DNA from: Thermoproteota archaeon
GTDB taxonomy: Archaea > Korarchaeota > Korarchaeia > Korarchaeales > Korarchaeaceae
Assembly: GCA_026986575.1 (NCBI GenBank)
Contig: JALSOH010000004.1
Coordinates: 288,001 to 352,000, forward strand
Length of the DNA: 64,000 nucleotides
Direction of reading: 5' to 3'
Part shown: piece by piece, positions 1 to 64,000 of the stretch
How positions within the stretch are numbered: position 1 is the stretch's first letter
Layout: every line of letters begins with the position of its first letter
The notes under the pieces: generated by a model
What the model saw: the letters and a program-made list of their open reading frames with translations, nothing else
Told to the model about the DNA's origin: nothing
Databases searched by the model: none
Program-made: the position numbers and the translations under genes

Positions 1-277
1 CCTCCCACAGGTTGAAGTTCTCCTTGGTGGGCTTGAGCGACCCATAGGAGTCATCCTTGGGAAGGCCTGTCTTACCCCATATCCTGCTTCTGGGATTATG
101 GGTGAATGCCATCCAGGCCTTTACAGTGAACTCGAAGTCTTTAGGAGCCTCCTCACGCCACCTCCTCAAGGTTTCAATCTTAGGCGGTTTGTAAAATGTC
201 TTCTGAACCTCTACCAACCTGAGTTTCTCATAATATCTCTTCCTAGAGACCTGAAATCCGCAGCAACCCACCTTCAC
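1..277 (-). CDS. DUF72 family protein (3' end outside window)
   Basis: Hand translation from GTG at 277: MKVGCCGFQVSRKRYYEKLRLVEVQKTFYKPP...WREEAPKDFEFTVKAW, typical DUF72 N-terminus; GTGA overlap with upstream stop. Confidence 0.85.
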   Translation of the reverse strand, partial: MKVGCCGFQVSRKRYYEKLRLVEVQKTFYKPPKIETLRRWREEAPKDFEFTVKAWMAFTHNPRSRIWGKTGLPKDDSYGSLKPTKENFNLWE

Positions 278-1359
278 GGTAGCAGATATCCCCATTTCTC
301 CACCATCGCCTCCACATCCTTATCCCTCCTGATTACTGATAAGAGGTTTTCACCTCTCATGAAGGAATCCAGCACCTCTCTTATGGATCTTACTCCAGCT
401 ATGATCCCTCTGGGGTGATCGTATATTCCTAGATCCCCATTGAGGATCACCTGCAGGTCCTCAGGAATATTGGCGATGGCTATCCCTTGGTGGACTTGGG
501 GGGAAGTTAACGGCATCGCAGCGCCCTTCCCGCTTCCAATGACCTCATCTAGCTCCCTAACGATCTCCAGATCCTCCCTCCTCCATGCCACGGATCTCTC
601 GATCAGATCAAAGCCGCTAGCTCTCAAGAGCTTGTAAGTGGCTTTAATTCCCAATCCTACCTCTCTAATGAAGCAGTTCACGCCCCTCGCTGCCAAGAAT
701 ATGTTGTCCATGAACTCGATCGCGAGCCTGAGCATCCCCAGATCCCAGCACAGATGGACGTAAAACCCCTTTATCCCCAAGGAGATGGCGCGCTCTAGAT
801 CTTCTGAGGATAAGGGGAGTCTCATGAAGTACAGTACTCGCTTACCTTCCTCCTCTTTTATCCTATCAGTGATTTCGACTATCTGATGAGCCCTATCTAG
901 GTAAGGAGAAACCTCTCTATCAGTTAAATTGAGGGGATCGAAGCCTACGTGGAGGCCGGCCTTGCACATCTCCCTAAATAATCTTGCATGCGAGAGGGGA
1001 TGCAAGACAACGTTTTTTCCCACCGAGGCCGCTACACCCGGACCTCTAAGCCCTAAGTACTTCTTCAATCCAGATTTGCCCGGGGTGGGAGACCTCACCC
1101 TGTCGAGAGGGAATTCAACCCCCTTCACCTCACAGATCGGGGGAAAATGCTCCAGCAGCGACTCTACAGCATAGTATACGGATGTGAGTAGGAGATCCCC
1201 TCCCACCAGTTCCTCAGGAAGATCGACAGTGTATCGGTACTTTCCTATCTCATCCAATTCAATCTTCGCCTCTACCTCCTCTTCTAAGTCTGCCGGTAAG
1301 GATGCCTTCCCCAAAGGCTTTTTACACTCTAGTTCCAAGATCAAGACCTTTTCACCCAC
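274..1359 (-). CDS. RuBisCO large subunit-like protein, catalytically degenerate
   Basis: Collinear with RbcL/RLP (AGLHVGFDPLNLTD ~ GGLDFIKDDENLT; GIYDHPRGIIAGVRSIRE ~ GIHGHPDGxxAGARAxRQ) but the KDDE motif is absent. Confidence 0.75.
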   Translation of the reverse strand: MGEKVLILELECKKPLGKASLPADLEEEVEAKIELDEIGKYRYTVDLPEELVGGDLLLTSVYYAVESLLEHFPPICEVKGVEFPLDRVRSPTPGKSGLKKYLGLRGPGVAASVGKNVVLHPLSHARLFREMCKAGLHVGFDPLNLTDREVSPYLDRAHQIVEITDRIKEEEGKRVLYFMRLPLSSEDLERAISLGIKGFYVHLCWDLGMLRLAIEFMDNIFLAARGVNCFIREVGLGIKATYKLLRASGFDLIERSVAWRREDLEIVRELDEVIGSGKGAAMPLTSPQVHQGIAIANIPEDLQVILNGDLGIYDHPRGIIAGVRSIREVLDSFMRGENLLSVIRRDKDVEAMVEKWGYLLP

Positions 1360-1411
1360 ATCTGGTCGTCACCCGGGGTTCTCTTAAATGATTCCGGTGT
1401 GAGTATGTCCG

Positions 1412-2647
1412 ATGCCAGAAGAAGTGGAAATACCTAAGGGTGAAGGGGTATTAGTGAGGTCACCAGCATCTATTAAACTCCTAAGCGGCAATATTGAGGT
1501 CTGGGGCGCCGAGTTCAATGAGATAGCAGTTCAGATGGACGGTGTTGAGCTACTAGTCACATCTTCCACTGACTCGAAAGTGGTTGTAGATGGGCACTAC
1601 GTGAAGTTGGAGAGCCCCATTCCGGACTGGTGGAGGGAGCTTCCTGAAATTGTGATGGACAAGAAGACCATGTTTATAGGCAGAGTTGACTCGGGCAAGA
1701 GCTCCACAATAGTTTTTACGATCAACAAGATAGTGAGAGGGGGTAGCACGGTCTCCATCATCGATTCAGACGTTGGCCAGTCAGATCTGGGACCGCCCGG
1801 GGTGATTTCCAGCAAGGATGTGGAAAAACCAGTAGCCCACACCAAGTTACTGGAACCGGACTTCATGTACTTCATCGGCGACAAAACACCAAGTGGCCAC
1901 TTCCTTCCAATGGTGAAGGGGCTCCTCAATGCCTTAGATAGGTCCAGGAGCAGGACCGTCCTGATAAACACAACGGGCTTCGTGGATGGAGGAGCGGCTA
2001 GGGCTCTGAAGAGGTTCAAAGTAGAGTTCTTGGATCCGGATATCTTGGTACTGATAGAGAAGGAAGAGGGAGACTTGGATCACATAGCTAAGATGGTTCC
2101 TAGGGATGTAAAGGTCCTGAAAGTCAGATCTCCCGTGAGAGATCTGACCAAAAGTAGGAATTACAGGATCGCTGTCAGGAGGGCCCTCCTGAGGAGGTAC
2201 CTATCTGGCGCCACTACGAGAAAGCTCGACCTCCGAGGAATCGAGCTGACGAACACGTTCCTAACGACAGGCAGGGCGAAAGACGAGTACATCCCATTCT
2301 TAGAGCGTATCTTGGGGGTGAGAGTGCGGTGGATGGAGGAGTCTCCCGACATGCTCATAGCGATCACGGAAGGCGAGGTCGACAGGAGGAAAATCGCAAC
2401 GCTCTCAGATCTCCTGAACAAAGAGGTGAGGGTGGGCCCAATGGATGTGTACAAGGGGCTCTACGTGGGTCTCATTCAAGGGAGAGAATGCAAGAGTGTC
2501 GGCATAATACAATCGATGGACATTAAGGAGGGTTGGATGAACATCTTAACCAAGTACGAGGGACCGGTAGATGGAATCGCACTGGGATACATCAGGTTTA
2601 ATGCTGAGGGCGAGGAACTCGGCTCAAGGGGGATGAACCTTCCATGA
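1412..2647 (+). CDS. Clp1/Nol9(Grc3)-family polynucleotide 5'-kinase
   Basis: Walker A GRVDSGKS, DSDVGQSDLGPPG, INTTGFV motifs. Confidence 0.85.
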   Translation: MPEEVEIPKGEGVLVRSPASIKLLSGNIEVWGAEFNEIAVQMDGVELLVTSSTDSKVVVDGHYVKLESPIPDWWRELPEIVMDKKTMFIGRVDSGKSSTIVFTINKIVRGGSTVSIIDSDVGQSDLGPPGVISSKDVEKPVAHTKLLEPDFMYFIGDKTPSGHFLPMVKGLLNALDRSRSRTVLINTTGFVDGGAARALKRFKVEFLDPDILVLIEKEEGDLDHIAKMVPRDVKVLKVRSPVRDLTKSRNYRIAVRRALLRRYLSGATTRKLDLRGIELTNTFLTTGRAKDEYIPFLERILGVRVRWMEESPDMLIAITEGEVDRRKIATLSDLLNKEVRVGPMDVYKGLYVGLIQGRECKSVGIIQSMDIKEGWMNILTKYEGPVDGIALGYIRFNAEGEELGSRGMNLP

Positions 2648-4029
2648 GCTCCTCCTACATAAAAAATCTGGATGAGCTTGTTGACAACGGAGCGACTAGG
2701 AGGGACAAGGACGCCAGAAGGGCCCTGCTACTGGCCTTCGATAAGGCGATCACGGCTGCCGACGCTTATAAAGCGGTATTCTCCAGATTCTCGGATCAGG
2801 AGATAATATTCGGTACTTCATCCGTCGATATAGGATCCTTTGAAGGCGTTTACGTGGTGGGAGCAGGAAAAGCTGGAAGCATGATGGCTAAAGCCGTGGA
2901 GGACAGGATAGGGGATCGCATATCGTCCGGTTGGGTCAATGTCCCCGCTAAGACCGAGAAAGCCGTTTCCCTCTCGAAGATCATGTTGAATCCAGCCGGT
3001 CACCCAATCCCCGATGAGGGTAGCCTGAAAGGGGCTAAAGAGATCTTAGATACAGCTAAAAGGGCGGGAGAAAGGGACCTAATCCTCTCCCTGATATCGG
3101 GCGGTGGCTCTGCTCTAATGGAATACCCCATGGAGGGTATCTCTTTGAACGACCTACGAGAGATGAACAGGTTGCTCGTACTTTCAGGGGCGGATATCAG
3201 GGAGATAAACGCCGTCAGGAAGCACGTATCTCAGATAAAGGGTGGTAGGCTCGCCAAGGCCGCCTATCCGGCTACTGTCGTATCGTTGATAATATCCGAC
3301 GTCATAGGAGATCCCTTAGATGTTATAGCCTCCGGCCCAACTGCACCCGATGAGACGACTTTCGAGGACGCTTGGCAGGTGCTTGAAAACTATTCACTCA
3401 TCGATAAAATGCCGGAGTCCGTGATAAAAGTGCTGAAGCGCGGGTTAAAGGGTGAGATACCGGAGACCCCTAAGCCGGGCGACGAGGTATTCGATAGGGT
3501 CATGAACGTTATAGTGGCCAATAATCTGAAGGCCGTCCAGGCAGCTGAGAGGGCGCTGGTTGAGATGGGCTATAACGTGCTAGTGCTCGGCTCTAGGGCA
3601 CAAGGGGAGGCCAGACACATAGGTAAGTTTCTGGCAGGCCTTGCAGTCTCCATAGCGAAGGAGGGGCTGCCTCTCACCCCGCCTGCAGCCGTCATCTTGG
3701 GTGGAGAGACCACTGTGAAGGTGACTGGGCAGGGAATTGGAGGTAGGAATCAAGAACTGGTTTTAGGAGGGATCCCAACGATATCAGGTCTCGAGGGGGT
3801 CGTGCTGGGATCTGTGGGGACTGATGGAGTAGACGGAGTGTCTGACGCAGCGGGAGCGATAGCTGACGGCCGGACTTTGGAAAGAGCTCTCTCAGAAGGA
3901 CTGAGACCGGAGGTTTTCCTGAAAAATAACGACTCTCACACGTTCTTCTCGTGGCTCGGTGATGCTATCTTCACTGGTCCCACTATGACCAATGTGATGG
4001 ATGTTATGGGCTTGGTGGTTCAAGAGTGA
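2644..4029 (+). CDS. gck: Glycerate 2-kinase (MOFRL family)
   Basis: GAGKA, GHPIPD, LISGGGSAL, IASGPT, GGETTV, GGRNQE, TGPTMTNV. Confidence 0.93.
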   Translation: MSSSYIKNLDELVDNGATRRDKDARRALLLAFDKAITAADAYKAVFSRFSDQEIIFGTSSVDIGSFEGVYVVGAGKAGSMMAKAVEDRIGDRISSGWVNVPAKTEKAVSLSKIMLNPAGHPIPDEGSLKGAKEILDTAKRAGERDLILSLISGGGSALMEYPMEGISLNDLREMNRLLVLSGADIREINAVRKHVSQIKGGRLAKAAYPATVVSLIISDVIGDPLDVIASGPTAPDETTFEDAWQVLENYSLIDKMPESVIKVLKRGLKGEIPETPKPGDEVFDRVMNVIVANNLKAVQAAERALVEMGYNVLVLGSRAQGEARHIGKFLAGLAVSIAKEGLPLTPPAAVILGGETTVKVTGQGIGGRNQELVLGGIPTISGLEGVVLGSVGTDGVDGVSDAAGAIADGRTLERALSEGLRPEVFLKNNDSHTFFSWLGDAIFTGPTMTNVMDVMGLVVQE

Positions 4030-4092
4030 AGCCTTCAACAATGATTTTTAAGTGGGGAAATCCCACCTATCTAGCGAATCCGTGGGGATAAC

Positions 4093-4401
4093 ATGCCGAG
4101 AAGGAACCCGAAAGGGAACGACTCCTCCCGAGGTTGGAAGGGGAGACTGGGCAGGAAGGCTAAGGGAAGCTTGTATGTGACCAGATTCGACAAGCCGGAG
4201 GAGAGATCCTCCTCTCTAAAGCCTGGGGACTTAATAGAAGTGCTGGTCCAGTCCGTCAACAGGAGGGGCGAGGGAGAAGGGATCTACAGGGGCAGACCCG
4301 TGGTGATAGTAGGCGCCGCAGACCCAGGAATCACCGTAACAGCTAGGGTAAGGAAGATCTCTGGTGGTAAGATAATAGCTGAGATGGTAGAAGTCCACTG
4401 A
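4093..4401 (+). CDS. TRAM-domain RNA-binding protein with basic N-terminal extension
   Basis: C-terminal LKPGDLIEVLVQSVNRRGEG...VVIVGA..PG TRAM pattern. Confidence 0.75.
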   Translation: MPRRNPKGNDSSRGWKGRLGRKAKGSLYVTRFDKPEERSSSLKPGDLIEVLVQSVNRRGEGEGIYRGRPVVIVGAADPGITVTARVRKISGGKIIAEMVEVH

Positions 4402-4402
4402 G

Positions 4403-5137
4403 ATGAACAGCGAAGACAGAACATTATCCAGTCTGGAGAGGCTTCTAAGAGAGTTGGGTCTCTCCTCGTACGAATCCAAGGCATTAGCTTATCTCGCCCT
4501 CTCTAGGGAACAGGTTAAGGCTAGCGATTTGAGCAAGGCTACAGGAATACCCAGAACCAAGGTGTATGCGGTCTTGGAATCCCTAGAAGACCTAGGCTTA
4601 GTGAAAGTGTTTCCCACTAGGCCGTTGAGGGCATCATCTCCTCCTCCCGAGCTTTTACCAACTCTACTCTCCGAGATGGTGGTAGAGGAAGCCCTCAGAA
4701 AGCTCTCGTTACTCAAGAAGATGTTCAAGATAGAGTTCAGCGAGGGCCTCTGGGTCCTCGGAGAGATCACCCTGCCAGTGGGAGGTAGGAACACCATAAG
4801 AAGGGTCTCCAACGTTCTGCTGAGGGATTTCAAAGACTTCCTTATTTTGGTAACCAATGGGGAAGGGGTAGAATTCGTACCCTTTGGTCTGAGGTGCAGG
4901 AACGTAAGCTTGGTTGTGGATAGTCCGGACACCTATGAGAAGCTGAGGAACAGGGGTCTCGGAACAAGAAGCGTCAGAATGGCAAATCCAGGACTCTTCG
5001 CGTTTGTCACCGAGAAATCAGGTCTTATATCCGATGAAAATATGATGAACGGATTTATCTCGACGGAACCAGGGCTAGTAAAGGCCCTCACGGTCCTTTT
5101 GAGGGCGCTATACCTGACCTCACCTGCTCTTAAATAA
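4403..5137 (+). CDS. TrmB-family transcriptional regulator
   Basis: LGLSSYESKA...ASDLSKATGIPRTKVYAVLESLEDLGLV HTH. Confidence 0.88.
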   Translation: MNSEDRTLSSLERLLRELGLSSYESKALAYLALSREQVKASDLSKATGIPRTKVYAVLESLEDLGLVKVFPTRPLRASSPPPELLPTLLSEMVVEEALRKLSLLKKMFKIEFSEGLWVLGEITLPVGGRNTIRRVSNVLLRDFKDFLILVTNGEGVEFVPFGLRCRNVSLVVDSPDTYEKLRNRGLGTRSVRMANPGLFAFVTEKSGLISDENMMNGFISTEPGLVKALTVLLRALYLTSPALK

Positions 5138-5175
5138 AGGTTAAATCCCAACCCGTCAACGTGTGGGGGGATGGG

Positions 5176-5547
5176 ATGGACCCTGAGGAGAAGGAGGGTT
5201 GTGATTGGGAGCTTGAATTGCTGCAACTAAACTCCTTGCTCGATCTCCTAAGGTTAGCAGCGGCATCCAACTCCATTACAGTCCTGCTAGAGTTCAGGAG
5301 TGAGTCACTTGGAAAGAGGGTGATAGGTACCTTCGCGAACAACTACGGGGCTACGAAACCAGACATATTCTCCTACGTCCTCTATGAAGATGAGGATGAA
5401 GGAAGTTTCCTAGTATACAAAGCTGATGAGACGGGAGAGCAGTACAATTTCTCTAACGGAATTTCTCCGGCTGGCAGCATGGCCTTCCCCTTGGTGAAGC
5501 TCCCAAAGGAACCTAAATGGTTTTCAGAGAGGTTCTCCGATGAGTAG
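5176..5547 (+). CDS. Hypothetical protein
   Basis: ORF with G-rich SD, overlaps next gene; no family recognised. Confidence 0.6.
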   Translation: MDPEEKEGCDWELELLQLNSLLDLLRLAAASNSITVLLEFRSESLGKRVIGTFANNYGATKPDIFSYVLYEDEDEGSFLVYKADETGEQYNFSNGISPAGSMAFPLVKLPKEPKWFSERFSDE

Positions 5548-5905
5548 GAGTAGGCTTCCCCTCGCAGCGCTTGTTTCTCTGGGCCTAATCTCAATAATAG
5601 CCGTTTCCCTCTCATACATCTCAGTCTCTTCGCTTAGGACAGATGTCGCTGGAAGCCTCTCCTGCATCGGTGAGGAGGCGATCTTAGAGGTGGTGAATAG
5701 GGGCGGGAGGATCACAGTCTACTACGTGAGCGTGATAAAGGGGGATCGTGTGGTGGAGCTTAGACGGGTGAATACGGTTCTAGACGAGGGCAAAGCCCTA
5801 AACCTGCGGTTAGAACTTCCTAAGGGTTCTAAAGTATCCATACTGCTGGATAAGGGGGTCATTCCGAACCTGTCTTGTGGGGAGAGAGGGCGCTCCCAGC
5901 CGTGA
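5540..5905 (+). CDS. Small membrane-anchored/secreted protein (possibly pilin-like)
   Basis: Basic N-terminus, one hydrophobic helix, beta-rich C-terminus. Confidence 0.55.
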   Translation: MSRSRLPLAALVSLGLISIIAVSLSYISVSSLRTDVAGSLSCIGEEAILEVVNRGGRITVYYVSVIKGDRVVELRRVNTVLDEGKALNLRLELPKGSKVSILLDKGVIPNLSCGERGRSQP

Positions 5906-5937
5906 AATAGTTTTATTCGATGAGTTCCTTACTGAGA

Positions 5938-6011
5938 GGGGCCGTGGTCTAGCTTGGTAGGATGCCGGCCTTGGGAGCCGGAGGTCCCGGGTTCAAATCC
6001 CGGCGGCCCCA
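5938..6011 (+). tRNA. tRNA-Pro(TGG), no intron, CCA not encoded
   Basis: GGGGCCG/CGGCCCC acceptor stem, CCGGC-CT-TGG-GA-GCCGG anticodon arm, GTTCAAATC T loop. Confidence 0.97.
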
Positions 6012-6023
6012 TTTACGGGGATC

Positions 6024-6224
6024 ATGATGACAGTAAAGGTTTTCACCAAAAGAGGCCTGCTCAAGTTCCTGTCGTCCTACTTAGAGGATGCTGTTTACTC
6101 GGTTGAGATCGGAGAGAACAGCATCTCGATTCGTCGAGTCTCTCCAGTGACTGAAGGAACCTTGGGAATGAAACTGGACGATGAGACGGTTAATTACCTA
6201 ATCTCGAGGGGGGCAACCCTTTGA
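6024..6224 (+). CDS. Putative antitoxin (VapB-like)
   Basis: 66 aa ORF with 4-nt overlap on the PIN gene; assignment from position only. Confidence 0.55.
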   Translation: MMTVKVFTKRGLLKFLSSYLEDAVYSVEIGENSISIRRVSPVTEGTLGMKLDDETVNYLISRGATL

Positions 6225-6610
6225 GGGCCGTGGTGGATACCAACGTGCTGATCCATGCCTACTTCAGTGATGCGGAGAGACACGACGAAGCTAGGAAACT
6301 TCTCATCTCATTGGACAAGTGGATAATTCCCTTCGTAGTCGTGGTGGAACTGTTCTGGTTCAGCAGAGGAGCCGGTCTCGATGCTAAAAGGACAAGGGAT
6401 TTGATACTGACGTATCTAGCGGATAAACGGGCTGAGTTGGCGTATAACGAGCTGGATGAGATCTTCGATTCCCTAGTATGCGAGGATCCATTGGACTGGG
6501 AGGATGAGCTCATACTATCCATAGCTGAGAGGGAAGGCGTTCCCCTAGCTACGTTCGATGGCAAGATGAGAGATAAGGCGGGAGGAAGGGGCATCCTAGT
6601 TATTCCATGA
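6221..6610 (+). CDS. vapC: PIN-domain ribonuclease (VapC toxin)
   Basis: VVDTNVL, VVVEL, DWEDELI, LATFD acidic PIN motifs. Confidence 0.9.
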   Translation: MRAVVDTNVLIHAYFSDAERHDEARKLLISLDKWIIPFVVVVELFWFSRGAGLDAKRTRDLILTYLADKRAELAYNELDEIFDSLVCEDPLDWEDELILSIAEREGVPLATFDGKMRDKAGGRGILVIP

Positions 6611-6616
6611 GTGAAT

Positions 6617-6728
6617 TGGTGCCGGGGCCGGGATTTGAACCCGGGACCCCCGGATTTCCCAGCGGGAGCACCGTGGGCCCGACTCAACTTATGAGTCCGG
6701 TGCTCTAACCAGGCTGAGCTACCCCGGC
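6617..6728 (-). tRNA. tRNA-Met(CAT), elongator type, 34-nt intron at 37/38 (6656-6689), CCA encoded
   Basis: GCCGGGG/CCCCGGC-ACCA; CCGGA-CT-CAT-A|intron|A-TCCGG; CUCA/UGGG central helix of a BHB motif. Confidence 0.93.
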
Positions 6729-6816
6729 TCCAGTGGAGTGGATGGATCACCGCACTAATAAAAATTGACCCTCACCATTGACGCGATTCACACGTACGAT
6801 CATTCACATTCACAGG

Positions 6817-6894
6817 GGCCCACGCTCGGTGTGAGCTGGGAACTCCATCTCCGCTAAGGATTCGTTGATGTTCGCTCTCCTCATCGCGTGGGCC
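6817..6894 (-). ncRNA. Candidate box C/D-like guide sRNA (23S peptidyl-transferase region)
   Basis: 9-bp terminal stem GGCCCACGC/GCGTGGGCC, variant boxes GCGATGA and CCGA, upstream TATA-like CTTAAAAA, segments antisense to conserved 23S motifs UGUUCGC and GUGAGCUGGG. Confidence 0.55.
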
Positions 6895-6967
6895 ATGTAG
6901 GATTGGGCTCTCTGGATTTTTAAGGTTATGGAGATATTTTTAACGCATAAGCGAGTCGTACAACTCG

Positions 6968-7690
6968 GTGATGGGCGTGGGCTTCGAAATATCTGAAGAG
7001 TTTGAAGAGGAAATCCCCTACTCACTCACCGATTACCTCCTTCAACCAATGAAGCTAGCCTCATCTGTCTTCAGGGCGCTGGTGATTAGGCCGAAGCTCA
7101 AGTACTGGTTAGTGGCCCTACTGATGGGCTCCGCTTTCACTGGCTTGGGCATGTGGATGGTATTTCAGAAGATAGAGATCAACTTGGTGGGCGGAGGGAA
7201 CATACCGGAGGAGGCCTTAGAGGCGGCCAAGGAGATGATGAACGTATTCATGAAGAATCCGGCAATCATCTACTTAGAAGCCCTTCTTTCGGAGCTCTTC
7301 ATACAGTTAGTAACTGCAGTGGTCCTCTTCGTGCTAGTAAAGCTCATGTCGGGCGAGGGAGGTTTCTCCTCATCGCTGATGGTGGCGGGCCTTAAGAACA
7401 TACCTTCGATACTCTCAGGGCTCCTGATGGCATACATAGGCTATATCATGCCCCCCGTGAGATGGGAGATAGACCTCTCCACCGGGAACGTAGGAGGGTT
7501 CGGTGGGGGAATGCCCCAAGGCCTTGAGGTACAACAGCAAGCCATAAACCTGCTGGTCTCCCTGTGGATGGTAGTTATCGTTTATTTGGCTTGCAGGTAT
7601 GGGTTCAAGATGAACAAGGGAAGATCTCTGCTTATCACGGTCATACTATGGGTAGTCCTCAACTTCACAGTATTCCTGAGTCTCCTGTAG
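6968..7690 (+). CDS. Yip1-family membrane protein
   Basis: About 5 TM helices, Yip1-like LLQP..VF start and GEGGF loop. Confidence 0.7.
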   Translation: MMGVGFEISEEFEEEIPYSLTDYLLQPMKLASSVFRALVIRPKLKYWLVALLMGSAFTGLGMWMVFQKIEINLVGGGNIPEEALEAAKEMMNVFMKNPAIIYLEALLSELFIQLVTAVVLFVLVKLMSGEGGFSSSLMVAGLKNIPSILSGLLMAYIGYIMPPVRWEIDLSTGNVGGFGGGMPQGLEVQQQAINLLVSLWMVVIVYLACRYGFKMNKGRSLLITVILWVVLNFTVFLSLL

Positions 7691-7703
7691 TCTAACCTTA
7701 CCT

Positions 7704-8528
7704 TCACTCCTCTCTATTTATCGAATAAAGGGCCAGATCCCTAAGCAGGTCTCTCTGGGTGGTATTCTCCAGTACCTCCAACCTCTCTATGGCTTCAGCG
7801 GCTAGACTGTTGGCCATCTCCTCCAAGAGCTCCTTCAATCCCTCCTCCTTAAGAAGAGAGGTAAGTTCCCCTGGAGACCCCCAGTCCAATAGATCGTCCT
7901 TTATCTGGTAAGCCATTCCCATATAGAGCCCGTATAAACCTAGGTCATCCGAGATATCGGGCCTACCGGCAATAACAGCGCCCAACGATGTGGCTGCCTC
8001 GAAAAGGACAGCGGTCTTGTACTTGAGTATCTCCAAGTACTCATCCAAGGAGAGGGGATTCTTGGCCTCTAACACTTGTACTTCCCTCATCTCCCCCACA
8101 GACATGAGCTTAGATGCTTTAGATAGGATTTCACCCACTCTTCTGTCTTCATACATGCTCGCTATATCTAGAACCAGCGATAGTATGAAGTCAGCCACGA
8201 GGATGGACATCTCGAACCCGTACTTCAGGTGGAAGGAGAACTCCCCTCTCCTCTGAGTGCTTCTGTCTATTATATCGTCGTGTATCAGGGAAGCCGCGTG
8301 TATGAGCTCTATTGCGGCAGCCGCGGGACCCGGATTTCCACCTCCACCACAGGCATCATGGACGATCAGGAGGAGAGCAGGCCTTACCTTTTTCCCTCCG
8401 CTCAGGAATTCCTTTAAGGGAAGGAAGAAAGGGGTATTCGACTCTTTATCCAATATCTCGTCGATAGCAATTCTAGCCTCGCTGACGTAGTGTTCCAGCG
8501 ATGATTTTATGCGGTCCTTTAACGCTAT
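7704..8528 (-). CDS. Polyprenyl diphosphate synthase (probable ATA start)
   Basis: GGKKVRP, LIHDDIID, KTAVLF, QIKDDLLD; frame extends 25 codons beyond the track start to ATA behind AGGTGA SD. Confidence 0.9.
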   Translation of the reverse strand: MALKDRIKSSLEHYVSEARIAIDEILDKESNTPFFLPLKEFLSGGKKVRPALLLIVHDACGGGGNPGPAAAAIELIHAASLIHDDIIDRSTQRRGEFSFHLKYGFEMSILVADFILSLVLDIASMYEDRRVGEILSKASKLMSVGEMREVQVLEAKNPLSLDEYLEILKYKTAVLFEAATSLGAVIAGRPDISDDLGLYGLYMGMAYQIKDDLLDWGSPGELTSLLKEEGLKELLEEMANSLAAEAIERLEVLENTTQRDLLRDLALYSINREE

Positions 8529-8557
8529 GCGCGCTCACCTCAATAGTGGCTGCCGCG

Positions 8558-9301
8558 TCACTCCTCTAAAATAATGCTCCTCCTCTTGACCACCTTCTCG
8601 GGGTGCACAACTATTCCATTATCCGTAATCTCGAAGGGATGCCTCCTCATGGAGTGGGCGGTCCCCCTCATCTTCCATATTATGAGGCTCCTGACGAGCT
8701 CGCCATCCCACTCATCCAAGTCCAGTCTGATGATACCATCGGCTGCATGCTCGACTCCAGGGCCGCCGAACCCCCTCTCAGTGACCCCCACTTGGCTAAT
8801 CAGGATGGATGTAGTTCCCGTTCCCGATAACACCTTCTTCAGGAGGAGGACGGTTTTCCTCGCCACCACGGGCTTAGTCAGGTAGAGCGCGGTCACCGAA
8901 TCCACAACGACTCTAACAGCCCCTACCTCACTGATAGCGGCCTTCATTTCGTCTATGAGACTGTGGACATCCTCCGGGTCGGTAACAACGTACTTCTCCC
9001 TCTTGGCCGCTCCCCCTATGCCACCTGTGTATGCATCCACTATAGCGAACCTGCCCGCCTCCTCGTAAGGCCTAGGATCCCACCCGAATGCGGACATGTT
9101 AATCCTGACCTGCACCGGATGCTCCTCCAGAGCCACATAGACACCAGCCTCTCCATTCTTCAATCCATTGTACAGGTACTGCATCCCGAAGATCGTCTTT
9201 CCCGTTCCTGGCCCGCCTGAAAGGAGCACGACGTTCCTCTCAGGTATGCCTCCATTGAGGAGCTCATCCATGCCGGGTATGCCAGTCTTTACCCTCCTCA
9301 T
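8558..9301 (-). CDS. Single-domain KaiC/RecA-superfamily ATPase
   Basis: [31 protein letters not shown]. Confidence 0.92.
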
Positions 9302-9341
9302 AAGCTCACCCGATTCTAACTACCTTTAAAGTAAGTTAATA

Positions 9342-10742
9342 ATGTCAACTCCCGATGGGAAAATGAAGTTGTTCGACATGGAAGAGGGTGAGATAAGGAG
9401 AGCGCTCCGCGATGGTAAGATAAAAGTCTCGGTTTATGGATTGGGTCATGTCGGTTCCCCCATACTAGCGGCATGGCTCCAAGCGGGCGCTAGCGGTATA
9501 GGCGTGGATGTGGACGAGGGAAAGGTACTCAAACTCAACAGAGGGGAGTCTCCAGTTGATGAGCCCTGTCTCACAGATGTCTTCAGAAAAGCTTTAGAGG
9601 AGGGGAGGTTAAAAGCGACGAGTGATGGCGAATGGGCCTCTAGGGAAACTCACGTCAAGATAATAGCTGTTCCGACTCTAATAGATGATGAGGGGAAGCC
9701 GAACCTCGATGCTCTCAGGTCCGCAGCTGAGTCCATAGCCTCGGGACTCAAGGAAGGGGACCTAGTTATACTTGAGAGTAGCGTACCCCCTGGAACCACT
9801 AGAGAAGTTCTCAAACCTATTTTAGAAGAGCTAAGCGGGCTTCAAGCTGGAAAGGATTTCGGTCTTGCTTACAGTCCAGAGAGGATATCAGAGGGAAGGG
9901 CGCTGAGGGACATAGTAGAGTCCTATCCCAAGGTGGTGGGAGGTATCGATGCTAAAAGCACGGAAGTAGCGGCTAGTCTCTACTCGCTTGTAGTTAAAAG
10001 AGGGGTGATAAAGCTGTCAAGCGATTTAGCTGCGGAGCTCGAGAAGTTGGCCGAGGGGATCTACAGGGATGTAAACATAGCTTTGGCCAATGAGATAGCA
10101 GCCCTTTGCAGGAGGTTAGGTGTGGATTACGATGAGGTAAGGATGGCCGCCAATAGTCAACCCCATTCCCACCTACATAAACCAGGCACGGGAGTTGGAG
10201 GTTTGTGTATCCCTGTATACCCGAGATTCCTCATTTGGAAGGCTAAGGACCTAGGCATGGAACTTCCTTTAACTGCTATCGCCAGAACCATAAATGAGAA
10301 CATGCCTGCAGAGGTATCCCGTCTTGTCAGAGAGGGTATGAAAAGGCTCGGTATATCGGACCCTAAATTAGCGATCTTGGGGCTGGCTTTTAGAGGTGAC
10401 GTACCTGACTCACGTCTTTCCCCAACTTACGATCTGATAAACCACATGTTCTCAATGGGAATCAGGGAGATAGTTGTTCATGATCCTATGATAAGGGAGG
10501 ATGTCAAGCTTGATGAAATAGGGGTGCCCCTAACGAACGACTTAATCGAAGCTCTCGGGGGAGCCGACATTGCAGTGATATCCACCGATCACTCCGTTTA
10601 CCGAATGAAATCAAGCGAAATGTTTCAGCTGTCAGATAAGTTGAGGTTGATAGTGGATGGGAGGCATGTGATCGAGGTGGACTCTCTGCCCTCTGGAGTC
10701 CTGTATGTGGGGGTGGGGAGGCCTTGGAGGGAGGGCGGCTAG
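9342..10742 (+). CDS. Nucleotide-sugar 6-dehydrogenase (WecC/WbpA type)
   Basis: GLGHVG, AVPT, ESSVPPGTT, SPER, GVGGLCIP, GLAFR. Confidence 0.9.
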   Translation: MSTPDGKMKLFDMEEGEIRRALRDGKIKVSVYGLGHVGSPILAAWLQAGASGIGVDVDEGKVLKLNRGESPVDEPCLTDVFRKALEEGRLKATSDGEWASRETHVKIIAVPTLIDDEGKPNLDALRSAAESIASGLKEGDLVILESSVPPGTTREVLKPILEELSGLQAGKDFGLAYSPERISEGRALRDIVESYPKVVGGIDAKSTEVAASLYSLVVKRGVIKLSSDLAAELEKLAEGIYRDVNIALANEIAALCRRLGVDYDEVRMAANSQPHSHLHKPGTGVGGLCIPVYPRFLIWKAKDLGMELPLTAIARTINENMPAEVSRLVREGMKRLGISDPKLAILGLAFRGDVPDSRLSPTYDLINHMFSMGIREIVVHDPMIREDVKLDEIGVPLTNDLIEALGGADIAVISTDHSVYRMKSSEMFQLSDKLRLIVDGRHVIEVDSLPSGVLYVGVGRPWREGG

Positions 10743-11341
10743 CCTACTAGCCGCCTCACCAAGTTTATCGTGAACACTTCAACTAGGGAATCCATGGCTG
10801 ATAGTGCAAGCCAAGGATCTTTAGAAACGACAAATGCGCCGTGCCTCGATACCACAACGGCATTAACGTCTTTCAGTGCGTTAGATATGATCTCAGCCAA
10901 TTCCTCAGTACCGTATGGCTTCCAAGGTAGTATTTTCACATCTCTCAGCAGGATCCTCGCTTCTTCTGTCCAATCAAATTCCCTCAATGGAGCTGGAACC
11001 GCTCTATCGATCTCCAAATTCACCATGGACATCGCCAACCCAGTTACCACTGCATGATGACAGTGGAGGATCGCTCCCACATCTGGCCTGATCTCATAGA
11101 CCTTCAGATGAAGCTTCCACTCCGAGCTAGGCCTCCCTTTACCCTCTAAGACTCTTCCTTGATAATCAATCAGTATCATGTCCTCGGCCCTCAACCTTCC
11201 CTTGAATTGGCCCGAGGGGGTTATGAGTATCCCCTCGTCCACACGAGCGCTCGCATTCCCCCCCGCTCCAGTAGTATAACCCCTCTCATAAGCTAACTTC
11301 ATGACTTCAGCCAGTTCTGAGGCTCTACCAATAAGGTCCAT
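10739..11341 (-). CDS. Class II aldolase/adducin-family protein
   Basis: GGNASAR, ITPSG, PSSEWKLH, LHCH, RHG. Confidence 0.9.
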   Translation of the reverse strand: MDLIGRASELAEVMKLAYERGYTTGAGGNASARVDEGILITPSGQFKGRLRAEDMILIDYQGRVLEGKGRPSSEWKLHLKVYEIRPDVGAILHCHHAVVTGLAMSMVNLEIDRAVPAPLREFDWTEEARILLRDVKILPWKPYGTEELAEIISNALKDVNAVVVSRHGAFVVSKDPWLALSAMDSLVEVFTINLVRRLVG

Positions 11342-12020
11342 GATGGTACCTCTCCATCATCCAGAGCCTCCTCAAGTACCTAACCCTATGCCTGTAAGGA
11401 TACGCCATTAGGACCCCTGCTATGAATCCACCCACATGGGCCCAGTAGGCAACCCCAGTTGCCTCTCCAGCCAGCAGACCTGGAATGAGCTGCCATATGA
11501 ACCAGAACGTTATGTAATACTTAGCCGGTATGGGTTCAACCGTTATGAAATACCAAATGAGGATGGCCGTCATTATCCTAGCTTGGGGGAAGAAGACGAG
11601 ATAGGCCCCCAATACACCGCTTATCGCTCCACTGGCACCTACAGCCGGTATCTCTGATAGGGGGAATACTGCCATGTGGAGGAAGCTCGCAGCAACTCCA
11701 GATATGATGTAGAAAATCAGGTACTTGAGGTGGCCAAAGGCGGCCTCCACATTATCACCGAATATGTAGAGATAGAGCATGTTCCCCAACAAGTGGAGCC
11801 AACCTCCATGCATGAACATCGAGGTGAAGAGCCTGTACGCGTTGGAGGCAGGATCCTCAAGGAAGAACCTAGGGATGAACCCGTACTCGTAGATCAGCAA
11901 CTCGAACCTCACGGGTCCGCCAGCTATTTCCCAGAGGAAGACCAGCGCATTGAATAGGATCAATCCGTAAGTAACCCAAGGGGTTATTGGACTGGGATTC
12001 TCATCCTTAAAGGGGAACAA
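11325..12020 (-). CDS. Rhomboid intramembrane serine protease
   Basis: HGGWLHLLGNM, GASG, WAHVGG. Confidence 0.93.
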   Translation of the reverse strand: MFPFKDENPSPITPWVTYGLILFNALVFLWEIAGGPVRFELLIYEYGFIPRFFLEDPASNAYRLFTSMFMHGGWLHLLGNMLYLYIFGDNVEAAFGHLKYLIFYIISGVAASFLHMAVFPLSEIPAVGASGAISGVLGAYLVFFPQARIMTAILIWYFITVEPIPAKYYITFWFIWQLIPGLLAGEATGVAYWAHVGGFIAGVLMAYPYRHRVRYLRRLWMMERYHHGPYW

Positions 12021-12036
12021 GGGATCATCCTCCCGG

Positions 12037-12100
12037 AGGGCTCAGCTGACCCTCTTCTGGGCCATATACACCCTCTTGCCGAATACTCATCATGGCCCCT
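12037..12100 (-). ncRNA. Box C/D guide sRNA (candidate target 23S helix 69)
   Basis: Terminal stem GGGC/GCCC, perfect C box ATGATGA (12087-12093) and D box CTGA (12042-12045); D guide AAGAGGGTCAG antisense to CUGACCCUCUU. Confidence 0.75.
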
Positions 12101-12123
12101 TGGGAAAATTTGGGGAGAGGGGC

Positions 12124-12684
12124 TTAAACTTTTACCCCCTTGAGGAGAGACCCACCTATCTCCTTACCCTTATCCACCGCTCTCAAGTTCAAATCTATGA
12201 ATTGAGGCTTCACCATTCTCCTTATCGCTTCCTTCAAGTTTTCCAAGGGTATGATCCCGGAAACCGTGACGAAAACTCCAAGCATGAGCATGTTAGCCAC
12301 GAGCCTGTTGCCCAGCCTCTCAGCCTCATCGGTGGCGGGGATCTTGTAGATGGTCCTTACCTTACCTTCCACCGGATCGAAGTACTTTATCATCGAGGAG
12401 TCCGCCAAGATTATGGTCTTGTCCAATGGGTATCTCTTGGAGAAGGTGTTGAGAGACATTTGATTCATCGCTATCCAGTAATCCGGACTTATTATCTTAG
12501 GATAGTCAATTTCCTCGTCCGAGATGACCACTTCCGACCTCGTGGACCCCAATCTCGCCTCAGGCCCGTATGTGTAGGTGGCGGCCGCGTAGTAGTTGCT
12601 CAGTACTGAGGCTTGGGATAAAACCGCGCCGGATAACACTACTCCTTGACCACCGAAGCCCGAGATCATTACTTCAATCCTCAA
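12124..12684 (-). CDS. korG: 2-oxoacid:ferredoxin oxidoreductase gamma subunit
   Basis: SGFGGQG, YGPEARLG; start moved to TTG 12684 behind SD. Confidence 0.9.
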   Translation of the reverse strand: MRIEVMISGFGGQGVVLSGAVLSQASVLSNYYAAATYTYGPEARLGSTRSEVVISDEEIDYPKIISPDYWIAMNQMSLNTFSKRYPLDKTIILADSSMIKYFDPVEGKVRTIYKIPATDEAERLGNRLVANMLMLGVFVTVSGIIPLENLKEAIRRMVKPQFIDLNLRAVDKGKEIGGSLLKGVKV

Positions 12685-13021
12685 GCCACCACACCCCCTT
12701 CCTAACGACCTCATCCCTTTTCCTGACCCTTTCCAACCAGGGCTTCTCGTAATTCTCCTCTACCTCTAGAAGCACCTTCTCCTCCTTCTCGTCCACTATG
12801 ACTTGGAGTGCGAAATCCGGGCAGTACCATTCACAGAGTCTGCAGGCCCTGCACTGGTCTATTCTGGCGGCATAGGGCTTCTTCACCCCTCTCCAATTCC
12901 TTTCCTCGCTTATCTCTAGAACATCCCATGGGCAGGCCCATATACAGAGGTAACAGCCCTTGCAGAGTTTGTCGCTCACTGCTATCTGCTGCACCTTCAC
13001 CGGAGATGCCATCGACTTCAC
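12674..13021 (-). CDS. korD: 2-oxoacid:ferredoxin oxidoreductase delta subunit (2x[4Fe-4S])
   Basis: CKGCYLCIWACP and CRACRLCEWYCP. Confidence 0.88.
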   Translation of the reverse strand: MKSMASPVKVQQIAVSDKLCKGCYLCIWACPWDVLEISEERNWRGVKKPYAARIDQCRACRLCEWYCPDFALQVIVDEKEEKVLLEVEENYEKPWLERVRKRDEVVRKGVWWLED

Positions 13022-13869
13022 CTCCCCTTGCCCTTTGCCCTCTCCTCCAGCTCCCTCAGCCTCTCAGTGTACTCCTTTCTATCAGTCCGGTGCAGATACT
13101 CTCCTACTATGATCTTGCCCCTCAGCTCCTCAGGGCTCTTATTCTTCGCAACTCCCAAGGGGATAGAGTTCTCCTTGAACCACTGCATCATGTCCCTTGG
13201 ATCGGGACGATTTAGTATGTACCTGCCAGCGTAAGTGGGGCACTGAAACACTATCTCTATGGCAGCGAAACCCTTGTGCTTTACTGCCTTCTTTATGCTG
13301 TTTTTAGCTTGAATGAAATGATAAGTAGTCCATCTAGCCAGATACGTGGCTCCAGCAGCCTTCAAAAGTTCCATCAGGTCAAAGTTGGGTTCTATGTTAC
13401 CGTATGGTGTGGTGTTAGTCTTGGCTCCTTCTGGGGTGGTTGGAGACATCTGGCCACCGGTAAGGGAGTACAGCATGTTTGTAGCTATGATTGCGGTGAT
13501 TCCTATGTTCCTCCTTGCCGCATGGATCAAGTGGTTGCCTCCTATTCCCATGCTATCTCCATCCCCCATTACCACGATGACGTTTAGATCTGGCCTAGAC
13601 GCCTTCAGAGCAGTGGCGAAAGCTAGCGCCCTACCGTGTAGGGTATGAGCCGCGTCCCTCCTGAAGTAGAGGGGAGTCCAACCGGAGCACCCTATACCCG
13701 ACACGAAAACGGTCCTATCCCACTCCTCCTGTCCCAACTCCTCGAAAGCCATCAGGATCATCCTTTCAATGATGCCCAAGCCGCAACCGGGGCAGAAGGC
13801 ATGGGGCATGATCTCAGTTCTCATATACTTCTTAGCTAGGACATGCTCGAATTCTGCTTCAGGAAGCAT
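13018..13869 (-). CDS. korB: 2-oxoacid:ferredoxin oxidoreductase beta subunit
   Basis: FCPGCG, SGIGCSG, HGRA, GDGD...GGNH TPP motif. Confidence 0.93.
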   Translation of the reverse strand: MLPEAEFEHVLAKKYMRTEIMPHAFCPGCGLGIIERMILMAFEELGQEEWDRTVFVSGIGCSGWTPLYFRRDAAHTLHGRALAFATALKASRPDLNVIVVMGDGDSMGIGGNHLIHAARRNIGITAIIATNMLYSLTGGQMSPTTPEGAKTNTTPYGNIEPNFDLMELLKAAGATYLARWTTYHFIQAKNSIKKAVKHKGFAAIEIVFQCPTYAGRYILNRPDPRDMMQWFKENSIPLGVAKNKSPEELRGKIIVGEYLHRTDRKEYTERLRELEERAKGKGR

Positions 13870-13873
13870 AACA

Positions 13874-15031
13874 TCACCTCACAGCACTCTTTATCACAGC
13901 CAAAATTTCATCTGGATGGTGGAGCACTCCTCCCACCTTGGGTACCGACATCACCTTTGCCTGACCTTTGGAGGCCCTGTCCACCTCTCTTACGATCTTT
14001 CCCATGTTCATCTCAGGTACAATTATTGCCTTAACCTGATTGGCGGTCTCCTCTATGAGATGATCATAGAAGGGCCATAATGTGATCATCCTTATCAGAC
14101 CAGCCTTTATACCTTGGTTTCTAGCTTCTCTGACAGCTCTAAGGGCCGTTCTTGCCGTAGAACCGTAGGCAACGACGGCAACCTCAGCATCCTCCATATA
14201 TCTCTTCTCATACATAGCTATCTTGTCCACGTTCTTCTCAATCTTGTAATAGATCCTCTTTATCGTTCTCTCAGCGGCCACATGATCGGTCCCTATCCTG
14301 TGACCGAACTCGTCGTGCATCACGCTCTCCACCAGTACGTTATAACCCTCCCCGAATGCAGGCATGGGAGCCACCCACTCACCCGGATCTGGGAGATAAG
14401 GTATATATTCCTCCGGAGGGACACTGGGTCTCCTTCTCTCGACTATCTCTATCTCCTCGTATGGAGGGACCTTGACAGGTTCCCTGACGTGGGCGATCAC
14501 CTCATCTGCGAGTATTATCACGGGGTTCCTGTAAGTCTCAGCTAGGTTGAAGGCTTTGATGGCTAGATCAAACATGTCCTGAGCGCTAGACGGGGCTAGG
14601 GCTATGGTGGCGTAATCGCCGTGGCTACCCCACCTAGCCTGCATCACATCGCCTTGAGAGGGCAGGGTCACGAGCCCGGTAGAGGGCCCACCCCTCTGGA
14701 CATCCACTATCACGATGGGAGTCTCCGTGATTATCGCGTAACCAAGACCCTCCTGCATTAGGGAGTATCCCGGCCCGCTGGTAGCGGTCATGGACTTCCT
14801 TCCCGCCCAAGAAGCGCCGATGATCGCCATTATAGATGCCAACTCGTCCTCCATCTGCATGAACACTCCACCGACTTGGGGCATACGCCTAGACATCCTT
14901 TCAGCGATCTCTGTGGCTGGCGTAATCGGGTAACCGGCAAAAAACCGGCATCCTGCAATTAGTGCGCCCTCTACTATCGCTTCATCACCCTGCATTAGAT
15001 GGGTTCCAGGCTCGACATACAAGCCTAACAC
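13874..15031 (-). CDS. korA: 2-oxoacid:ferredoxin oxidoreductase alpha subunit
   Basis: AGYPITPATE, QMEDE, TATSGPG, QRGGPSTG. Confidence 0.93.
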   Translation of the reverse strand: MLGLYVEPGTHLMQGDEAIVEGALIAGCRFFAGYPITPATEIAERMSRRMPQVGGVFMQMEDELASIMAIIGASWAGRKSMTATSGPGYSLMQEGLGYAIITETPIVIVDVQRGGPSTGLVTLPSQGDVMQARWGSHGDYATIALAPSSAQDMFDLAIKAFNLAETYRNPVIILADEVIAHVREPVKVPPYEEIEIVERRRPSVPPEEYIPYLPDPGEWVAPMPAFGEGYNVLVESVMHDEFGHRIGTDHVAAERTIKRIYYKIEKNVDKIAMYEKRYMEDAEVAVVAYGSTARTALRAVREARNQGIKAGLIRMITLWPFYDHLIEETANQVKAIIVPEMNMGKIVREVDRASKGQAKVMSVPKVGGVLHHPDEILAVIKSAVR

Positions 15032-15072
15032 CGGCCGTAGCCCCTATCGAGTAGAAGAAAAATATAGCGCAT

Positions 15073-15561
15073 TTACCCCTTAATGAGCCTGCCCTCAGGA
15101 TCTATCTCTCCTGCTCTAATTCTATGAGATTTCAGAGGTGCGCCATCCTCGGCCAGAACGGTTGGCACTACAACTATGAAGAGTTCCCTCAGACCATTTC
15201 TCCTCCTCTCTTCATTTATCATGAGAGCTCTTTCATATGTCTCTGGTGATACGACTATTAGATCGGCCTCCTCATCGGTCCCCGCCGGACCTATCGGTTC
15301 AACGATTTTAACTATCTGAAAGGGTATATTTTTCCCAGTGAGGTAGCTGGTCAGCAGGGCCCTCCTCTCATCGAAGGGCAGTATCCTCTCCCTGAAAGCC
15401 TTCCCTGCCAGCAGGGGACCATCCGCCAGACCAACCATCAAGCTATCGGCCAGCTTAACGGCAGTATCTAGTAAAGCTCTGTGGCCCTTATGAAGTCTAT
15501 CGAATGCCCCACCGACTATAGCCTTCCTAAAAGGTTTCTCACAGCAGTCCCTACCTTCCAT
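15073..15561 (-). CDS. coaD: Phosphopantetheine adenylyltransferase (archaeal type)
   Basis: GGAFDRLHKGH, VVSPET, IRAGEIDPEG. Confidence 0.88.
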   Translation of the reverse strand: MEGRDCCEKPFRKAIVGGAFDRLHKGHRALLDTAVKLADSLMVGLADGPLLAGKAFRERILPFDERRALLTSYLTGKNIPFQIVKIVEPIGPAGTDEEADLIVVSPETYERALMINEERRRNGLRELFIVVVPTVLAEDGAPLKSHRIRAGEIDPEGRLIKG

Positions 15562-16169
15562 ACCTCGTATACCTCCTCAGTCTTCCCGTTCTCCAACACC
15601 TCAGCGCCGTTCTCGGTCATCCGCACCACGAACTTAACACGCGCTTTGATGGCCTCTCTTAATGACTCCTCCGAATTCAAGACATATATCGTTTTATGTG
15701 GGTCGAAATCTCCGGAGAACACGTTTTCCAGCGTATAATCCCCCCCAATCCAGGACTTGTGGATTAGATGGTGTATGTTCAATCTCAAGACCTTCTCCCA
15801 CTCCTTTACTGGATCTCCCCTAGAGAAAACACCAATCTTAAAACCGCTCTCTCTCGCAGCTAAGATGGCGTCTATTATTCCTGGAATTGGCTTCAGAAAC
15901 GCCCTTTTAACGTCATGGTACGCTATGACTCCGGCGGCGATGACCCTGTAATCCTCCTTCAGCCCAAGCTTGATCATCATCTCGTTAAAGTGGAACGGAT
16001 AATCCTCGCCTTTCTCCCTTACGACTTCCATTAAGGTTTCCATAGCCGTGTCAAAGTCCACTGGAAGACCGGCCTCCTTCATTGCGGTAATAGCCCATTC
16101 CCTAGCGATTCCCTTCAGCAGGTTAGAGTCGTATAGGACATTGTCGATCTCAAGTAAAAGGAGCTTCAT
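15516..16169 (-). CDS. HAD-superfamily hydrolase-like protein, degenerate
   Basis: Motif I reads LEIDNVL (E for the nucleophile D); cap domain like archaeal TIGR02253 HADs. Confidence 0.75.
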   Translation of the reverse strand: MKLLLLEIDNVLYDSNLLKGIAREWAITAMKEAGLPVDFDTAMETLMEVVREKGEDYPFHFNEMMIKLGLKEDYRVIAAGVIAYHDVKRAFLKPIPGIIDAILAARESGFKIGVFSRGDPVKEWEKVLRLNIHHLIHKSWIGGDYTLENVFSGDFDPHKTIYVLNSEESLREAIKARVKFVVRMTENGAEVLENGKTEEVYEVWKVGTAVRNLLGRL

Positions 16170-17188
16170 TCCCTCACCACCTTTGAGAGCTTCTCAGGCT
16201 TATCAGGATCCAGACCCTTTAAAATGGATGTCTCATAAGAGAGGAGCTGCATCGGTATGACCATTAACATAGGTGAGAATTCATACTCGGTGAGTGGCAA
16301 GGGGAAATCCCCATCCTCACCAACCAATAGGGGTTCACCCCCGAAAGACGACACCTTCTGCACGACCTCCATCACTTCCTTCCAATTGAGGAATATGACC
16401 GGTGTACCTCTATCTACCAGCTGAATGGGCCCATGAAGGAACTCCCTAGCGGCGTATCCGACATAGTGCAGATTAGAGGTCTCCCTGAGTTTCAGTGCCG
16501 CTTCCAGCGCTGTAGGATAGTTAGGACCTTTGCCGAGGACGAACCCCACTGGTTTCTCGGCTATCTTGGGTGCTAGATCGTGAGCGGGGGACCTTGATGC
16601 ATCTATGGAGCGAAGCACTTTATCCGGCAGAAGTTCGAGCTCGGTAATGAGGAGATCCACCTCTTTACCTTGGGTTGAGGCCAAGCTGACGGAGAGTAGG
16701 AAGGATGCCGCTAACTGCGTAGTGTAGCTCTTAGTGGCCGCAACAGCTCTCTCCTCACCGGCCCGGGTCAGGATCACTTGGTCCGATAGCTTAGCAAGAG
16801 TGCTATCTGGAGTATTGGTTATCCCAATTATAGGCGCGGCCGGATTCAACTCCCTAAATCTCCTAACTGCCGTCAGCACATCCTTGCTCTCCCCACTTTG
16901 GGAGAAGGCGACCAAGGCAGAATCTCCCAGGTCATTGGGTAGCCAGTCAGGCAGTTCAGAGGCTTGGATGGAGATCACCCGCAGGCCGGATATCTTCATC
17001 AGCGTTCTCCCTAGAACCAGGGATGCATGGTAGCTAGAACCGCTACCTGTCGTGTAGACGAATCTCTCCTTCAGGCGGCGGGCCGCCTCCATCGCCTCAC
17101 TCCTAGCCTCGTCTAATGTACGCCTTATCGCCTCTGGTTGATCTAAGATTTCAGATATCATGTACTGACCCGGTCTCTTCCCTTCCAT
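16166..17188 (-). CDS. Double-SIS protein (GlmS isomerase domain / glucosamine-6-P deaminase type)
   Basis: EILDQP, GSGSSYHA, SQSGE, AATKSY, EAALKLRE, EFLHGP, P..LSKVV. Confidence 0.88.
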   Translation of the reverse strand: MEGKRPGQYMISEILDQPEAIRRTLDEARSEAMEAARRLKERFVYTTGSGSSYHASLVLGRTLMKISGLRVISIQASELPDWLPNDLGDSALVAFSQSGESKDVLTAVRRFRELNPAAPIIGITNTPDSTLAKLSDQVILTRAGEERAVAATKSYTTQLAASFLLSVSLASTQGKEVDLLITELELLPDKVLRSIDASRSPAHDLAPKIAEKPVGFVLGKGPNYPTALEAALKLRETSNLHYVGYAAREFLHGPIQLVDRGTPVIFLNWKEVMEVVQKVSSFGGEPLLVGEDGDFPLPLTEYEFSPMLMVIPMQLLSYETSILKGLDPDKPEKLSKVVRE

Positions 17189-17247
17189 CGCGATGAGGCG
17201 CTTCGGCTAAGGATAAAGTTATTTACCTGCTAGCAGGGGTAGGTCAT

Positions 17248-18330
17248 ATGGACGAGGAAACGATCTCCTTCTTTTCTAGATTTTCCGAGGCTTTTGGTCC
17301 CTCTGGATTCGAGATGGAACCCCTGAGGATGCTCAAGGACAGGTATTCATCGTTTGCAGACGAGGTACTGACTGACAGGCTAGGTTCGCTCATAATGAAG
17401 AAGACCGGAACGAGCGATAGGCCTCGGATAATGGCGGCTGGCCACAGTGACGAGGTCGGCTTCATAATTGTCTCCATCGAGGACAACGGCTTCCTCAAGT
17501 TCGAGCCCTTAGGAGGCTGGGTCTCCACAACCTTACCCGCCCACAGAGTGGTCATAAGGACGAAGAAAGGGGATTACGTGGGAGTGATAACGAGCAAGCC
17601 CCCTCATCTCATGACCCCAGAGGAGAGAAAGAAACCCCTAGAGATAAAGGACCTCTACATCGATGTCTGCGCTAAGAACAAGGACCAAATAAAGGAGATG
17701 GGAATAAGGATAGGGGATCCCGTGGCGCCTCTAGCTCCGTTCGAGGTGCTAAGGGGCGGCAAAGCATGGTTGGGCAAGGCGTTCGACGATAGAGTGGGGG
17801 CATTCATAGTAATGGAGGCCCTCAAGAGGCTTAGAGAGGATGGAGTCCAGCACTCCAACACCTACTACGCGGTGGCAACCGTCCAGGAAGAAGTCGGTCT
17901 GAGGGGGGCTGAGACTGCAGCGGATGTGGTGGACCCAGACGTCTTTATAGCTGTTGACGTAGACATAGCAGGTGACTCTCCTGGCGTGTCTCCGAGTGAA
18001 GCTCCAGCTAAGATGGGTGAGGGCGTCTCGATACTGACTTGGGACAGGAGTATGATCCCTAACTCCCGCTTAAAGGAGTTCGTGATAGAAGTAGCGGAGG
18101 AGGAGAACATACCCTACCAGCTCTCTGCCGTTAGGGGAGGTACTGACGCTGGAAGGGTGCACCTACACAAGTACGGAGTTCCATCAATCGTACTAGGGGT
18201 TCCCACGAGGCACATTCATTCTCACAGCTCGATAATGTCTCCGGACGATGTGGAGTCCGCCATAAAGCTAGTAATGGCCCTGATCAGGAGGATGGATGAG
18301 GAGACTGTGAGGAGGTTCACGGGAATTTGA
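17248..18330 (+). CDS. M42 (TET) aminopeptidase
   Basis: GHSDEVG, KAFDDR, VQEEVGLRGA, GGTDAG, HIHS. Confidence 0.93.
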   Translation: MDEETISFFSRFSEAFGPSGFEMEPLRMLKDRYSSFADEVLTDRLGSLIMKKTGTSDRPRIMAAGHSDEVGFIIVSIEDNGFLKFEPLGGWVSTTLPAHRVVIRTKKGDYVGVITSKPPHLMTPEERKKPLEIKDLYIDVCAKNKDQIKEMGIRIGDPVAPLAPFEVLRGGKAWLGKAFDDRVGAFIVMEALKRLREDGVQHSNTYYAVATVQEEVGLRGAETAADVVDPDVFIAVDVDIAGDSPGVSPSEAPAKMGEGVSILTWDRSMIPNSRLKEFVIEVAEEENIPYQLSAVRGGTDAGRVHLHKYGVPSIVLGVPTRHIHSHSSIMSPDDVESAIKLVMALIRRMDEETVRRFTGI

Positions 18331-19754
18331 AGGAGCTGAGACTCACCCACCCAATTTCTTGGCTCGACGGAATAGACCTGAGGACTGGTAAGATAATCCA
18401 ACCGGATCACCCCCAGAGAGGGGAAAGCATCGCGGGGAAGGTGCTGTACATACCCCATTCCATTGGATCCACCGTGGGAGCGTATATCTTCTTCAGCCTG
18501 AAAAAATACGGGACGGCTCCTCTCAAGATAGTCTTGGAAGAGCCGGACAGCATAACCATCAGTGCGGAACTGGCTGGAATACCTGTGGAATTGAAGGGAA
18601 GAAGAGAACTAAGGCTTGAGGACCCGGAGGTCCCCGATGAGTTCAGGAGGTACTTGGAGAAGGAGGCCTCCATCTCCGGCGCCGAGGGTTTCGTCAGAGT
18701 GAGCTCAGTGCACATATCTGGGGTCTCGTATGCAACTATAGGCGATGCAGGGAGGAAGTGGCTGGAGGAGATAAAGGAAAGGGTGAAATTCAGGGTTCTA
18801 GCGACAACTAATCCTCTAGGAATGGATCTGACCAAGTGGAGAGATATGGGGATTCCAGAGGGCTTCGCAAGCGGTCAGCTGAGCATAGTAGAATCCCTTC
18901 TGCAGATGGGGGCGACTCCGTCCTTCACATGCACTCCCTACTTGGTGGGCAATCTACCCCACTTCGGGGAGCACATATCTTGGGGAGAATCTAGCGCGGT
19001 TGCCTATGCAAATAGCGTACTTGGGGCCAAGACTAACAGGGAAGGAGGGACTAAGACTATAGTTTCGGCCGCAACAGGGTACACCTCCCTCTACGGCAGG
19101 CATCTAGAGATCAATAGGAGGCCCGATTTCAGAGTGAAGCCACCTGAAATGGAGGATCTCTCGGATTACTACGCTCTAGCCTTCCTCGTGGGTAGAGAAT
19201 ACCCTAATGCCGTCCCAGTATACCTCGTGAGCGGATCCGTACCAGAGATGAAGGCCCTATCGGCTGCTGGAGCGGCTTCAGGCTCCATAGAGGTATTCCA
19301 TGTCCCAGGAGTGACGCCAAACCCTCTTCAACCGGTCGATCGAGAGGTAGAGGTGACCAGAAGCGAGTTGAGGGGGGTATACGAGGACCTGAGCACATTT
19401 GATGGGGGAACAGATCTGGTAGTTTTAGGGTGTCCGCACCTCTCCCTCCAAGAGTTCAGAACCATTGCTCAAATGGTGAACGGGAGGAAAGCCACGACTC
19501 GATTTTGGCTTTATACATCTAGAGCCGTGCTCTCAATGGTTGAGAGATCCGGCCTGAAGAACATACTCGACAGGTTTGGTGCGGAGATATGGGCCGACAC
19601 TTGCATGGTCGTCTCTCCCCTAGAGGACATGGGGGTGAGGAAGGTAACCACTAATTCCGCCAAGGCAGCTAAATACCTGAAGACCTTAAGGGGCCTAGAA
19701 GTCGAGTTTCTAGACCTAAAAGAAATACTGGAGAGATATAGCGTGCTTCGCTAG
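18327..19754 (+). CDS. Aconitase X, fused swivel (DUF126) + catalytic (DUF521) domains; candidate phosphomevalonate dehydratase
   Basis: N-terminal HPQRGESIAGKVL..GSTVG; C-terminal SGVSY, FTCTPY, WGESSA, GCPH, DTCMVV. Confidence 0.85.
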   Translation: MKELRLTHPISWLDGIDLRTGKIIQPDHPQRGESIAGKVLYIPHSIGSTVGAYIFFSLKKYGTAPLKIVLEEPDSITISAELAGIPVELKGRRELRLEDPEVPDEFRRYLEKEASISGAEGFVRVSSVHISGVSYATIGDAGRKWLEEIKERVKFRVLATTNPLGMDLTKWRDMGIPEGFASGQLSIVESLLQMGATPSFTCTPYLVGNLPHFGEHISWGESSAVAYANSVLGAKTNREGGTKTIVSAATGYTSLYGRHLEINRRPDFRVKPPEMEDLSDYYALAFLVGREYPNAVPVYLVSGSVPEMKALSAAGAASGSIEVFHVPGVTPNPLQPVDREVEVTRSELRGVYEDLSTFDGGTDLVVLGCPHLSLQEFRTIAQMVNGRKATTRFWLYTSRAVLSMVERSGLKNILDRFGAEIWADTCMVVSPLEDMGVRKVTTNSAKAAKYLKTLRGLEVEFLDLKEILERYSVLR

Positions 19755-19759
19755 TTATA

Positions 19760-20467
19760 TTATATCCCCAGATAAGCCTTTCTCACGTGCTCATTTCCCA
19801 GAAGATCTTTACCCGTACCTTCCATCACAGTAACGCCGTTCTCAATCACATAAGCTCTGTGAGATATACTCAATGCCATGTAGGCGTTTTGCTCGGCGAT
19901 TAGTATGGTAACCCTCCTCTCCCTGTTTATCTGATTTATCGTCTCGAATATCCTGTCGACCAGCAAGGGCGCCAAGCCTAACGAGGGTTCATCGAGCAGT
20001 AGCAGTTTTGGCCCGCCCATGAGTCCCTTACCTATGGCGAGCATCTGCTGTTCCCCACCACTGAGGGTTCCGGCGAGCTGTTTTTCTCTCTCCTTCAGCA
20101 CCGGAAAGAGCGAGTATACGAACTCCATGTCCCTCTCAATCTCATCCCTATCGGTCCTCATGAACGCCCCCATCTCCAAGTTCTCCCTCACCGTCATATC
20201 GGGGAAGAGACCTCTACCCTCGGGTACATGGATTATTCCCAAGGAGGCTATCTGATAGGGCTCCATACCGACTATACTCTTTTCTTGGAAGACCACATCT
20301 CCCCTCAAGGGCCTGAGTATACCAGTTATTACCCTCAACGTGGTCGTCTTCCCCGCTCCGTTGGCCCCTATGAGGGAGACGATCTCCCCCTCACCTACGT
20401 AAAGCGAGATATCTTTGAGGGCGATTGCCTTCCCATAAGCGGCGGAAATGTCCTTAACTTCTAACAT
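19760..20467 (-). CDS. livF: Branched-chain amino acid ABC transporter ATPase
   Basis: GANGAGKT, LSGGEQQM, DEPSLGLAP. Confidence 0.93.
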   Translation of the reverse strand: MLEVKDISAAYGKAIALKDISLYVGEGEIVSLIGANGAGKTTTLRVITGILRPLRGDVVFQEKSIVGMEPYQIASLGIIHVPEGRGLFPDMTVRENLEMGAFMRTDRDEIERDMEFVYSLFPVLKEREKQLAGTLSGGEQQMLAIGKGLMGGPKLLLLDEPSLGLAPLLVDRIFETINQINRERRVTILIAEQNAYMALSISHRAYVIENGVTVMEGTGKDLLGNEHVRKAYLGI

Positions 20468-21194
20468 GGAACCTCTCCCCCAAATAAGCCTTTATTACCT
20501 CTTCATTCCTCGAGATCTCCTCCGGACTTCCCTCGGCTATTTTCCTACCGAAGTTGAGGACCATTATTCTCTCGCACACGTTCATTATCACCCTCATGTT
20601 GTGCTCTATTATCACCACAGCGACCCCGGACTCCCTCACTCTCCTCACCACTTCCATAACCTCATCCATCTCCGTAGGAGTGAGCCCTCCAGCCGGTTCA
20701 TCCAGCATGAGGAGCTTGGGTTCGGTAGCCAAAGCCCTAGCAATTTCCAACCTCTTCCTCTCACCATGAGGTAGAGCCTCTGCCAGTATATCCTTCCTAT
20801 GCAGTAGGCCAGCAAACTCCAAAATCTCCTCGGCCTTCTCTACAGCTGCCTTCTCACTAATCCCAGATATCACACCCTTAGTCGCGTAGATAGATACCAG
20901 CACATTGTCCAAGACACTCATCCCTAGAAAGGGCTTCACTATCTGCCATGTCCTCGTTAATCCAAGCTTAGCCAGCTTGTTTGGTCTCATGCCAGTTATG
21001 TCTTTTCCTTGGAACCTCACTCTGCCTGAATCTGGCTTGTAGAAGCCCGTTATTACGTTGAAAAGTGTGGTCTTACCGGCGCCGTTGGGCCCTATTATCC
21101 CGAAGATCTCTCCTTCCTTCACGCTGAAGCTGACATCGTCCACTGCGACGAGCCCACCGAACCTCTTAACTACCCCCTCCACCTCTAAGATCAT
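20454..21194 (-). CDS. livG: Branched-chain amino acid ABC transporter ATPase
   Basis: [29 protein letters not shown]. Confidence 0.93.
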
Positions 21195-22147
21195 TCTCTC
21201 ACCTTCCTTAAGATGAACTGAACGATGCCGTAGATCCCCGATGGGAAGAACTTCATCACAAGAATGATCAGCATTCCATAGATTAGGTACCTGTACTCTA
21301 GGTAGGATCTGAGCAACTCCTGAAGTAGTGATAAGACTGCTGCTCCCATGACGGGTCCTATCAGCGTACCGAACCCGCCGATTATGGTCATGGAGAGTAT
21401 GTATATCGACTCTCCCAATGTGGATATCTCAGGACTGATGTACCTGAGGTAATGAGCGTAAAGCCCTCCCGATATTCCAGCGAAGAATGTGGCTATCAGA
21501 AAAGCGTAAACCTTGAATAAGGGGACGTCGACACCCACCGACAGAGCAGCATCCTCGTCCTCCCTTATTGACATGAGTATCTTCCCGATCCTAGACTTCG
21601 TTAGCAGATGCAGTAGGAAGATGGAGATCAAGGTGAAAGCGAGTGCCACATAGTAGAACGCCACCTTACTCCTGAAGTCGATGGGACCTATTCTAGGGAG
21701 AGGAGGAATTCCCGGTATCCCCAACGGTCCTCTGGTGAGCCAATCCAAGTTTATCAGCATCAACCAAACTATTACTCCGAATCCCAGACTGGATATGGCT
21801 AGATAAGGCCCTCTCAGCTTCAAAGAGGGCACTCCAAGTATCAGCCCGAACACGGAGGCCATTAAACCGCCGATGAATATCCCGATCCAGGGACTCACAC
21901 CCCAATTCATCGCGAGGAGGGTTGATGTATATGCCCCAACAGCGAAGAAGGCTGCATGCCCTAGTGAAAGTCTACCGGTATATCCTACCAGTATGTCCAA
22001 GCTGGCAGCCGTCACTGCGTAAAGCATGACCAATATAGTCACGTGAGTGATGTAGTCCCCAGCCAGAGGAACGGGTATCAGCAAGATTAGAGCAATCAGA
22101 TAATACTTGGAGATTTCCGTAACCACATCCTTAGTGATCCCAAGCAT
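21191..22147 (-). CDS. livM: Branched-chain amino acid ABC transporter permease
   Basis: [27 protein letters not shown]. Confidence 0.92.
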
Positions 22148-23064
22148 TACTTCCTCCCCCCTCCTAGGATGCCTTCTGGCCTGACCCAGAGCACTATGAT
22201 CATTATCACGAAAGCCACGACCTGCTTATACTCAGTTCCTAGAAACAGTCCTCCCAAGCTCTCAGCTAGGCCGATGAGAAAGCCTGCCAAGATGCTTCCA
22301 ATTACGTTCCCCATGCCTCCCGTGATCACGACTACGAAGGCCTTAGCGACCACATCCAGACCCATGGTCGGATATACATTGTAAATGGGTCCAAGAATGC
22401 CGCCAGCGAGCGCGGCTAGTCCCGTAGATAGAAACATGGTGATGTCGTATATCCTGTATATGTTCACCCCTACAAGCATTGCCGCTGATGGGTTCTGGGC
22501 CGTTGCTCTTATTGCTCTACCCGTCTTAGTGAACTTGAGGAAAGCATACAGCCCAACAAGCGTTGCTATGGCCACCACAAATGCTATTAGCCTAGCCAAA
22601 CTGAATGATAACCCTCCAGGCAGCTTGATTATGTGCTTGGTCAGAGGGCTGGGTATGGAGATCGGTATGGGTCCCCACAAGACTAGCGCCAGATCCACGA
22701 AGAGTATGCTGAGACCTATGGTGAGCATGATGAACTTCAGATCTTGGAAGTAGAAAGCTGCGGCACCCTTAGCCTCTTTCAGCTCCTCATACAGGGACTT
22801 GAACAGTAGCTTGTTTATGGCTATACCGACCGCTCCGACGGCGATGGCCGCTAGAGGAGCCAAGATGAACGGATCTCCTCCTATTAATGTAACGAAGGTG
22901 TAAGTGAAGTAAGCCCCCAGCATGTAGAACTCTCCATGCGCGAAGTTGCTCAATCTCATGACCCCGAATATCATTGTGAGGCCGACGCCTATCACTCCGT
23001 AGATGCCACCTATCATCAGGCCGAAGAGTATCTGCTCTAGGAGCTCCATGGGCTGTATTACCAC
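22147..23064 (-). CDS. livH: Branched-chain amino acid ABC transporter permease
   Basis: NFAHGEFYMLGAY, GRAIRA, RPEGILG. Confidence 0.92.
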   Translation of the reverse strand: MVIQPMELLEQILFGLMIGGIYGVIGVGLTMIFGVMRLSNFAHGEFYMLGAYFTYTFVTLIGGDPFILAPLAAIAVGAVGIAINKLLFKSLYEELKEAKGAAAFYFQDLKFIMLTIGLSILFVDLALVLWGPIPISIPSPLTKHIIKLPGGLSFSLARLIAFVVAIATLVGLYAFLKFTKTGRAIRATAQNPSAAMLVGVNIYRIYDITMFLSTGLAALAGGILGPIYNVYPTMGLDVVAKAFVVVITGGMGNVIGSILAGFLIGLAESLGGLFLGTEYKQVVAFVIMIIVLWVRPEGILGGGRK

Positions 23065-23107
23065 GGTTCATCCCTTCCCAAAAGGAAAAAGTGGAAATGA
23101 GGGTTGA

Positions 23108-24313
23108 TCAGCCACCGTAAAGCTTCTCTGGAGGTATGTACTCTCCCTGCTTATCCGACGGTGGGTAAAGGATGACTCTCTTGAGTTTCCCTCCCACTTT
23201 CTGTACTTGAACGAGCAGTACCTTGGTCTGGGCCTGGCCTTTCTCATCGAAGTATATGGTTCCTTGGGCTCCCTCGAACTTGAGAGATCTTATGGCATCA
23301 GCCACTTTATCGACATCCCATGTACCCGCTTTCTCAACGCCCAGCTTGAACGCCAAGAAGGCGTCCCAGACCCCAGCTGCGTACATCGCGGGGTTCCTTC
23401 CCCATCTCTCTCTGAACTTCTTGACGAACTCAGCTGCAGCAGGCCTCTTAGATGTGGGCTCGAAGTAACTCACATGAACTAGCCCAAGAGCGTCGTCATC
23501 CGCCAGCTGTAGGAACTCATCGCTGGTCACTCCGCCTAGCATGACGAATTGCTTGTAGAGGCCTATCTCGTGAGCCTGCCTGAGTATGTTGGCGGCATCC
23601 CTTATGTTAGCGACGACGAATATCACATCAGGATTGGCTGCCTTTATCTTGGATAGCTGCGATGTGAAGTCAGTCGATCCCTTGTCAAAATACTCCTCTG
23701 CAACTATCTTGACTCCCTTCGACTTGGCCCGATCTCCCCATATTTTGAGCCCCTCTCTTCCATAATCGTCATTCACACCCAGCATTGCAGCAGTCTTGGG
23801 TTTCAGATGCTCCACTACCCAATCAGCGTTCTGCGTTGTCTGCATCCACTGATTAGCGCAAGTCCTGAATGTGTACTTGTATCCCTGCTCCGTTATCTTA
23901 GTAGCTACTGAGACTGGGACGAACAGAAGCTTCTTAGCCTCCATGATCGAAGGCTGAACAGCTAAAGTAACCGTAGAACAGTACTCTCCAAATACGGCGT
24001 ATACGTTCTCCTGAGTGAGAAGCCTCTGGACTGCCGCGGTCGCCTTGGTGGGATTGCACTCGGTATCTTCTATAACTAACTCAACCTTCTTACCCAATAT
24101 TCCTCCCTGCTTGTTTATCTCATCAACAGCAAGGATAGCTGCCTGCTTCATATCCAAACCATGCTCAGCCAATCCACCGGTCAAAGGAGCTATTAAACCG
24201 ACTTTCACGGTTCCACCAGCAGTAGGACCAGTCTGGGTCAGATAGAATGCGGCGGCCACGATCACGATGAGGGCTACAACAACGATAACTAATACATTCT
24301 TACTGAGAGCCAT
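23108..24313 (-). CDS. livK: Liv-type ABC transporter substrate-binding protein
   Basis: N-terminal anchor, VKVGLIAPLTG, AVDEIN..GGILG. Confidence 0.9.
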   Translation of the reverse strand: MALSKNVLVIVVVALIVIVAAAFYLTQTGPTAGGTVKVGLIAPLTGGLAEHGLDMKQAAILAVDEINKQGGILGKKVELVIEDTECNPTKATAAVQRLLTQENVYAVFGEYCSTVTLAVQPSIMEAKKLLFVPVSVATKITEQGYKYTFRTCANQWMQTTQNADWVVEHLKPKTAAMLGVNDDYGREGLKIWGDRAKSKGVKIVAEEYFDKGSTDFTSQLSKIKAANPDVIFVVANIRDAANILRQAHEIGLYKQFVMLGGVTSDEFLQLADDDALGLVHVSYFEPTSKRPAAAEFVKKFRERWGRNPAMYAAGVWDAFLAFKLGVEKAGTWDVDKVADAIRSLKFEGAQGTIYFDEKGQAQTKVLLVQVQKVGGKLKRVILYPPSDKQGEYIPPEKLYGG

Positions 24314-24331
24314 ACGCTCCCCTACTAATCC

Positions 24332-24555
24332 AGAGAAGTTACTTTTAAAGATTGATAGTTTAAATGTGCCATCTCATATTCAAGAGCCCTCAGGTCTCCC
24401 TGTTTCTGAAAAAGATGCTTACAATTGGAATATAACCACGTAATACTATACGCGCGCGGTCATTCTGGTAGGAGTTGACAACGCATACCGACGAATTACG
24501 TACTTGATTTGTGGGCGTCAATGAACTAGAGAAGTTATCTCTCGTAGAAAAGTTC
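24332..24555. promoter_or_regulatory. Repeated AGAGAAGTTA motif in the divergent livK / OTCase promoter region
   Basis: Exact copies at 24332-24341 and 24528-24537, variant AGAAAAGTTC at 24546-24555. Confidence 0.4.
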
Positions 24556-24604
24556 TTAGCTTAGCTAACTGATATAATGCATACCAATCAGGGGGGATTT
24601 TCGT

Positions 24605-25546
24605 ATGGCATTATTCGATCTGAGAGGTAGGGATTTCATCACCACAAGGGACTTCACGAGGGAGGAGCTGGAGTACCTTATCCAGATGTCCATGGATCTG
24701 AAGAAGATGTGGTACTCTGGGATAAGGGTTAAGCCCTTGGAGGGGAAAGCTGTTGCTCTCCTGTTTAAGAAGCCCTCTACCAGAACCAGAAACTCATTTC
24801 AGGCAGCTGTTTACCGGTTAGGTGGCTTTTCCGTTTACATGAGGCCTGACGAGCTCCAGCTCAAGAGGGGTGAACCCGTAAAGGATACGGCGAGGGTTCT
24901 CGACAGGTATTATGACGCCCTTGTCATAAGGACCTTCGGTCAGGACGAGATAGAGGAGTACGCTAAGTGGATGAGGAACCCCGTCGTTAATGCGCTCTCC
25001 GACGAGGAACATCCCTGCCAGGCCATGGCCGACCTCATGACCATAAAGGAGAAGTTCGGTTACTGGGAGGGACTCAAGATCGTCTACACTGGTGACGTGT
25101 GGAATGTGGCGCACTCCTTGATCGCCACCGCGCCCGTGTTCGGGATGGATCTGACCCTAGCAGTCCCCCCCGGGTACGAGCCACTGGAGGAGATATGGAA
25201 GTTCGCGGAGCAGGAGGCCGCGAGGAGGGGGACCAAGCTCGAGATAGTCCACAACCTCAAGGAGGCCGTTAAAGGCGCGGATGTGGTCTATGCCAATACT
25301 TGGTGGAGCATGGGCAAGCCGGAGGAGACCAAGGAGAAGAGGAAGAAGGATTTCGCTCCCTTTACAGTCACGCCTGAGGTCATGAGCTTGGCGAAGGAGC
25401 ATGCGATATTCATGCACTGCCTGCCCGCGTACAGGGGCAACGAGATGACTGACGAAGTTATAGAGGGCAGGTGGTCTGTGGTATTCGATCAGGCCGAGAA
25501 CAGGCTTTGGACTGAGGCCGCGATTCTCGCGGCCATCATAAGGTGA
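24605..25546 (+). CDS. argF: Ornithine carbamoyltransferase
   Basis: STRTR, HPCQ, FMHCLP, QAENR; linkage to carbamate kinase suggests a catabolic (arcB) role. Confidence 0.93.
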   Translation: MALFDLRGRDFITTRDFTREELEYLIQMSMDLKKMWYSGIRVKPLEGKAVALLFKKPSTRTRNSFQAAVYRLGGFSVYMRPDELQLKRGEPVKDTARVLDRYYDALVIRTFGQDEIEEYAKWMRNPVVNALSDEEHPCQAMADLMTIKEKFGYWEGLKIVYTGDVWNVAHSLIATAPVFGMDLTLAVPPGYEPLEEIWKFAEQEAARRGTKLEIVHNLKEAVKGADVVYANTWWSMGKPEETKEKRKKDFAPFTVTPEVMSLAKEHAIFMHCLPAYRGNEMTDEVIEGRWSVVFDQAENRLWTEAAILAAIIR

Positions 25547-25571
25547 TACCCCCACTCCCAATTTTTCGAGA

Positions 25572-26516
25572 GTGATGCCTATGGACAGACTGATCACGAT
25601 AGCCCTCGGAGGCAACGCTCTCCTTCAATACGGTCAGAAGGGGACCTTCGAGGAGCAGCTGGCTAATGCTAGAAGGACGAGTAAGCAGCTGGTGGAACTC
25701 CTCAGGAGGGGATACAGGTTGGTCATCACCCACGGTAATGGGCCCCAAGTAGGTGCCATACTCCTCCAACAGGAAGCGGCTACCGACCAAGTCCCTCCCA
25801 TGCCCCTCCACGCCTGCGGAGCTATGAGCCAAGGGCTCATAGGATACATGATCCAACAGTCTATGATAAACGAGCTCAAGAGAGCTGGGATGGATGTACC
25901 TGTCGCCACAGTGGTCACTCAGGTACTCGTAGATAGGGAAGATCCGGCGTTTCAGAACCCAACCAAGTTCATCGGACCGTGGTATCCTGAAGAGGAGGCG
26001 AAGCTCAAGGAGGAGCAGGGGTGGGTTATGAAGTACGATGTAGGCAAGGGTTGGCGGAGAGTTGTACCCTCTCCGGATCCCATAGGACAGGTGGAAATAG
26101 AAGCGATCAGGAGGATGGTGGAAGCGGGAATAGTGGTGATAGCATCTGGAGGGGGAGGGATCCCCGTCGTCGACGATGGAGAATACGAGGGAGTGGACGC
26201 TGTAATCGATAAGGACCTAGCTGGCGAGAGACTGGCCACCTCGCTGAATGCCGACCTCTACATGATACTCACTGACGTGGAGAAGGTAGCGATAAACTTC
26301 AAGAAGCCCAACCAGAGATTCTTGGATGTCATGACGCTGGAAGAGGCCAAGAGATATTATGAGGAGGGACACTTCCCACCGGGGAACATGGGTCCCAAGG
26401 TCAAAGCTGCCATGAGGTTCGTGGAGAGGACAGGCAGGGAAGCCATAATAACGAGCTTGGACAAGGTCATTGAAGCGCTGGAAGGCAAGACGGGTACCAG
26501 AATACTCCCAAAATAA
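25572..26516 (+). CDS. arcC: Carbamate kinase
   Basis: IALGGNAL, THGNGPQVG, GGGGIPV, VIDKD. Confidence 0.95.
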   Translation: MMPMDRLITIALGGNALLQYGQKGTFEEQLANARRTSKQLVELLRRGYRLVITHGNGPQVGAILLQQEAATDQVPPMPLHACGAMSQGLIGYMIQQSMINELKRAGMDVPVATVVTQVLVDREDPAFQNPTKFIGPWYPEEEAKLKEEQGWVMKYDVGKGWRRVVPSPDPIGQVEIEAIRRMVEAGIVVIASGGGGIPVVDDGEYEGVDAVIDKDLAGERLATSLNADLYMILTDVEKVAINFKKPNQRFLDVMTLEEAKRYYEEGHFPPGNMGPKVKAAMRFVERTGREAIITSLDKVIEALEGKTGTRILPK

Positions 26517-26526
26517 ATTTAGGGGC

Positions 26527-27810
26527 TTAAAGCCCCAAGACATCCTCATATCCCTTCAGGTCCAGCAACCCATGTCCGGAGAAGTTGAAGAGTATAACCT
26601 TCTCCTCACCCTCTTCTTTAGCCTTCAGCGCCTCATCTATTGCCGCTTTCACCGCGTGGGTAGTTTCCGGAGCTGGGATCAGACCTTCAGTCATGGCAAA
26701 TATCTTCCCGGCCTTAAACACGTCCTCTTGTGGGTAAGCAACTGACTTGATCACTCCCTTGGACTTCAGAAGGCTCACCGTCGGAGCGGCACCGTGATAC
26801 CTCAGACCACCAGCGTGTATAGGTGGCGGCACGAAGTCATGCCCGAGTGTGAACATCTTGATGAGAGGAGTCACCCCAGCGCTGTCTCCGAAGTCATACC
26901 TGTACTCCCCCTCCGTAAGTGAGGGAGACGCCCTCGGCTCCACTGCTATAACCTCGTACTCCTCCCTTCCACTTAGTATCTCCTCTATGAAGGGGAAAGT
27001 GAGCCCAGCGAAGTTGCTCCCGCCCCCAACACATCCTATGAGCACATCTGGCTTCTCGCCCAAGATTTCCATCTGTTTCTTGGCTTCTAGTCCTATTACT
27101 GTCTGATGCAGTATCACGTGATTTAGAACGCTTCCCAGCGAGTACTTCGCTTTCTCGTCCTTCATCGCCGTCTCTATTGCCTCACTTATGGCTATGCCTA
27201 AGGAGCCTGGGTGGTTCGGGTCCTGTTCAAGGTACTTCCTGCCGATTTCGGTTCTGTCGCTCGGCGATGGGACGATATCCGCGCCGTAGAGTTTCATAAC
27301 TAGCTTTCTATAGGGCTTCTGTTGGTACGAGATCCTGACCATGAAAACTAGGGCCCTCAATCCCATCATCGAAGTCGCGTAGGACAGCGCACTTCCCCAC
27401 TGCCCCGCACCCGTCTCGGTCGTCAGGTACTCAAGACCCTCCTTGGCGGCACAGAAGGCCTGCACTAATGCGGTGTTCAGCTTGTGGCTTCCTGTCGGAG
27501 TCACATCCTCTCTCTTGTAGTATATCTTAGCCGGAGTCCTAAGATATTCCTCCAATCTCTTGGCCCTGTACAGGGGTGTGGGCCTACCGATCCTCACGTA
27601 AAACTCCCTGAGCTCCTCGGGTATCTTGATGTACCTCTCCTTGGAGAACTCCTGATCCACACACTCCTTCGGGAATAAGGGGTAGAAATCCTTAGGTCCC
27701 AGTGGCTCCTTCGTCGCTGGATGGATGGGTGGCGGTAGATCGGGCAGATCTGAGACTATGTTATACCAATAGGTAGGTATCTCCTCTTGGCTGAGATCTA
27801 CCCTTATCAT
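26527..27810 (-). CDS. trpB2: Tryptophan synthase beta chain, type 2 (stand-alone)
   Basis: [43 protein letters not shown]; no trpA adjacent. Confidence 0.95.
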
Positions 27811-27938
27811 CTGAGTACACCTCCCTCTGAGGAACTGGACGGGTCACTGGACGATCCGGATGTGGCATGGAACGCGGGCATGATGACAATTGCCTTAGAC
27901 AAGGAGAGAGGAGATCTCTTCAGAGGTCTCTCAAGGCC
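27807..27938 (-). other. +1-frame extension of the Trp leader peptide (43 codons, no Trp codon), stop overlaps the trpB2 start (ATGA)
   Basis: GGC CTT GAG ... GTA CTC AGA TGA read by hand; the other two frames close within 12 codons. Confidence 0.6.
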
Positions 27939-27954
27939 AAACTAGATCCCCCAT
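27931..27954 (-). CDS. Leader peptide MGDLVWP (Trp-sensing uORF)
   Basis: ATG GGG GAT CTA GTT TGG CCT TGA with SD GGGGGTG 5 nt upstream and TATA-like TTTTAA at 27999-28004. Confidence 0.75.
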   Translation of the reverse strand: MGDLVWP

Positions 27955-28067
27955 ACTTGCACCCCCTAGAACGGGTTGGGTCGGGGGACCTTCAACAGTT
28001 AAAAGCATTACTGTACAGGGAACTCCGCACAGGTTGCTGGATCCCGATCTCCAAGGAGGCATTCGAT

Positions 28068-29363
28068 ATGGAGAAGCGGAATATCATAATACTCTCACTG
28101 GTTGGATTCGTCATATCCCTGGGATTCGGTGCTATATCTCCAATCCTCCCCTACTACGTGGTCTACTTGGAGGGAGGGATAACTGAGCTCCCCGAGGAAC
28201 TGGGCGTCATCGAGCATGCCTCCCAGTACGCCGTGGAGTATGGTCTGATGATGTCCGCGTTCATGCTAACCCGGGCCTTCTTCGCTAGGTACTTCGGCTC
28301 CCTCAGCGATAGAGTTGGAAGGAAGAAGTTGATAACAGCAGGCTCGATCATATATTCGCTTCTGGCCTATGCGTACATCCTTTCCTCGAGCGTTTACGAC
28401 CTTTATGCTATCAGAGGCCTTCAGGGAATTGCTTCAGCCATGGTCTGGCCCGTCGCCGAGGCATTGCTGATGGACAGCGTTCCGAGCGGGATGAGGGGGA
28501 GATCCATGGCGATATACATGACCTTGACGAATCTAGCAATGATTGGGGGTCCAGCCATAGGCGTGGGTATCTACAAATTAGGTATCCACATATTGGGGAT
28601 AAGAGAGGTTGAACAGGCGCTCAAGTTCCCTTTCATCGGCTTAGCGTTTATATCGGCGTTCTCCATTCTCTTCTCTTTACTACTCAAAGAAGATAGAGTG
28701 GAACTCGCTAAAAAGGCGATGGATTCGCTCAGAGCAGATGTCAGACCTCCCAAATCCATCAGAAGAAGCATAAACACGATTTATGTTATGGCATTGGCTA
28801 ACGGATTTGCGATGGGATTCATAGCCCCAATAATGAGCCTCTACATAATACAATTCATTTCGTCGGACCCGGCCGCAATTGCAGTGGTCACCACGATCTC
28901 TGGGCTCTTTGGATTAGCAGCTGCCTACCCTGGAGGGAGGTTGAGTGACAGATTTGGGCGGAAACCACTGATCTTGATAGCTGGGGTCTTCTCACGTCTC
29001 ATGACCCTGCTTATACCCACCGCTAGAGATGTCGAGGGACTCACAGTCATATCCACCATCAGATCCGTCGCATTCAACATGTACATACCCTCGTTTAGAG
29101 CGCTCCAGGCTGATATAGCCCCAAAGAGCATAAGGGGGAAGGTGTTCGGGACAGTGCAAGCTATGTTCAATGTTGGAGCGGTTTTGGGACCGATAGTTGG
29201 CGGCCAGCTCTACAAAGACTTCGCTCCTCGGATCATACAGGTTGGGGGTATCGTCCTACCGGGTGCCGCGCTATCTTTCATAGCCAGCGCTTCCATCGGA
29301 TTGTTCAGTCTGCTATTGTTCGCTCTGTTCGTGGAAGAGCCAGCTAATCCCCAAGGACAGTAA
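28068..29363 (+). CDS. MFS transporter
   Basis: GSLSDRVGRK and GRLSDRFGRK; start moved to ATG 28068 behind AGGAGG. Confidence 0.9.
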   Translation: MEKRNIIILSLVGFVISLGFGAISPILPYYVVYLEGGITELPEELGVIEHASQYAVEYGLMMSAFMLTRAFFARYFGSLSDRVGRKKLITAGSIIYSLLAYAYILSSSVYDLYAIRGLQGIASAMVWPVAEALLMDSVPSGMRGRSMAIYMTLTNLAMIGGPAIGVGIYKLGIHILGIREVEQALKFPFIGLAFISAFSILFSLLLKEDRVELAKKAMDSLRADVRPPKSIRRSINTIYVMALANGFAMGFIAPIMSLYIIQFISSDPAAIAVVTTISGLFGLAAAYPGGRLSDRFGRKPLILIAGVFSRLMTLLIPTARDVEGLTVISTIRSVAFNMYIPSFRALQADIAPKSIRGKVFGTVQAMFNVGAVLGPIVGGQLYKDFAPRIIQVGGIVLPGAALSFIASASIGLFSLLLFALFVEEPANPQGQ

Positions 29364-29748
29364 CTATTACCTTTCTAGTGCGTGGATGGGTGTCCACTTC
29401 AACCCATATGATGCTCTGCCAAGTTCCCAATGCTAGAGATCCGCCGATCACAGGGAACACCTTACTGGGTTCCATTAGGATGGATCTGAGATGGGAATGC
29501 GCATTTATAGGGTGCTTGTATCCAGCGCCACGGGGGATGATCCTCTCAAGGGCCTCACTTAAATCCTCTAGCAGGGATGGATCGTTCTCGTTGATTATAA
29601 TGGCCCCGGTAGCGTGGGGCGCAAAGACCACGGCTATTCCATCTCTAATTCCGCTCTTCTCAACTATCTCCTGAACATTATCTGTTATATCGATGAAGTT
29701 GATCTCCCCGCCCGTCTTGAATGAGAAGGTAGATGTAACTACCTTCAA
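29344..29748 (-). CDS. yjbQ: YjbQ/UPF0047 family protein
   Basis: DITD, PHATGA, NAHSHL, LGTWQ; start TTG behind GGTGA. Confidence 0.9.
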   Translation of the reverse strand: MKVVTSTFSFKTGGEINFIDITDNVQEIVEKSGIRDGIAVVFAPHATGAIIINENDPSLLEDLSEALERIIPRGAGYKHPINAHSHLRSILMEPSKVFPVIGGSLALGTWQSIIWVEVDTHPRTRKVIVTVLGD

Positions 29749-29793
29749 GGTCCACTCACCTCGCACCCAAAACGCGGTAAAATGTAAATCTTC

Positions 29794-30495
29794 ATGGGGG
29801 TTCCACAGCCTGTGGGGCTGAGGGAAGAGGCTCTGAGGAGCATCCACCTCCTAGTGAGCGGTAGATGGGACAGGATCCCAGACAGCCTCCTCTCATACTT
29901 CGAGGAGGAGCTAGGAGGGGAGGACCCATGCGGAGACCCAGTTGGAGTGGCCTTTCTCCTCATAAAACTCGGGGTGAGCCCCGAGAAAGCGATAGCGCTC
30001 CTCGATTGGAAGGATTTCGAGGGATTATGCGAGAGAGGACTTCAAATATCCGGATTTTCCACTAAGAGAGGTCTTCGATTCACACTACAAGGAAAGAGGT
30101 ATGAGATAGATGTAGTGGCTTCCGACAATGAGGTGACACTGGCTCTCGATTGCAAGATGTGGTCGAAGGGAAGCTCTCCCAAGGTTTACAAAATACTTGA
30201 GGCTACCGAGCACCAATATATGAGGACAATAGCCCTGAAACAAGCTATTGAACGACGCTTATTAGAGGATGTTCATCCAAAGCCAGGACATGGTGTCCTA
30301 GTACCGTGTGTCGTCACTTGGCTAGATTTCGGCACCAAACTATCTAAATCAGGTGTCCCCATAGTCCCGATTTCCAAGTTCCCTTCCTTCGTGAACGACA
30401 TCAGATCCTTCTTAGAAGGGATAGCTGCCTTGGAGGCCAATTTCAGGGTTAAGATTGGGAGAGAAGCTTCCTCACAGCATCGGTTACCCCTCTGA
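29794..30495 (+). CDS. PD-(D/E)XK restriction-endonuclease-like protein
   Basis: WKDFE, YEIDVVA, ALDCK. Confidence 0.75.
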   Translation: MGVPQPVGLREEALRSIHLLVSGRWDRIPDSLLSYFEEELGGEDPCGDPVGVAFLLIKLGVSPEKAIALLDWKDFEGLCERGLQISGFSTKRGLRFTLQGKRYEIDVVASDNEVTLALDCKMWSKGSSPKVYKILEATEHQYMRTIALKQAIERRLLEDVHPKPGHGVLVPCVVTWLDFGTKLSKSGVPIVPISKFPSFVNDIRSFLEGIAALEANFRVKIGREASSQHRLPL

Positions 30496-31735
30496 GGCTC
30501 ACAGTCGTTCTCGCCTGCTCCGTGTAGAGCGTGACGGTTTCGGATTCTTCCTCCTTGGGACCCACGAACGCCATGATTTCAGCCCCCAATTTACGAGCGT
30601 ACTCCCTCTGACCTGACTGGCTCCTTCTCATCAGATCGAGGGAAACGTAGAACCCTCCTCTCCTCAGAATCTCAGCGACCCTCCAAGCGTATTTCCAGCT
30701 ATCCCTCTTGACGCTGATCACGAACACCTGCACGTAACTCCTCTCATCCAAGTTGAAGATCCCGAGCTCCAGTCCAGCATCGATGAGTCGCTCAACGCCC
30801 ACGCTCACTCCAGTAGCCGGGACATCTCTGTTAGAGTACATGCCAATTAGCCTGTCGTATCTTCCACCCCCGGCCAGTGAACCTATTCTGGGCTCCCTAA
30901 CCACTGTCTCGAACACAGGTCCGGTGTAGTACTCAAGACCTCTAACCAGCGACAGGTCGAAGATCAGTCTCTCATCACCTACTATAGAGAAGATCTCCTC
31001 CAAGTGTTTGAGTGCCTCGGAAACAGCTTCATTCCTCATCGAGCTCAAACCCTCGACCATTTCGGAGAACCGGCCCCTCTTGGAGATGAGGTCCATTATT
31101 CTATCGACCAGATCCTCATGCATTCCCTTAGATAGGAGCTCTGCCCTCACTCCTCCTTCACCGATCTTGTCCAGCTTATCTATAGATCTGTAGACGGGGA
31201 TCGGATTGGAAATACCGAGTTCCTCCTCGAAGACGCCCGTTAGGAGCCGTCTGTCGTTCAATTTCACTGTGAAATCCCTGAAACCGAATTCCCTCATTAC
31301 CTCGATGTTCAGGCTTATCACCTCGGCGTCGGCCTCGGGATAGGGGCTGCCCACCACATCCGCATCGCACTGCCAGAATTCCCTGTACCTACCTCTCTGA
31401 GGTTCCTCGTGCCTCCATACTCTCCCTATGTGATACCTCTTGAACGGTAAAGGCGTCTCCGGGTGCATGGCCATGTACCTAGCTAGGGGAAAGGTAAGCT
31501 CGTACCTCAAGGTGTACCACTCCTTGCTGAGGAAGTCCGGAAATATGAACATGAGCCGGCTCTCTGCCTCCTCACCCAATTTGCCCTTGACGGTCTCCCA
31601 GTACTCCAATGCGGGAGTCTCGAACGGGTCGAAGCCGTAGCGCTTGAACACCTCCTCTATCCTCGACATGATTCGCTTCCTTAGGATCATAAATGGAGGG
31701 GGGAAGTCCCTGAACCCCCTCGGTATTGAGACCAA
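30449..31735 (-). CDS. hisS: Histidyl-tRNA synthetase
   Basis: PRGFRD, WRHEEPQRGRYREFWQCD, VRGLEYYTG, GGGRYD, GVERL. Confidence 0.96.
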   Translation of the reverse strand: MVSIPRGFRDFPPPFMILRKRIMSRIEEVFKRYGFDPFETPALEYWETVKGKLGEEAESRLMFIFPDFLSKEWYTLRYELTFPLARYMAMHPETPLPFKRYHIGRVWRHEEPQRGRYREFWQCDADVVGSPYPEADAEVISLNIEVMREFGFRDFTVKLNDRRLLTGVFEEELGISNPIPVYRSIDKLDKIGEGGVRAELLSKGMHEDLVDRIMDLISKRGRFSEMVEGLSSMRNEAVSEALKHLEEIFSIVGDERLIFDLSLVRGLEYYTGPVFETVVREPRIGSLAGGGRYDRLIGMYSNRDVPATGVSVGVERLIDAGLELGIFNLDERSYVQVFVISVKRDSWKYAWRVAEILRRGGFYVSLDLMRRSQSGQREYARKLGAEIMAFVGPKEEESETVTLYTEQARTTVSLRGVTDAVRKLLSQS

Positions 31736-31746
31736 AATTTTCCACC

Positions 31747-32890
31747 CTAGGCTGCGAGCACCTGCTCCCATATATCGTTGATCTTGGCTCTCTTCTCGTC
31801 GGTCATCACTGGAGATAGATACAACCTCTTCATGAGGTCAGGTGGAGGTATGAGAGCGGGCTCCTCAGCCAGCTCAGACGGGAGGAGCTTCTTGGTTGCC
31901 GGTATGGGCATCGCTATGTAGACGGAGATCGTCTTGTAAGCCGCCACCAGCGGATCTATGAGGTAGTTTATGAGAGCTTGGGCGGCCTCCGGATTAGGAG
32001 CATCCTTGGGGACGAGCAGGTTGTCTATCCAGGCTATCGCTCCCTCCTCCGGAATCAGGTACGATATGTTCTTGAACCCGTCGCCGTACTTCATAGTGAG
32101 CACATCCCCGTTGTAGGCGTGGGCGGCCAGCAGAGACCCGTTCTCTAATCCCGGTAGGTACTTGTCCGTGCTGAAGTAACCCGCTATATACGGTTTCTGC
32201 TTAATGAGGGCCTCCTTAACCTCCTCCATCGTGGAATCACTCCAGTCATCTAATTCCTTTCCTAAGTACAGTTTGGTGGCGAACACGACCTCAGGCGGAT
32301 CCTCCAGCATAGAGAACTTCCTCTTATACTTCTGCAAGTAATTAGGATCGAAGAATTGCTTCCAACTCCTCAGATCCTTTACCTCGTCAGAGTTGAGTCC
32401 TATGGCCGTACTACCGAATCCATACGGGACCGAATAGTTGTTCCCAGGATCATATTCAAGTTCCCTGAACTTGGGATCCAAGTACTTCAGGTTGGGAATA
32501 AGCTCCTTATCCAGCTTCCTGACGTATCCCCTCTCTATGGCATTTCTCACGTACTTATCGGTGAGCACCACAATGTCGTAGCCGCTCCCACCCGCCTCGA
32601 GCTTAGCAAATGCTTCATCATCACTGTCGAACACATCATAGACCACTTTGACGCCAGTCTCGTCCTTGAAGAGCTCGAAGACGAAGGGGTTGTTGTTATT
32701 GCTCCAGTCGTACATGGCGACCTTCCCAGAGAGCTCTCTCTTGGCCTCGCTCGCTTCCCGCTCAACCTTCGCCTGAGAGACGGAAGATCCATAAAAGTAG
32801 CCGACAGAACCACCGACGATTAAACCGGCAGTCCCAACGACTGCTAACTTGATGAAATCTCTCCTAGAGGTGAACTAAATCCCCCATCAT
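31747..32890 (-). CDS. PotD/PotF-family solute-binding protein with Tat signal; needs a +1 frameshift near 32872 (about 380 aa)
   Basis: Body YDW..FKDETGVKVVYD, YSVPY, IPEEG..WIDN; frame extends to TSRRDFIKLAVVG... but has no start codon and is closed by TAG at 32877-32875; MMGDLV lies in the adjacent frame. Confidence 0.85.
32864..32890 (-). CDS. Leader peptide (M)MGDLVHL (His-sensing uORF)
   Basis: ATG ATG GGG GAT TTA GTT CAC CTC TAG, SD GGGGTGA, ATGA overlap with the hisD stop. Confidence 0.7.
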   Translation of the reverse strand: MMGDLVHL

Positions 32891-34170
32891 GTCACCCCGT
32901 TGCTGGGGCCTGTATCAGGCCCCTTATAAATTTTTCCTCTAACCTCGGCGGATCTGGCGTGGTACTCCAACCCCTCCAACCTAGCGAACTTAGCGACCCT
33001 CTCGGAGATCGAGGCTTGGGCCTCTAGGGTCCCACTCTGCCTGTAAACATATATTCCAGAGAAGTCCCTGAAGAACGAGAACGGGCTAAGGCCAGGCCTC
33101 TCCGTCAGGGTACCTCCAGTGGGCAGGATGTGATTCGCTCCCGTGTAACCGTAATCACCGTACACTACTCCTACGCCCTCGAATACGGCTCCAGCTAGCC
33201 TTGCATCGAATTTCCCCATTATCTCCAGATGTTCAGGTGTGAAAACATCGCTGAAATTCTCCAAGGATCTCTTGTCCCCATACAGTATGCCGCCCCTCTC
33301 CATGAGGGAAGAGACCCTCCCATCCCCCGAATATTTATCGAGCTCCTCTCTCAGCCTGAGCGCCAGTTCCCTAGAAGTGACGAGGACTAGAGAAATGGAG
33401 TCGGGTCCGTGCTCCGCTTGAGCGAGCATATCCATGACCACGAACTCGATGGGAAAGCTACCATCGTAGAGAATGAGAACCTCCGACGGTCCCGCTAGGA
33501 GATCTATTCTCACATCCCTCGAAACGACTGCCTTGGCAGCTGTCACGTAGGAGTTCCCGGGTCCCACGATCATATCAACTGGCTCTAGGCCGACTTCAGG
33601 AAGTCCGTAGGCGAGAGAAGCTATTGCTTGGATCCCACCAACTCTCAGAACCTCATCTATGCCCAGTCGGGCAGCCAATCCTTCTATAAGTCCGGAGTTC
33701 CTAGGAGGCGTAGCCACGACGAATTCTTCAACTCCCGCCGCCCTAGCGGGGGCTATTGCCATAAGCAGGGAGGAGGGGAGGGGGTGCCTGCCCCCAGGAA
33801 CGTAGACACCGACCCTCTTCACAGGCTCCGATACCTTATCCTCCCTTATCCACTCCAGTCGGGTCTTGAAACCCCCAACGAAGCATTCCCTCCCATCCAA
33901 CAGGGATACAGCGCAGGTGTATAACCTCTCGTAGGGCTCTAACACGAATTCGTCTACTCTGTAGTCATGCGGGGCTCCATATACCTCCTCCTCGGCTAAT
34001 CTAATCCCGTCGAATTTCTCGGTCAGATGTAACACACTTTTCAGTCCTCTCTCCCTCACCTCACTCACTAGGCTGGCGGCGACCTCGACTGGTAAGCTGA
34101 TCCTCTCGCGGAGCTTGGAGAAGGCTTCATTCCAGAGCTCCCTTACGTCACCGAAGAGGGCCAGTTCCAT
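32887..34170 (-). CDS. hisD: Histidinol dehydrogenase
   Basis: GVYVPGG, GGIQAIA, GPGNSYV, AGPSE, AQAEH, PEHL, GDY..GANHILPT, H at LEYHARS. Confidence 0.88.
   Translation of the reverse strand: MELALFGDVRELWNEAFSKLRERISLPVEVAASLVSEVRERGLKSVLHLTEKFDGIRLAEEEVYGAPHDYRVDEFVLEPYERLYTCAVSLLDGRECFVGGFKTRLEWIREDKVSEPVKRVGVYVPGGRHPLPSSLLMAIAPARAAGVEEFVVATPPRNSGLIEGLAARLGIDEVLRVGGIQAIASLAYGLPEVGLEPVDMIVGPGNSYVTAAKAVVSRDVRIDLLAGPSEVLILYDGSFPIEFVVMDMLAQAEHGPDSISLVLVTSRELALRLREELDKYSGDGRVSSLMERGGILYGDKRSLENFSDVFTPEHLEIMGKFDARLAGAVFEGVGVVYGDYGYTGANHILPTGGTLTERPGLSPFSFFRDFSGIYVYRQSGTLEAQASISERVAKFARLEGLEYHARSAEVRGKIYKGPDTGPSNGVT
32905..32936 (-). promoter_or_regulatory. Internal BRE/TATA at the hisD 3' end followed by a perfect 8-bp inverted repeat
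   Basis: GAAAAA-TTTATAA (32936-32924), then GGGGCCTG-ATA-CAGGCCCC (32923-32905). Confidence 0.55.
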
Positions 34171-34247
34171 AGGCGAGGATCCCGTGAATCCCGTAATAAG
34201 CTTGATGTGGAGGAGAGCTTATAACGTCGTGACAACCTCTCTCCAAG

Positions 34248-34628
34248 ATGAGTACTGTAATACAGGCGCTCTTTGAGACGGTGAGGACCCTGTCACTCGC
34301 TGGGGAGTTCCTTCCCGAGGACAGGCTCTCCTCGATAGTGGACCTCATGGCTAGGATCTACGTGGAAGAACTTCCTATCACGGATAAGACCTCTTTTCTG
34401 GAGAGCTTCGAGCTAGTTAAGAGCGCCATACTGGCTAAACCGCCCACAGATGAGGATGAGGATATAGTTAGGCTTGCGACTTACAACCTGAGGCAGATGG
34501 AGGAGAAGCTTGGACTGGATCAGGACAAGCTCAGGGACATTTTCCTCAGGAGAATAGAGGAGGATCTGGGAGAGAACCTAGCTAACCTAGTGACCCTATT
34601 CGAGAGATCTATAAGGGCCTTGGGCTAG
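34248..34628 (+). CDS. Hypothetical alpha-helical protein
   Basis: 126 aa ORF with host-like codon usage, TATA about 25 nt upstream. Confidence 0.65.
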   Translation: MSTVIQALFETVRTLSLAGEFLPEDRLSSIVDLMARIYVEELPITDKTSFLESFELVKSAILAKPPTDEDEDIVRLATYNLRQMEEKLGLDQDKLRDIFLRRIEEDLGENLANLVTLFERSIRALG

Positions 34629-35138
34629 CTCTCTGAACATTTTCCTGTAGATCTTGGCCTTCTCAATGACCACTTCCCTCTCCCTCCTGAACCTCCTTAT
34701 TTCGTCCTCGCTGAGCTCCCTTACCACCTTGGCTGGTACGCCAAGCACGAGGGTGGCTGGAGGTACCTCCTTCCCCGGTGGGACGAGGGCTCCTGCGCCC
34801 ACCACGGCAGCCTCCCCGACGATGGCGCCATCCAGCACTCTAGCGCCTATCCCAATGACCGCATCCTCTAACACCTTGGCCCCGTGAATTACTGCTGAAT
34901 GGGATATCAGGGCCCCTCTGATCTCCACAGGATGACCCGCTGGAGCTTCTACAAGACATAGTTCGAGTATCCCGGTCTCAGGGCCGATGACCACTGAGTC
35001 ATCATCACCCCTCACCACGCTGCCGAAGTAGATGGCGCTGTCCTCGAGCAGGGTCACATCCCCAGCCACCCGCGCGCCAGGATCGACAAACGCTGTCTCA
35101 TGGATCGAGGGCCTCTTATCCCTGAAGGGGACTATCAT
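34596..35138 (-). CDS. Gamma-carbonic-anhydrase/PaaY-family hexapeptide-repeat protein
   Basis: PSIHETAFV, VVRGD, GVPAKVVREL; start ATG 35138 behind GAGGTGA. Confidence 0.88.
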   Translation of the reverse strand: MIVPFRDKRPSIHETAFVDPGARVAGDVTLLEDSAIYFGSVVRGDDDSVVIGPETGILELCLVEAPAGHPVEIRGALISHSAVIHGAKVLEDAVIGIGARVLDGAIVGEAAVVGAGALVPPGKEVPPATLVLGVPAKVVRELSEDEIRRFRREREVVIEKAKIYRKMFRELAQGPYRSLE

Positions 35139-35148
35139 CTCCCTCACC

Positions 35149-36660
35149 TCATCCCGCGCGCATGTCCCCACGCTCCTGATACCTCATGTGCCAAGACAGG
35201 GCCTCCCCGTGCAGCAGGGGCATGTGACCCCCAACCTCCTGGATCGCCCTCTCAAAGTACTCAAGGAGTTGATCCCTGTAATCCGGATGTGCACAGTTCT
35301 CTATGAGATCTCTTGCTCTCTCTCTAGGAGACTTTCCCCTCAGATCGCACACTCCCTGCTCGGTTACGACCACATCGACATCGTGATCTATGTGATCGAC
35401 ATGGCTAACCATAGGGACTATGCAGCTGATCCTCCCGTCCTTCCTGATGGAGGGCGTTATGAATATACTCATGTAAGCGGCTCTGGCGAAGTCCCCGGAC
35501 CCCCCTATGCCATTTATCACATGCGTACCCATGATGTGGGTGCTGTTAACGAATCCGTAGATGTCCACCTCCACGGCAGTGTTCATGGCTATGACCCCCA
35601 GCCTCCTGATTACCTCCCAATCGTTGGTGACGGACTGAGGTCTCAAGACGGTCATCTCCCTGAAATCTCCTAGGTTGGAGAAGAAGAATTCCCTGCCCTT
35701 GGGTGAAAGCATCAGGGAAGTCGCTGAAATGTACTCCATCTCGCCAGCGGACATCATCTTATAGAACGAGTCCTGAGCCACCTCCGTCCAGGCCCTTAGA
35801 CCCCTTATCCCGGCTTCAGCCAGAGCGGACATCACGGCATCTTGCACGGTGCCCACGCCGGACTCTATCGGTAGCATTCTCTCTGGAATGCGCCCCTCCT
35901 CAATCTCCCTCTCTAGGAAGCCAAGGAGGTTGTCCGCTATCTTCCTCTCCACGGGGCCTGGCTCCCCGACATCCCCTCCCCTATCATGACCGTGGGACTC
36001 CACTATGGCCACTATCTTGCCCTCGGGTACAGCTAGCCTGTCCCTCCCTATCCTATCGCTCACATCCCTCACCGGTATGGGCTCCCGGTTGGGCGGGATT
36101 CCAGGGGAGTATATGTCGTGCACGCCGATCAGCTCATCAGGTATATCCGGATTCACCTCTACGATGACTTCTTTCGCCTCAGAGACGAATGCATCCACAG
36201 CTCCCACGCTCATCGACGGTACAATCCCCTCCTCATCCACGTAAACGGCCTCTATCACCGCTAGATCCAACGGCCCTATCTTCGAGCTGAGGAAACCCGA
36301 CCTCAAGTACTGGGGCCACTCTCCCAGATGAAAATCGTAAAACTCCACCTTACCCGAGTTTATGAGATTCCTCATCACAGGACTGTACTGATAGGGATAC
36401 CTCCTCTCCACGAGGTTTCTCTCTCCCAGTATCTGATCCACCTGATAGGCAGAGGCTCCTGTGAGTAGAGAGATCTTCGCGGACATCCTTCCCTCATCGT
36501 AAAGCTCCGCTATAGTCTTTGGAATAGTTTTAGGATATCCTGAGGAACCGAACCCGCTTATACCAATGCTCACCTTCTTCCTATCGGATATAACCCTAAG
36601 AACGGCACTCTCAGGATCAGTAACCAAGTGACTGAGCCCCTTTACCCTTCCCTCTAGCGT
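35149..36660 (-). CDS. Acetyl-CoA hydrolase / succinate CoA-transferase (possible ACG start; track start 36627)
   Basis: SGFG..GYPK, TGAS, WTEVAQD, NGIGGSGDF, VVTEQG, NCAHPDYR. Confidence 0.9.
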   Translation of the reverse strand, partial: TLEGRVKGLSHLVTDPESAVLRVISDRKKVSIGISGFGSSGYPKTIPKTIAELYDEGRMSAKISLLTGASAYQVDQILGERNLVERRYPYQYSPVMRNLINSGKVEFYDFHLGEWPQYLRSGFLSSKIGPLDLAVIEAVYVDEEGIVPSMSVGAVDAFVSEAKEVIVEVNPDIPDELIGVHDIYSPGIPPNREPIPVRDVSDRIGRDRLAVPEGKIVAIVESHGHDRGGDVGEPGPVERKIADNLLGFLEREIEEGRIPERMLPIESGVGTVQDAVMSALAEAGIRGLRAWTEVAQDSFYKMMSAGEMEYISATSLMLSPKGREFFFSNLGDFREMTVLRPQSVTNDWEVIRRLGVIAMNTAVEVDIYGFVNSTHIMGTHVINGIGGSGDFARAAYMSIFITPSIRKDGRISCIVPMVSHVDHIDHDVDVVVTEQGVCDLRGKSPRERARDLIENCAHPDYRDQLLEYFERAIQEVGGHMPLLHGEALSWHMRYQERGDMRAG

Positions 36661-36690
36661 TTCGATCCCCCGACGAATGAGAGGGAGATA

Positions 36691-36756
36691 AAGAATAACT
36701 TAGCTCAGGTCCAGCCACATAGCCAAGAATAACTTAGCAATGTTTATTAACTAAGC
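36691..36756. repeat. 14-bp direct repeat AAGAATAACTTAGC x2 plus partial third copy; candidate operator
   Basis: 36691-36704, 36725-36738 and TAACTAAGC at 36748-36756, in a divergent promoter region. Confidence 0.65.
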
Positions 36757-36788
36757 TATGTTAAACTTTGTGACGAAGGTGCCCTCCG

Positions 36789-37487
36789 ATGCAGAGAGAT
36801 ACTGTCTACGAACTGGTGGATGTCCGGAAGAGATATGGAACTAGGAGGAACTACGTGGAGGCACTTAGGGGGATCTCCTTAGTGGTTAGGAAGGGGGAAT
36901 TCATAGCTGTGATGGGCCCGTCAGGTAGTGGTAAGACGACCCTACTTAGCATACTTGGCCTGCTCACAAAACCCACCTCAGGAACCGTGAAAATATTCGG
37001 AAAAGATGTAATGAGGCTCACGGATAAGCAGGCTACCCTCTTGAGGAGGAAGACGATAGGCTTCATATTCCAGACATTCAATCTGGTTCCATGGCTCACT
37101 GCCTATGAGAACGTTGAGCTGGCCTTGGCCATAGGGGAGTACAACGGTAACCGCCGGAGGAAGATAATGGAACTCCTCTCTGCTGTAGGTCTGGAGCACA
37201 GGGCCAATCACAGGCCGACTGAGCTTTCTGGTGGGGAACAACAGAGGGTGGCTATAGCAAGGGCGTTGGCGAACGACCCGATAGTCATACTCGCTGATGA
37301 ACCCACCGGTAACTTGGATACGGCCTCCGGATTGCAGGTGATGAGCATACTAAGGTCCTTAGTTGAGGAGGGCCGGACGGTCGTTATGGTCACTCATGAC
37401 CAAAAGATGGCCGAAATGGCCGATCGTATCGTGAAAATAAGGGATGGTAAAATATTAGGAGAGGTGATACCCGATGTCAAGGCATAA
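36789..37487 (+). CDS. LolD/MacB-type ABC ATPase
   Basis: GPSGSGKT, FQTFNL, LSGGEQQRVAIARA, DEPTGNLD. Confidence 0.93.
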   Translation: MQRDTVYELVDVRKRYGTRRNYVEALRGISLVVRKGEFIAVMGPSGSGKTTLLSILGLLTKPTSGTVKIFGKDVMRLTDKQATLLRRKTIGFIFQTFNLVPWLTAYENVELALAIGEYNGNRRRKIMELLSAVGLEHRANHRPTELSGGEQQRVAIARALANDPIVILADEPTGNLDTASGLQVMSILRSLVEEGRTVVMVTHDQKMAEMADRIVKIRDGKILGEVIPDVKA

Positions 37488-39072
37488 TATAGGAGGTGCC
37501 ATTCTTATCCTCTTTTTGATTCCCTTGCTGCCCCTCTCAGCCATCAAGGGCCATGTGACCTTGGTGGATTACGGATGGGGAACCCAGCAGGAGGCACTGA
37601 TAGTCCACTCGGGAGACGGAGTGGTTCCTCTGACCGCAATATTCCAAGTCTCCGTAGAGGAAAACCACACTCTGAGGCCCTTGGAGGCTGTGCTGAAGAT
37701 ACCCTCGCCACTCAGGAATCCTAACGGAGGTAGCGTTGAGAAGTTAATACCTGGGATACAGCTGGGCAAGGACAAATTCGAGGACGGGGAAGGATTCGCA
37801 CTCACCTTCAGCGTTGAAATCCCGACGAAGACCCCTCCCGGATGGTACGACTTCGAGGTGAACCTGAGCTATGAAGTACTCGATGAAGACGGGGATGTAG
37901 TGAAAAGAGGAGCCAATAAATTCACCTTCAGCTTGGAAGTGAAGGGAAGGTCCTCAGTCGACTTTACCCTCAGCGGAAAGGTAGTCAAAGGGGAAGCCTC
38001 CACGTTATATCTCATCCTGAGGAATGTCGGGAAGGAAGACGCTCACATAACCTCAATACAGATCAGCGCCTCCCTGATCAGGATACTGAACCCCTCCATA
38101 AGCGGGGGTGCCCTGCTGACTCCTGGGGCCTCAGTCAGGTATGACATAGGGGCATACGCAGATGAGAACTTGGATCAGGATACGGACAAGGTAGCAGTCT
38201 TGGTGCACTACACCAGCGGAGGGAAGGACTACAGCGTATCCAAGGTCTTCACCGTTCAACTGGTTGAGAAGAACGAGGAAGAGGAGGAGGTATCCCCCAG
38301 CTTGATCGTGCTCTCCGATAAACACATGCTCTACGCAGGCATACCCAACGGGGTCAACCTGATCGTGAAGAACGTGGGGGATGAGACGGCCAGAAAAGTG
38401 AAGCTCCAGCTCTCATCCCAGACGATAACGGTACTGGGTCCCACACTCTTCGATTTAGGAGACATAATCCCTGGCGACTCTAGGAGTATAAAGCTGAGTC
38501 TACTGCCATCGGAGGACAGTAAATCCTACAGGCTGAGCCTCTCGTTCACCTACATGGAGGAGGACAATGAGGATGTGACCAAGCAGCTCAACACCGAGGT
38601 CGGGTTTGGGAGGATAGAGGAAGCTAGGGTAGTCATCTCCTCACTGGAGGCCAGCTACAGTAAGGGCAAGCTGAGGATCAGAGGTAATTTAGCGAATGTC
38701 GGTAACAGACAGGCCGATAACATCAATGTGACCATAGAATCAGGGGTCTGCATGGGCACGTCCACCTACTTGGGGGAGTTGGATGAGGGAGAGAGCACGG
38801 GCTTCGCCTTATCCTGTCAGGTCTCTGAAGATAAGCTTCCACCCAAGATAGGCGTAGTTGTAAAGTACATGGCTTCTCCAGAGAATTGGAAAGAGGCTAG
38901 GAGGGAGGTCTCGGTTGAGGGACCCCAAGTAACCGAGCAACCATCTAAGACAACGGTCACCATGACGGATCCCCGCTACGCGGTGGTCTGGGCCGTAGCT
39001 GGCTTGGTGATAGGGCTGATAGTGGGGAAAGTAGCATTCGGTAGGAGGTCCGAGGAGGTTGAAGTCCCGTGA
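37474..39072 (+). CDS. COG1361-type S-layer/Ig-like domain protein
   Basis: Signal peptide, repeated NVG..A beta-sandwich units, C-terminal TM; typical partner of this ABC type. Confidence 0.75.
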   Translation: MSRHNIGGAILILFLIPLLPLSAIKGHVTLVDYGWGTQQEALIVHSGDGVVPLTAIFQVSVEENHTLRPLEAVLKIPSPLRNPNGGSVEKLIPGIQLGKDKFEDGEGFALTFSVEIPTKTPPGWYDFEVNLSYEVLDEDGDVVKRGANKFTFSLEVKGRSSVDFTLSGKVVKGEASTLYLILRNVGKEDAHITSIQISASLIRILNPSISGGALLTPGASVRYDIGAYADENLDQDTDKVAVLVHYTSGGKDYSVSKVFTVQLVEKNEEEEEVSPSLIVLSDKHMLYAGIPNGVNLIVKNVGDETARKVKLQLSSQTITVLGPTLFDLGDIIPGDSRSIKLSLLPSEDSKSYRLSLSFTYMEEDNEDVTKQLNTEVGFGRIEEARVVISSLEASYSKGKLRIRGNLANVGNRQADNINVTIESGVCMGTSTYLGELDEGESTGFALSCQVSEDKLPPKIGVVVKYMASPENWKEARREVSVEGPQVTEQPSKTTVTMTDPRYAVVWAVAGLVIGLIVGKVAFGRRSEEVEVP

Positions 39073-40264
39073 CATTGTGAAGTTCTCCTACAAGGCTATG
39101 ATGAGCAGGAGAAAGAGGGCAGCGCTCACCCTGCTAGGGATATTCTTAGGAGTCCTGACCCTGACGGCGGTGATATCGTTCGCCACAGGTTACGGCTTGG
39201 CCCTCAAGGACATATTCAAGGGCAGCAGTATGAGATTGATATACCTCTCAGCTCGGGAAAAGATGTTCGACGACTTGGATGTCAGCAAGATAGAGGGAAT
39301 GGAGGGGGTGGAGGCCGTGATGCCCCTGATAAGGATCCCAATGAACCTCACCATCTTCGGGAAGAGCAAGACCTACGTGGTCATGGGAGTTGATATGAAC
39401 TACGTCGAGGATGTATTCCCCGACATAGAACTCCTGTATGGGGATTGGCCCCCCAACCCAAAGGAGGAGGCAGTGGTGCTGGGATATAAGCTGGTAAACG
39501 AACTACCTCCAGAAGAGATTGAGGGCTTAATAGGGCTTAATGTGAAGGTATCCTACGACGACGTACTTACGACTAGGCCAAGGATCTATGGGATCGCCGC
39601 GCCTTACGGAACATCCATAATAGCGGATGTTGACAGGTCCATACTGGCACCCATAGACTATGCCATGAAGCTTTACGTGAAGCTGATGGGGCAGAGGAGC
39701 TACACGATACTGGCAATAATAGCTGAAGATGTGGATAGCGTGGACAAGGTGGTAGACCAGCTCAGCGAGGAATATGGGGACACGGCCTTCCCCATAGCCA
39801 TGAAGGACATTCAGAAGCAGCTTGACACTGTGGTCAACATGTCACTACTGGTCCTAGGGGCGATAGCTGCCATGACCATAGTGGTCGCATCGATAGGAAT
39901 AATGAACGCGATGTACACTGCGGTTACCGAGCGTACTAGGATAATAGGGGTGATGAGGGCAATGGGCGCCTCTCAGAGGGACATAGCCATATCCTTCCTA
40001 TTCGAAGGAATTTTGATGAGTAGCATAGCCATAATATCCGGTATGCTGCTCGGATATGGGGCCTCCCTGCTCTTGGCGACCATAATGGGTCCAGGGGAGA
40101 TGGGCGGGCCACATGCCACCTCTTTCGTGATAACACCCACCCTGCTACCCGAGCACGCTATGGCAATAGCTGGCGTAACCCTCTTCATCACGATATTAGG
40201 CGCCCTTCCACCCGCCTTGCAGGCGGCGAGGCTGGAACCAGCTAAGGCTCTCAGGTTCGAGTGA
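39059..40264 (+). CDS. MacB/FtsX-family ABC permease
   Basis: GIMNAM..VTERTRIIGVMRAMGA, PALQAARLEPAKALRFE. Confidence 0.92.
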   Translation: MKSRDIVKFSYKAMMSRRKRAALTLLGIFLGVLTLTAVISFATGYGLALKDIFKGSSMRLIYLSAREKMFDDLDVSKIEGMEGVEAVMPLIRIPMNLTIFGKSKTYVVMGVDMNYVEDVFPDIELLYGDWPPNPKEEAVVLGYKLVNELPPEEIEGLIGLNVKVSYDDVLTTRPRIYGIAAPYGTSIIADVDRSILAPIDYAMKLYVKLMGQRSYTILAIIAEDVDSVDKVVDQLSEEYGDTAFPIAMKDIQKQLDTVVNMSLLVLGAIAAMTIVVASIGIMNAMYTAVTERTRIIGVMRAMGASQRDIAISFLFEGILMSSIAIISGMLLGYGASLLLATIMGPGEMGGPHATSFVITPTLLPEHAMAIAGVTLFITILGALPPALQAARLEPAKALRFE

Positions 40265-40280
40265 TCACTCCGATCCTAAC

Positions 40281-40637
40281 TCACCATTTCTTGTTTATGG
40301 ATTCGGCCCAGAAGTATATCCTCTCGGCCAGATCCAAGATCGCATCTAAGAATCTGTCGTCCACCCTCATTGCACCGAGTTTATCTGATGTGATGAGGCC
40401 ATACCTGAACTCGAACTCCTCTAATTCCGGCTCCCCCACCGAAGGTCTATAAGCATGCGGAGTCGTGAGATAGAGCCTCAGGACATTCTCATGGTCAGCT
40501 TCTATCCCTAACCTACTGAGCCCTGCCCTGAACGAGTGTATCATCGATTCCTTGATGAGTGTGAGGTATCTCTTCACCTCGGAGCGCTCCCTTCTAGCCT
40601 CCTCCAACAGCTCCTTTGCCCTGTCGAGGTCGCTCAA
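40281..40637 (-). CDS. HEPN-like protein
   Basis: LDRAKELLEEA...SMIHSFRAGL..LG...H helical pattern; no clear RxxxxH. Confidence 0.55.
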   Translation of the reverse strand: MSDLDRAKELLEEARRERSEVKRYLTLIKESMIHSFRAGLSRLGIEADHENVLRLYLTTPHAYRPSVGEPELEEFEFRYGLITSDKLGAMRVDDRFLDAILDLAERIYFWAESINKKW

Positions 40638-40652
40638 TCGGATCACCTCAGA

Positions 40653-40729
<77 letters not shown>

Positions 40730-40784
40730 AGATGGATTGTAATGCCCCCCTAGATAAATCTTATCCCCTCAATCCGGTTAACAC

Positions 40785-42443
40785 CTACATGAGAAGGGCC
40801 ACAATTTGAGGAAGCATTGCCAATGCCAGCAGGGGTTTGGCCAACCTGCTTGATCCCATCAGGGACGAGAGCATCGCCATGAGTTCGCTTCCCATAAACA
40901 CAGTCTCCACCTTCCCCCTGTAGCACTCGACCTTTACCTCCACCATAGATCCGATCGACTCCTTAACCAAGTCAATGAGGTAGGATGCCCTCTTCCTCAG
41001 GCACTCTTCGGTACGGCACTCGTTGCCGACCGGATTATATCTGTGCTTGGTGGAGATCGTCTCATGAGTATCGGTAGTGGACACTATCACCCTAACTCCT
41101 CGGGGGGCGAACTCATCTATCAAATCCCTGAGCTCGGGGACCATGTTGTTACCGTCTATCATCACATAGGAGGTGGTAATATCGCCCACCCTCAAGCTGA
41201 GCACCCCAACCCCCCCACGCCCCACGGAAGGCCAGCCAGGGTCATCCCATTGGTATCCCACTAGCGCGCTCTCCAGGCATTCCTTTTGAATAGCGGATCT
41301 CCCCAGCTCTAAAAGGATCTTGGCCAATTTCCGACCCAGTTCCGAGTCAATGAAGGCCATTTCGTACCAATCACTCCTGAGTGAATCGTGTCTATCCACA
41401 ACCGACACATTAACTCTCAACTCCCTAGCCAAGACTTCCTCGATCTCATGGGGGATATCTTCGAAACTCTCTAGAGGTCTGCCTGAAACGGTGAAGAGCA
41501 AGGTATCACCGAATCTTTGGGCACTGACCTCGAACCCATCATTCGATGTGAACACCGGTTCACCGACGCAGCAGGGCGTCACCTTACCTAAGCACCTCAC
41601 GATCTCCTCCAGTATCTCATCCGCTAATTTCGATGAAGCTAGATTCCTCTCGTGAGAACATGCTCTCCTCAGAAAAATAGGATTCAACCCCCTATCCCTG
41701 AGACGAGCCATGACTCTCCTCGGGAAATCGTGGCTTCCCATCCTGAACGGGCCTGGATGCACATCGACAGCTGTTATCACCGATTCACCTAGTTTTATGA
41801 CATCAAAACTAGCGATGCCCTTCACACCCCTCTCCACCAACCTCTCCTCTAGAGAGGCCCCAGAACCTCCCAGCACGATATCTGCTAGGGCCCTGACGCC
41901 ATCGAATCCACTGAGCCCTATAACTGGCTCAGTTACCGAGCCCACCACTGCCCCCACGAGGCGAGCTGAGATCATCGATACGATGAGGACCAAGAGGAGC
42001 CTGAGCGACAGTCCATTAACAACGATCGCCTCCCCAGCTAGGATGAATGGCAGCACCTTAGATTTAGTAGATTTTCCCATAGACCAAGATATGAGAGATG
42101 CGAGGAGTAGGGATGTGTAGCAAAGCGAATAAAAGGGAATACCCAATCCCTCGAGAAGAACCCCAAAAGCGAGTGGTGCCGTTACGAAAAAGGAGGCCCA
42201 CAAGGACCTCCTCAGGTCGAAGTACTCGGCGCTCCTCAAGACTGAGAACAAGGATGTTGCTGAGAAGAGAGCGGATGTGAACAGATATCTCAAGGAGGAT
42301 GAATATGCTCCCACTACACGAAGTCCACCCCACGGGAGTGTAATGGCAATAATGTTGAGCAATAATGCCGAGTGTATTCCCGGGAGGGTGAAAAGATCCT
42401 TACTCCTCTCAGTGGCAACATCCAGTGCCACATTATACCGCAC
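40785..42443 (-). CDS. DUF2070-family membrane protein
   Basis: N-terminal TMs, HPGPF, HERN, DGNNM, TTDTH. Confidence 0.8.
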   Translation of the reverse strand: MRYNVALDVATERSKDLFTLPGIHSALLLNIIAITLPWGGLRVVGAYSSSLRYLFTSALFSATSLFSVLRSAEYFDLRRSLWASFFVTAPLAFGVLLEGLGIPFYSLCYTSLLLASLISWSMGKSTKSKVLPFILAGEAIVVNGLSLRLLLVLIVSMISARLVGAVVGSVTEPVIGLSGFDGVRALADIVLGGSGASLEERLVERGVKGIASFDVIKLGESVITAVDVHPGPFRMGSHDFPRRVMARLRDRGLNPIFLRRACSHERNLASSKLADEILEEIVRCLGKVTPCCVGEPVFTSNDGFEVSAQRFGDTLLFTVSGRPLESFEDIPHEIEEVLARELRVNVSVVDRHDSLRSDWYEMAFIDSELGRKLAKILLELGRSAIQKECLESALVGYQWDDPGWPSVGRGGVGVLSLRVGDITTSYVMIDGNNMVPELRDLIDEFAPRGVRVIVSTTDTHETISTKHRYNPVGNECRTEECLRKRASYLIDLVKESIGSMVEVKVECYRGKVETVFMGSELMAMLSSLMGSSRLAKPLLALAMLPQIVALLM

Positions 42444-42563
42444 TTCTATAACACCATCCCCTCATATTGCAAAAATCTTTTTATTTACGTGGGTGTAGAT
42501 GTTAGCAAGGAGTCGAGAACCGACTCCCCATCCCCTCGGACGGCGCTGTGGGGGTGTTATCTC

Positions 42564-43061
42564 ATGCCTAGAGTAAAGGGAATAACCGCGAAGGAGATAG
42601 AGATACTGAGGAAGCTGGTGGAGAATGGGAGGATAACCTACACCCAGATAGCTAGAGAGCTCGGAATGAGCCCTGCTGGCGTCATGAAGAAGGTCAGGAA
42701 GCTTGAGGAACTTGGTATAATAAAGGGATACACCGCTCTCGTTGACCACGCTAAACTCGGTAAGGGGAACAAGTATATAATCCTGTTAGAGACGGAACCG
42801 GGCAAGCACACAGATGTGGCTAAGAAGGTGGTGGAACTCTTAGGGAACTCGGTACTTGAGGTACACGAGATAACCGGTCAGTACGATGTGGTGCTCAAGG
42901 TCATAGCTGGCAGCCAGTCCGAGTTGAACGATATACTCCGGAAAATCCAGAGCATACCCGGTCTCAGGGACACGAACACATCCCTCGTCCTCGACACCGT
43001 CAAGGAGAGGCCCTCCGTGGTTCCCGATGAGATACCCGGAATCACCACGAAGAAGAAGTGA
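42564..43061 (+). CDS. Lrp/AsnC transcriptional regulator
   Basis: NGRITYTQIARELG...LEELGIIKGY, ITGQYD; start ATG 42564 behind GGGGGTG. Confidence 0.93.
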   Translation: MPRVKGITAKEIEILRKLVENGRITYTQIARELGMSPAGVMKKVRKLEELGIIKGYTALVDHAKLGKGNKYIILLETEPGKHTDVAKKVVELLGNSVLEVHEITGQYDVVLKVIAGSQSELNDILRKIQSIPGLRDTNTSLVLDTVKERPSVVPDEIPGITTKKK

Positions 43062-43988
43062 TCAGAGCTCCAACCATTCTCCTCCAAGCGGTTGAGCATC
43101 AATCCCCCATTTTTTCAACCATTTAGCGAATTCCTCGCTGAATCCATAGACGGTCAGCACCTTCTCTGGATTGGTGCTCATCACTATACTCAAGAGCCCA
43201 TCGAAATCGGCATGAGCACTCAGCGGGAAATCCTGTCTCCTCTTAGAGAAGAGGGCCCAGCCAGTCACCCTAGCCTTCCCGTTGGTCCTAGCCCTGTGGG
43301 TGACTAGGGCATGGGGTCCGTCAGGTGAAGTCGTATATTTGAGCCCGAACCTCTCTTTGAGAGGTTCACTTACTTGGGCGACCCTTTTAGAGACCACGAC
43401 CTCTACATTCGTGTACTTGTTTAGGAGCGCTATAACTTCCTGCGACTTTCCCACTAGGTATGCCTCTATGACGGGGGATCTACCGGAGGACACCTCCTCC
43501 GCGACCCACCTAGCTATATCCGTCCTTACTTTATGGGGATCGGGGAACCTGTATCTGGGGTGCCCGTAGGTAGACTCGACTATCAGTACGTCCGAACTCG
43601 GGATCCTAGCGGGACTCTCCACCGTAAGCCCACCGAGAGGATTCATATCCCCAGTATAGAAGACTGTTTTCCTTCTACAATTTATCAAGAACCCTGCGGA
43701 TCCGTATATGTGCCCAGCTGGGAAGGCGTACACCTCGAAGGATCCCAGTTCCACGCTCTCGTTGAAATGGATGATGTCTAGGGTCCCGTTCCCATACCTC
43801 CTCTGGATTAGAGCCGCGGTCCCCTCGGTGGCTATGATCCGCCCCGAGGGATTCCTCACATCCTTGGGTACATGATCAGAATGAGCGTGGGATATGAGAG
43901 AAGGTATGTCTCTCACCGTCCTCACTGGATCTAGGAGCAGCTTTTCCCCACAGTCGAGTTCTATGCCGTTTCTGAACCTTATTCTCAT
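43062..43988 (-). CDS. MBL-fold beta-CASP nuclease
   Basis: SHAHSDH, AGHIYGS, YTGD, ESTYG, LSAHAD. Confidence 0.88.
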   Translation of the reverse strand: MRIRFRNGIELDCGEKLLLDPVRTVRDIPSLISHAHSDHVPKDVRNPSGRIIATEGTAALIQRRYGNGTLDIIHFNESVELGSFEVYAFPAGHIYGSAGFLINCRRKTVFYTGDMNPLGGLTVESPARIPSSDVLIVESTYGHPRYRFPDPHKVRTDIARWVAEEVSSGRSPVIEAYLVGKSQEVIALLNKYTNVEVVVSKRVAQVSEPLKERFGLKYTTSPDGPHALVTHRARTNGKARVTGWALFSKRRQDFPLSAHADFDGLLSIVMSTNPEKVLTVYGFSEEFAKWLKKWGIDAQPLGGEWLEL

Positions 43989-44049
43989 CTCCCGAAACCA
44001 CCATCACAAATTTATTAGTGTGGTCCAGCTCCCCGAGCGCGGGGGTAGC

Positions 44050-44211
44050 ATGCCCAAGGGTAAGAAGGATAAGAGCTTCATGCCAATGTCCGTCGCTGGT
44101 ATCCTGACCTTCAGCACAGACGAGGCAGGCGGCTTCAAGGTCCCCAAGTGGTTCCCCGTCCTGCTATCGGTCGTGACAGGCGTCGTCATAATAGCTCTCC
44201 AGCTCATGTGA
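44050..44211 (+). CDS. secG: Preprotein translocase Sec61-beta
   Basis: MSVAGILTF...KVP plus C-terminal TM helix. Confidence 0.8.
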   Translation: MPKGKKDKSFMPMSVAGILTFSTDEAGGFKVPKWFPVLLSVVTGVVIIALQLM

Positions 44212-44218
44212 GCAGGTA

Positions 44219-44515
44219 ATGCCGATGAGAATATCCGAGGCCCAAGAGCTGATAAGAAAGATTTACGGCGAAAGAGACCGTAAAAGAGGTGTTAAGGGAA
44301 CCGCTCTCCACCTAGGGGAGGAGCTAGGGGAACTCTTCAGGTCTCTAAGAACCTTGGATGACGGCAACCTCAAGGAAGAGTTCGCCGATGTTCTCGCATG
44401 GCTGCTAAGCCTAGCTGATCTCCTCTCCATAGATTTGGAATCTGCTTTTGTTGAAAGATATGGAAAGGGATGTCCCAAATGCGGATCAATCCCCTGCAGG
44501 TGCCCGGAGGTGTGA
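44219..44515 (+). CDS. MazG-like nucleotide pyrophosphohydrolase
   Basis: EELGEL, EEFADV, CPKC..PC.C. Confidence 0.88.
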   Translation: MPMRISEAQELIRKIYGERDRKRGVKGTALHLGEELGELFRSLRTLDDGNLKEEFADVLAWLLSLADLLSIDLESAFVERYGKGCPKCGSIPCRCPEV

Positions 44516-44518
44516 CAC

Positions 44519-45100
44519 ATGTCCATGAAGTTCCTGCATATCAGCCCCGATGACGCACTGGTCTACGCCAGGAGGCTGGCGGATTCCATAATAAATTCGG
44601 GTTTCAAGCCCGACACGATCGTGGCGATACTCAGGGGCGGAGTGGTGATAGCTAGGCTCCTGAGCGATTTCTTGGATGTGAGGGATATAAGGAGCATAAG
44701 GGTGGTTCATTACGAAGCCCTCGACATCAGGGAAGGAGCTGAGGTCGTGGAACCCCTTCCCACGAGACTAGATGGTAAGAAGGTTCTACTGGTGGACGAT
44801 GTGGCTGATACAGGAGACAGCCTCATCGTGGCCAAGGAACACTTGGAAGAGAGGGGAGCTGCTGAAGTTAGAGTAGCTACCATGCACTACAAGCCTTGGA
44901 GCAAGATCAAGCCAGACTATTACTCAGAGGAAACGGATGCTTGGGTCATATACTTCTGGGAATATGCCGAGACCGTCAGGTACTTCTTTATGAAGTACGG
45001 CGATAAGGGTCAGGATTACATATACGAGATACTGAAGCAAGCGGGAGTGCCTGATGATATCGTGAGGTGGGTAGTGGAAAATGAAGGGTACCTACGATAA
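44519..45100 (+). CDS. Purine phosphoribosyltransferase
   Basis: ILRGG, LLVDDVADTGDSL. Confidence 0.9.
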   Translation: MSMKFLHISPDDALVYARRLADSIINSGFKPDTIVAILRGGVVIARLLSDFLDVRDIRSIRVVHYEALDIREGAEVVEPLPTRLDGKKVLLVDDVADTGDSLIVAKEHLEERGAAEVRVATMHYKPWSKIKPDYYSEETDAWVIYFWEYAETVRYFFMKYGDKGQDYIYEILKQAGVPDDIVRWVVENEGYLR

Positions 45101-46610
45101 GATCGTGGAGCTGGCCACGAGGAGGGGTTTCTTCTGGCCATCCTCTAGAGACGTATATGCTGGGGCCCCCGCGGGCTTCTATGTCTACGGGCCTCTAGGC
45201 CTCAGGATGAAAGAAAAGATAGTCTCCCTCTGGAGGAGGGAGATAGTGTTTCCCGAGGGAGTACATGAGATAGAGACCCCCAACATACTTCCTCTCAAGG
45301 TATTCGAGGCTTCGGGCCACTTGGAGCACTTCTTTGACAAGCTGATAGAGTGCAAGAGATGCCACTCGAGGTTCAGGGTCGATAAACTGATAGAGGAAAC
45401 CTTAGGCATAGAAGAGAACTTGGAAGGACTTTCAGACGAAGAGCTGATGAAGATCATAGTGGATAACGGGATAAAATGTCCCAAGTGTGGTTCCAAGGAG
45501 TGGACTGGAATAAAGAAATTCAACTTGATGTTCACCCTCGCGGTGGGTGCTGAGGCAGAGGAGCCCAACGCTGCGCTAAGGCCGGAGACAACTCAGGGGA
45601 GCGTGGTGGAGTTCAGGAAGTCATACATGACCATGAGGGGGAAGTTACCCTTCATCCTTGGACAGGTTGGGAGGGTTTTTAGGAACGAAATCTCCCCTAG
45701 AAGAGCCTTGATAAGGATGAGAGAGTTCCAGCAGCTGGAGATTCACGTGTTCTTCGATCCGGATAATCCCGACGAGATGTACCGCGAGAAGCTCGAACCC
45801 TACATGGACTACAAGATAAGGTTCCTCAGGAGGGAAGACAGGGAGACGGGGAGAATAGTGGAGATGACCGCCAGAGAAGGTCTCGAGACGGGCTACACTA
45901 TAAACCACTTAATAACCTACTGGCTGGTCCTCTACCAGAAGTTCTTCAACGAGGTGCTGGGCTTTCCGCTGGAGAGGCTTCGATACAGAGAACTCATAGA
46001 GGGTGAGAAGGCCCACTATGCTCTAGCTCACTGGGATCTGGAGGTCTATACCGAGGACTTGGGTTGGGTCGAGCTGGTTAACAACGCCTACCGCACGGAC
46101 TACGATCTATCCGGTCACATGAAGGTCTCAGGAAACGATCTCAGGGTCACCAGCCCGGACGGTAAGAGGAAGTTCCTGCCGCACCTCTACGAGCCATCCA
46201 TAGGCTTGGATAGGGTGCTGTTCCATGAGCTGATGCTCGCCTACAGGGAGAACGAGGAGAGGGTATGGCTGCAGCTTCCGAGATACCTTGCGCCCATTGA
46301 GGTAGCGGTCTTCCCGCTAATGAAGAAGGACGGAATGCCCGAGAAAGCCAAGGAGATTTACAGGATGTTAATATCGGAGGGCTTTGTGGCCTTCTATGAC
46401 GAATCAGGAACTATAGGCAGGAGATACAGGAGGATGGACGAGGTGGGTACCCCAGCCTGCGTTACGGTGGATCACCAGACGATGGAGGATGGGACTGTCA
46501 CCCTCAGGGATAGGGATACGATGGAACAGGTGAGGGTGAGGATCGTGGAGCTACCGGCCAAGTTAAGGAGCTTCATATACGAGGGGAAGGACATTAAGGA
46601 CCTCCTGTGA
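45081..46610 (+). CDS. glyS: Glycyl-tRNA synthetase (alpha2 type)
   Basis: RRGFFW, LRPETTQG, FRNEISPR, AHYA, EPSIG, IGRRYRR.DEVG. Confidence 0.96.
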   Translation: MKGTYDKIVELATRRGFFWPSSRDVYAGAPAGFYVYGPLGLRMKEKIVSLWRREIVFPEGVHEIETPNILPLKVFEASGHLEHFFDKLIECKRCHSRFRVDKLIEETLGIEENLEGLSDEELMKIIVDNGIKCPKCGSKEWTGIKKFNLMFTLAVGAEAEEPNAALRPETTQGSVVEFRKSYMTMRGKLPFILGQVGRVFRNEISPRRALIRMREFQQLEIHVFFDPDNPDEMYREKLEPYMDYKIRFLRREDRETGRIVEMTAREGLETGYTINHLITYWLVLYQKFFNEVLGFPLERLRYRELIEGEKAHYALAHWDLEVYTEDLGWVELVNNAYRTDYDLSGHMKVSGNDLRVTSPDGKRKFLPHLYEPSIGLDRVLFHELMLAYRENEERVWLQLPRYLAPIEVAVFPLMKKDGMPEKAKEIYRMLISEGFVAFYDESGTIGRRYRRMDEVGTPACVTVDHQTMEDGTVTLRDRDTMEQVRVRIVELPAKLRSFIYEGKDIKDLL

Positions 46611-47313
46611 ACAGCCTGCTACAGACCGGGCACTTAGGATCCCTCTCCACTTTTACTTCAGTGTACTCCATCGTCCTGAGATCTCCCATCAGCAACTTAC
46701 CTTTAAGAGAGGGTTCCATGCCAGCTAAGTACTTCACGGCCTCCACGGCCGCTATGGAGGCGACCTGAGCTGGAGTCATCCCCAAGACCGGAACAGAACC
46801 CCTGTCTTGGACGTTCGGAAATATGCACCTCAAGCAGGGGGTTTCCCCAGGCACTATGAACGTTACTGCGAAGTAAAAGCCGGAGATAGCTGAGTAGATA
46901 AAGGGAATCCTGTGAGAAACAGAATATTCATTTATCAAGTATCTAGTGGCGAAGTTATCCGTCGCGTCAAGTATTAGGTCGACCCCCGAGAGCACATCCC
47001 CTATATTTCCCTCGGTGAGGGGTTCGGGGATCCCCTCTACCTCTATCTCCTTGTTTCTCCTCCTGATCTCCCTTTCAGCAACTAGGGCCTTGGGTAAACC
47101 CACGTCATCCTCCCCGTACAGGATCTGCCTGTGAATATTATTCAAACTGACGAGATCACCGTCTATTAGCCTTAGATTAACTCCAGCACCTCCCAAATAT
47201 AGGGCCAAGGGGGAGCCTATCCCTCCCAGCCCCACGATTGCTACGAGCGAATTACCCAGCTTCCTCTGACCATCCTCCCCTATGAGTGGGATCTGCCTAT
47301 CGTAGCGTGGCAT
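46594..47313 (-). CDS. ThiF/MoeB/UbaA E1-like adenylyltransferase
   Basis: RYDRQ, GLGGIG, NIHRQ, DATDN, PCLRC, CPVC. Confidence 0.9.
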   Translation of the reverse strand: MPRYDRQIPLIGEDGQRKLGNSLVAIVGLGGIGSPLALYLGGAGVNLRLIDGDLVSLNNIHRQILYGEDDVGLPKALVAEREIRRRNKEIEVEGIPEPLTEGNIGDVLSGVDLILDATDNFATRYLINEYSVSHRIPFIYSAISGFYFAVTFIVPGETPCLRCIFPNVQDRGSVPVLGMTPAQVASIAAVEAVKYLAGMEPSLKGKLLMGDLRTMEYTEVKVERDPKCPVCSRLFTGGP

Positions 47314-47605
47314 CCATTAACCACCTCTCATATGCCTCCCATACTCTCTCCACGGGGAGGACCACTATCTCGGGGACCTCGTAAGGATGTATCTCAGCCA
47401 AATGCTCTATCAACCTATCTATCAGTTCATCAGCGGTCTTGATAATCAAGAGGAACTCTTGAGCTCTCTCTATCTTCCCTTCCCACCAGTATAAGCTTCT
47501 AACTTGGAAGAAAGAGACGCACGCGGCTAACTTCTCGCTTAACAGGGAGGACGCAAGTTTTTCGGCATCTCCCTCCCGCTCCACAGTAGTTAGGACTATT
47601 TTCAG
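47297..47605 (-). CDS. cutA: Divalent cation tolerance protein (probable CTG start)
   Basis: KLAACV, YWWEG, HPYEVPEI; first strand KIVLTT lies upstream of the track start. Confidence 0.9.
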   Translation of the reverse strand: MKIVLTTVEREGDAEKLASSLLSEKLAACVSFFQVRSLYWWEGKIERAQEFLLIIKTADELIDRLIEHLAEIHPYEVPEIVVLPVERVWEAYERWLMDATLR

Positions 47606-47625
47606 GCGAGATCACCCCCAATCAA

Positions 47626-48345
47626 CTACTTGGATAGAAACTCCTCTATTGAAATGCGCTCGCTTCTCAGATCTATCTCAACCAGCTCCCACCAAATGGG
47701 GAAGGCCACATTGTATACCTTGGTACTGCCAACTCTAGCGGTCTTACTCCCGTTGTGAACATGTCCATGGACAGCAACATCCACGAGCCCCTCCTTCATG
47801 TACCTCTCGAACCCTCTGTGGCCCAAGTACCTCCAAGCCCTGGGATTCTCGCCCTTCATGGTCTTAGTCGTGGTGGCGTAGTGGGTAAGGAGAACTGTTA
47901 CGTCAACCTTTTCCCTGAGCTCTCTGAGCATCTCCCCTATCACCCGCAACCTCTCGCTGTAGATCTTCTCTATCCCAGGGATGTTTCTCTTCTGCCACGT
48001 AGTAGGGAGTTCCAGACTCCCTCTGGACCCAACTATGCCTACCCTCCGTCCCTCCACCTCCAAAACTAGGCTCTCATCATCGAGAAACGTTACCTCAGGA
48101 TTCTCCTCCCTTATGGTATCCTTCACACTGTCGTACTCGTCATTGCCGAAGACGGCCACCATCACGACATCTCCTAGACTCCCCAAGGCATCCACTACCC
48201 TTCGATACTGTTTGTAGTTCCCTCTATCTACCATGTCTCCTGCTATCAGGATGAGGTACTCCCCTTTCTGCTTCCTACTTACAACATTTTCCAGATCCTT
48301 CTGCCATACGGGTGCGTGTACATCGGACACTGCCAGCACTTTCAT
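47626..48345 (-). CDS. Calcineurin-like metallophosphoesterase
   Basis: SDVH, AGD, GNDE, THY, HGHVH. Confidence 0.88.
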   Translation of the reverse strand: MKVLAVSDVHAPVWQKDLENVVSRKQKGEYLILIAGDMVDRGNYKQYRRVVDALGSLGDVVMVAVFGNDEYDSVKDTIREENPEVTFLDDESLVLEVEGRRVGIVGSRGSLELPTTWQKRNIPGIEKIYSERLRVIGEMLRELREKVDVTVLLTHYATTTKTMKGENPRAWRYLGHRGFERYMKEGLVDVAVHGHVHNGSKTARVGSTKVYNVAFPIWWELVEIDLRSERISIEEFLSK

Positions 48346-48405
48346 TTTCAACCTAGCGCTGGATATCCATCATCCAATTAAACTACTACGTTGTTTGGAA
48401 TTCAC

Positions 48406-48651
48406 GTGAGAAAAGGCAGGGTCAGGTCTATCTTGGAGTCGATGGTGTGGGATCCTAGGGCGGATCCGGAGGAGTTTAGAATAGTATTCGTGAGCAGAGG
48501 GTCCCCAAACGACCTAGAAGAGGTGAGAGGGGATGAGGTTGAAGTGAGGAACGACAGGGTGATATTGAAGGATGGGAGGGAGATACCTCACCATAGGATA
48601 GTTGCTATCTGGAGGGGAAGGGAACTTCTGTACCTCAAGAAAGATGTATGA
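48406..48651 (+). CDS. DUF504/MJ1316 RNA-repair domain protein
   Basis: WDP, IPHHRI. Confidence 0.8.
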   Translation: MRKGRVRSILESMVWDPRADPEEFRIVFVSRGSPNDLEEVRGDEVEVRNDRVILKDGREIPHHRIVAIWRGRELLYLKKDV

Positions 48652-48702
48652 AAATCTTGAACATTTTTTATATGATGCCCGGGAATGGGGCGGGGAGCGG
48701 GC

Positions 48703-49089
48703 ATGTCCACCAAGGCAATCTCCCTCGCTATAACGCTTATAGCTCTAGTAGGGATCCTCCTGAGCTTATATACGGAGTTCATTCAGGGTATCAGACCATG
48801 CCTCTCCTGCTATGCCCTTAGATTCAGCTACATCGCGATATTTCTACTATCACTAGCTCACTTCAAGTTCAAGAGGGCTTCCTACTTGATTCTAGCCGTA
48901 TCCCTGCTAGTTATCGTTATTTCCATCTGGGGGATACTAGGTTTCTTGGGACACCAGAGTAACCCGTGCATAGAGGCGTGCACCTTATCTATCGAGCTCA
49001 GCGTGAGCTACAGGCTGTTTTCCCTAGCTCTGCTCGGGGGGTTTATGGAGTTGGTCCTAGCGCTGTTACTAGTCAGGCACGGTGGTTGA
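48703..49089 (+). CDS. DsbB-family disulfide bond formation protein
   Basis: 4 TM helices, PCLSCY..R and second pair CIEAC. Confidence 0.72.
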   Translation: MSTKAISLAITLIALVGILLSLYTEFIQGIRPCLSCYALRFSYIAIFLLSLAHFKFKRASYLILAVSLLVIVISIWGILGFLGHQSNPCIEACTLSIELSVSYRLFSLALLGGFMELVLALLLVRHGG

Positions 49090-49257
49090 GGATCGTTTCT
49101 GGTATCTAATCCTAACAGTAACCCAAATAATGTTTCTATATGATGGCGGAATTGACCTATTTATCTATATAATATGGCCGCTATTACCTAAAACGTTTAA
49201 CTAATCTACCGAGCCTTCCCGAAACTTATATATAGTGTAGTCAAGCTTAGCAACGCG

Positions 49258-49512
49258 GTGTCGGCATTGGTGGAGATAACATGTCCATCATGCGGCTATG
49301 AGTTCTACTTGGACGAGGAGGACTACGAGGGAGAAATACAATGCCCTAACTGCGGAGCCCTCCTCGAAGTCAAGATAGAGAAGGGAGAGGTGAAAGAGGT
49401 CATACCTCTTGAGGAAGGGATAGAAGAGGAGGAGTGGCTCGAAGACGAGGACTTCTGGGAGGAGGAAGAGGAAGAGGAGATCTTCTGGGAGGAGGAAGAG
49501 GAAGAGTTCTGA
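49258..49512 (+). CDS. LysW-like zinc-ribbon protein with acidic repeat tail
   Basis: CPSCG...CPNCGALLEV, tail EDFWEEEEEEEIFWEEEEEEF. Confidence 0.7.
   Translation: MSALVEITCPSCGYEFYLDEEDYEGEIQCPNCGALLEVKIEKGEVKEVIPLEEGIEEEEWLEDEDFWEEEEEEEIFWEEEEEEF
49452..49506 (+). repeat. 25-bp direct repeat (30-bp period) in the coding tail
   Basis: CTTCTGGGAGGAGGAAGAGGAAGAG at 49452-49476 and 49482-49506. Confidence 0.9.
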
Positions 49513-49569
49513 CCGAACCCGGTAAGCGTTTTTCTTACATAAAATCTCCAAAAATGTGAAAGGTGGGGT

Positions 49570-50562
49570 TCAGTAACCCGCTCTCTTAAGTAGGGTTTCC
49601 CACTGTCTGTCTACCCATTCTTGGAACTTCTCTATCATCCACTTGTTCTCGGGCTTGAACATGTGCCTGAACCTTCCTTGAAGCTTCAAGTACTCCTCGA
49701 CGGGCTTCTTCCTGTCAGGATTCTTAGCTATGGATACGCTCGGACCGGTGAGCCTGTATTCCCCATCCACGACCTCGTAGAGAGGAAAGACGCACGTCTC
49801 GACGGCCAGCTTCATGATCTTCACTGTATCCTCCGGGGCGCTTCCCCAACCTAGCGGGCATGTGGAGAAGGCGTGAATGAACGCTGGACCCTCCGCCTCG
49901 AAACCCTTCCTGAACTTGACAAGCGCGTCGTTCCAGTAGGCAGGAGAAACTGTAGCTGCATAAGGTATCCCGTGGGCCACCATTATGTCCATTATCGGCT
50001 TCTTGAAGAGGGGTTTACCCTTGATCACCTTGCCTACGGGAGTGGTGGTGGTCCTCGCTCCGAAGGGCGTTCCACCCGACCTCTGTATACCAGTGTTCAT
50101 GTAAGCCTCGTTATCGTATAGCACATACATGATCTTATGTCTCCTCTCAAAGGCCCCAGATATCGCCTGCAGTCCTATGTCGTAGGTACCTCCATCCCCG
50201 CCAAGCACTATCACGTCGTAATCCAGCTCAACATCGGGATCTCCCTCGAACCTGTTCACTCTAGCTAGCTTCTTTCTAGCAGCTTCCACTCCGGATCCGA
50301 CAGCAGCAGCATTCTCAAAGGCATTGTGGGCCCAAGGGATGTTCCAAGAGGTGTACGGGAATATGGTCGTCGCTACCTCAACGCATCCCGTGGCATTTAT
50401 CCAGACTAGCGGCTTTCTAGCTGTCATGGCTATCTGCCTTATTATTATCCCCGCGCCACAGCCGGCGCACAACCTGTGACCGGACTCCACAGGCCTTTTC
50501 TGACCCTCTATCCTTGCCAGTTCCTTAATATCTGGCCTCCATATAGCCTTAGCTACCATCAC
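49570..50562 (-). CDS. porB: Pyruvate/ketoisovalerate:ferredoxin oxidoreductase beta
   Basis: CAGCG, TGC, GGDGG.YDIG, NEAYMNTGIQ. Confidence 0.93.
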   Translation of the reverse strand: MMVAKAIWRPDIKELARIEGQKRPVESGHRLCAGCGAGIIIRQIAMTARKPLVWINATGCVEVATTIFPYTSWNIPWAHNAFENAAAVGSGVEAARKKLARVNRFEGDPDVELDYDVIVLGGDGGTYDIGLQAISGAFERRHKIMYVLYDNEAYMNTGIQRSGGTPFGARTTTTPVGKVIKGKPLFKKPIMDIMVAHGIPYAATVSPAYWNDALVKFRKGFEAEGPAFIHAFSTCPLGWGSAPEDTVKIMKLAVETCVFPLYEVVDGEYRLTGPSVSIAKNPDRKKPVEEYLKLQGRFRHMFKPENKWMIEKFQEWVDRQWETLLKRAGY

Positions 50563-51806
50563 TCCCTCACCCCCAGATACTTGATAACAGGCTTCTCTGG
50601 TTCTTCTCTAGCCTCAATAAGCTCGTTAAACGCCTTCTTTATCAGTTTAGGCGGTAAATCTCTTCCCCCAAGACCGTATATGTAGTCGTACACGGTGGGC
50701 TTCGAGGAGGAGCTGTAAAGGGCAGATCTCACCTCCATGAACACGGGACCACCCTCGGCCCCGAAGCTCAAAGATCTATCGAGGATACCGACAGTGCTGA
50801 CCTTCGAAAGCTCCTTCCTAATAATATCAGCTGGGAAAGGTCTGAATACCCTCAACCTTATGGCACCCACCTTCTTCCCCTCACTCCTCAGCTCGTCCAC
50901 CACCTTCCTCACCACGCTCATGGTCGAGGAGAGGCCTAGAAGCACGACATCCGCATCCTCCGTTTTATAGGGGATCATATGGACGGGCTCATAAGACCTC
51001 CCGCTTATCTCGGTGAACTCCCTGTGGACCTTCTCTATGACAGGGACGGAAGCCTTCATGGCCTCATTCTGCTGGACCTTATGCTCGAAGTAGTAGTCAA
51101 ACAGGTCCAGCGGCCCGAACGATATCGGATACTTCGGGTTCAGCATCAGTGGTATCTCCTTCTCCCCGTAGATGTGGGGTAGCTTGATCCTCGGTACCTT
51201 CCTGACCCCGACGAAGTTTGAGACAACCTCATCAGGAAGAACTGAGACGTTTTGCAGCGTGTGGGATATGGTGAATCCATCTAAAGTTATCATGACGGGC
51301 AACATCGCCTCCTCAGCTATCCTGAAGGCCATTATGGTGTTATCATAGGCTTCCTGCGCATCTTCGCTGTAGATCTGAATCCAACCGGAATCCCTAGCCC
51401 CCATGCTGTCACTATGATCGTTATGAATGTTTATCGGCGCGCTTAAAGCTCTGTTGACGACGGCCATGACGACTGGAGTCCTAGTGGAAGCGGTTATGTA
51501 CAAGATCTCCCACATTAGGGCTAGGCCGTTTGCAGCAGTAGCAGTAAACGCTCTCGCCCCAGCGAGAGCCGCTCCCCAACTCGCACTCAGGGCACTGTGC
51601 TCGCTTTCCACCCTTATGAATTCCATGTCCACCTCTCCATTGTGGACGAACTCGGATATCCTCTCTACAATTATTGTTTGTGGAGTTATAGGATAGGCTG
51701 CGACCACATCCACATTGCTCTGTTTCACAGCCCAGGCAACGGCCTCATCTCCATTAAGGGCCATCATGGTTTGACTAACCGACTTCTGAACTACCATCAA
51801 ACTCAC
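50559..51806 (-). CDS. porA: Pyruvate/ketoisovalerate:ferredoxin oxidoreductase alpha
   Basis: AYPITPQT, VESEHSA, NRALSAPINI, GLGGRD. Confidence 0.93.
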   Translation of the reverse strand: MSLMVVQKSVSQTMMALNGDEAVAWAVKQSNVDVVAAYPITPQTIIVERISEFVHNGEVDMEFIRVESEHSALSASWGAALAGARAFTATAANGLALMWEILYITASTRTPVVMAVVNRALSAPINIHNDHSDSMGARDSGWIQIYSEDAQEAYDNTIMAFRIAEEAMLPVMITLDGFTISHTLQNVSVLPDEVVSNFVGVRKVPRIKLPHIYGEKEIPLMLNPKYPISFGPLDLFDYYFEHKVQQNEAMKASVPVIEKVHREFTEISGRSYEPVHMIPYKTEDADVVLLGLSSTMSVVRKVVDELRSEGKKVGAIRLRVFRPFPADIIRKELSKVSTVGILDRSLSFGAEGGPVFMEVRSALYSSSSKPTVYDYIYGLGGRDLPPKLIKKAFNELIEAREEPEKPVIKYLGVRE

Positions 51807-51809
51807 CCC

Positions 51810-52085
51810 TCATATCCTGACCATCTCTATTGCCTTAGTGGGGCACTCCGTAGCGCATATCCCACAGCCCTTGCAGTGATCCAAGTCGGGAACGGGAACG
51901 CTTTCCCCATCCCACCTGTACACGCTGTCAGGGCAATACATCCAACAGAGCCCGCACTTCACACACTTGCTCTCATCGATCTTAGGCTGGAATACCGCCC
52001 ACTCTCCAGTGGGGTATTCCTTCGCACTCAAGAAGGGAACTGCTGCCATAGGAAGATCCTTCCATCCAACCATCGGGGTGCTCAT
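51810..52085 (-). CDS. porD: POR delta subunit
   Basis: TGEW, CVKCGLCWMYCP, CKGCGICATECP. Confidence 0.93.
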   Translation of the reverse strand: MSTPMVGWKDLPMAAVPFLSAKEYPTGEWAVFQPKIDESKCVKCGLCWMYCPDSVYRWDGESVPVPDLDHCKGCGICATECPTKAIEMVRI

Positions 52086-52669
52086 ACACTTACCACCTCT
52101 TTGGCGGGATCCGATCTAGCCTCTTTTATCGCTCTCTTGAGAGCGTTAATGTTCTTCTCCCCTACAGAGCCGGGCCATCTCCACAATATGCCCTGCTCTA
52201 GGTACTCCACGGGTAGCAGTTTAGTTGCAGCAAGTAGCACTCCCAGCATCGTTGTATTGGGAGAGGCCCTGCCTATCTCCTCTAGAGCGATGGTCGTTGC
52301 ATCGACGGACCACACATGAACCTCCTCTGGCAGGCCTAGCTCCTCTCTCAGCTCTGAAGGAGATTCTTCGCTGTTAGCTAGGAAGTAACCACCCCTCCTC
52401 AGACCGCTCAGAAGCGAGGTCATGTACCTCTGCTTTAGCAGGCTGGGATCTATCACTATGACTATATCCGGCTCGTATATGGGTCCCCTGTCCACTATAG
52501 GCTTATCGTCGATCCTGTTGAACGCGGTCACCGGACCACCTATCCTCTCAGGACCGAATTGTGGGAAGGACTGCGCGTATTTACCTGCTTTAATGGCCGA
52601 GTAAGCGAGTACAGCAGACCCGCTCCAAACACCTTGTCCTCCTCTACCGTGCCATCTTATCTCAATCAG
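52082..52669 (-). CDS. porG: POR gamma subunit (CTG start)
   Basis: Frame extends to CTG-IEIRWHGRGGQG, FGPERIGGPV; in-frame TAG 5 codons upstream. Confidence 0.92.
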   Translation of the reverse strand: MIEIRWHGRGGQGVWSGSAVLAYSAIKAGKYAQSFPQFGPERIGGPVTAFNRIDDKPIVDRGPIYEPDIVIVIDPSLLKQRYMTSLLSGLRRGGYFLANSEESPSELREELGLPEEVHVWSVDATTIALEEIGRASPNTTMLGVLLAATKLLPVEYLEQGILWRWPGSVGEKNINALKRAIKEARSDPAKEVVSV

Positions 52670-52705
52670 GGGATACCACCCCTACAGTATGACCATCTTT
52701 AAGGG

Positions 52706-52778
52706 TAAAAAGATATCTAGATTGTCCAATCTTGAGCTTGAGAGATTTCTAGATCTCTTTTTACACTAAAATAGTGTA
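52706..52778. promoter_or_regulatory. Inverted repeats at the por operon promoter
   Basis: TAAAAAGATATCTAGA (52706-52721) / TCTAGATCTCTTTTTA (52748-52763), 15/16 match; TACACTA-AAA-TAGTGTA (52762-52778). Confidence 0.55.
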
Positions 52779-52881
52779 TGATTAACGTGAAGGCCCTCTA
52801 CTGATTATTATACGTAAACATTTATCTGCCTCAGAGAGGTCCCTCCCACGTCACCTACATCTAATTAATGCGGATAGCCAC

Positions 52882-53439
52882 TTACTGGTAGGTTCTTTCA
52901 CTTAGGAACCTAGGGGCCAAAATAGACAGCAGAAGCGATGTCGTGGCCTCGGTTGTCGGGCCGATTGCTACTGCGCCACCACCTGCCACGGGAAGGAACA
53001 AGCCCACGAATCCCAGGACGAACGCCTCCGTAGGAGGGAACCCGAATATCATGTAAAGGATCCACGACGTCAATATGTCGTATAGGAAGGTAGACAGGTA
53101 TGCTATTACAAAGATGAATACTCGTTCTTTAATCCGTAATCTAGCCCAGATTGCCCCTATAGCCCCTGCTAGACCACCATCTACTAGAGTCCAGATACCT
53201 AACCCTATTATACTATCGGACACTAAAAAGGAGAGGAATCCCACGCCGAAGCCCACACTACTCCCATAAAGCATACCGGCTAACATCGTAAAGAGCAGAG
53301 GTAAGTTAACGAACTGAAGGGGACCTACAAGGACATGCTTCCCTATCCTAGCGGCTACAGCTAGAGCGCTCCATACACCTATCTGTGCGGTCACTTTTGA
53401 AAGTGAAGCATCTTTTTTATCCCTTATCATTGCCATCAT
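52882..53439 (-). CDS. ECF transporter S component
   Basis: Small multi-TM protein, SALAVA and GMLYG...G..VG..SD pattern. Confidence 0.7.
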   Translation of the reverse strand: MMAMIRDKKDASLSKVTAQIGVWSALAVAARIGKHVLVGPLQFVNLPLLFTMLAGMLYGSSVGFGVGFLSFLVSDSIIGLGIWTLVDGGLAGAIGAIWARLRIKERVFIFVIAYLSTFLYDILTSWILYMIFGFPPTEAFVLGFVGLFLPVAGGGAVAIGPTTEATTSLLLSILAPRFLSERTYQ

Positions 53440-53558
53440 CCCAATTCAATGTAAATTTTAGTTAGATTAACTGTGTTTTTCGATGGCATGAGCCTCAGCC
53501 ATGTGAGTTTACATGATGGAATTTAAATAGATGAGTGGTCGGTTATCCCGGTGTAAGC

Positions 53559-54266
53559 ATGGGCCATGTGCACAACCACTCCCAGAGGGTCATTGACGAG
53601 CAAACGGCGTCTCAGCTTAAGGCCAGATTTGACGCCGAGATGATTCGACCTATAGAGCTTATCATGTTCAAAGGCGTGGGCAACGAGGAATACTCTCAGT
53701 GGACAGAACAGCTGCTAAGGGAACTGGATGACCTATCTGATAAGATAAGGGTCGAGATACACGATGTTACCTTGGAACCCGAACTCATAGAGGAGTTCAA
53801 AGTAGCGAAGACGCCCACTATTCTAATAGACCCTAGATCCGGATACAAGATAAGATACACAGGCGCTCCAGCAGGATACGAGGCTTGGGCATTCGTGGAG
53901 ACCATGATACTGGTAAGCAGGGATTATAGTGGTCTCTCGGATCGAGTCAAGGAGATTCTCAAGGAGGCTAGAAATTACGGCAAAGAGGCTCATATAATGA
54001 TATTCGTGACTCCAACGTGCCCCTACTGCCCGAATCAGGTCCTTCTAGCCAATAAGTTTGCCATAGAGCTCAAAGGAAAGGTCGAGGCGGACTGCGTGGA
54101 GGCATACGAAAATCCTGACCTAGCTGATATGTACCACGTCTCTGCCGTTCCTCATAATGTGATAGCCGTGAGAGACAATGGCAAGGAGATACCTAAGGAG
54201 ATCTCCATAGGGGTGCAACCGGAGGAGAAGTACGCAATGGATCTAATCAAGGCTCTGAGGGAATAG
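53559..54266 (+). CDS. Protein disulfide oxidoreductase (PDO/AhpF-NTD type)
   Basis: Two thioredoxin units, YTGAPAGYE, FVTPTCPYCP, SAVP. Confidence 0.88.
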   Translation: MGHVHNHSQRVIDEQTASQLKARFDAEMIRPIELIMFKGVGNEEYSQWTEQLLRELDDLSDKIRVEIHDVTLEPELIEEFKVAKTPTILIDPRSGYKIRYTGAPAGYEAWAFVETMILVSRDYSGLSDRVKEILKEARNYGKEAHIMIFVTPTCPYCPNQVLLANKFAIELKGKVEADCVEAYENPDLADMYHVSAVPHNVIAVRDNGKEIPKEISIGVQPEEKYAMDLIKALRE

Positions 54267-54269
54267 GGT

Positions 54270-55181
54270 ATGGATTACCACATCCTCCTCACGAACGATG
54301 ATGGGCTTCATTCCGCCCCTTTCAGGGCTTTTTGGACTGGTCTAATGGAGAGGAAGATCGGTAAGGTAACTGTTGTTGTCCCTGAGCACGAGATGAGTGC
54401 AGCCGGAAAAGGAATAACCCTCCACAAGCCTCTCAGGATAAGGAAGCTTCCTGTGAAGGTGAGGAGTTTCGGGTATAGAGAAGCGTTTACAGTCAGCGGA
54501 ACCCCTGGAGATGCCGTCACCGTTGCTGTGAAGTATATAATGGATTCAGAACCTGATGTTGTGGTCTCCGGTATAAATGTGGGTGACAACATAACATTGG
54601 ACAACATATTCACGAGCGGTACCATTGCGGCAGCCCTGCAAGGCACGATAATGGGGATCACATCATCTGCATTTAGCGTGGAGATACCCGCTGGACAGCC
54701 CAGCCGCCCAGTAGACAGGTTCCTACCTCACGCCAGACTAGCAGCGATGATAGCGGAGTGGCTGGTCAAGAAGGGACTGCCGGAGGGCGTAGATCTGCTC
54801 AACGTGAACTTTCCTTATAAGATATCAGAGGACACGCCCATAAGGATAACTAGGCTGGCTAGAATGAAGTTTGAGAACTACGTACTGGAGAGGATAGATA
54901 CTAGGGGGAATCCGTACTATTGGCTGGGTGGAAATCCTGTTCCAGTAACCGAGAAGGATAGGGGCACTGATCTTTACGCCCTAATGGTGGAGAGAGCAGT
55001 TTCCATAACTCCCATAAGCTTGGATCTAAGTGTAAGGGAGTTAGACTGTGAGAAGCTGAACAGAAAAAGGAGAAGGGCTTTGGAGGAGATCGCCTCCATG
55101 GTGGATCATCTCAAGGAGTATCTCGTGGATCTTACCAGAAAACACTCACACGTTCAGGAGGAAGAGACCTCCTCTCTCTAG
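54270..55181 (+). CDS. surE: 5'/3'-nucleotidase SurE
   Basis: LLTNDDG, GTPGD, VSGIN.G.N, SGT, LNVNFP. Confidence 0.95.
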   Translation: MDYHILLTNDDGLHSAPFRAFWTGLMERKIGKVTVVVPEHEMSAAGKGITLHKPLRIRKLPVKVRSFGYREAFTVSGTPGDAVTVAVKYIMDSEPDVVVSGINVGDNITLDNIFTSGTIAAALQGTIMGITSSAFSVEIPAGQPSRPVDRFLPHARLAAMIAEWLVKKGLPEGVDLLNVNFPYKISEDTPIRITRLARMKFENYVLERIDTRGNPYYWLGGNPVPVTEKDRGTDLYALMVERAVSITPISLDLSVRELDCEKLNRKRRRALEEIASMVDHLKEYLVDLTRKHSHVQEEETSSL

Positions 55182-55559
55182 ATCCCTCTTCAACTCCCCT
55201 TCAAGTTCTATAATCGCTATCTCACAAGTTCCCCCGACGTATCCCTCGACGAGATGGCCCGCCACTGTCCTCTCCTTATTCCCCAAGACTACGTGGATGT
55301 GGGCAAAGGGCTTCCCTTCCCTGAGGCTTACGTTCCCGGCTAGGGAGGCTAGCTCCATTGGCGTATTCACATCGAAGGTCTCATACTCCTCCTTCTCTGG
55401 ATTGAACACGGCGAGTTTAGTCTTGCTTAACAACCCTAAACCAGACAGAACCGCCCCTCCTATTCCCGCCTCAGCACAGGCCTTAATTACTGAGGAGACG
55501 ACCTCTTCCCCCCGATCTACTCTTATCACATGTACCTTCTTTACGCCGAACGACTTCAA
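55146..55559 (-). CDS. PPC/DUF296-domain protein
   Basis: ELASLAGN, HIHVVLG, AGHL; start TTG 55559. Confidence 0.88.
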   Translation of the reverse strand: MKSFGVKKVHVIRVDRGEEVVSSVIKACAEAGIGGAVLSGLGLLSKTKLAVFNPEKEEYETFDVNTPMELASLAGNVSLREGKPFAHIHVVLGNKERTVAGHLVEGYVGGTCEIAIIELEGELKRDLERGGLFLLNV

Positions 55560-55560
55560 C

Positions 55561-56553
55561 TCAACCACCCGCACTAGGCTGTATGGGATACATAATAGGG
55601 GTAGCTTCACCGGCCGTGACTATTATGGTAGCATTAGACCTAGCTATGTCCTTCAGCCCCTCTAGGTAGATGACTAGTGGTGCTATCTTATCCGGATCGG
55701 CTCCCGATCTAACTAGTATGTCTATAGATCTCGCCGTCCCATTGGCTATTATGATCCTAGACTTGGCCTCACCCTCAGCCTCAAGCACCTTGGCAGTAGC
55801 TGAGGCGTTAGCGAGTATTATGGTCCTGTTCCTGTCGTAGTAAGCAGCTATCATCCTCTGCTGGGACGTTAGCTTCTCCTGAATGGCCTTCAGGAATTCC
55901 TCAGGAAGCTTGATGTTCCTAACGTAGACCTCATCTATCACTACACCTCCGCCTGTTGTCTCGTCCTTAGTGAACACCTCTTGGAGAAGGCTGAATATTT
56001 CACCACTAATCCTGTCCCTAGCTACGGGTACTTCTGCAGCTTCGTACTTGGAGAGGACATCTCTAGCGATCTTCCTTATCTCAGGTATTATCAGCTTCTC
56101 CTCGTAGTCCAGAGCTGGGTAAGATTCTACGATCTTTGGTACCGAGCTAGGGATTATGTGCCACCTGACGGTCAGGTCCACCCACGCCTGTAGTCCATCC
56201 TTGGTGAGCGATTCTATAGCTGGGTAGTCTCCTATAGCGCTACCGTAACCGTGCTGGACAGCGTTGACATCGGTCCACATGTGGACTGCATCCGTGGCGA
56301 TGTAGACCTTCTTGACCGACTGCCAAGGCATCTTGAAGGCCACCTTAGGCCCTATGACTGGCCCTGACACCTCTCCTGTGAAAGGATCTACTGTCACAGC
56401 TGCATAACCCAGTTCAACGGTATATACACTCAGGAAAGAGGCTATCAGCAGGAGGATCACAAGGGCAGCAGCTAACAACACTCTACCACTAATTTTAGGC
56501 TGGTAGGGAAGTTCAGGCGTGTACACAGGTATCTCATCGTCTCTCCTAGGCAT
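55561..56553 (-). CDS. SPFH/prohibitin-family membrane protein
   Basis: N-terminal TM, TKDGL, VRNIKLP, AEGEA. Confidence 0.88.
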   Translation of the reverse strand: MPRRDDEIPVYTPELPYQPKISGRVLLAAALVILLLIASFLSVYTVELGYAAVTVDPFTGEVSGPVIGPKVAFKMPWQSVKKVYIATDAVHMWTDVNAVQHGYGSAIGDYPAIESLTKDGLQAWVDLTVRWHIIPSSVPKIVESYPALDYEEKLIIPEIRKIARDVLSKYEAAEVPVARDRISGEIFSLLQEVFTKDETTGGGVVIDEVYVRNIKLPEEFLKAIQEKLTSQQRMIAAYYDRNRTIILANASATAKVLEAEGEAKSRIIIANGTARSIDILVRSGADPDKIAPLVIYLEGLKDIARSNATIIVTAGEATPIMYPIQPSAGG

Positions 56554-56625
56554 CTTTCAGCTCCCACCATAGTGAGGTATCTCGTCTTTTAAGTTAACAT
56601 GTAGCTGGAGCGATCAATGTGGGCG

Positions 56626-57399
56626 CTAACCGTGGTAGGGAAGACCCTTCTCTTCTTCCTCCGGTTTATACTCAGCTCCTTCACTGAGCTTTATTTCTTC
56701 CTTGATCATCTCCTCCGCCATCTCCGCTTCCCTCTCCAACTCCTCTAAGTCTATATTCAGGCCATATAATGCATCGATTACCTCCAATACCATCTTAGAG
56801 GCCTTGGGATCGGGGAAGGCGCCGCTGGTGGTTCCTAGAAGACAGGCGCTTGTTAATCCCCTGAGATCAGCGAGCCCAACTAAGAGACCAGCCGCTCCAG
56901 TCACATAACCGCCGGTTAGGGGCTTGACACCGGTAGACTCCAAGACCTTCATGAAGTCCTCGTCGTTGGTGCAGGCGAAGACACCCGTCACATCAGGCGA
57001 TCCCGGGACATACCCACCCATGGTAATGACCGTGGCAACCCCCAGCTCCTGAGCGAAGTCCAGCACGAGTTCCCCTATCTTGTATTGGCCGAAGGCGATT
57101 GGCTGAACCTCAGAGGTGAGCACCAAAATATCATTCTCGGGTCCCTTAACTAGATAGATCTCGTAGGTAGGTGGCTGTATCTCATCCCCCTCAATTCTCA
57201 CACCGGAGGATCCATCCGGTAGGGGAAGGTAATCACTATAGATAACCGCTATCTTCTTGGCTTCGAACTTTCTAATGAGATAGCTGGCAGCTATCTTCCC
57301 CACTAGACCGAGCCCTGGGACCCCCTGTATCAGGATAGGATTCCTCAGCGTCACTTCCTCTAGTCTCACTAGTTCAACGTACCCCACCGAGCTCCCCAT
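56626..57399 (-). CDS. PAC2-family proteasome assembly chaperone
   Basis: GVPGLGLVGKIA, PDPKAS, C-terminal LPYHG. Confidence 0.88.
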   Translation of the reverse strand: MGSSVGYVELVRLEEVTLRNPILIQGVPGLGLVGKIAASYLIRKFEAKKIAVIYSDYLPLPDGSSGVRIEGDEIQPPTYEIYLVKGPENDILVLTSEVQPIAFGQYKIGELVLDFAQELGVATVITMGGYVPGSPDVTGVFACTNDEDFMKVLESTGVKPLTGGYVTGAAGLLVGLADLRGLTSACLLGTTSGAFPDPKASKMVLEVIDALYGLNIDLEELEREAEMAEEMIKEEIKLSEGAEYKPEEEEKGLPYHG

Positions 57400-57451
57400 C
57401 AGGGAGCCCTTAACTCAATATTAAACAATGAGGCCTACCTCCGGGGTACCG

Positions 57452-58795
57452 ATGCAATACGTGGTCGTGGGGCATGGCACAGCCGGGCAGACAGCTGCAG
57501 CCGTTTTGAAGAAGATGGATCCGGATTCGGAAGTTTACGTGATAGAAAAGGGAAAGCATGTCTCCATTCATCCATGTGCCTTGCCTATGGTCTTGGGAGG
57601 CAGACTACCACTGGAAACGGTCATAGAGACGGCGCCAAAGGGGAGGATAAACGTGCTTCTCAGATCAGAGGCGAAACACATTAACTTGGAAGATAAAACC
57701 CTCATCTTTGAGAGAGACGGTGAGACAGATGAGATACCTTACGACCGGCTGATAATAGCTACCGGACTCAAACCCATATTCCCCAAGGTTGAGGGCATGG
57801 ACCTAGAAGGGGTCGGAACCGTGTGGGACGTCGAATCCGTCGAGAGGCTCAGCAGAGCCTTGGGGAACATAGTGGTCGTGGTTGGTGGTAGCGCTACGGG
57901 AATAGAGGTCGCAGCAGAGCTAGCTAGAACTGGTCGAGATGTAACTCTAATAGAGGCTATGGGACAGCTCATGCCCGGGAAGATAGATCCCCCAATAGCC
58001 TCATCCGTAGCCAAGGCGCTCACTGACATGGGAGTCAAGGTAAAGCTGAAGACGCCCATGACCAAGCTGGAGGGATCGGGTGGCAGGCTCCGATATGTTG
58101 TAACTCCTGCCGGGAAGATAGAGGCTGAAACGGCCGTGGTCGTCATAGGAGCCAAGCCTAATTCAGATTTAGCCGCTGCATCAGGGTTGAAGATAGGAGA
58201 CACTGGTGCCATCAAGGTGGACGATTACCTATTCACATCAGACCCTCATGTCCTCGCTGCAGGCGATGTCGCTGAGGTGAGGGATTTCGTAACGGGTCAG
58301 CCAACTGCAACCGGCTTGGCATCAACAGCTCTTGTTCAAGGTAGAATAGCGGCCGAGAACGCAGCAGGCCTTAAAGTCAGATACAAAGGGGCTCTTTCCC
58401 CGTATTTGGTCTCTGTGGGTGAGTACTGGTTCGGTGGGGTCGGTATATCGGCTAGTAAGGCGGAAAAACTCGGGATGGAATACAGAGCATTCAGGTTTGC
58501 TGGATCTGACCTTCCGAGATACATGCCGGAGAGAGACAGGTTCGTGGTGTGGCTGGTGACTGGTCCCAAGGGAAGACTATTGGGCGCTCAGGTCTTCGGT
58601 AGGAGGGGGGTGAGGGAAAGGGTGGTCTTCCTGACGGCCGCCATTTATGCGGGCTTTCATGTACAGGACATGAGGCTGATGGAGTTCGCTTATCAGCCAG
58701 AGGTATGTGACCTGTTAGATCCGGTTGCAGTGGCTGCGGAGGGGATGAGCAGGAAGTACCGGCTATTGGAACCTGCCGGTGACAAGATTGGCTAG
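57452..58795 (+). CDS. FAD-dependent NADH oxidase / CoA-disulfide reductase family
   Basis: GHGTAG, PCALP redox Cys, IATG, AAGD, FAYQP. Confidence 0.88.
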   Translation: MQYVVVGHGTAGQTAAAVLKKMDPDSEVYVIEKGKHVSIHPCALPMVLGGRLPLETVIETAPKGRINVLLRSEAKHINLEDKTLIFERDGETDEIPYDRLIIATGLKPIFPKVEGMDLEGVGTVWDVESVERLSRALGNIVVVVGGSATGIEVAAELARTGRDVTLIEAMGQLMPGKIDPPIASSVAKALTDMGVKVKLKTPMTKLEGSGGRLRYVVTPAGKIEAETAVVVIGAKPNSDLAAASGLKIGDTGAIKVDDYLFTSDPHVLAAGDVAEVRDFVTGQPTATGLASTALVQGRIAAENAAGLKVRYKGALSPYLVSVGEYWFGGVGISASKAEKLGMEYRAFRFAGSDLPRYMPERDRFVVWLVTGPKGRLLGAQVFGRRGVRERVVFLTAAIYAGFHVQDMRLMEFAYQPEVCDLLDPVAVAAEGMSRKYRLLEPAGDKIG

Positions 58796-59017
58796 CAGCC
58801 CTCTGGGCCTCCGGCCCACCCAGTAAACTTCCTTATCCAACAATCTAGCAAGGAAAGCGATCAGAGAGGTATCTGGATCCGAGCAACCGCCATCGATCAC
58901 CACGGAGTCGACGCTTAGAATGGTTTTAACGACCTCCTCCCATCCCTTATCGGTCTCTATCGGAACTCCATCGGGAAGGGAGTTACATCTAGGAAGATAG
59001 GCCACCTTCTCAGCCAT
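58763..59017 (-). CDS. Small hypothetical protein (possibly degenerate nucleoside deoxyribosyltransferase-like)
   Basis: ILSVDSVVI...DPDTSLIAFLARLLDKEVY pattern; overlaps the DUF354 stop. Confidence 0.5.
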   Translation of the reverse strand: MAEKVAYLPRCNSLPDGVPIETDKGWEEVVKTILSVDSVVIDGGCSDPDTSLIAFLARLLDKEVYWVGRRPRGLLANLVTGRFQ

Positions 59018-60044
59018 TAATCTCACCTAAGATGGAAGCGATTACGTCCCTGGGATCCTCAAGGGCAAGCAACATATTTCTCGTGTCCACAATGAAGGAA
59101 TCGGGGTCCTTAAGTATGTTCGCCACCAGACGCTCGGCTTCCTCCAACTTCCTAGATCTCCAGATGGGGAAACCTCTCTCTTTCAGATACTCGTTGACAT
59201 GCAATTTCACATCGAGCGGAAACACAGATATGGAAGGAGTCCCCAAGAGTGCTGCCTCCCGTGCCATGGTTCCCCCACCAGTTATCACTAGGGAAATCTT
59301 GCTGAAGAGATCCAGCGTGTCCACAGCATCCCTTAAAACTAAGAGCCTTCCCTCCCTAAAGGCCCTCATTCTACTGAGTTCCTCGACTTGACTCTCATAC
59401 CTCGGTTTGACTATGACCTCCGCCCCCATCTCTAGTACAGCCTTTACGAGTTCCAGCGCTATAGACCCACTTCTCCCAAGCAAATAGGAGGCGCCACCCT
59501 CCTCAGGTCTTATGAATACCTTGAACTCCCTACTCGCAGGCGGGGTCGATAGGGCGTAATCTCTCACCCAAGCAACCTCATCTACGCCAGCATAAGAGAT
59601 CAAGGAGTCCTTAGAAGCCCCTAATCGGAGCATCTCATTCTCCGGAATGGCTTCTGGATAAACAACTTTCCAAGATAGAGGAAAGGTCAGCCTGGCGACG
59701 TGATATGAATGGGGTGTGTCATTCATGGTAATAGCCTTGATAGAGAGGCCGAAAGCCACTCTAACTGCCTCAGGTGAGGAGAAAGATATCAAAACGTCTG
59801 GATCAAAGTTCACGACGACGTCTAGCAATAGTTCAACTCTCTCAGCGTAAGATAAGAGCTTATCCTTGAGTCCCTTGATGGCATACCTCCCCACGACCTT
59901 ATGCCTGCTCCCCAGCTTCTTCAGCAGGGATACTGACTCCTCTAATCCCTTTACGGTTATCAAGTAGTCTGAATTCAAGAAAGAAGCTATAGCTGCCATC
60001 AATCTAGCCTGCTTGGGAGTTATGACATCGAGCCAGACCTTCAT
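59010..60044 (-). CDS. DUF354 GT-B-fold protein
   Basis: VWLDVITPKQ, SSPEAVRVAFGL, GGGTMAREAALLG. Confidence 0.85.
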   Translation of the reverse strand: MKVWLDVITPKQARLMAAIASFLNSDYLITVKGLEESVSLLKKLGSRHKVVGRYAIKGLKDKLLSYAERVELLLDVVVNFDPDVLISFSSPEAVRVAFGLSIKAITMNDTPHSYHVARLTFPLSWKVVYPEAIPENEMLRLGASKDSLISYAGVDEVAWVRDYALSTPPASREFKVFIRPEEGGASYLLGRSGSIALELVKAVLEMGAEVIVKPRYESQVEELSRMRAFREGRLLVLRDAVDTLDLFSKISLVITGGGTMAREAALLGTPSISVFPLDVKLHVNEYLKERGFPIWRSRKLEEAERLVANILKDPDSFIVDTRNMLLALEDPRDVIASILGEING

Positions 60045-60418
60045 CCAGAACCTTCCTTCCCCGATTCCCTTTTCAGGGACTCTAATGTATTTTCTAGGAA
60101 CGAGAGACCCTCATCGAGGAGCTTCCGTCCCGACTCAGTTATCTCGTAGTAATTTCTCATCTTACCTGTGTCTTCGCCCTTCCTCTTAGACATCTTTACA
60201 TATCCTTTGGATTTGAGGGATCTCATCACTATGTACGCAGTTACTCTAGCCGGTCTCCACCCGAACCTCTCCTCTATTAGATCCGATATCTCGTATGGAT
60301 ATGCTGGTCTCTCTCTGAGGATGGATAGCACGTATAACCACAGGTTCTCCTTCGTTAGCTTGTCTTTCAACCTCTGAAGGGGCGCGGGGAGCCTACCCGA
60401 CGTACTCCGCGGACTCAT
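60041..60418 (-). CDS. PadR-family transcriptional regulator
   Basis: NLWLYVL, YPYEI, RNYYEITESG. Confidence 0.88.
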   Translation of the reverse strand: MSPRSTSGRLPAPLQRLKDKLTKENLWLYVLSILRERPAYPYEISDLIEERFGWRPARVTAYIVMRSLKSKGYVKMSKRKGEDTGKMRNYYEITESGRKLLDEGLSFLENTLESLKRESGKEGSG

Positions 60419-61160
60419 CCATCTCACCGTGTCCTCCTAGTTCCTCCCTGATTCTGCGTTCTATTTCCTTTATCAGCTCACTCTTTATCCTTTCTATCTC
60501 CTCTATCTGCTTGTCTATCATCTCAAAGTCCAAGCCCAATGAGAAGGTCTTGTCCAAGACCTCAAGCACTCCCTTCGCTGCCTTGGGATCCGGTGAATAA
60601 TCAGGGGCCACTCCGCTCAGTACCACGCTGTTTAATCCCCTTATTTTAGCCATACCCAACATCGAACCAGCTAGGCCGATAACGGACTTGATCAAACTTT
60701 CCTTAAGGGCGCCAGCACCTAAAAACCTACTCAACAGTTCTTCATCGTCGCCGAAAGCTAGGACCTTGCCAGCATAGTTCTCATCCACGAAACCTGTCAC
60801 CACCACGGTCTCAGTTACCCTCATCTTATCAAGGATCTCCAAGACCTTGCTCGCAACCTCCATTCCTCCCCATGGAACTGGCTGGACATCGCTGGTCACC
60901 AGAGCTATTGGTGGATCTTTGGCTTGAAACACGGATATCGACGGGAGTGTGAACCTCCCCCCCTCGAGCACGGAAATGCCCACCATGTTGTTGGGAAACA
61001 TGAGGTACTCCGAGTAGATCTTAGCTATTGGAACCGGATCTAAATTCTTTATCAGGTAAGTTATCACTTGCTCGCCGACATTGGCCATGCCAGGGAACCC
61101 TAGCACGGCTACATCGGCCTTTAAAGGCTCAGAGATTTCTTTGACCTTCATCCATCCCAT
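60393..61160 (-). CDS. PAC2-family proteasome assembly chaperone
   Basis: GFPGMANVG, DVQP, PDPKAA, C-terminal EYVG. Confidence 0.88.
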   Translation of the reverse strand: MGWMKVKEISEPLKADVAVLGFPGMANVGEQVITYLIKNLDPVPIAKIYSEYLMFPNNMVGISVLEGGRFTLPSISVFQAKDPPIALVTSDVQPVPWGGMEVASKVLEILDKMRVTETVVVTGFVDENYAGKVLAFGDDEELLSRFLGAGALKESLIKSVIGLAGSMLGMAKIRGLNSVVLSGVAPDYSPDPKAAKGVLEVLDKTFSLGLDFEMIDKQIEEIERIKSELIKEIERRIREELGGHGEMDESAEYVG

Positions 61161-61220
61161 TTCCCTTACCCTTCCCCTTAGGGGGGCGACGTATTAAATA
61201 AGGGGCAGTTCAAAAATCGT

Positions 61221-62519
61221 ATGAAAAAGGTAATGCTCATCATCTTGGATGGCTTGGGGGACAGGCCCCATCCCTCATTAAAGTACCTGACGCCCCTTCA
61301 GGCTGCGGAAATACCGAACATGGATCTCATGGCATCTAAAGGTCTATTGGGTATGCAGTACCCAATAGCTCCGGGAATCCCCCCGGGGAGTGACACAGGG
61401 CACCTCTCCCTGTTCGGCTATAGCTTAGACGAGGAGTACCCAGGGAGAGGAATATTTGAAGCCTTGGGAGAGGGCATAACACCGAGAGGCGGCGTCGCTT
61501 TTAGGGCCAACTTCGCCACAGTCTCCGAGAGGAACGGTGAACTAATAGTGGAAGATAGGAGGGCTGGAAGGATATCTGGAGAAGATGCGGAGATCTTAGC
61601 CTCCGATATATCCAGAATGAGCCTCTTGGGGGGTGAGGTAGAGGCAGAGTTCGTGCATACCCTAGAGCATAGAGGCTTCCTTATCCTGAGGGGAAACGGC
61701 CTTAGCAGTCAGGTAACCGATGTTGATCCACATGAGGCAGGATACCCTATTTTAGAACCCCTACCCATCGAAGAGGAAGCGATCAAAACAGCCAGAGCTC
61801 TGAAGGAATTCCTCATAAGATCCCACGAGATCCTTAAAGGGCATGAAGTCAACAGGAGGAGGGTTATAGAGGGCAAACCGCCAGCAAACTTCATATTGCC
61901 AAGAGGAGCCTCGAAACTGGTTAATCTAGAGAGATTCAGCGATAGATGGGGTTTTAACCCAGCAGCAGTTGCTGCCGGTCCCATGTACAAGGGAATAGCT
62001 AGAGCCTTGGGGTTCAAGGTGCATCATCCAGAGGGGGCCACGGGACTTCCCGACTCCAATTTCCGTGGAAAGATCAGTGAAGCGCTGGATCTTTTGGGGG
62101 AGTTTGACTTCATATATGTGCACATGAAGGGCACAGACGTTGCATCCCATAGGAAAGACCCCAAGTTAAAGGTCGAGGTCTTGGAGAGGATAGACGAGGC
62201 CTTGGAGCAGATCACAGACCCACCTGAAGATCTGCTGGTGGTGATCACGGGAGACCACGCCACTCCCTGTCTGCTGGGCAAGCACAGCGGAGATCCCGTT
62301 CCAATCCTCTTCTTCGGAAAGGGTCTGCCTAGGGATGACGCTTCCAATTTCCACGAACTGGACGCATCACTAGGGGGAGCAGGTTGGTTCCTCGGAGGAG
62401 ACCTCATGAAGCTAATTCTGAACTACTCGGATAGATCTCTGGAGTACGGCCTGAGACCATTACCTAGTAAGAAATGGTACATACCAAGGAGGGAGGAACT
62501 GACCCCCTTCAGGTTCTAG
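61221..62519 (+). CDS. apgM: 2,3-BPG-independent phosphoglycerate mutase (archaeal)
   Basis: DGLGD, PGSDTGH, TDVASH, TGDHATP, HSGDPVP. Confidence 0.93.
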   Translation: MKKVMLIILDGLGDRPHPSLKYLTPLQAAEIPNMDLMASKGLLGMQYPIAPGIPPGSDTGHLSLFGYSLDEEYPGRGIFEALGEGITPRGGVAFRANFATVSERNGELIVEDRRAGRISGEDAEILASDISRMSLLGGEVEAEFVHTLEHRGFLILRGNGLSSQVTDVDPHEAGYPILEPLPIEEEAIKTARALKEFLIRSHEILKGHEVNRRRVIEGKPPANFILPRGASKLVNLERFSDRWGFNPAAVAAGPMYKGIARALGFKVHHPEGATGLPDSNFRGKISEALDLLGEFDFIYVHMKGTDVASHRKDPKLKVEVLERIDEALEQITDPPEDLLVVITGDHATPCLLGKHSGDPVPILFFGKGLPRDDASNFHELDASLGGAGWFLGGDLMKLILNYSDRSLEYGLRPLPSKKWYIPRREELTPFRF

Positions 62520-63498
62520 TCCACAAATCTCTATCCCTTCTCACCCTTTCCAGATTGAGCGGCCGAACTAAGTCCCGGTGAAGGAAAGTAGACAGCTCTT
62601 TCTTAAACTGACAGGCCTTACACATCTCCGTCGTGGTTGGTTCACCGCATACACGGCATCTCCTAAGTTGTACATCTGCCGATAACCCATGGGAGATCAG
62701 AGAGAATGTCTGAAGTGCCTTAACCTTGATACCGGGGATGTGGTCCTCTAAGTCGTCTATCTCCCTCCTCACACCTATCCTCATCCCCTGGGTGAAGGGA
62801 CACTTACCTAGATGGGCGGGAATCTTTTTGGCCACAACTAATGTAGCGACCTCCCTCTCATAGACCATCTTCAGCGGTCTGACTCTAGGTACAAGCCCCT
62901 CCTCCATCTTTCTCTCATGTCTGAGAGTCTTCACTAGGGCGTTGATGTCTCCCCTCGACAGGTTCATCGCTGCCGTCTGGACCAGATCATCGAGGTTGTG
63001 CCCTGTCACAACGACAGTCGCCCCTATTTCCCTAGCAATCGCGTTCAAAGCTTGTCTCCTAAGGACTCCACAGTAGGTGCATGGACTCCTCTTCCAGTCG
63101 GCAGGAAGCATGAAATCCAGCTCTTCTATGGATAGACCATGAATCTCCTCCATTGTATACGTCCTATGTCTCACCCCGAGCTCATTAGCCAATTTCTCAG
63201 CGAGCTTCACGGAGGCCTTCCTGTAGAAGGTCCCTTCATCTACAGTAACAGAGAGCAGGCTAAGCTTCATGTCTGAATGAGCGTCAGCGAACTCCTTTGT
63301 GAGGAGAAGAGCAAGGGAGCTGTCCTTTCCCCCTGAGTGAGCAATCATCACCTTGTCCCTCGCCACTAGCTCATCCTTCAAAACCTGCCAAGCTCTCCTC
63401 CTCACGGACCTCATAAGACAGTCGGCGCATACCGATATCCCCCTGCTGTGGTCCGTGTACACGGCCTCATTGTACCCACAAAGGTCGCACTTCCTCAA
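62509..63498 (-). CDS. ttuA: tRNA 2-thiolation enzyme (TtuA/NcsA family)
   Basis: N- and C-terminal Zn fingers, SGGKDS, PCTYCG, TGHNLDD, CPF. Confidence 0.88.
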   Translation of the reverse strand: MRKCDLCGYNEAVYTDHSRGISVCADCLMRSVRRRAWQVLKDELVARDKVMIAHSGGKDSSLALLLTKEFADAHSDMKLSLLSVTVDEGTFYRKASVKLAEKLANELGVRHRTYTMEEIHGLSIEELDFMLPADWKRSPCTYCGVLRRQALNAIAREIGATVVVTGHNLDDLVQTAAMNLSRGDINALVKTLRHERKMEEGLVPRVRPLKMVYEREVATLVVAKKIPAHLGKCPFTQGMRIGVRREIDDLEDHIPGIKVKALQTFSLISHGLSADVQLRRCRVCGEPTTTEMCKACQFKKELSTFLHRDLVRPLNLERVRRDRDLWTRT

Positions 63499-63725
63499 CG
63501 ATCTTCCCCCGAGCTCTTCCTAGGGCTCTCATGGTAAGTTATCCTTAACCACGTGATAACATCCTCATCGTCCAAGTAGGAATCGTCAGCTCTTGGCTCT
63601 CCGTTCACTAGGAGGAGGGTGCTCCACTTGCTTACACCAAGCATCCCATAAAGATCACCCACCATGGTATTCCAAGGCAGTTCCACTTCTCTACCGGCCA
63701 AGAACACTTTAATGGTCCCCTTCAT
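63495..63725 (-). CDS. ThiS/TtuB-like beta-grasp protein without C-terminal GG
   Basis: VGDL..MLG, LLVNGE, LDDEDVI; ends SSGEDR; start ATG 63725 behind GGGGGA. Confidence 0.7.
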   Translation of the reverse strand: MKGTIKVFLAGREVELPWNTMVGDLYGMLGVSKWSTLLLVNGEPRADDSYLDDEDVITWLRITYHESPRKSSGEDR

Positions 63726-63744
63726 ATATCCCCCGGTGTCAACG

Positions 63745-64000
63745 ATGTTCCTCTCTAAAAAGGCGAACCTGAAAGGTGTATCCTTGGAGGGAGATGTAAC
63801 AGTTATTGGCCCCTCATCCATCGGCTCAGGCACAGTTTTGGGGATGTACTCCGTCGTGGGATACCCCACTTACCGCAAGATCAGGTCCTTGAGTGAGAAG
63901 GACTTGGTATTTTACGATGACCTGAGCGAGGGAGCCGTTATTGGAGAGAACTGCTTTCTGAGAAGTCACTCAGTCGTATACGAGAGGGCGAAAATAGGGA
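63745..64000 (+). CDS. Hexapeptide-repeat acyltransferase (3' end outside window)
   Basis: Hand translation MFLSKKANL...IGPSSIGSGTVLG...VVGYP...AVIGENCFLRSHSVVYERAKIG. Confidence 0.8.
   Translation, partial: MFLSKKANLKGVSLEGDVTVIGPSSIGSGTVLGMYSVVGYPTYRKIRSLSEKDLVFYDDLSEGAVIGENCFLRSHSVVYERAKIG

Follow-up and report, generated by a model that had tools for sequence, protein, structure and literature searches.

Why should two very short open reading frames, one preceding trpB2 and the other starting on the stop codon of hisD, begin with nearly the same letters within one 64-kb stretch of DNA (the window)? An earlier note took them for leaders that would pass ribosomes into the +1 frame when tryptophan or histidine is scarce. 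Both are indeed present on the minus strand, at 27954-27931 and 32887-32864, and they are identical at 14 of their first 15 nucleotides. The pattern ATGGGGGAYYTAGTT, with at most 1 mismatch allowed, has 2 sites in the window against 0.07 expected, and no shuffle out of 100 reached 2 sites; the 1.91-Mb genome holds 2 exact sites and one 1-mismatch site. We propose that these leaders are probably hungry-codon programmed +1 frameshift cassettes that resemble bacterial prfB in build and would sense aminoacyl-tRNA.

The Trp leader ORF (27931..27954, minus strand, as are all features given here) reads ATG GGG GAT CTA GTT TGG CCT TGA (MGDLVWP-stop). As the earlier note held for both leaders, it has its own Shine-Dalgarno (SD) sequence, GGGGGTG (27960..27966), 5 nt upstream of the ATG and complementary to the 16S 3' end (...GGATCACCTCC), and a TATA-like box for the leader transcript, CTTTTAAC (27998..28005). 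The SD is GGAGGTG or GGGGGTG in 18/18 loci listed, and the Trp loci of relatives have a TTTTTAA or TTTTAA box about 45 nt 5' of the leader ATG. Within the leader, a putatively functional SD-like element, GGGGATC (leader nucleotides 4-10; 27945..27951), ends 2 nt before the slip codon of the proposed shift site (27937..27942), where GTT (27942-27940) would occupy the P site and the sensor codon TGG (27939-27937) follows. The cassette, MGDLVW to the stop, stands 5' of trpB2 in 21/21 genus genomes (20 matching the exact pattern, and G002 with a GTG-start form), and variants occur in five further genera; NTT is followed by TGG in all Trp cassettes without variation, while synonymous changes occur at codon 7 and the stop across the genus. 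From the sensor codon, a 43-codon connecting ORF in the +1 frame (27807..27938) runs to trpB2 (26527..27810), a stand-alone TrpB-like PLP enzyme (PALP; NF009057, 702 bits), and its TGA (27809-27807) overlaps the trpB2 ATG at 27810 (ATGA). This ORF is open and ends on the trpB2 start codon in 21/21 loci. The spacers differ in sequence and length among genomes, every length being a multiple of 3, and over the 21 distinct leaders, which form 10 clusters at ≥70% spacer identity, frames 0, +1 and +2 contain 72, 0 and 42 stops, with a chance of an open +1 frame of 0.035-0.64 per locus. The +1 frame of the trpB2 spacer is maintained; its conservation was a check that the earlier note had proposed. 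The L061 spacer has no ATG, GTG or TTG anywhere in this frame; in the window, trpB2 has an SD of its own, GGGAGGTG (27825-27818). TrpA and IGPS were looked for across this genome, and neither was found.

At the His locus, the leader ORF (32864..32887) reads ATG GGG GAT TTA GTT CAC CTC TAG (MGDLVHL-stop), its ATG overlapping the stop of hisD (TGATG), the gene for histidinol dehydrogenase (32887..34170). Its SD, GGGGTGA (32892..32898), is again 5 nt 5' of the ATG, and the TATA box of its transcript, TTTATAA (32924..32930), lies within the 3' end of hisD and is found in 9/9 loci listed. The internal SD-like element is GGGGATT (leader nucleotides 4-10; 32878..32884), and the proposed shift site (32870..32875) consists of P-site GTT (32875-32873) and sensor CAC (32872-32870), a GTT CAC pair that recurs in the hisG cassette. 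In 11/11 loci from 11 genomes the cassette is letter-identical and the flanks diverge. The possibility raised earlier that C 32872 is an assembly insertion does not hold, since contig X2 from another study (5 SNPs) covers 27700-33100 gap-free with no indel at the cassette. Directly behind the cassette, in the +1 frame, is a gene for a 374-aa PotD/PotF-like solute-binding protein (31747..32871), and hisS (30449..31771) comes after it, overlapping its end by 25 nt and possibly coupled to it; at the His locus hisS is not the adjacent gene. The +1 frame encodes a Tat-type signal (TSRRDFIK...) and has no ATG, GTG or TTG before the RR motif in 11/11 loci, so that a +1 shift would be needed to make this protein. 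The protein is 83-97% identical in 10 other genomes, more conserved than its neighbours hisD and hisS. The order hisD-cassette-binding protein-hisS is kept in 11/11 loci, and in the 5 examined genomes that lack the binding protein hisS has no cassette. Judged from these arrangements, the His cassette belongs with the binding protein rather than with hisS; the binding protein itself is linked to histidine through its gene context only.

The switch had been described at two loci, but this genome has five, cassettes of the same build also standing before cysS (Cys), trpS (Trp) and hisG (His) outside the window. In relatives they precede trpE, SerK-like/trpB2, SerK-like/cysteine synthase and proC (Pro). 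In nine gene contexts the sensor codon is cognate to the amino acid of the following gene, an agreement that extends the predicted tracking well past the window: TGG before trpB2 (21 loci), SerK-like/trpB2 (11), trpS (14, as 9 + 5) and trpE (1); CAC before the binding protein beside hisD/hisS (11) and hisG (3); TGC before cysS (17); TGT before SerK-like plus cysteine synthase (2); and CCT before proC (4). Four amino acids are thus represented among genomes that are kin, trpE by one genome and proC by four. In 8/9 contexts the regulated gene occupies the +1 frame, and in the ninth (trpB2, this genus) it is reached via the +1 connecting ORF. With the sensor codon left free, ATGGGKGAYNNNSTT gave 115 matches in 43 genomes versus 42 for the reversed control, and by manual count 61/115 are cassettes 5' of a cognate gene; a rule-based scan of this genome, sensor not fixed, returned 8 loci, of which 5 are the cassettes. 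No Rfam family matches them.

Each cassette consists of a promoter, an SD, a start codon, 0-2 variable codons, GGKGR, 4 nt, NTT, the sensor codon, a further 0 to 14 codons and the 0-frame stop. The leader peptides vary (MGDLVW, MTGDLLW, MQGGSLW, MPSGDVFW) and GGKGR-N4-NTT-sensor is constant; the conserved core is therefore at the nucleotide level and not, as had been thought, the peptide MGDLV. Likewise, GTT is the slip codon at both window loci, but CTT is commoner across the family, and TTT occurs once. One Cys and one Trp cassette are identical over the first 17 nt and differ solely at position 3 of the sensor codon. GGKGR(Y) holds one register throughout the cassette types and complements 16S GAUCACC, which agrees with the suggestion that the G-rich element could pair with the anti-SD and may have a function there. 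Cassettes of the GGTG type (cysS, trpS, hisG, proC) have a +1-frame GTG from which the gene is reached without a stop; those of the GGGG type (both window loci, trpE, trpS of another genus) have no such GTG. The +1-frame TAG reported before the sensor codon is found at both window loci, just before the slip codon of their YTA GTT, but is not universal among the cassettes. No ATG, GTG or TTG precedes the conserved N-terminus in the +1 frame for TrpRS in L145 and ProC in L173 and L174, and matches to the family profiles set in immediately after the shift site, from residue 2 in HisG, residue 4 in ProC and profile position 7 in TrpRS. Since the binding protein, the L061 spacer, the L145 TrpRS and the L173/L174 ProC have no +1-frame start codon, a shift would be required at each of them. 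Besides trpS, this genome carries another TrpRS-like gene. Of additional note, an essential TrpRS wholly dependent on a shift, as L145 would imply, is odd and counts against frameshifting.

In the mechanism that we propose, ribosomes would initiate on the leader ORF and come to hold peptidyl-tRNA(Val/Leu) in the P site on NUU, with the sensor (TGG, CAC, TGC/TGT or CCT) in the A site. While the cognate aminoacyl-tRNA is plentiful, the sensor would be decoded and translation would terminate a few codons on. When it is scarce, the A site would be empty and the P-site tRNA could re-pair in +1 on UU(U/C), probably assisted by GGKGR base-pairing to the 16S 3' end; every sensor codon starts with a pyrimidine, as UU-Y re-pairing requires. 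The shifted ribosome would then continue into the gene in the +1 frame or, at trpB2, reach the overlapping stop-start and re-initiate. Some features count against this scheme: the +1 GTG of GGTG-type cassettes could give the gene product without a shift; hisG, trpB2 and, in this genome's clade, trpS each have a start codon of their own, accompanied by an SD at trpS and trpB2; by standard codon-anticodon pairing rules, tRNA-Val moving from GUU to UUU/UUC would be mismatched at the first position, a poorer fit than that of tRNA-Leu on CUU; and the trpB2 SD shows no predicted pairing above that of shuffled spacers that could keep trpB2 silent when ribosomes do not shift.

Own start codons would also suit leader-peptide stalling without any shift, of the erm/cat or trp/his kind, in which the stall remodels the mRNA and frees a start while the +1 relation is incidental. 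We consider this unlikely. Its case is helped by the complementarity of the trpS leader CCUCCUUU to the trpS SD AAAGGAGG 14 nt downstream, and by folds of the Trp cassette that often join its 5' half to a pyrimidine tract farther 3'; however, the trpB2 SD is not predicted to pair more than in shuffled spacers (0.72 vs 0.74, n=21), and for the binding protein, ProC (L173, L174) and TrpRS (L145) a stall could unmask nothing, since they lack both a start codon and an SD. Nor would stalling explain why all targets are in the +1 frame or reached via it, or why the spacers lack stops in that frame alone. About as unlikely is fixed-ratio frameshifting, a constant fraction shifting whatever the amino-acid supply, with the sixth codon merely slow: it accounts just as well for everything that points to a +1 shift, but the cognate sensor codon in nine gene contexts and the cassettes differing solely in that codon are left unaccounted for. 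Similarly unlikely is unconventional or overlapping initiation, at the +1 GTG or a non-canonical codon, with the leader competing for the ribosome-binding site. The open GTG frame of all GGTG-type cassettes speaks for it, as do gene callers that start the binding-protein orthologues downstream (366 or 339 aa); yet such starts delete the conserved twin-arginine motif, GGGG-type cassettes offer no GTG, the +1 TAG at both window loci precedes the slip codon, and a stalled leader ribosome would mask the GTG and turn control in the wrong direction. An artefact or chance (assembly insertion, pseudogene or coincidental 15-mer match) is virtually inconceivable: one 14-of-15 match between two sites in 64 kb is by itself not rare, but the pattern is confined to these loci and conserved across 21 species, and this conservation, the gap-free contig X2 and the conserved binding protein refute such a reading.

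Amino-acid-sensing frameshifting of the proposed kind recalls several known systems. Bacterial prfB (RF2), whose frameshift site is AGGGGG TAT CTT TGA, likewise encodes its functional product in the +1 frame relative to a short 0-frame ORF and has a G-rich SD-like element a few nucleotides 5' of a CUU-U slip site, and slow A-site decoding triggers the shift, serving as sensor and effector. The element is spaced by 3 nt in prfB and by 4 nt in the cassettes, which differ further in that their A-site codon is a sense codon, so that aminoacyl-tRNA would be sensed instead of release factor, in being modular and archaeal, with at least nine gene contexts, and in slip codons that include GUU and UUU. 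Hungry-codon shifting in starved E. coli and Ty1 CUU-AGG-C, where CUU is the slip codon, also have a P-site tRNA slipping +1 while a scarce A-site tRNA is awaited; the former, however, is experimental leakiness and the latter a retrotransposon's fixed ratio, determined by a rare tRNA, whereas the cassette arrangement is conserved before cognate amino-acid genes. RF2 is described as made from the new frame, and starvation-specific use of frameshifting is addressed with the words "no examples are known," in statements of Atkins et al. (2016, PMC5009743). As in bacterial trp/his attenuation, a short leader ORF carries regulatory codons that specify the operon's amino acid (trpE, hisG and others), and ribosome stalling upon charged-tRNA shortage would be the readout; but the archaeal cassettes have one sensor codon in place of tandem runs and no terminator/antiterminator pair, the His-locus gene overlaps its leader, and they would act by switching the reading frame, not by transcription read-through. 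T-boxes serve the same gene classes (aaRS, biosynthesis, transport) and sense tRNA charging with one specifying codon, although those of Gram-positives are RNAs of 200-300 nt to which uncharged tRNA binds with no translation involved, whereas the cassette would be a translated ORF of 6-20 codons. A cellular programmed frameshift in an archaeon has a precedent in fucA1 of Saccharolobus solfataricus, given in a statement of a 2021 review (PMC8211752) as the sole one reported in Archaea. That shift, however, is -1 on A-AAA-AAT within one enzyme gene and has no known regulatory logic; the cassette shift would be +1, in a leader, and at many genes.

We found no prior description of such amino-acid-sensing frameshift control in the literature searched, and a +1 frameshift switch responding to amino-acid shortage at Trp, His, Cys and Pro genes appears not to have been described before. 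If the switch works as proposed, Trp shortage would raise TrpB2, and His shortage would raise the PotD-like binding protein and perhaps hisS behind it.

Based on the sequence of the window and of its relatives, we propose that two leader cassettes place the genes behind them under the control of a single amino acid. The earlier note had described two micro-ORFs on the minus strand, and the sequence confirms both: the Trp leader ORF, ATG GGG GAT CTA GTT TGG CCT TGA (27954-27931), and the His leader ORF, ATG GGG GAT TTA GTT CAC CTC TAG (32887-32864). Both are preceded by an SD, at a distance of 5 nt, and by a TATA-like box some 40-45 nt away. Two copies of their shared 15-mer (two Y positions, at most one mismatch) stand in the window, where 0.07 would be expected, and none of 100 shuffles contained two or more copies; the exact 15-mer has a count of two in the 1.91-Mb genome. 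The Trp cassette precedes trpB2 (27810-26527, minus strand), a gene for a TrpB-like PLP enzyme (NF009057, 702 bits). On its other side is a divergent MFS transporter gene on the plus strand, which our ORF list lengthens by 67 upstream codons (27867-28067), over the opposite-strand cassette. Its Pfam match and a strong SD (AAGGAGG) put the start at 28068, and the cassette therefore lies in a divergent intergenic region. The His cassette does sit between hisD (34170-32887, minus) and hisS (31771-30449, minus), as had been claimed, but the gene directly behind it is not hisS; it encodes a PotD/PotF-like solute-binding protein (32871-31747, minus). The hisD stop and the leader start overlap (TGATG), and an extra in-frame ATG abuts the leader ATG (ATGATG, 32885-32890, minus) in the clade of the window genome, G000, with a single ATG in more distant species. 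Two genes between the loci are unrelated to the cassettes, one for an Mrr-type restriction-endonuclease domain protein (a weak assignment; 29794-30495, plus) and one for a UPF0047 protein (29344-29847, minus).

The Trp cassette is conserved in all 21 genomes of the genus. The exact pattern was found in 20 of them, with 31 matches, all at the Trp and His loci (reversed control, 1), and the 21st carries a GTG-start form. The 21 distinct Trp leaders agree in codons 2, 3, 5 and 6; codon 7 takes synonymous forms (CTC/CTT/CTG/CTA, or CCT), and the stop is TGA, TAA or TAG. Spacers to trpB2 are 82-136 nt long and form 10 clusters at 70% identity. From the shift site as far as trpB2, these leaders contain 72 stops in frame 0, none in frame +1 and 42 in frame +2, which bears out the expected conservation of the +1 frame; the chance of an open +1 frame in shuffled spacers ranges from 0.035 to 0.64 per locus. 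The stop that closes the +1 frame always overlaps the start codon of trpB2 (ATGA or RTGCTGA), trpB2 itself is always in leader frame 0, and the spacer of one locus, L061, has no +1-frame start codon anywhere. A shifted ribosome would run to this overlapping stop-start and re-initiate on trpB2.

A ParB-fold gene stands ahead of trpB2 in five other genera; its stop overlaps the trpB2 start, and it resembles the N-terminal part of the ADP-dependent serine kinase SerK, with a score below the family cut-off (loci L076, L096-L101 and L108-L112). Here the cassette stands before the SerK-like gene and is contiguous with it in the +1 frame, with different letters: GTG GGG GAT CTA GTT TGG..., ATG AAT GTA GGG GAT CTA GTT TGG..., ATG GGT GAC CTA GTT TGG..., ATG GGT GAC CGT CTT TGG... 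and ATG GGT GGT TTA CTT TGG.... In one genus of another family the start is ordinary and no cassette is present. In the genus of the window, a 30-48-codon ORF without conserved sequence occupies the place of the SerK-like gene, and this connecting ORF seems to stand at the gene's former position. O-phosphoserine is said to be a substrate used by TrpB2 enzymes, and this would account for a serine kinase as the partner gene. Since TrpA and IGPS were not found in G000 (controls 14/14), trpB2 is a stand-alone enzyme, probably for salvage; HisA/F and HisG are present, on another contig.

At the His locus, the earlier note had allowed that an assembly insertion might account for the frame offset. 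This explanation fails, since X2, an independent contig from another study with 5 SNPs, covers 27700-33100 gap-free, and the His leader is identical in 11 of 11 loci. A 29-nt stretch, ATGGGGGATTTAGTTCACCTCTAGGAGRG, is unchanged in nine His loci while the upstream flanks of the same loci diverge. The order hisD-cassette-binding protein-hisS is likewise kept in 11 of 11 loci, and identity among them is 83-97% for the binding protein, compared with 63-93% for hisD and 74-97% for hisS; being better conserved than its neighbors, it is not a pseudogene. Its frame reads TAG and then FTSRRDF(I/L)K, a twin-arginine signal, and no ATG, GTG or TTG lies ahead of the arginines at any locus examined. Gene callers place the starts of orthologues further downstream (366 or 339 aa), which drops the Tat motif. 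In the five genomes examined that lack the binding protein, hisS has no cassette, and we therefore assign the His cassette to the binding protein. A His-cassette-like sequence with a stop at codon 4, ATG GGG GAT TAA CTT CAC CTC... (L151, in related genome G001, contig C56), lies ahead of an ORF of 58 codons; G001 lacks the binding protein, and the sequence suggests that this may be a decayed relic.

The earlier note had the element in use at two window loci; that use stands, and the element is far more widespread, with three more copies in G000 and others in relatives. The check it proposed, whether codon 6 tracks the amino acid handled by the downstream gene, also comes out in its favor, with cognate cassettes at cysS, trpS, hisG, trpE, proC and a SerK-like/cysteine synthase pair. 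Loosening the motif revealed the three additional G000 cassettes, outside the window, before cysS (ATG GGT GAC GGC CTT TGC TGA; gene PF01406, E 3.8e-114), trpS (ATG ACA GGT GAC CTC CTT TGG CCC TGA) and hisG (ATG ACC GGT GAT CCC GTT CAC CGT TAG; gene TIGR00070), each gene being in the +1 frame of its own cassette. All 17 genus loci that include the 5' end of cysS carry its cassette, with CTTTGCTGA invariant and codon 4 free; this count covers the genus and leaves out nine loci of other genera (L135-L139, L141-L144), whose 5' ends the motif did not parse. The trpS cassette was found in 6 genomes by pattern and in five of five further genomes examined; its leader peptides vary (MPGDFLWL, MQGGSLWR, MQGGSLWQW, MPSGDVFW) around a constant GGTGR-N4-NTT-TGG. 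In another genus, trpS also has a cassette, and this trpS scores 655 bits (NF008924), above the 644-bit cut-off. The hisG cassette occurs in 3 genomes. A TGT cassette precedes the SerK-like gene and cysteine synthase (TIGR01136, 327.6 bits, narrowly missing the cut-off of 344). A CCT cassette before proC (TIGR00112, 248.7 bits) is conserved in 4 genomes, these being 4 of the 15 loci, among 27, with an N-terminal alignment. The gene trpE was found in just 1 of 36 family genomes, and this sole copy has a TGG cassette, MGDRVWLY-stop (TIGR01820, 524 bits; L169/L202, related genome G015, C1:386110-387484), which suggests that cassettes can be installed ahead of newly acquired operons.

Two further observations concern trpS in G000. 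Within its leader (C6:448416-448480, L161), CCUCCUUU overlaps the slip codon and is perfectly complementary to the trpS SD, AAAGGAGG, 14 nt downstream; a possible hairpin between them could contribute a further level of masking. The genome also has another TrpRS-like gene, a divergent one (C6:466301-467353; 35% identical to the query), which has an ordinary start and could supply basal activity where trpS is cassette-controlled.

Searches with no constraint on the sensor codon were run on 43 genomes, all those sampled from the phylum. They returned 90+25 matches against 33+9 in the reversed control, and by our count 61 of the 115 are cassettes before a cognate gene; 11 others proved to be ordinary ORFs or to lack a target, and a further 43 are single matches outside this examined set (control total, 42). 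New among the cassettes were those of trpS in the other genus, of the SerK-like/cysteine synthase pair, of proC and of trpE. Candidates L150, L152-L155, L157, L158 and L170-L172 were discarded as ordinary ORFs or as having no target. A rule-based scan of G000 asked for a short ORF with a TATA box, [GC]TT directly before a pyrimidine, a stretch complementary to the 16S end and a +1 frame that stays open; it gave 8 loci, 5 of them cassettes. One non-cassette locus, C8:12599, lies inside a long ORF without a Pfam match, and other scan matches, including C4:224803, C11:62056 and C6:133038, fall within ordinary ORFs or lack an SD. A consolidated pass over all sampled loci placed 79 of 81 contexts before a cognate gene; because it fixed the five sensor codons, this figure is a tally and not a test. 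What the sequences demonstrate is conservation, the way the frames relate, the lack of start codons and the match of sensor to gene; the shift, its response to amino-acid supply and the part played by GGKGR are proposals.

At the nucleotide level, the constant part of the cassette is GGKGR, 4 nt, the slip codon NTT and the sensor codon. The residues encoded by GGKGRN vary (G-D, G-G, G-E) and codon 4 is free, while GGKGR lies 4 nt upstream of the slip codon in every cassette. In a single register, GGKGR(Y) shows complementarity to the 3' end of the 16S rRNA, ...GGAUCACCUCC; since the motif pre-set GGKGR, the complementarity scores are no independent test. All sensor codons begin with U or C, so that after a +1 slip the P-site codon would be UUU or UUC. 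By standard pairing rules, tRNA-Leu(GAG) could read these with a position-1 wobble and tRNA-Val(GAC) with one mismatch. We suggest that an empty A site at the sensor codon would trigger a programmed +1 ribosomal frameshift, and that the downstream gene would be made when the cognate amino acid, or rather its charged tRNA, is scarce. One Cys and one Trp cassette have identical first 17 nt and differ solely in the third base of the sensor codon. Some observations count against this suggestion. GGTG-type cassettes contain a GTG in the +1 frame. Since trpS, hisG and trpB2 have their own start codons, a basal, shift-free route exists there. The trpB2 SD is predicted to be no more masked than in shuffled spacers, and hisS lacks a cassette where the binding protein is absent. 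This amino-acid-sensing +1 frameshift is the best-supported reading of the cassettes, and we hold it to be quite probable.

Other routes to the +1 frame or to control of these genes fare less well. A shift at the stop codon, as opposed to the sensor codon, is argued against by the variable distance from sensor codon to 0-frame stop (0-14 codons) and by the unconserved last sense codon. Quadruplet decoding by a special tRNA was rejected because ARAGORN's 42 tRNAs in G000 include no odd anticodon loop; a constitutive quadruplet reader would, further, leave the sensor-gene match unexplained. Sequestration of the trpB2 SD found no support: in 21 leaders folded with 37 C parameters its pairing probability is 0.72, and shuffled spacers give 0.74. 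In minimum-free-energy folds, the 5' half of the Trp cassette (AUGGGGGAU, window 27954-27890 and relatives) often pairs with a pyrimidine-rich tract, CUCCC/AUCUCC, 25-40 nt downstream, a candidate hairpin whose register varies among clades, and the trpB2 leader folds have no terminator-like element in common. Transcriptional slippage lacks a homopolymer run at the junction, the T runs there being 2-3 nt in both window cassettes. No known RNA family accounts for the cassettes, a gathering-threshold Rfam scan of the window and three cassette loci having returned three tRNAs only.

The proposed +1 shift at the sensor codon resembles that of bacterial prfB, where a short 0-frame ORF likewise ends soon past the shift site and the product is encoded in the +1 frame; all cassette targets are in, or reached via, the +1 frame. 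The prfB layout is an SD-like element, a short spacer, CUU-U and a slow A-site codon, and the cassettes may follow it in part: those of cysS, trpS and some SerK/trpB2 loci have CTT-T, and the window cassettes have GTT-T and GTT-C. GGKGR, 16S-complementary and at a fixed short distance, is a putative counterpart of the internal SD-like stimulator of prfB. In contrast to the UGA of prfB, which is read by the gene's own product RF2, the A-site codon of the cassettes is a sense codon (TGG, CAC, TGC, TGT or CCT). As in trpL/hisL-type attenuation, the leader codon is cognate to the regulated pathway, but the cassettes have a single codon rather than a run and no alternative terminator/antiterminator structures, for which there is no room where the gene overlaps or abuts the leader (His locus, cysS, hisG, proC). 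Unlike T-box riboswitches, they give no T-box covariance-model match, and neither T-box nor leader-peptide attenuation was found at the cassette loci. The likeness to hungry-codon +1 frameshifting is at the sequence level: a shift-prone P-site codon stands right before a codon whose aminoacyl-tRNA may run short, all cassettes having NTT followed by a single-family codon. On these features, the cassette would be a variant of regulatory +1 frameshifting that works like prfB, stands outside the prfB family and follows the logic of leader-peptide attenuation.

To our knowledge, little has been established about the means by which archaea detect that a particular amino acid is short and tune their synthetase and pathway genes to it. 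Hungry-codon frameshifting has been known for decades, as translational leakiness. In its account of frameshifting, a 2021 review of archaeal recoding gives a single case in Archaea, the -1 shift of fucA1, and refers to +1 shifting solely as a likely event in one haloarchaeal virus (PMC8211752). On products that hungry-codon shifting would make specifically under starvation, a 2016 review states that "no examples are known" (PMC5009743). The main text of the GeneTack survey mentions neither the cassette genes nor this lineage; its supplementary tables could include these genes among the frame transitions (PMC3711429). Our full-text literature searches found no paper describing such an element.

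If our reading is correct, hungry-codon frameshifting would become a selected regulatory device. Gene callers mis-start or truncate cassette-controlled genes, as with the binding-protein orthologues. An amino-acid-responsive translational switch programmable by one codon could also serve thermophile engineering. With somewhat less confidence than for the sensing frameshift, we favor an archaeal family in which hungry-codon +1 frameshifting is a general amino-acid-starvation sensor, built as a portable 25-60-nt cassette that a change of one codon retargets among Trp, His, Cys and Pro, at genes for synthetases, biosynthesis and uptake. On this wider view, hungry-codon shifting would here have its first natural role in regulation, and Archaea their first +1 frameshift in a cellular gene. 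Such an element, short, modular, nucleotide-defined and directly testable, would be a functional counterpart of bacterial attenuation and T-box control and would give archaea amino-acid sensing of this kind.

Follow-up and report, generated by a model that had tools for sequence, protein, structure and literature searches.

A candidate RF2-like +1 frameshift cassette with a tryptophan sensor codon in the leader of an archaeal trpB2 gene, and its likely relatives on other archaeal genes

In trpL-type attenuation, a bacterial upstream open reading frame (uORF) carries codons for the end product of the pathway, and charged tRNA is sensed through the speed of the ribosome. The T-box riboswitches of bacterial trpS and cysS are RNA structures that bind uncharged tRNA. 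Leader-peptide attenuation, T-boxes and TRAP are bacterial systems for which we know of no established archaeal counterparts, and RNA-level sensing of amino acids in archaea is, to our knowledge, largely open.

The bacterial RF2 cassette, as outlined in the recoding review of Atkins et al. (2016, PMC5009743), combines a short ORF1, the slippery sequence CUU_U (in a minority UUU_U), an internal Shine-Dalgarno (SD) sequence and a slow A-site codon that is mostly followed by C. In its passages on hungry-codon shifts and on the Ty1 site CUU_AGG_C, the same review attributes them to laboratory effects of starvation or to constitutively rare tRNA, and gives no natural starvation-specific use of hungry-codon frameshifting as known at that date (PMC5009743). 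It also recounts that uORF frameshifting at pheL of E. coli was once considered as an influence on downstream expression and was judged incidental (PMC5009743). Termination-reinitiation at NTGA overlaps is described for both bacteria and archaea, with coupling lost beyond about 30-40 nt in the account of PMC12548453. A 2021 review of archaeal recoding counts a single cellular case of -1 and none of +1. In the literature that we searched, subscription journals lying outside it, we found no description of a frameshift leader with Trp or Cys codons, nor of a frameshifted archaeal TrpRS or CysRS.

We analysed a window of 64,000 nt from a Thermoproteota archaeon of the Korarchaeaceae (assembly GCA_026986575.1, contig JALSOH010000004.1, positions 288,001 to 352,000 of the forward strand), in which the stand-alone tryptophan synthase gene trpB2 is preceded by a short leader (Table 1). 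Comparison of its sequence with that of its relatives makes it likely that this leader is an RF2-like programmed +1 frameshift cassette, in which a Trp codon senses charged tRNA.

Table 1. Features of trpB2 and its leader, in window coordinates.
Feature	Position	Strand	Basis or remark
trpB2, stand-alone tryptophan synthase beta-2 type, 427 aa	26527..27810	-	Pfam PALP 3e-40
TATA-like box TTTTAA, probable promoter of the leader-trpB2 transcript	27999..28004	-	44 nt 5' of the uORF ATG
uORF Shine-Dalgarno GGGGGTG	27960..27966	-	5 nt 5' of ATG; conserved block in the 14-leader alignment
uORF ATG GGG GAT CTA GTT TGG CCT TGA, MGDLVWP-stop	27931..27954	-	translated from the sequence
Internal SD-like element GGGGGATC, proposed frameshift stimulator	27945..27952	-	ends 3 nt before the slippery codon
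Proposed shift site GUU_UGG_C	27936..27942	-	GUU in the P site, Trp codon UGG in the A site; slipping by +1 onto UUU would place GGC there
+1 'coupler' frame, 43 sense codons and TGA, Trp-free	27807..27938	-	peptide not conserved
trpB2 Shine-Dalgarno GGAGGTG	27818..27824	-	7 nt 5' of ATG, inside the coupler frame; conserved block
ATGA overlap, coupler-frame TGA on the trpB2 ATG (27810..27808)	27807..27810	-	sequence

The encoded TrpB2 is 57-97% identical to TrpB2 from 29 other loci; in the genome of the window (99.7% complete), no second TrpB was found and the Pfam models for TrpA, IGPS and chorismate binding had no match. In the congeners, a TTTTTAA(A) box precedes the uORF ATG by about 38-45 nt, and its counterpart in the window is probably a promoter; as it is near-palindromic, it might also be that of the divergent MFS gene. 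The position of this TATA-like box puts the leader at about 160 nt, a length that is no more than an estimate. The uORF, whose SD reads GGAGGTG in most congeners, has seven codons with a single Trp codon at position 6, and the SD-like element inside it is complementary to the 3' end of the 16S rRNA of the genome (GGATCACCTCC); by analogy with RF2, this element may stimulate a shift. Skipping one T after GTT gives a frame without Trp codon that starts to be open at 27941 and closes with the TGA at 27809..27807, with 44 codons between stops, or 43 counted from GGC. Over the stretch from the Trp codon to the trpB2 start, 3 stops interrupt the uORF frame and a single one the third frame. The uORF, the Trp-free 43-codon +1 frame and the ATGA overlap on which the preliminary description was built are thus all confirmed on the sequence. 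Since 27% of shuffles of the spacer also leave the +1 frame free of stops, the open frame of the window is by itself within chance expectation, and its weight rests on the relatives.

Among the 20 congeners, which are non-independent samples, the uORF reads MGDLVW[P/L]-stop almost without variation in all 20, while the flanking sequences diverge and carry indels. Its seventh codon varies (CCT, CTT, CTC, CTA or CTG) and its stop is retained as TGA, TAA or TAG; the shift site GUU_U is the same in the window and in every congener. The spacers between uORF and trpB2 fall into 7 distinct lengths, from 78 to 135 nt, every one of them divisible by 3. In these 20 spacers the +1 frame has no stop, against 2-6 and 1-4 stops in the two other frames, and it holds 1 Trp codon in 690, against 8 in 710 and 8 in 690. 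It ends on the trpB2 start as ATGA in 13 congeners and as [A/G]TGCTGA in the other 7, so that a stop/start overlap (ATGA or NTGCTGA) exists at all 21 loci of the genus, and yet the peptides that it would encode are unrelated in sequence. We formalised this continuity by applying a +1 shift at each in-frame NTT_TGG and counting as a success any path that ends within -4 to +4 of the trpB2 start. All 21 loci succeed with +1, and none does so unshifted or with -1. The frame continuity established by this comparison argues for the earlier reading that +1-shifted ribosomes are carried to the trpB2 start, since relatives retain the uORF with its TGG, a +1 frame free of stops and of frame-changing indels, and the stop/start overlap, whereas the peptide drifts. 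A 14-nt motif of the leader occurs once per genome in 20/20 congeners, against a single control match across 43 genomes. One genome, G082, has a second copy of the leader, at a contig end. An antisense gene was rejected as the cause of the open frame, the upstream neighbour varying among congeners and most of them having stops in the antisense frames; transcriptional slippage at the site of the window was rejected because the run is only UUU.

The same reading gains further comparative support from a distant genus, of another phylum, where the trpB2 leaders contain 2-4 serial sites of the UUU_UGG type each, 59 in all, with UUU_U or CUU_U at 59/59. Each site lies in the frame reached by a +1 shift at the preceding one: the site-to-site distances are all 1 mod 3, across 5 and 6 distinct lengths, and the distance from the last site to the ATG is 0 mod 3 in 19 of 20 loci. 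The path test succeeds with +1 at 20/20 loci, the path ending -4 to +1 of the trpB2 start in each, and at 0/20 either unshifted or with -1; pooled over both genera, none of the 41 loci is brought to the trpB2 start by an unshifted or a -1 path. Trp codons are again rare along the shifted path (3 of 1505).

In other genera, 10 further loci have a +1 frame that opens at the site and encodes a SerK-like protein of 134-163 codons, ending as NTGA on trpB2 in 9 of them and 15 nt before its start in the tenth (L026). Two loci depart from this pattern, one whose +1 frame ends 32-35 nt before the trpB2 start (L030) and one whose SerK-like gene has its own ATG and no uORF (L025). In a survey of 96 loci outside the two genera and L140, the cassette architecture was found at none; these loci do include the SerK-like variants and that of L030, which surfaced only in a motif scan. 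Motif matches at L170 (genome G086), L117 and L028 look like chance.

The cassette is not confined to trpB2. Three other genes of the genome of the window share its layout, namely an SD-like GGKGAY, 3 nt, NUU_U, a sensor codon and an early stop. GGKGAY, the 3 nt and NUU_U recur at every site found, and the 0-frame stop comes 0-3 codons past the sensor codon at most of them. NUU is followed by UGG at every site of trpB2, trpS and a PGDH-like dehydrogenase gene, and by UGC at the CysRS gene; direct comparison thus establishes, besides a conserved cassette, a match of the sensor codon to the gene. The last three genes have CUU_U as slippery sequence, and their +1 frame runs directly into the protein. 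The trpS cassette, +1 in frame with TrpRS, was found in 16/16 congeners and in 28/28 genomes of the distant genus, where two leaders are exceptions with a +1 frame ending at +32 or +40. As the TrpRS proteins of the two phyla are 77% identical, gene and leader may have travelled together. The PGDH-like cassette, with UGG, is present in 18/18 cases; in 7 of them, no ATG lies upstream and the main frame is interrupted by a stop. The CysRS cassette (ATG GGT GAY NNN CTT TGC TGA) was found in 17/17 congeners and at 0/12 loci outside the genus. A GTG in the +1 frame of the CysRS cassettes and of one trpS subgroup is a possible ordinary start, which leaves obligatory shifting unproven there.

Leaving the A-site codon unspecified, we scanned the genome of the window and obtained 244 raw motif matches, of which exactly 4 pass the filters: the three UGG cases (trpB2, trpS and PGDH-like) and CysRS with UGC. 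When the SD-like element was dropped, 8 of 29,378 sites passed, and a link between codon and gene appeared only at TrpRS and CysRS. The narrower motif GGGATNNNKTTTGG has 3 matches in the genome against 2 in the control, of which only the trpB2 leader is meaningful; it misses the trpS, PGDH-like and CysRS cassettes. We find it plausible on balance, with somewhat less assurance than for the trpB2 leader itself, that archaea of at least two phyla possess a family of RF2-like +1 cassettes, each reporting the supply of the cognate aminoacyl-tRNA through a hungry sense codon, which is UGG in the case of Trp and UGC in that of Cys. The regulon would comprise TrpB2, TrpRS, the SerK-like and PGDH-like phosphoserine enzymes and CysRS, reached either by fusion of ORF1 to the enzyme or through a coupler frame.

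We infer that the shift does occur, that its rate is set by the supply of aminoacyl-tRNA and that the output of trpB2 depends on it. Ribosomes would begin at the SD-led uORF and, five codons on, hold GUU in the P site and UGG in the A site. With charged tRNA-Trp plentiful, UGG would be decoded and the stop reached one codon later, 120 nt from trpB2 and presumably too distant for re-initiation. With charged tRNA-Trp scarce, the A site would stay empty and the peptidyl-tRNA could slip from GUU to UUU, aided by the SD-like GGGGGAUC located 3 nt upstream and pairing with the 16S 3' end. GGC would then be read as the first of 43 Trp-free codons without coding value, and the end of this frame in the UGA of AUGA would deliver the terminating ribosome to trpB2 for re-initiation. 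Ribosomes covering the leader may also prevent a premature end of transcription, and the serial cassettes of the distant genus would sharpen the response. It counts against this mechanism that the re-pairing of tRNA-Val from GUU to UUU is poor, with a mismatch at the first position, and that each uORF in the genus of the window has only one Trp codon.

The most serious rival, which we nevertheless regard as unlikely, is that the frameshift is real but constitutive, a set ratio serving coupling or an N-terminal extension without any response to charged tRNA. The internal SD-like stimulator could suffice alone for such a shift. Moreover, CysRS, some trpS and the 7 PGDH-like genes seemingly have no other start, and would thus require a usable basal rate of shifting. 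Yet a device of set ratio needs no A-site codon matching the amino acid of its gene, and it would not account for UGG at all the Trp-related genes and UGC at CysRS, nor for the avoidance of Trp codons on the shifted path.

Classical leader-peptide control without frameshifting, in which a ribosome stalled at UGG refolds the RNA to free the SD or block termination and the open +1 frame is incidental, would equally place a uORF with a regulatory codon 5' of a biosynthetic gene. It had been put forward as the alternative in the preliminary description, with two competing pairings that can indeed be drawn on the sequence, and the closest relatives have a local hairpin after the uORF stop. The minimum free energy fold of the leader of the window is a different one, in which the G-run/GAUCU of the uORF pairs with the downstream AGAUCUCC, and it is worse than that of 195 of 200 shuffles (z = +1.96). 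RNAalifold, run on a set of 14 leaders that were picked from the 21 of the genus to span its subgroups, gave a consensus of -1.42 kcal/mol with 6 weak pairs and none covarying, so that no conserved structure was detected in this set. The leader folds and the alignment likewise show no mutually exclusive terminator and antiterminator structures with covariation, and an Rfam scan of positions 27700-28150 of the window, with E values up to 10, returned two chance-level matches only. At 60 C, and against 20 mononucleotide shuffles per leader, the stretch from the trpB2 SD to its AUG is predicted to be as accessible as in the shuffled controls; this comparison covered 13/21 leaders of the genus and 14/20 of the distant genus. 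As no sequestration of its strong SD is predicted, trpB2 could be translated independently of the leader, and the predicted structure gives no ground for a dependence on upstream translation. The idea that shifted ribosomes serve to unwind the leader loses its footing for the same reasons. Stalling and refolding would in addition leave unexplained why the spacers are multiples of 3, why 41/41 paths are open and why the cassette is fused in frame to trpS, PGDH-like and CysRS genes, and we give this explanation very little credence.

About as improbable is an independent small ORF in the spacer, with its own start and coupled to trpB2, the uORF being a separate matter. Several spacers do contain an ATG, TTG or GTG in their +1 frame, the window itself having a 31-codon ORF from TTG, but none of these starts keeps its place from one spacer to the next, and the peptides show no relationship to one another. 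Such an ORF needs no particular phase between uORF and trpB2, yet the phase is kept over 7 spacer lengths, as it is over many site-to-site lengths in the distant genus, and the open frame starts at the shift site in all loci.

One might also think of a TnaC-like nascent peptide, G-D-x-[LVF]-W, which would sense free Trp in the ribosome and choose between termination and shift. The uORF is invariant even at synonymous positions, Pro-stop follows W in the window, and G-D-x-hydrophobic-W is common to several genes. However, the conserved letters coincide with the SD-like element and the slippery codon, which makes conservation of peptide and of nucleotides inseparable. Where the nucleotides permit, the peptides do vary between genes (MQGGSLWR-stop, MRGGRFWPW-stop) while the nucleotide layout is kept, and the CysRS version has the identical layout but ends in Cys. 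Induction of a Trp-making gene by free Trp would moreover have the wrong sign, unless binding blocked the shift; we therefore hold this possibility to be slight. A DNA or RNA binding site for a Trp-responsive regulator, to which the conservation at nucleotide level and the 2-4 repeats in the distant genus might point, is hardly credible, as it leaves unexplained the kept start codon and SD, the use of any of three stops, the phase rules and the continuity into four genes.

If the reading as a charged-tRNA-sensing +1 frameshift cassette is right, it would be the first case of amino-acid sensing by programmed frameshifting and the first regulatory cellular +1 frameshift in archaea. It would give archaea a counterpart of attenuation and T-boxes, in the form of a simple, structure-free sensor of tRNA charging that functions in hyperthermophile-type genomes. 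It would also predict that TrpRS, CysRS, SerK-like and PGDH-like proteins have trans-frame N-termini, which are overlooked or cut short in standard annotation. TrpB2 enzymes can use O-phosphoserine as a substrate, and the regulon would link the stand-alone TrpB2 to the enzymes that supply phosphoserine. The pattern of SD-like element, 3 nt, NUU_U, codon and early stop could be searched for with further amino acids that have codons starting with U.

With trpL-type attenuation, the leader shares a short uORF bearing a regulatory codon 5' of a biosynthetic gene and, as proposed here, the sensing of charged tRNA; it differs in having no alternative hairpins or terminator, the proposed step being a change of frame followed by coupling. 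The likeness to T-boxes is one of purpose, synthetase and biosynthesis genes responding, on our proposal, to the charging of the cognate tRNA, whereas neither the Rfam scan nor RNAalifold revealed such an RNA structure in the trpB2 leader. The cassette would resemble the hungry-codon and Ty1 shifts described in the 2016 review in that the tRNA in the P site slips by +1 while the A site is occupied by a sense codon that is decoded slowly. Its case of pheL is similar in that frameshifting, here a proposal, takes place in the uORF of an amino-acid biosynthesis gene, and differs in that the frame continuity seen here is under clear selection. As in the coupled genes described in PMC12548453, a stop/start overlap is combined with an SD inside the upstream frame, and the distance limit given there fits an ineffective unshifted uORF stop, 78-135 nt off; here, however, the upstream 'gene' would be reached only by the proposed frameshift and has no product of its own. 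The closest system is the RF2 cassette in the outline of that 2016 review, with which NUU_U, an internal SD, an A-site codon tied to the regulated product and mostly a C after it are shared, trpS, CysRS and PGDH-like genes having all of these; at these three genes and at the SerK-like ones, the +1 frame carries protein, as in RF2. The sensor of RF2 is a stop codon, recognised by a release factor, and that proposed here a sense codon decoded by aminoacyl-tRNA; the present candidate cassettes are archaeal and, in the distant genus, stand 2-4 in series. Finally, the +1 frame at trpB2 of the window encodes nothing conserved and would only carry ribosomes to the next start, which makes this leader RF2-like in its shift step and not a two-ORF gene.

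The seven-codon uORF, the Trp-free +1 frame (43 sense codons counted from GGC) and the TGA overlapping the trpB2 ATG, as given in the preliminary description, are all read directly on the window sequence. The shift site (NUU_U plus the sensor codon, GUU_UGG in the window) is the sole point of entry to the +1 frame here, because a UAG in that frame lies directly 5' of it. A stop-free +1 frame in this spacer alone is matched by 27% of shuffles, and is hence unremarkable singly. The leader is spanned on the + strand by an open frame (27831-28067) that continues for 79 codons upstream of the likely, SD-led start (ATG 28068) of a divergent MFS transporter gene; a gene caller taking ATG 27867 for this gene would mask the leader with a false N-terminal extension.

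Features of the trpB2 leader in the window and of the related loci elsewhere in the same genome (G000; C, contig; L, locus)
Feature	Position	Strand	Basis or remark
uORF ATG GGG GAT CTA GTT TGG CCT TGA (MGDLVWP*)	27954..27931	-	translation
+1 frame, T after GTT omitted	open from 27941 to TGA 27809..27807	-	translation
trpB2, 427-aa PALP-family gene, TrpB2 type	27810..26527	-	ATG overlapped by +1-frame TGA
uORF SD GGGGGTG	5 nt before uORF ATG	-	read from sequence
trpB2 SD GGAGGTG	7 nt before trpB2 ATG	-	read from sequence
TATA-like TTTTAA	44 nt upstream of uORF	-	read from sequence
trpS	G000 C6:448462-449631 (with leader C6:448380-449631; L175/L176)		uORF MTGDLLWP*; site GGTGAC-CTC-CTT_TGG-C
PGDH-like 2-hydroxyacid dehydrogenase	G000 C6:264461-265798 (L234/L235)	-	roughly 190-residue N-terminal extension
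CysRS	G000 C4:734554-736014 (L254/L255)		cassette ATG GGT GAC GGC CTT TGC TGA (MGDGLC*)

TrpB2 was detected in 36 of 41 related genomes, and upstream DNA was examined for 30 loci. Within the window's genus (TrpB2 81-97% identical), the proposed check on relatives came out in favour of the frameshift: uORF and TGG are kept, the +1 frame is stop-free in 20/20 genomes, and the stop/start junction persists while the peptide drifts. The block ATGGGGGATYTAGTTTGGC is retained in all 20 (one uses a GTG start), preceded by an SD and a TATA box; its flanks have diverged by many substitutions and indels. Codon 7 is variable (CCT, CTT, CTC, CTA, CTG), the stop is TGA, TAA or TAG, and one genome has two additional codons. 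Seven spacings between uORF stop and trpB2 start occur (78, 93, 96, 99, 111, 120 and 135 nt), every one a multiple of 3. Between the Trp codon and the trpB2 start, the uORF frame has 2-6 stops and the third frame 1-4, and the +1 frame ends on the start as ATGA in 13 genomes and as [A/G]TGCTGA in 7. The +1 peptides cannot be aligned across subgroups, and the spacers form 6 clusters at 60% identity (mean identity of representatives 0.52). Across these clusters the product of the shuffle probabilities for an open +1 frame is 3.5e-4, the phase rule uncounted; the congeners share ancestry. Trp codons number 1/690 in the +1 frame versus 8/710 and 8/690 in the others, over 20 distinct spacers; since there are only 20 among the 21 loci, one pair (L064/L010) is a probable duplicate.

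A distant archaeal genus, which shares only the domain with the window and whose TrpB2 is 63% identical, has a longer leader in which AGG-N-GKGAT-YGY-TTT_TGG occurs 2-4 times, giving 59 sites over the 20 genomes. Every copy is followed by a stop, mostly within 1-3 codons, and sits in the frame reached via a +1 shift at the preceding copy, with site-to-site distances (52-64; 25-31, 85, 96 and 138 nt) that are all 1 mod 3. From the last site to the trpB2 ATG, 14 values among 90-153 nt, plus 39, were found, 0 mod 3 in 19/20. When a +1 shift is made at each in-frame NTT_TGG, the path of 19 genomes terminates at the TGA of AATGA, and that of the remaining one at a TAG 1 nt before the ATG. Without shifts the trpB2 start was reached in 0/21 loci of the window's genus and 0/20 of the distant genus, and likewise with -1 shifts (0/21 and 0/20). 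TGG makes up 3 of the 1505 codons along shifted paths and is common in the other phases. The distant genus (L034-L053) also shares a block conserved at the nucleotide level, CACGCTCATTATTCCCTC-NNN-TTTGGGA, some 40-70 nt ahead of the trpB2 start. In two of its genomes, L051 and L053, the TTT_TGG or CTT_TGG of this block provides an additional shift site; in the other genomes the block may base-pair with the third site's G-run.

The same cassette precedes trpS. Of 12 matches to the site motif in 5 distant-genus genomes, 11 fell in trpB2 leaders and one lay ahead of trpS. In this genus each of the 28 complete trpS loci carries a uORF (e.g. MPGDCFWPW* or MRGGRFWPW*) with the site GGTGRT-NNN-TTT_TGG, and a TATA box stands 23-25 nt upstream of the uORF. 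The +1 frame (22-36 codons) ends at -3 (7 loci), +5 (1) or +11 (18) relative to the trpS ATG, and at +32 and +40 in two outliers. In the window's own genome, as in 16/16 congeners with sufficient upstream DNA, the +1 frame is the TrpRS frame itself. The own-genome uORF ATG follows its TATA box by 23 nt, a spacing suggesting a leaderless or near-leaderless transcript. Six of the 16 congener loci (MQGGSLWR*, MQGGSLWQ*, MQGGSLWQW*) have no ATG between the site and the conserved TrpRS N-terminus; a GTG is present, and for this one subgroup an ordinary GTG start is possible. TrpRS is 77% identical across the two phyla (G000 C6:448462-449631 vs G037 C1:1683611-1684759), far above TrpB2 (63%) or CysRS (50%), which suggests that trpS was laterally transferred between them, perhaps with its leader. 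A second TrpRS-like paralogue (34% identical, about C6:466295) has no such leader.

An own-genome motif scan (20 matches) led to a PGDH-like gene, whose top NCBIfam match is phosphoglycerate dehydrogenase, below cut-off. The gene appears to consist of two ORFs. The first, SD-led one (ORF1) spans about 30 codons in 18/18 congeners and finishes at GGTGRT-NNC-CTT_TGG with L-W, its stop following 0-3 codons later; the enzyme is encoded in the +1 frame, and in seven of these loci the enzyme frame has a TAG and no ATG upstream. When the A-site codon was left free (TNN), filtering on uORF and frame retained exactly 4 of 244 raw matches, namely CysRS and the three UGG cases. The CysRS cassette, ATG GGT GAY NNN CTT TGC TGA (MGDxLC*), varies only at NNN in 17/17 congeners, with CysRS identity down to 68%, and its +1 frame runs on into the conserved CysRS N-terminus; here too an ordinary GTG start is possible. 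Outside the window's genus, 12/12 CysRS loci have ordinary starts and no such uORF. The sensor codon thus matches the amino acid of the gene (UGG for Trp genes, UGC for CysRS), which is the strongest argument that charged tRNA is sensed.

In other genera the uORF heads a frame of 134-163 codons whose opening coincides exactly with the shift site. This was seen in 5/5 genomes of another genus of the family, in 2 of a third and in one from each of two further genera, with uORFs such as (M/V)GDLVW..*, MNVGDLVWLL* and MGDHLWPP*, and also in an unrelated archaeal contig (L140, MKRRDLL|W). The product carries ParB-like DGHHR and PPKTTRH motifs and best matches the archaeal ADP-dependent serine kinase SerK (NCBIfam E = 1.4e-21, below the family cut-off and shorter than the family). 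This SerK-like (ParB-fold) gene lies between the Trp uORF and trpB2 in L144-L149, L171, L172, L026 and L140, ending NTGA on trpB2 in 9/10 loci and 15 nt before the start in L026. Internal deletion of this gene may have left the short coupler seen in the window's genus, a suggestion based only on the R-P-L-K common to both near the shift site. O-phosphoserine can serve TrpB2 enzymes as a substrate, and the SerK-like and PGDH-like genes hint that stand-alone TrpB2 is supplied with it. A second copy of uORF and shift site (VGDLVWSRE*; L173, G082 C42:7702-7715) lies at the extreme end of a contig that also bears a SerK-like-trpB2 operon.

The full architecture is found in 43 of 139 TrpB2 loci, a set to which a scan of all species genomes (mostly bacteria) contributed 80; the 43 are every locus of the window's genus and of the distant genus, and L140. 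A motif scan of the other 97 added the SerK-like cases, L030 and two chance matches only. Loci deviating from the rule are L030, whose 58-codon +1 frame ends 32-35 nt before the trpB2 start, L025, where the SerK-like gene starts at its own ATG without a Trp uORF, and 2/28 trpS leaders. The motif GGGATYTAGTTTGG occurs once per genome in 20/20 congeners and in 30/43 genomes of the phylum; its reversed control occurs once in the 43.

Other leaders were seen upstream of trpB2. One low-GC archaeal genus (L055, L057-L061, L063), with TrpB2 54-56% identical to the query from the distant genus, has a uORF of 25 codons that closes with R-F-W-W-W-R-Y-stop. A hairpin-like inverted repeat and T-runs follow, and this leader resembles those of the classical leader-peptide type, with three Trp codons, though in an archaeon. 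Several other lineages (L054, L056, L062, L028, L029, L068, L070-L073, L077, L078, L080) have a TATA box flanked by paired TGTACA-like boxes, which resemble operators of a TrpY-type Trp repressor.

TrpA, IGPS and chorismate-binding models, each matching 14/14 control genomes, had no match in the 99.7%-complete genome, nor was a second TrpB found there; trpB2 therefore stands alone, which is consistent with the indole-scavenging role ascribed to beta-2 TrpB proteins (PMC2700814).

Comparison of the sequences establishes the cassette, the continuity of the frame, the path's arrival on the start codon, Trp-codon avoidance along that path and the codon-gene match. Every comparative test run supports the main proposal, that shifted ribosomes would reach and re-initiate trpB2. 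The peptidyl-tRNA would slip +1 while the A site awaits Trp-tRNA, stimulated by the SD-like element (the own-genome 16S 3' end, GGATCACCTCC, is complementary to GGTGAT), and termination at AUGA would be followed by re-initiation on trpB2. Archaeal termination-reinitiation coupling is described as short-range, with little beyond 30-40 nt (PMC12548453); therefore termination at the uORF stop would be unproductive. Re-pairing of the P-site tRNA from GUU to UUU is weak. Since no masking of the trpB2 SD is predicted, ribosomes spread along the spacer might also, or instead, shield the transcript from factor-dependent premature termination; FttA is the factor to which archaeal polarity is ascribed (PMC12548453). 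The alternative first offered, stall-dependent RNA refolding, is not supported. RNAalifold on 14 leaders of the genus gave no partner for the pyrimidine-rich patch (CTCTCC.., 27880-27905) 15-35 nt past the uORF stop. This patch is partly conserved in L009-L019 and reads CTCTCCCTGAT in many congeners.

We found no description of such a sense-codon frameshift sensor in the literature searched; according to a 2016 review (PMC5009743), hungry-codon frameshifting had no known natural function, and a 2021 review of archaeal recoding lists no cellular +1 case. The closest likeness is to the RF2 cassette (PMC5009743), in which a short ORF1 with an internal SD as stimulator leads through CUU_U, or in a minority UUU_U, to a slow UGA followed by C, and the product is encoded in the +1 frame. 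The layout here is GGKGAY, 3 nt, NUU_U, the sensor codon and mostly C next (44/59 distant-genus sites; all 21 trpB2 loci of the window's genus), but the slow codon is a sense codon, not UGA. The device would belong with RF2-type sensor frameshifting and form a new class both for amino-acid sensing and for the coupler arrangement of the window.

What the first reader, a model, noticed from the sequence alone, without database searches (positions are those of the whole stretch)
31747..32936. Tat-signal solute-binding protein with no in-frame start, completed only by a +1 shift at a His codon
Seen: the PotD-like ORF extends 5' to a clear twin-arginine signal (TSRRDFIKLAVVGTAGLIVGG), but that frame has no ATG/GTG/TTG upstream of the signal and is closed by TAG. 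MMGDLV in the neighbouring frame has the SD and an ATGA overlap with hisD. GTT-C-ACC joins them into about 380 aa (1144 nt = 381 codons + 1). Annotation would call this a pseudogene or N-terminally truncated. The match to the trpB2 leader argues against a random indel. hisS starts 11 nt after its stop and may be co-regulated by coupling or polarity (inference).
Basis: partly seen in the sequence, partly recalled or inferred. Interest (0 to 1): 0.88.

Follow-up and report, generated by a model that had tools for sequence, protein, structure and literature searches.

The report
Amino-acid-sensing frameshift leader before transporter gene
A binding-protein gene that seems to lack a start codon is most likely read by a ribosome that slips one base forward at a histidine codon in a tiny leader, and the same device sits before tryptophan, cysteine and histidine genes in this archaeal lineage.

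Summary
On the minus strand an 8-codon leader (MMGDLVHL*, 32890-32864) lies one base out of frame with a PotD/PotF-like binding protein. That protein's twin-arginine signal frame has no start codon and is closed upstream by TAG.

It is not an error or a pseudogene. All 11 genomes of the genus that carry the gene have the same 24-nt leader (11 distinct sequences, 83-97% protein identity). Elsewhere in the gene only 6% of codons with a conserved residue are themselves invariant. An independent sequencing run carries the leader with no indel.

The leader belongs to a family. Across 39 distinct versions the form is GG(G/U)G(A/G/U)Y, three free bases, (G/C/U)UU, then one "sensing" codon. That codon is always the cognate amino acid of the gene lying in the +1 frame: Trp for trpB2 and trpS, Cys for cysS, His for the hisG operon and this gene.

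Upstream of trpB2 the +1 frame carries 0 stops across 21 species. Frames 0 and +2 carry 72 and 42. The +1 frame ends on the trpB2 start codon.

Best reading: an RF2(prfB)-like programmed +1 frameshift in which a hungry sense codon replaces the stop codon. No experiment or RNA data exist.

The parts
32924..32930 (-). TATA box (TTTATAA), about 35 nt upstream of the leader start and inside the 3' end of hisD
   Evidence: Conserved in all 11 distinct orthologue sequences although the flanks differ. Its role as a promoter is inferred from position only.
32905..32923 (-). Inverted repeat GGGGCC-TGATACA-GGCCCC between the TATA box and the Shine-Dalgarno sequence
   Evidence: Read. Other species have different palindromes at the same place (for example GGCTACC..GGTAGCC in L009). 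Function unknown and not tested further.
32892..32898 (-). Shine-Dalgarno sequence of the leader (GGGGTGA)
   Evidence: Complementary to the 16S 3' end ...GGATCACCTCC. In the consensus fold it pairs with TCACCTC at 32873-32867 (7 bp; fully paired in 5 of 8 sequences, with 1 or 2 broken pairs in the other 3). The fold as a whole is not significant.
32864..32890 (-). Leader ORF MMGDLVHL* (conserved start is the second ATG, 32887; stop TAG 32866-64)
   Evidence: The 24 nt from ATG to TAG are invariant in 11 distinct sequences. The same leader type sits before trpB2.
32879..32884 (-). Internal Shine-Dalgarno-like element GGGGAT, ending 3 nt before the P-site codon
   Evidence: In 39 of 39 distinct cassettes, positions -9, -8 and -6 are G and position -4 is a pyrimidine. 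The extraction filter did not require this. The predicted duplex with the 16S tail is -8.6 kcal/mol, within the top 9% of in-frame coding positions.
32875..32877 (-). TAG in the +1 frame, closing that frame upstream of the shift site
   Evidence: It is conserved in all GGGGAT-YTA-type leaders. As a result no start codon can serve frame B.
32870..32875 (-). Proposed shift site: GTT (P site, 32875-73) followed by CAC (His, A site, 32872-70). Base C 32872 is skipped.
   Evidence: The pattern (G/C/T)TT plus cognate codon is the only feature shared by all five leader families. Re-pairing GUU to UUC by tRNA-Val(GAC) is inferred; the tRNA set is.
31747..32871 (-). Main frame of the solute-binding protein (374 codons plus stop), entered at ACC 32871. 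The Tat motif SRRDFIK lies at 32868-32848.
   Evidence: PF13416, PotF/PotD-like models and TIGR01409. In the RR motif region orthologues differ only by synonymous or conservative changes. TatC is present in the genome.
30449..31735 (-). hisS (histidyl-tRNA synthetase), with its TTG start 11 nt after the stop of the binding-protein gene
   Evidence: It follows the binding-protein gene by 11-13 nt in all 11 distinct sequences.
32887..34170 (-). hisD (histidinol dehydrogenase family), directly upstream
   Evidence: and PF00815. It is adjacent to the binding-protein gene in every genome that has that gene.
27931..27954 (-). Sister leader MGDLVWP* upstream of trpB2 (ATG 27954; GTT 27942-40; TGG 27939-37; TGA 27933-31)
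27807..27941 (-). +1-frame bridge ORF (43 codons after the shift). Its TGA (27809-07) overlaps the trpB2 ATG (27810-08).
   Evidence: Open in 21 of 21 species, with 0 stops against 72 in frame 0 and 42 in frame +2. The sequence is not conserved and the length always changes by multiples of 3.
26527..27810 (-). trpB2-like tryptophan synthase beta gene
   Evidence: PF00291, E 3e-40.

Best explanation
The gene is intact and is expressed by a programmed +1 ribosomal frameshift inside a short leader.

Proposed sequence of events:
1. Ribosomes start at the leader ATG (32887) and read Gly-Asp-Leu-Val.
2. With GUU in the P site, the internal Shine-Dalgarno-like GGGGAU, 3 nt upstream, pairs with the 16S rRNA tail. 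This is the geometry of the bacterial RF2 (prfB) frameshift site.
3. If His-tRNA is plentiful, CAC is read and the ribosome stops two codons later at UAG, so no binding protein is made.
4. If His-tRNA is scarce, the A site stays empty. Peptidyl-tRNA-Val slips from GUU to UUC, and translation continues at ACC into the Tat signal and the binding protein (MGDLV-TSRRDF...).
5. Ribosomes that finish the binding protein stop 11 nt before hisS and probably raise its translation too.

The same cassette, carrying a Trp, Cys or His codon, controls trpB2, trpS, cysS and the hisG operon in this lineage.

Shown here: the anatomy, its conservation, the match between sensing codon and gene, and the open +1 frames. 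Inferred: the slip itself, its dependence on tRNA charging, the role of the Shine-Dalgarno-like element, and coupling to hisS.
For: 1. Conservation. 13 of 13 orthologous loci (11 genomes, 11 distinct sequences, 83-97% identity) keep the identical 24-nt leader and the same two-frame layout. In the rest of the gene only 16 of 255 codons with an invariant residue are themselves invariant, and the longest invariant run is 8 nt.

2. Frame B is translated. The RR motif region changes only synonymously or conservatively (AGG AGA / AGA AGG / AGG AGG, GAT/GAA, TTC/TTT, CTC/CTT/ATC). The +1 frame is closed by TAG immediately upstream.

3. The trpB2 leader. It is found in 30 of 30 loci. In 21 of 21 species of the genus the leader start and the trpB2 start are in the same frame, at distances of 102-159 nt. 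The +1 frame is open for 30-48 non-conserved codons and ends in a TGA that overlaps, or lies 1 nt after, the trpB2 start. Stop counts are 72, 0 and 42 for frames 0, +1 and +2. A single sequence has this frame open by chance with probability 0.10-0.41.

4. Other genera. There the +1 frame is a 151-163-codon SerK-like ORF that ends ATGA or GTGA on the trpB2 start.

5. Five gene families carry the cognate codon in the A-site position: trpB2 (W), trpS (W, 21 of 23 loci), cysS (C, 17 of 26 loci), hisG (H, 4 of 4) and this gene (H, 13 of 13).

6. Cassette form in 39 distinct versions: G at -9, -8 and -6 and a pyrimidine at -4 in 39 of 39. The E-site codon and the leader peptide vary freely. The P-site codon is GTT (18), CTT (18) or TTT (3).

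7. Parallel with RF2. CUU_U, and rarely UUU_U, are the RF2 shift sites, stimulated by a 5' Shine-Dalgarno sequence (passages read in PMC5009743).

8. Predicted duplexes with the 16S tail fall in the top 2-9% of coding positions for all 5 variants tested.

9. TAG is an ordinary stop codon here (145 of 799 long ORFs).

10. No indel appears in contigs of an independent run.
Against: There is no direct evidence: no RNA run was listed, and there is no proteomic or reporter result.

In leaders with GGTGAY (cysS, trpS, hisG and one trpB2 variant) the +1 frame contains a GTG, or the gene has its own ATG. Those genes could therefore start normally. Only the GGGGAT-YTAG type (this gene, and trpB2 in most genera) strictly needs a shift.

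GUU to UUC re-pairing leaves a first-position mismatch.

A single sensing codon is fewer than in the classical attenuators hisL and trpL (recalled).

The protein belongs to the polyamine-type (PotD/PotF) family, not a known histidine-binding family, so the physiological sense of His control rests on gene neighbourhood.

In this leader CAC CTC TAG is also invariant, so a shift at CUC-UAG cannot be excluded from this gene alone.

The species are related, so counts across them overstate independence.
Confidence: 0.72

Rival explanations
1. The +1 shift happens at the leader's stop codon (CUC-UAG, skipping U, giving MGDLVHL-RRDF...), as in classical shifty-stop sites. Its level would then be set by termination efficiency or be constitutive, not by His-tRNA.
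For: CAC CTC TAG is invariant in all 11 distinct sequences. Slow stop codons drive RF2 and antizyme frameshifting (PMC5009743 passages). The product would still carry the RR motif.
Against: In the sister leaders the codon after the sensing codon, and the type and position of the stop, all vary: TGA, TAA or TAG, at 1-7 codons after the sensing codon. Only (G/C/U)UU plus the cognate codon is constant. CUC to UCU re-pairs poorly. The paralogue begins M-TSRREFLK, matching the ...V-TSRRDF product rather than ...HL-RRDF. The invariance of CAC CTC TAG is also expected from two overlapping coding frames plus the need for a nearby zero-frame stop.
Confidence: 0.1
2. There is no frameshift. The leader is an ordinary regulatory upstream ORF that acts by stalling or occlusion. 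The binding protein starts at a weak or non-canonical codon inside frame B, for example the TTG/ATG after FLK that gene callers choose, and lacks the RR motif.
For: Public gene calls start at MAVVGAAGL.../MGAAGL... or at the later Met. That codon is ATG or TTG in 7 of the 11 distinct sequences.
Against: That codon is TTA in this window and in L008 and L009, and CTG in L006, so it is not a conserved start. The upstream T-S-R-R-D/E-F-L/I-K segment is conserved at the protein level with synonymous changes, so it is translated. It scores as a Tat signal. This model does not explain why the 30-48-codon +1 frame before trpB2 carries no stop in 21 of 21 species. The leader-spacer RNA is no more structured than shuffled sequence (z +2.4 and -1.9), which argues against hairpin-switch attenuation.
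Confidence: 0.1
3. The gene is a pseudogene, or the frame break is a sequencing or assembly indel.
For: A one-base frame break with no start codon is what a recent indel would look like. Annotation pipelines treat it that way.
Against: The break is identical in 11 genomes assembled by different groups and programs (record titles). Contigs of an independent run carry no indel. The gene is 374 codons without a stop in all 13 loci. The leader is the most conserved stretch of the locus.
Confidence: 0.02
4. The frame is restored at the RNA level (transcriptional slippage, editing, or a small intron of 3n+1 bases) or by a special tRNA that reads four bases.
For: All of these would give the same protein. 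Some archaea splice protein-coding mRNAs (recalled).
Against: There is no homopolymer at the site. The G5 run lies upstream of the +1-frame TAG, so slippage there dead-ends. The window between the two TAGs is only about 11 nt. Rfam found nothing in 26000-34500. Three different P-site codons (GUU, CUU, UUU) would need three special tRNAs, and only ordinary Val, Leu and Phe tRNA genes were found. Any RNA-level change could not be checked, because no RNA run was listed.
Confidence: 0.04

Closest known systems
Bacterial release factor 2 (prfB) autoregulatory +1 frameshift
   Same: A short zero-frame ORF precedes a main product in the +1 frame that has no start of its own. The P-site shift codon is CUU_U (rarely UUU_U). 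An internal Shine-Dalgarno-like stimulator lies a few bases upstream, and a slowly decoded A-site codon acts as the sensor. These features come from PMC5009743 passages. The 3-nt spacing and the AGGGGG-UAU-CUU-UGA form are recalled.
   Different: The A-site codon here is a sense codon (CAC, UGG or UGC), not UGA. What is sensed would be a charged tRNA, not a release factor. GUU is also used as the P-site codon. The host is an archaeon. The cassette serves several unrelated genes. The shift sits at codons 5-8, not codon 26.
Leader-peptide attenuation of amino-acid operons and synthetase genes (trpL, hisL, pheL/pheST)
   Same: A very short leader ORF carries codons for the very amino acid that the downstream genes make or charge. 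The ribosome acts as sensor of tRNA charging.
   Different: There is one sensing codon instead of runs. No terminator/antiterminator hairpins were detected. The output would be a change of reading frame, not transcription read-through. The frameshift at pheL CCC_UGA is regarded as incidental (PMC5009743).
ermC leader: ketolide-induced frameshifting that opens the downstream start
   Same: A shift in a leader ORF sends ribosomes into the spacer, which activates initiation of the next gene (PMC5009743 passage). This matches the bridge ORF before trpB2 and before trpS of genus g15.
   Different: The ermC trigger is an antibiotic and the shift is in another direction (recalled). Here the bridge ends exactly on the start codon, and in the gene under study the shifted frame is the gene itself.
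Hungry-codon frameshifting (Gallant) and Ty1 CUU_AGG_C
   Same: P-site slippage into +1 when the A-site tRNA is scarce (PMC5009743 and PMC8211752 passages).
   Different: Hungry-codon shifting is known as an error or laboratory phenomenon. The 2016 review states that no examples are known of it producing proteins with a function specific to starvation. Ty1 relies on a constitutively rare tRNA and is not a regulatory sensor.
Antizyme +1 frameshift
   Same: The frameshift is both sensor and effector of a small-molecule homeostasis circuit. By coincidence the gene here is of the polyamine-binding family.
   Different: Antizyme shifts at a stop codon, senses polyamines, and uses a pseudoknot or nascent peptide. 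None of these is seen here.

Membership tests
RF2 (prfB)-type programmed +1 frameshift cassette | The main coding frame is +1 relative to a short initiating ORF and has no start codon of its own | tested here: met
   The +1 frame is closed by TAG 32877-75, and the first canonical start in frame B lies after the signal.
RF2 (prfB)-type programmed +1 frameshift cassette | The P-site codon allows re-pairing one base downstream (CUU_U or UUU_U) | tested here: met
   One search gives P-site codons GTT 18, CTT 18 and TTT 3 of 39, always followed by T or C. TT was required by the filter. This gene uses GTT_C, which leaves a first-position mismatch.
RF2 (prfB)-type programmed +1 frameshift cassette | An internal Shine-Dalgarno-like sequence lies a few bases 5' of the shift codon | tested here: met
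   GG(G/T)G(A/G/T)Y at -9..-4 in 39 of 39 cassettes, not imposed by the filter; duplex energies -8.6 to -11.3 kcal/mol, in the top 2-9%. Its function as a stimulator was not tested.
RF2 (prfB)-type programmed +1 frameshift cassette | The A-site codon at the shift is a stop codon read by the encoded factor | tested here: not met
   The A-site codon is CAC (His). In sister leaders it is TGG or TGC. For this reason the cassette is not filed as a member, only as working in a similar way.
RF2 (prfB)-type programmed +1 frameshift cassette | A trans-frame protein is demonstrated | not testable with these tools
   No RNA or protein data are available.
Leader-peptide (ribosome-mediated) attenuator | A short leader ORF is enriched in the cognate codon | tested here: met
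   One cognate codon at a fixed position in five gene families. In most leaders there is only a single such codon.
Leader-peptide (ribosome-mediated) attenuator | Alternative terminator/antiterminator or start-masking hairpins | tested here: not met
   Searches show folding no better than shuffles (z +2.4; z -1.9 with 11 of 200 shuffles as good). Rfam gave no hit. A 7-bp pairing of the Shine-Dalgarno sequence with UCACCUC is predicted but was not evaluated further.
Tat-exported ABC solute-binding protein, PotD/PotF type | Periplasmic binding-protein fold of the SBP_bac_8 / PotF-PotD family | tested here: met
   PF13416, E 1e-29. NF007962 at E 2.5e-53 and NF007048 at E 7e-45, both far below their equivalog cut-offs. 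This supports family membership, not the ligand.
Tat-exported ABC solute-binding protein, PotD/PotF type | Twin-arginine signal, with a Tat translocase in the genome | tested here: met
   TIGR01409 at 17.9 bits (cut-off 16.7). TatC PF00902 at E 1.6e-49 at G000:C6:46758-47483.
Tat-exported ABC solute-binding protein, PotD/PotF type | Adjacent permease and ATPase genes | tested here: not met
   None of the 24 PF00528 permease matches lies beside this gene. The nearest pair flanks the 51%-identical paralogue on contig C6.

The most novel reading that the evidence does not exclude
An archaeal phylum uses a modular sensor of tRNA charging that acts at the level of translation. The sensor is an RF2-like +1 frameshift cassette in which the stop codon is replaced by the cognate sense codon.

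The cassette is placed before aminoacyl-tRNA synthetase genes (trpS, cysS, hisS via this gene), biosynthetic genes (trpB2 with its SerK-like partner, the hisG operon) and an uptake protein. It would do the job that T-boxes and attenuators do in bacteria.

If so, it is the first natural regulatory use of hungry-codon frameshifting and the first +1 programmed frameshift in archaeal cellular genes. A further suggestion is that the binding protein imports histidinol for HisD-based salvage.
Probability: 0.6. Interest if true: 0.95.

Novelty: new variant of a known kind. Interest (0 to 1): 0.92.

Why it matters
How archaea match aminoacyl-tRNA synthetase and amino-acid pathway expression to tRNA charging is largely unknown. 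They lack T-boxes, and I know of no classical attenuators in them (recalled).

A 2021 review of archaeal recoding lists one proven -1 frameshift and no +1 frameshift in a cellular gene (PMC8211752). The 2016 reference review says that no example is known of hungry-codon frameshifting being used to make starvation-specific proteins (PMC5009743).

The cassette is about 18 nt long, portable, and specific for an amino acid through a single codon. It is therefore directly testable with reporters and could serve as a synthetic sensor.

It also matters for annotation. Public gene calls truncate this protein and remove its export signal. The leaders and bridge ORFs would likewise be missed by standard gene calling (not checked).

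Tried and rejected
Sequencing error or pseudogene: rejected.

TAG read as an amino acid: rejected. TAG ends 145 of 799 long ORFs, including this gene itself.

Entry from the third frame by a -1 shift: rejected. That frame has no conserved start.

+1 slip on the G5 run: dead-ends at the +1-frame TAG.

Hopping to a downstream CTC: would delete the RR motif, and that codon is ATC in this window.

Known RNA families: none found in 26000-34500 at E up to 1.

Stable RNA structure: not supported.

The exact 18-nt leader is unique in the genome. The family appeared only with looser patterns.

Candidates that passed the pattern filter but were rejected:
- VMVLGDVLW* at C4:409995 is the C-terminus of a longer ORF.
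- C8:12578 and C6 + 218986 (oriented index) lie inside genes.
- VERGLVIRI*, VGDSFFWLAVR*, MGDGIAAG*, VGDSIEFRWR* and MGGLLQ... have no sensible +1 target.
- MRGDALG*, before a LivG-like ATPase, is left open.

A His leader directly before hisS in species that lack the binding protein: not found.

Only 18 of 82 matches lie in short ORFs, and these are mostly chance. It gave no information on how widespread the W and H leaders are, and one lead, L190.

Expression: no RNA holder was listed, so transcript ends and RNA-level changes could not be examined.

Literature:
- "MGDLV": 8 papers, none relevant by title or abstract.
- A search combining programmed frameshift, archaea, leader peptide, hungry codon and amino acid starvation, and one combining frameshifting, aminoacyl-tRNA, starvation, uORF, coupling and biosynthesis from 2016 on: no listed title or abstract describes such a system.
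- A guessed lineage name plus "frameshift": 3 papers, none relevant.
- Supplementary files were not consulted.

Not used: structure prediction, complex prediction, the protein atlas, and the two large homology searches.


Full report
**What is in the sequence.** The feature lies on the minus strand. hisD ends at TGA 32889-87. Overlapping it, ATG ATG GGG GAT TTA GTT CAC CTC TAG (32890-32864) encodes MMGDLVHL*.

One base out of phase, the frame TAG(32877-75) TTC ACC TCT AGG AGA... encodes FTSRRDFIKLAVVGTAGLIVGG... It runs 375 codons to TAG 31749-47. Its first canonical start is ATG 32715, beyond the signal peptide.

The protein matches:
- PF13416 (E 1e-29);
- the PotF and PotD models (E 2.5e-53 and 7e-45, below their equivalog cut-offs);
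- the Tat-signal model TIGR01409 (17.9 bits, cut-off 16.7).

TatC is present in the genome. Reading GTTC as one step gives a single 380-residue product. hisS starts at TTG 31735, 11 nt after the stop.

**Not an error and not decay.** A search of 31 related genomes found full-length orthologues in 8 besides the window's own. Each had an open frame of exactly 375 codons. A scan of genome contigs added further records assembled by other groups.

In 13 of 13 loci (11 genomes, 11 distinct sequences, 83-97% protein identity) the two-frame layout is the same. The 24 nt from ATG to TAG are identical. Conservation stops exactly at the TAG: the next codons are AGG AGA, AGA AGG or AGG AGG.

Across the rest of the gene only 16 of 255 codons with an invariant residue are themselves invariant. 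The longest invariant run is 8 nt.

The segment T-S-R-R-D/E-F-L/I-K changes only synonymously or conservatively, so it is translated in frame B. The codon after it, which gene callers use as a start, is ATG, TTG, TTA or CTG depending on species.

Contigs of the probable source run and of an independent run (depth 23.5) carry the site without an indel. Public gene calls are 322, 363 or 366 aa, and all lack the RR motif. TAG is a normal stop codon here (145 of 799 long ORFs).

**The sister leader before trpB2.** Five kilobases away on the same strand, ATG GGG GAT CTA GTT TGG CCT TGA (27954-27931) encodes MGDLVWP*. It lies 144 nt upstream of the trpB2 ATG (27810). These are the only two short MGDLV ORFs in the genome.

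All 21 genomes of the genus have the trpB2 leader, and 11 of them also have the His leader. The reversed-pattern control gave 0 hits in the genus and 2 hits across the 43 genomes of the phylum.

In 21 of 21 species:
- the leader start and the trpB2 start are in the same frame, 102-159 nt apart;
- the +1 frame entered after GTT is open for 30-48 codons of unrelated sequence;
- that frame ends in a TGA that overlaps the trpB2 start (ATGA) or lies one base after it.

Stop counts between the Trp codon and that TGA are 72 in frame 0, 0 in frame +1 and 42 in frame +2. For a single sequence, shuffling gives an open +1 frame with probability 0.10-0.41. The species are related, so these cannot simply be multiplied. 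Even so, there are 8 different spacer lengths, all multiples of three, and several unrelated spacer sequences.

The leader-spacer RNA folds worse than shuffled versions (z +2.4). This argues against a hairpin switch and fits a translated region.

**Relatives show the ancestry and the rules.** In a second genus (5 of 5 genomes), in one genome of a sister family and in three further genera, the trpB2 leader is followed in the +1 frame by a 151-163-codon ORF. This ORF is related to the ADP-dependent serine kinase SerK (NF053625, E 1e-21 and 1e-16, below cut-off). It ends ATGA, GTGA or TTGA on the trpB2 start.

SerK makes O-phosphoserine (PMC5120207, abstract seen). TrpB2 enzymes use O-phosphoserine (Busch 2014, as cited in passages of PMC11917138). 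The pair therefore makes metabolic sense.

In a genome of another family of the same order, the SerK-like gene has an ordinary ATG and no leader.

The leader variants are informative:
- ATG GGT GAC CTA GTT TGG has synonymous changes;
- ATG AAT GTA GGG GAT CTA GTT TGG has a longer N-terminus;
- ATG GGT GGT TTA CTT TGG encodes a different peptide and has CTT in the P-site position.

**A family of cassettes.** I scanned the genome for short ORFs containing GG.G[AG][CT]NNN[GC]TT (898 motif hits, 24 in short ORFs). Three more leaders emerged whose next codon matches the gene in the +1 frame:

| Leader | Gene in the +1 frame |
|---|---|
| MTGDLLWP* | trpS |
| MGDGLC* | cysS |
| MTGDPVHR* | hisG operon |

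These rest.

Their conservation across species:
- trpS: 21 of 23 loci, with peptides as different as MPGDFLWP, MQGGSLWR, MGDRLWRRENC and MPSGDVFW.
- cysS: 17 of 26 loci, all of them in the window's genus, with the codon before CTT varying freely.
- hisG: 4 of 4 loci.
- In one genus the trpS leader lies about 100 nt upstream. Its +1 frame is a 29-30-codon bridge ending just after the trpS TTG start. This is the trpB2 architecture again.

I then extracted cassettes with a filter that required only four things: a start codon, a short ORF, TT before a cognate codon, and an open +1 frame. This gave 39 distinct cassettes. G occupies positions -9, -8 and -6, and a pyrimidine occupies -4, in 39 of 39. 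The three bases before the P-site codon are free. The P-site codon is GTT (18), CTT (18) or TTT (3).

The 16S rRNA ends ...GGAUCACCUCC. Predicted duplexes between that tail and the 14 nt before the P-site codon are -8.6 to -11.3 kcal/mol, in the top 2-9% of in-frame coding positions for all 5 variants tested.

**Mechanism proposed.** The cassette has the anatomy of the bacterial RF2 frameshift site. That site has a Shine-Dalgarno-like element a few bases before a CUU_U (rarely UUU_U) shift codon, and a slowly decoded A-site codon (PMC5009743 passages). The exact 3-nt spacing in prfB is recalled.

Here the slow codon is a sense codon for the amino acid that the downstream gene makes, charges or imports. 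With charged tRNA abundant, the leader is completed and terminated. With it scarce, peptidyl-tRNA slips +1, and the ribosome either enters the gene (this gene, trpS, hisG, cysS, the SerK-like ORF) or crosses a bridge ORF to the start codon of the next gene (trpB2).

The TAG in the +1 frame of the GGGGAT-YTA type makes any earlier slip abortive.

What is shown is anatomy, conservation, the match between codon and gene, and frame openness. The slip, its dependence on charging and the role of the rRNA pairing are inferred.

A caveat applies to leaders of the GGTGAY type. There the +1 frame contains a GTG or the gene has its own ATG, so those genes may also start normally. This gene and most trpB2 loci cannot.

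**What the protein may do.** It is a PotD/PotF-type amine-binding protein with no transporter genes beside it. The nearest permease pair flanks a 51%-identical paralogue, which begins with an ordinary M-TSRREFLK.

It is always flanked by hisD and hisS. HisG is found over its cut-off in only 4 of 21 genomes of the genus. The histidinol dehydrogenase family is found in 13 of 21, including all 11 with the binding protein. The 8 genomes without it also lack the binding protein; some of these genomes are incomplete.

A reasonable but untested idea follows: the protein imports histidinol, or a related imidazole amine, which HisD converts to histidine. His-limited cells would switch this on together with hisS.

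In species without the binding protein, hisS has its own TATA box and an ordinary start. The leader plus binding-protein module was therefore inserted between hisD and hisS. The leader was probably copied from the trpB2 leader with the sensing codon exchanged.

**Comparison and novelty.** The system works like prfB but fails one defining feature, since the A-site codon is not a stop. It therefore counts as a new variant rather than a member. It shares its logic with leader-peptide attenuators but lacks their hairpins. The bridge design recalls ketolide-induced frameshifting in the ermC leader.

The literature I could search contains no description of it. The archaeal recoding review lists no cellular +1 frameshift. 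The 2016 review states that no natural use of hungry-codon frameshifting is known.

**Limits.** No expression data exist: no RNA holder was listed. The metagenome pattern scan was swamped by chance matches. The genomes are related, so counts are not independent events.

Noticed in passing
window 27807-27954 (-): The leader MGDLVWP* and a 43-codon +1 bridge ORF end on the trpB2 start codon. In 21 of 21 species the bridge carries no stop and no conserved sequence.
   Followed up: yes
G000 contigs outside the window: C7 near 17402 (-), C6 near 448431 (+), C4 near 734598 (+): Three further leaders of the same design: MTGDPVHR* before the hisG operon, MTGDLLWP* before trpS and MGDGLC* before cysS. 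Each is conserved in relatives.
   Followed up: yes
L081-L086, L088, L089, L091 (relatives): Between the leader and trpB2 lies a 151-163-codon SerK-like (ParB-fold, DGHHR) ORF in the +1 frame. In the window's genus it has shrunk to a bridge of 30-48 codons. In L090 (another family) it has an ordinary ATG and no leader.
   Followed up: partly
L008 and L009, just after the binding-protein stop: The hisS start position holds CTG preceded by an in-frame TAA, where other species have TTG. This suggests that hisS translation there depends on re-initiation after the binding-protein gene.
   Followed up: no
window 32905-32923 (-): Inverted repeat GGGGCC..GGCCCC between the TATA box and the Shine-Dalgarno sequence. 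Other species have different palindromes at the same spot (for example GGCTACC..GGTAGCC). It could be an operator or a 5' hairpin.
   Followed up: no
window 32867-32898 (-): The leader's Shine-Dalgarno sequence GGGGUGA can pair over 7 bp with UCACCUC, which spans the shift site and mimics the 16S tail. The pairing is complete in 5 of 8 aligned sequences; the other 3 have 1 or 2 broken pairs.
   Followed up: partly
genus-wide: HisG is present in only 4 of 21 genomes, but a histidinol-dehydrogenase gene is present in 13 of 21. That gene always accompanies the binding protein, which hints at histidinol salvage.
   Followed up: partly
L190 (metagenome contig), leader at oriented position 298: The same 15-nt leader followed by TGC TAG (MGDLVC*), with a TATA-like box upstream and a 77-codon winged-helix-like ORF in the +1 frame. 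This may be a Cys-sensing leader before a regulator.
   Followed up: partly
G000 C6 near 133023 (-): MRGDALG* overlaps the start of a LivG-like ABC ATPase that lies in its +1 frame, with a TATA box about 27 nt upstream. It is unclear whether this belongs to the family.
   Followed up: no
window 27831-30495: Between trpB2 and hisS lie an MFS transporter (+ strand), a UPF0047 protein (- strand) and an Mrr-like restriction-endonuclease-domain protein (+ strand).
   Followed up: no
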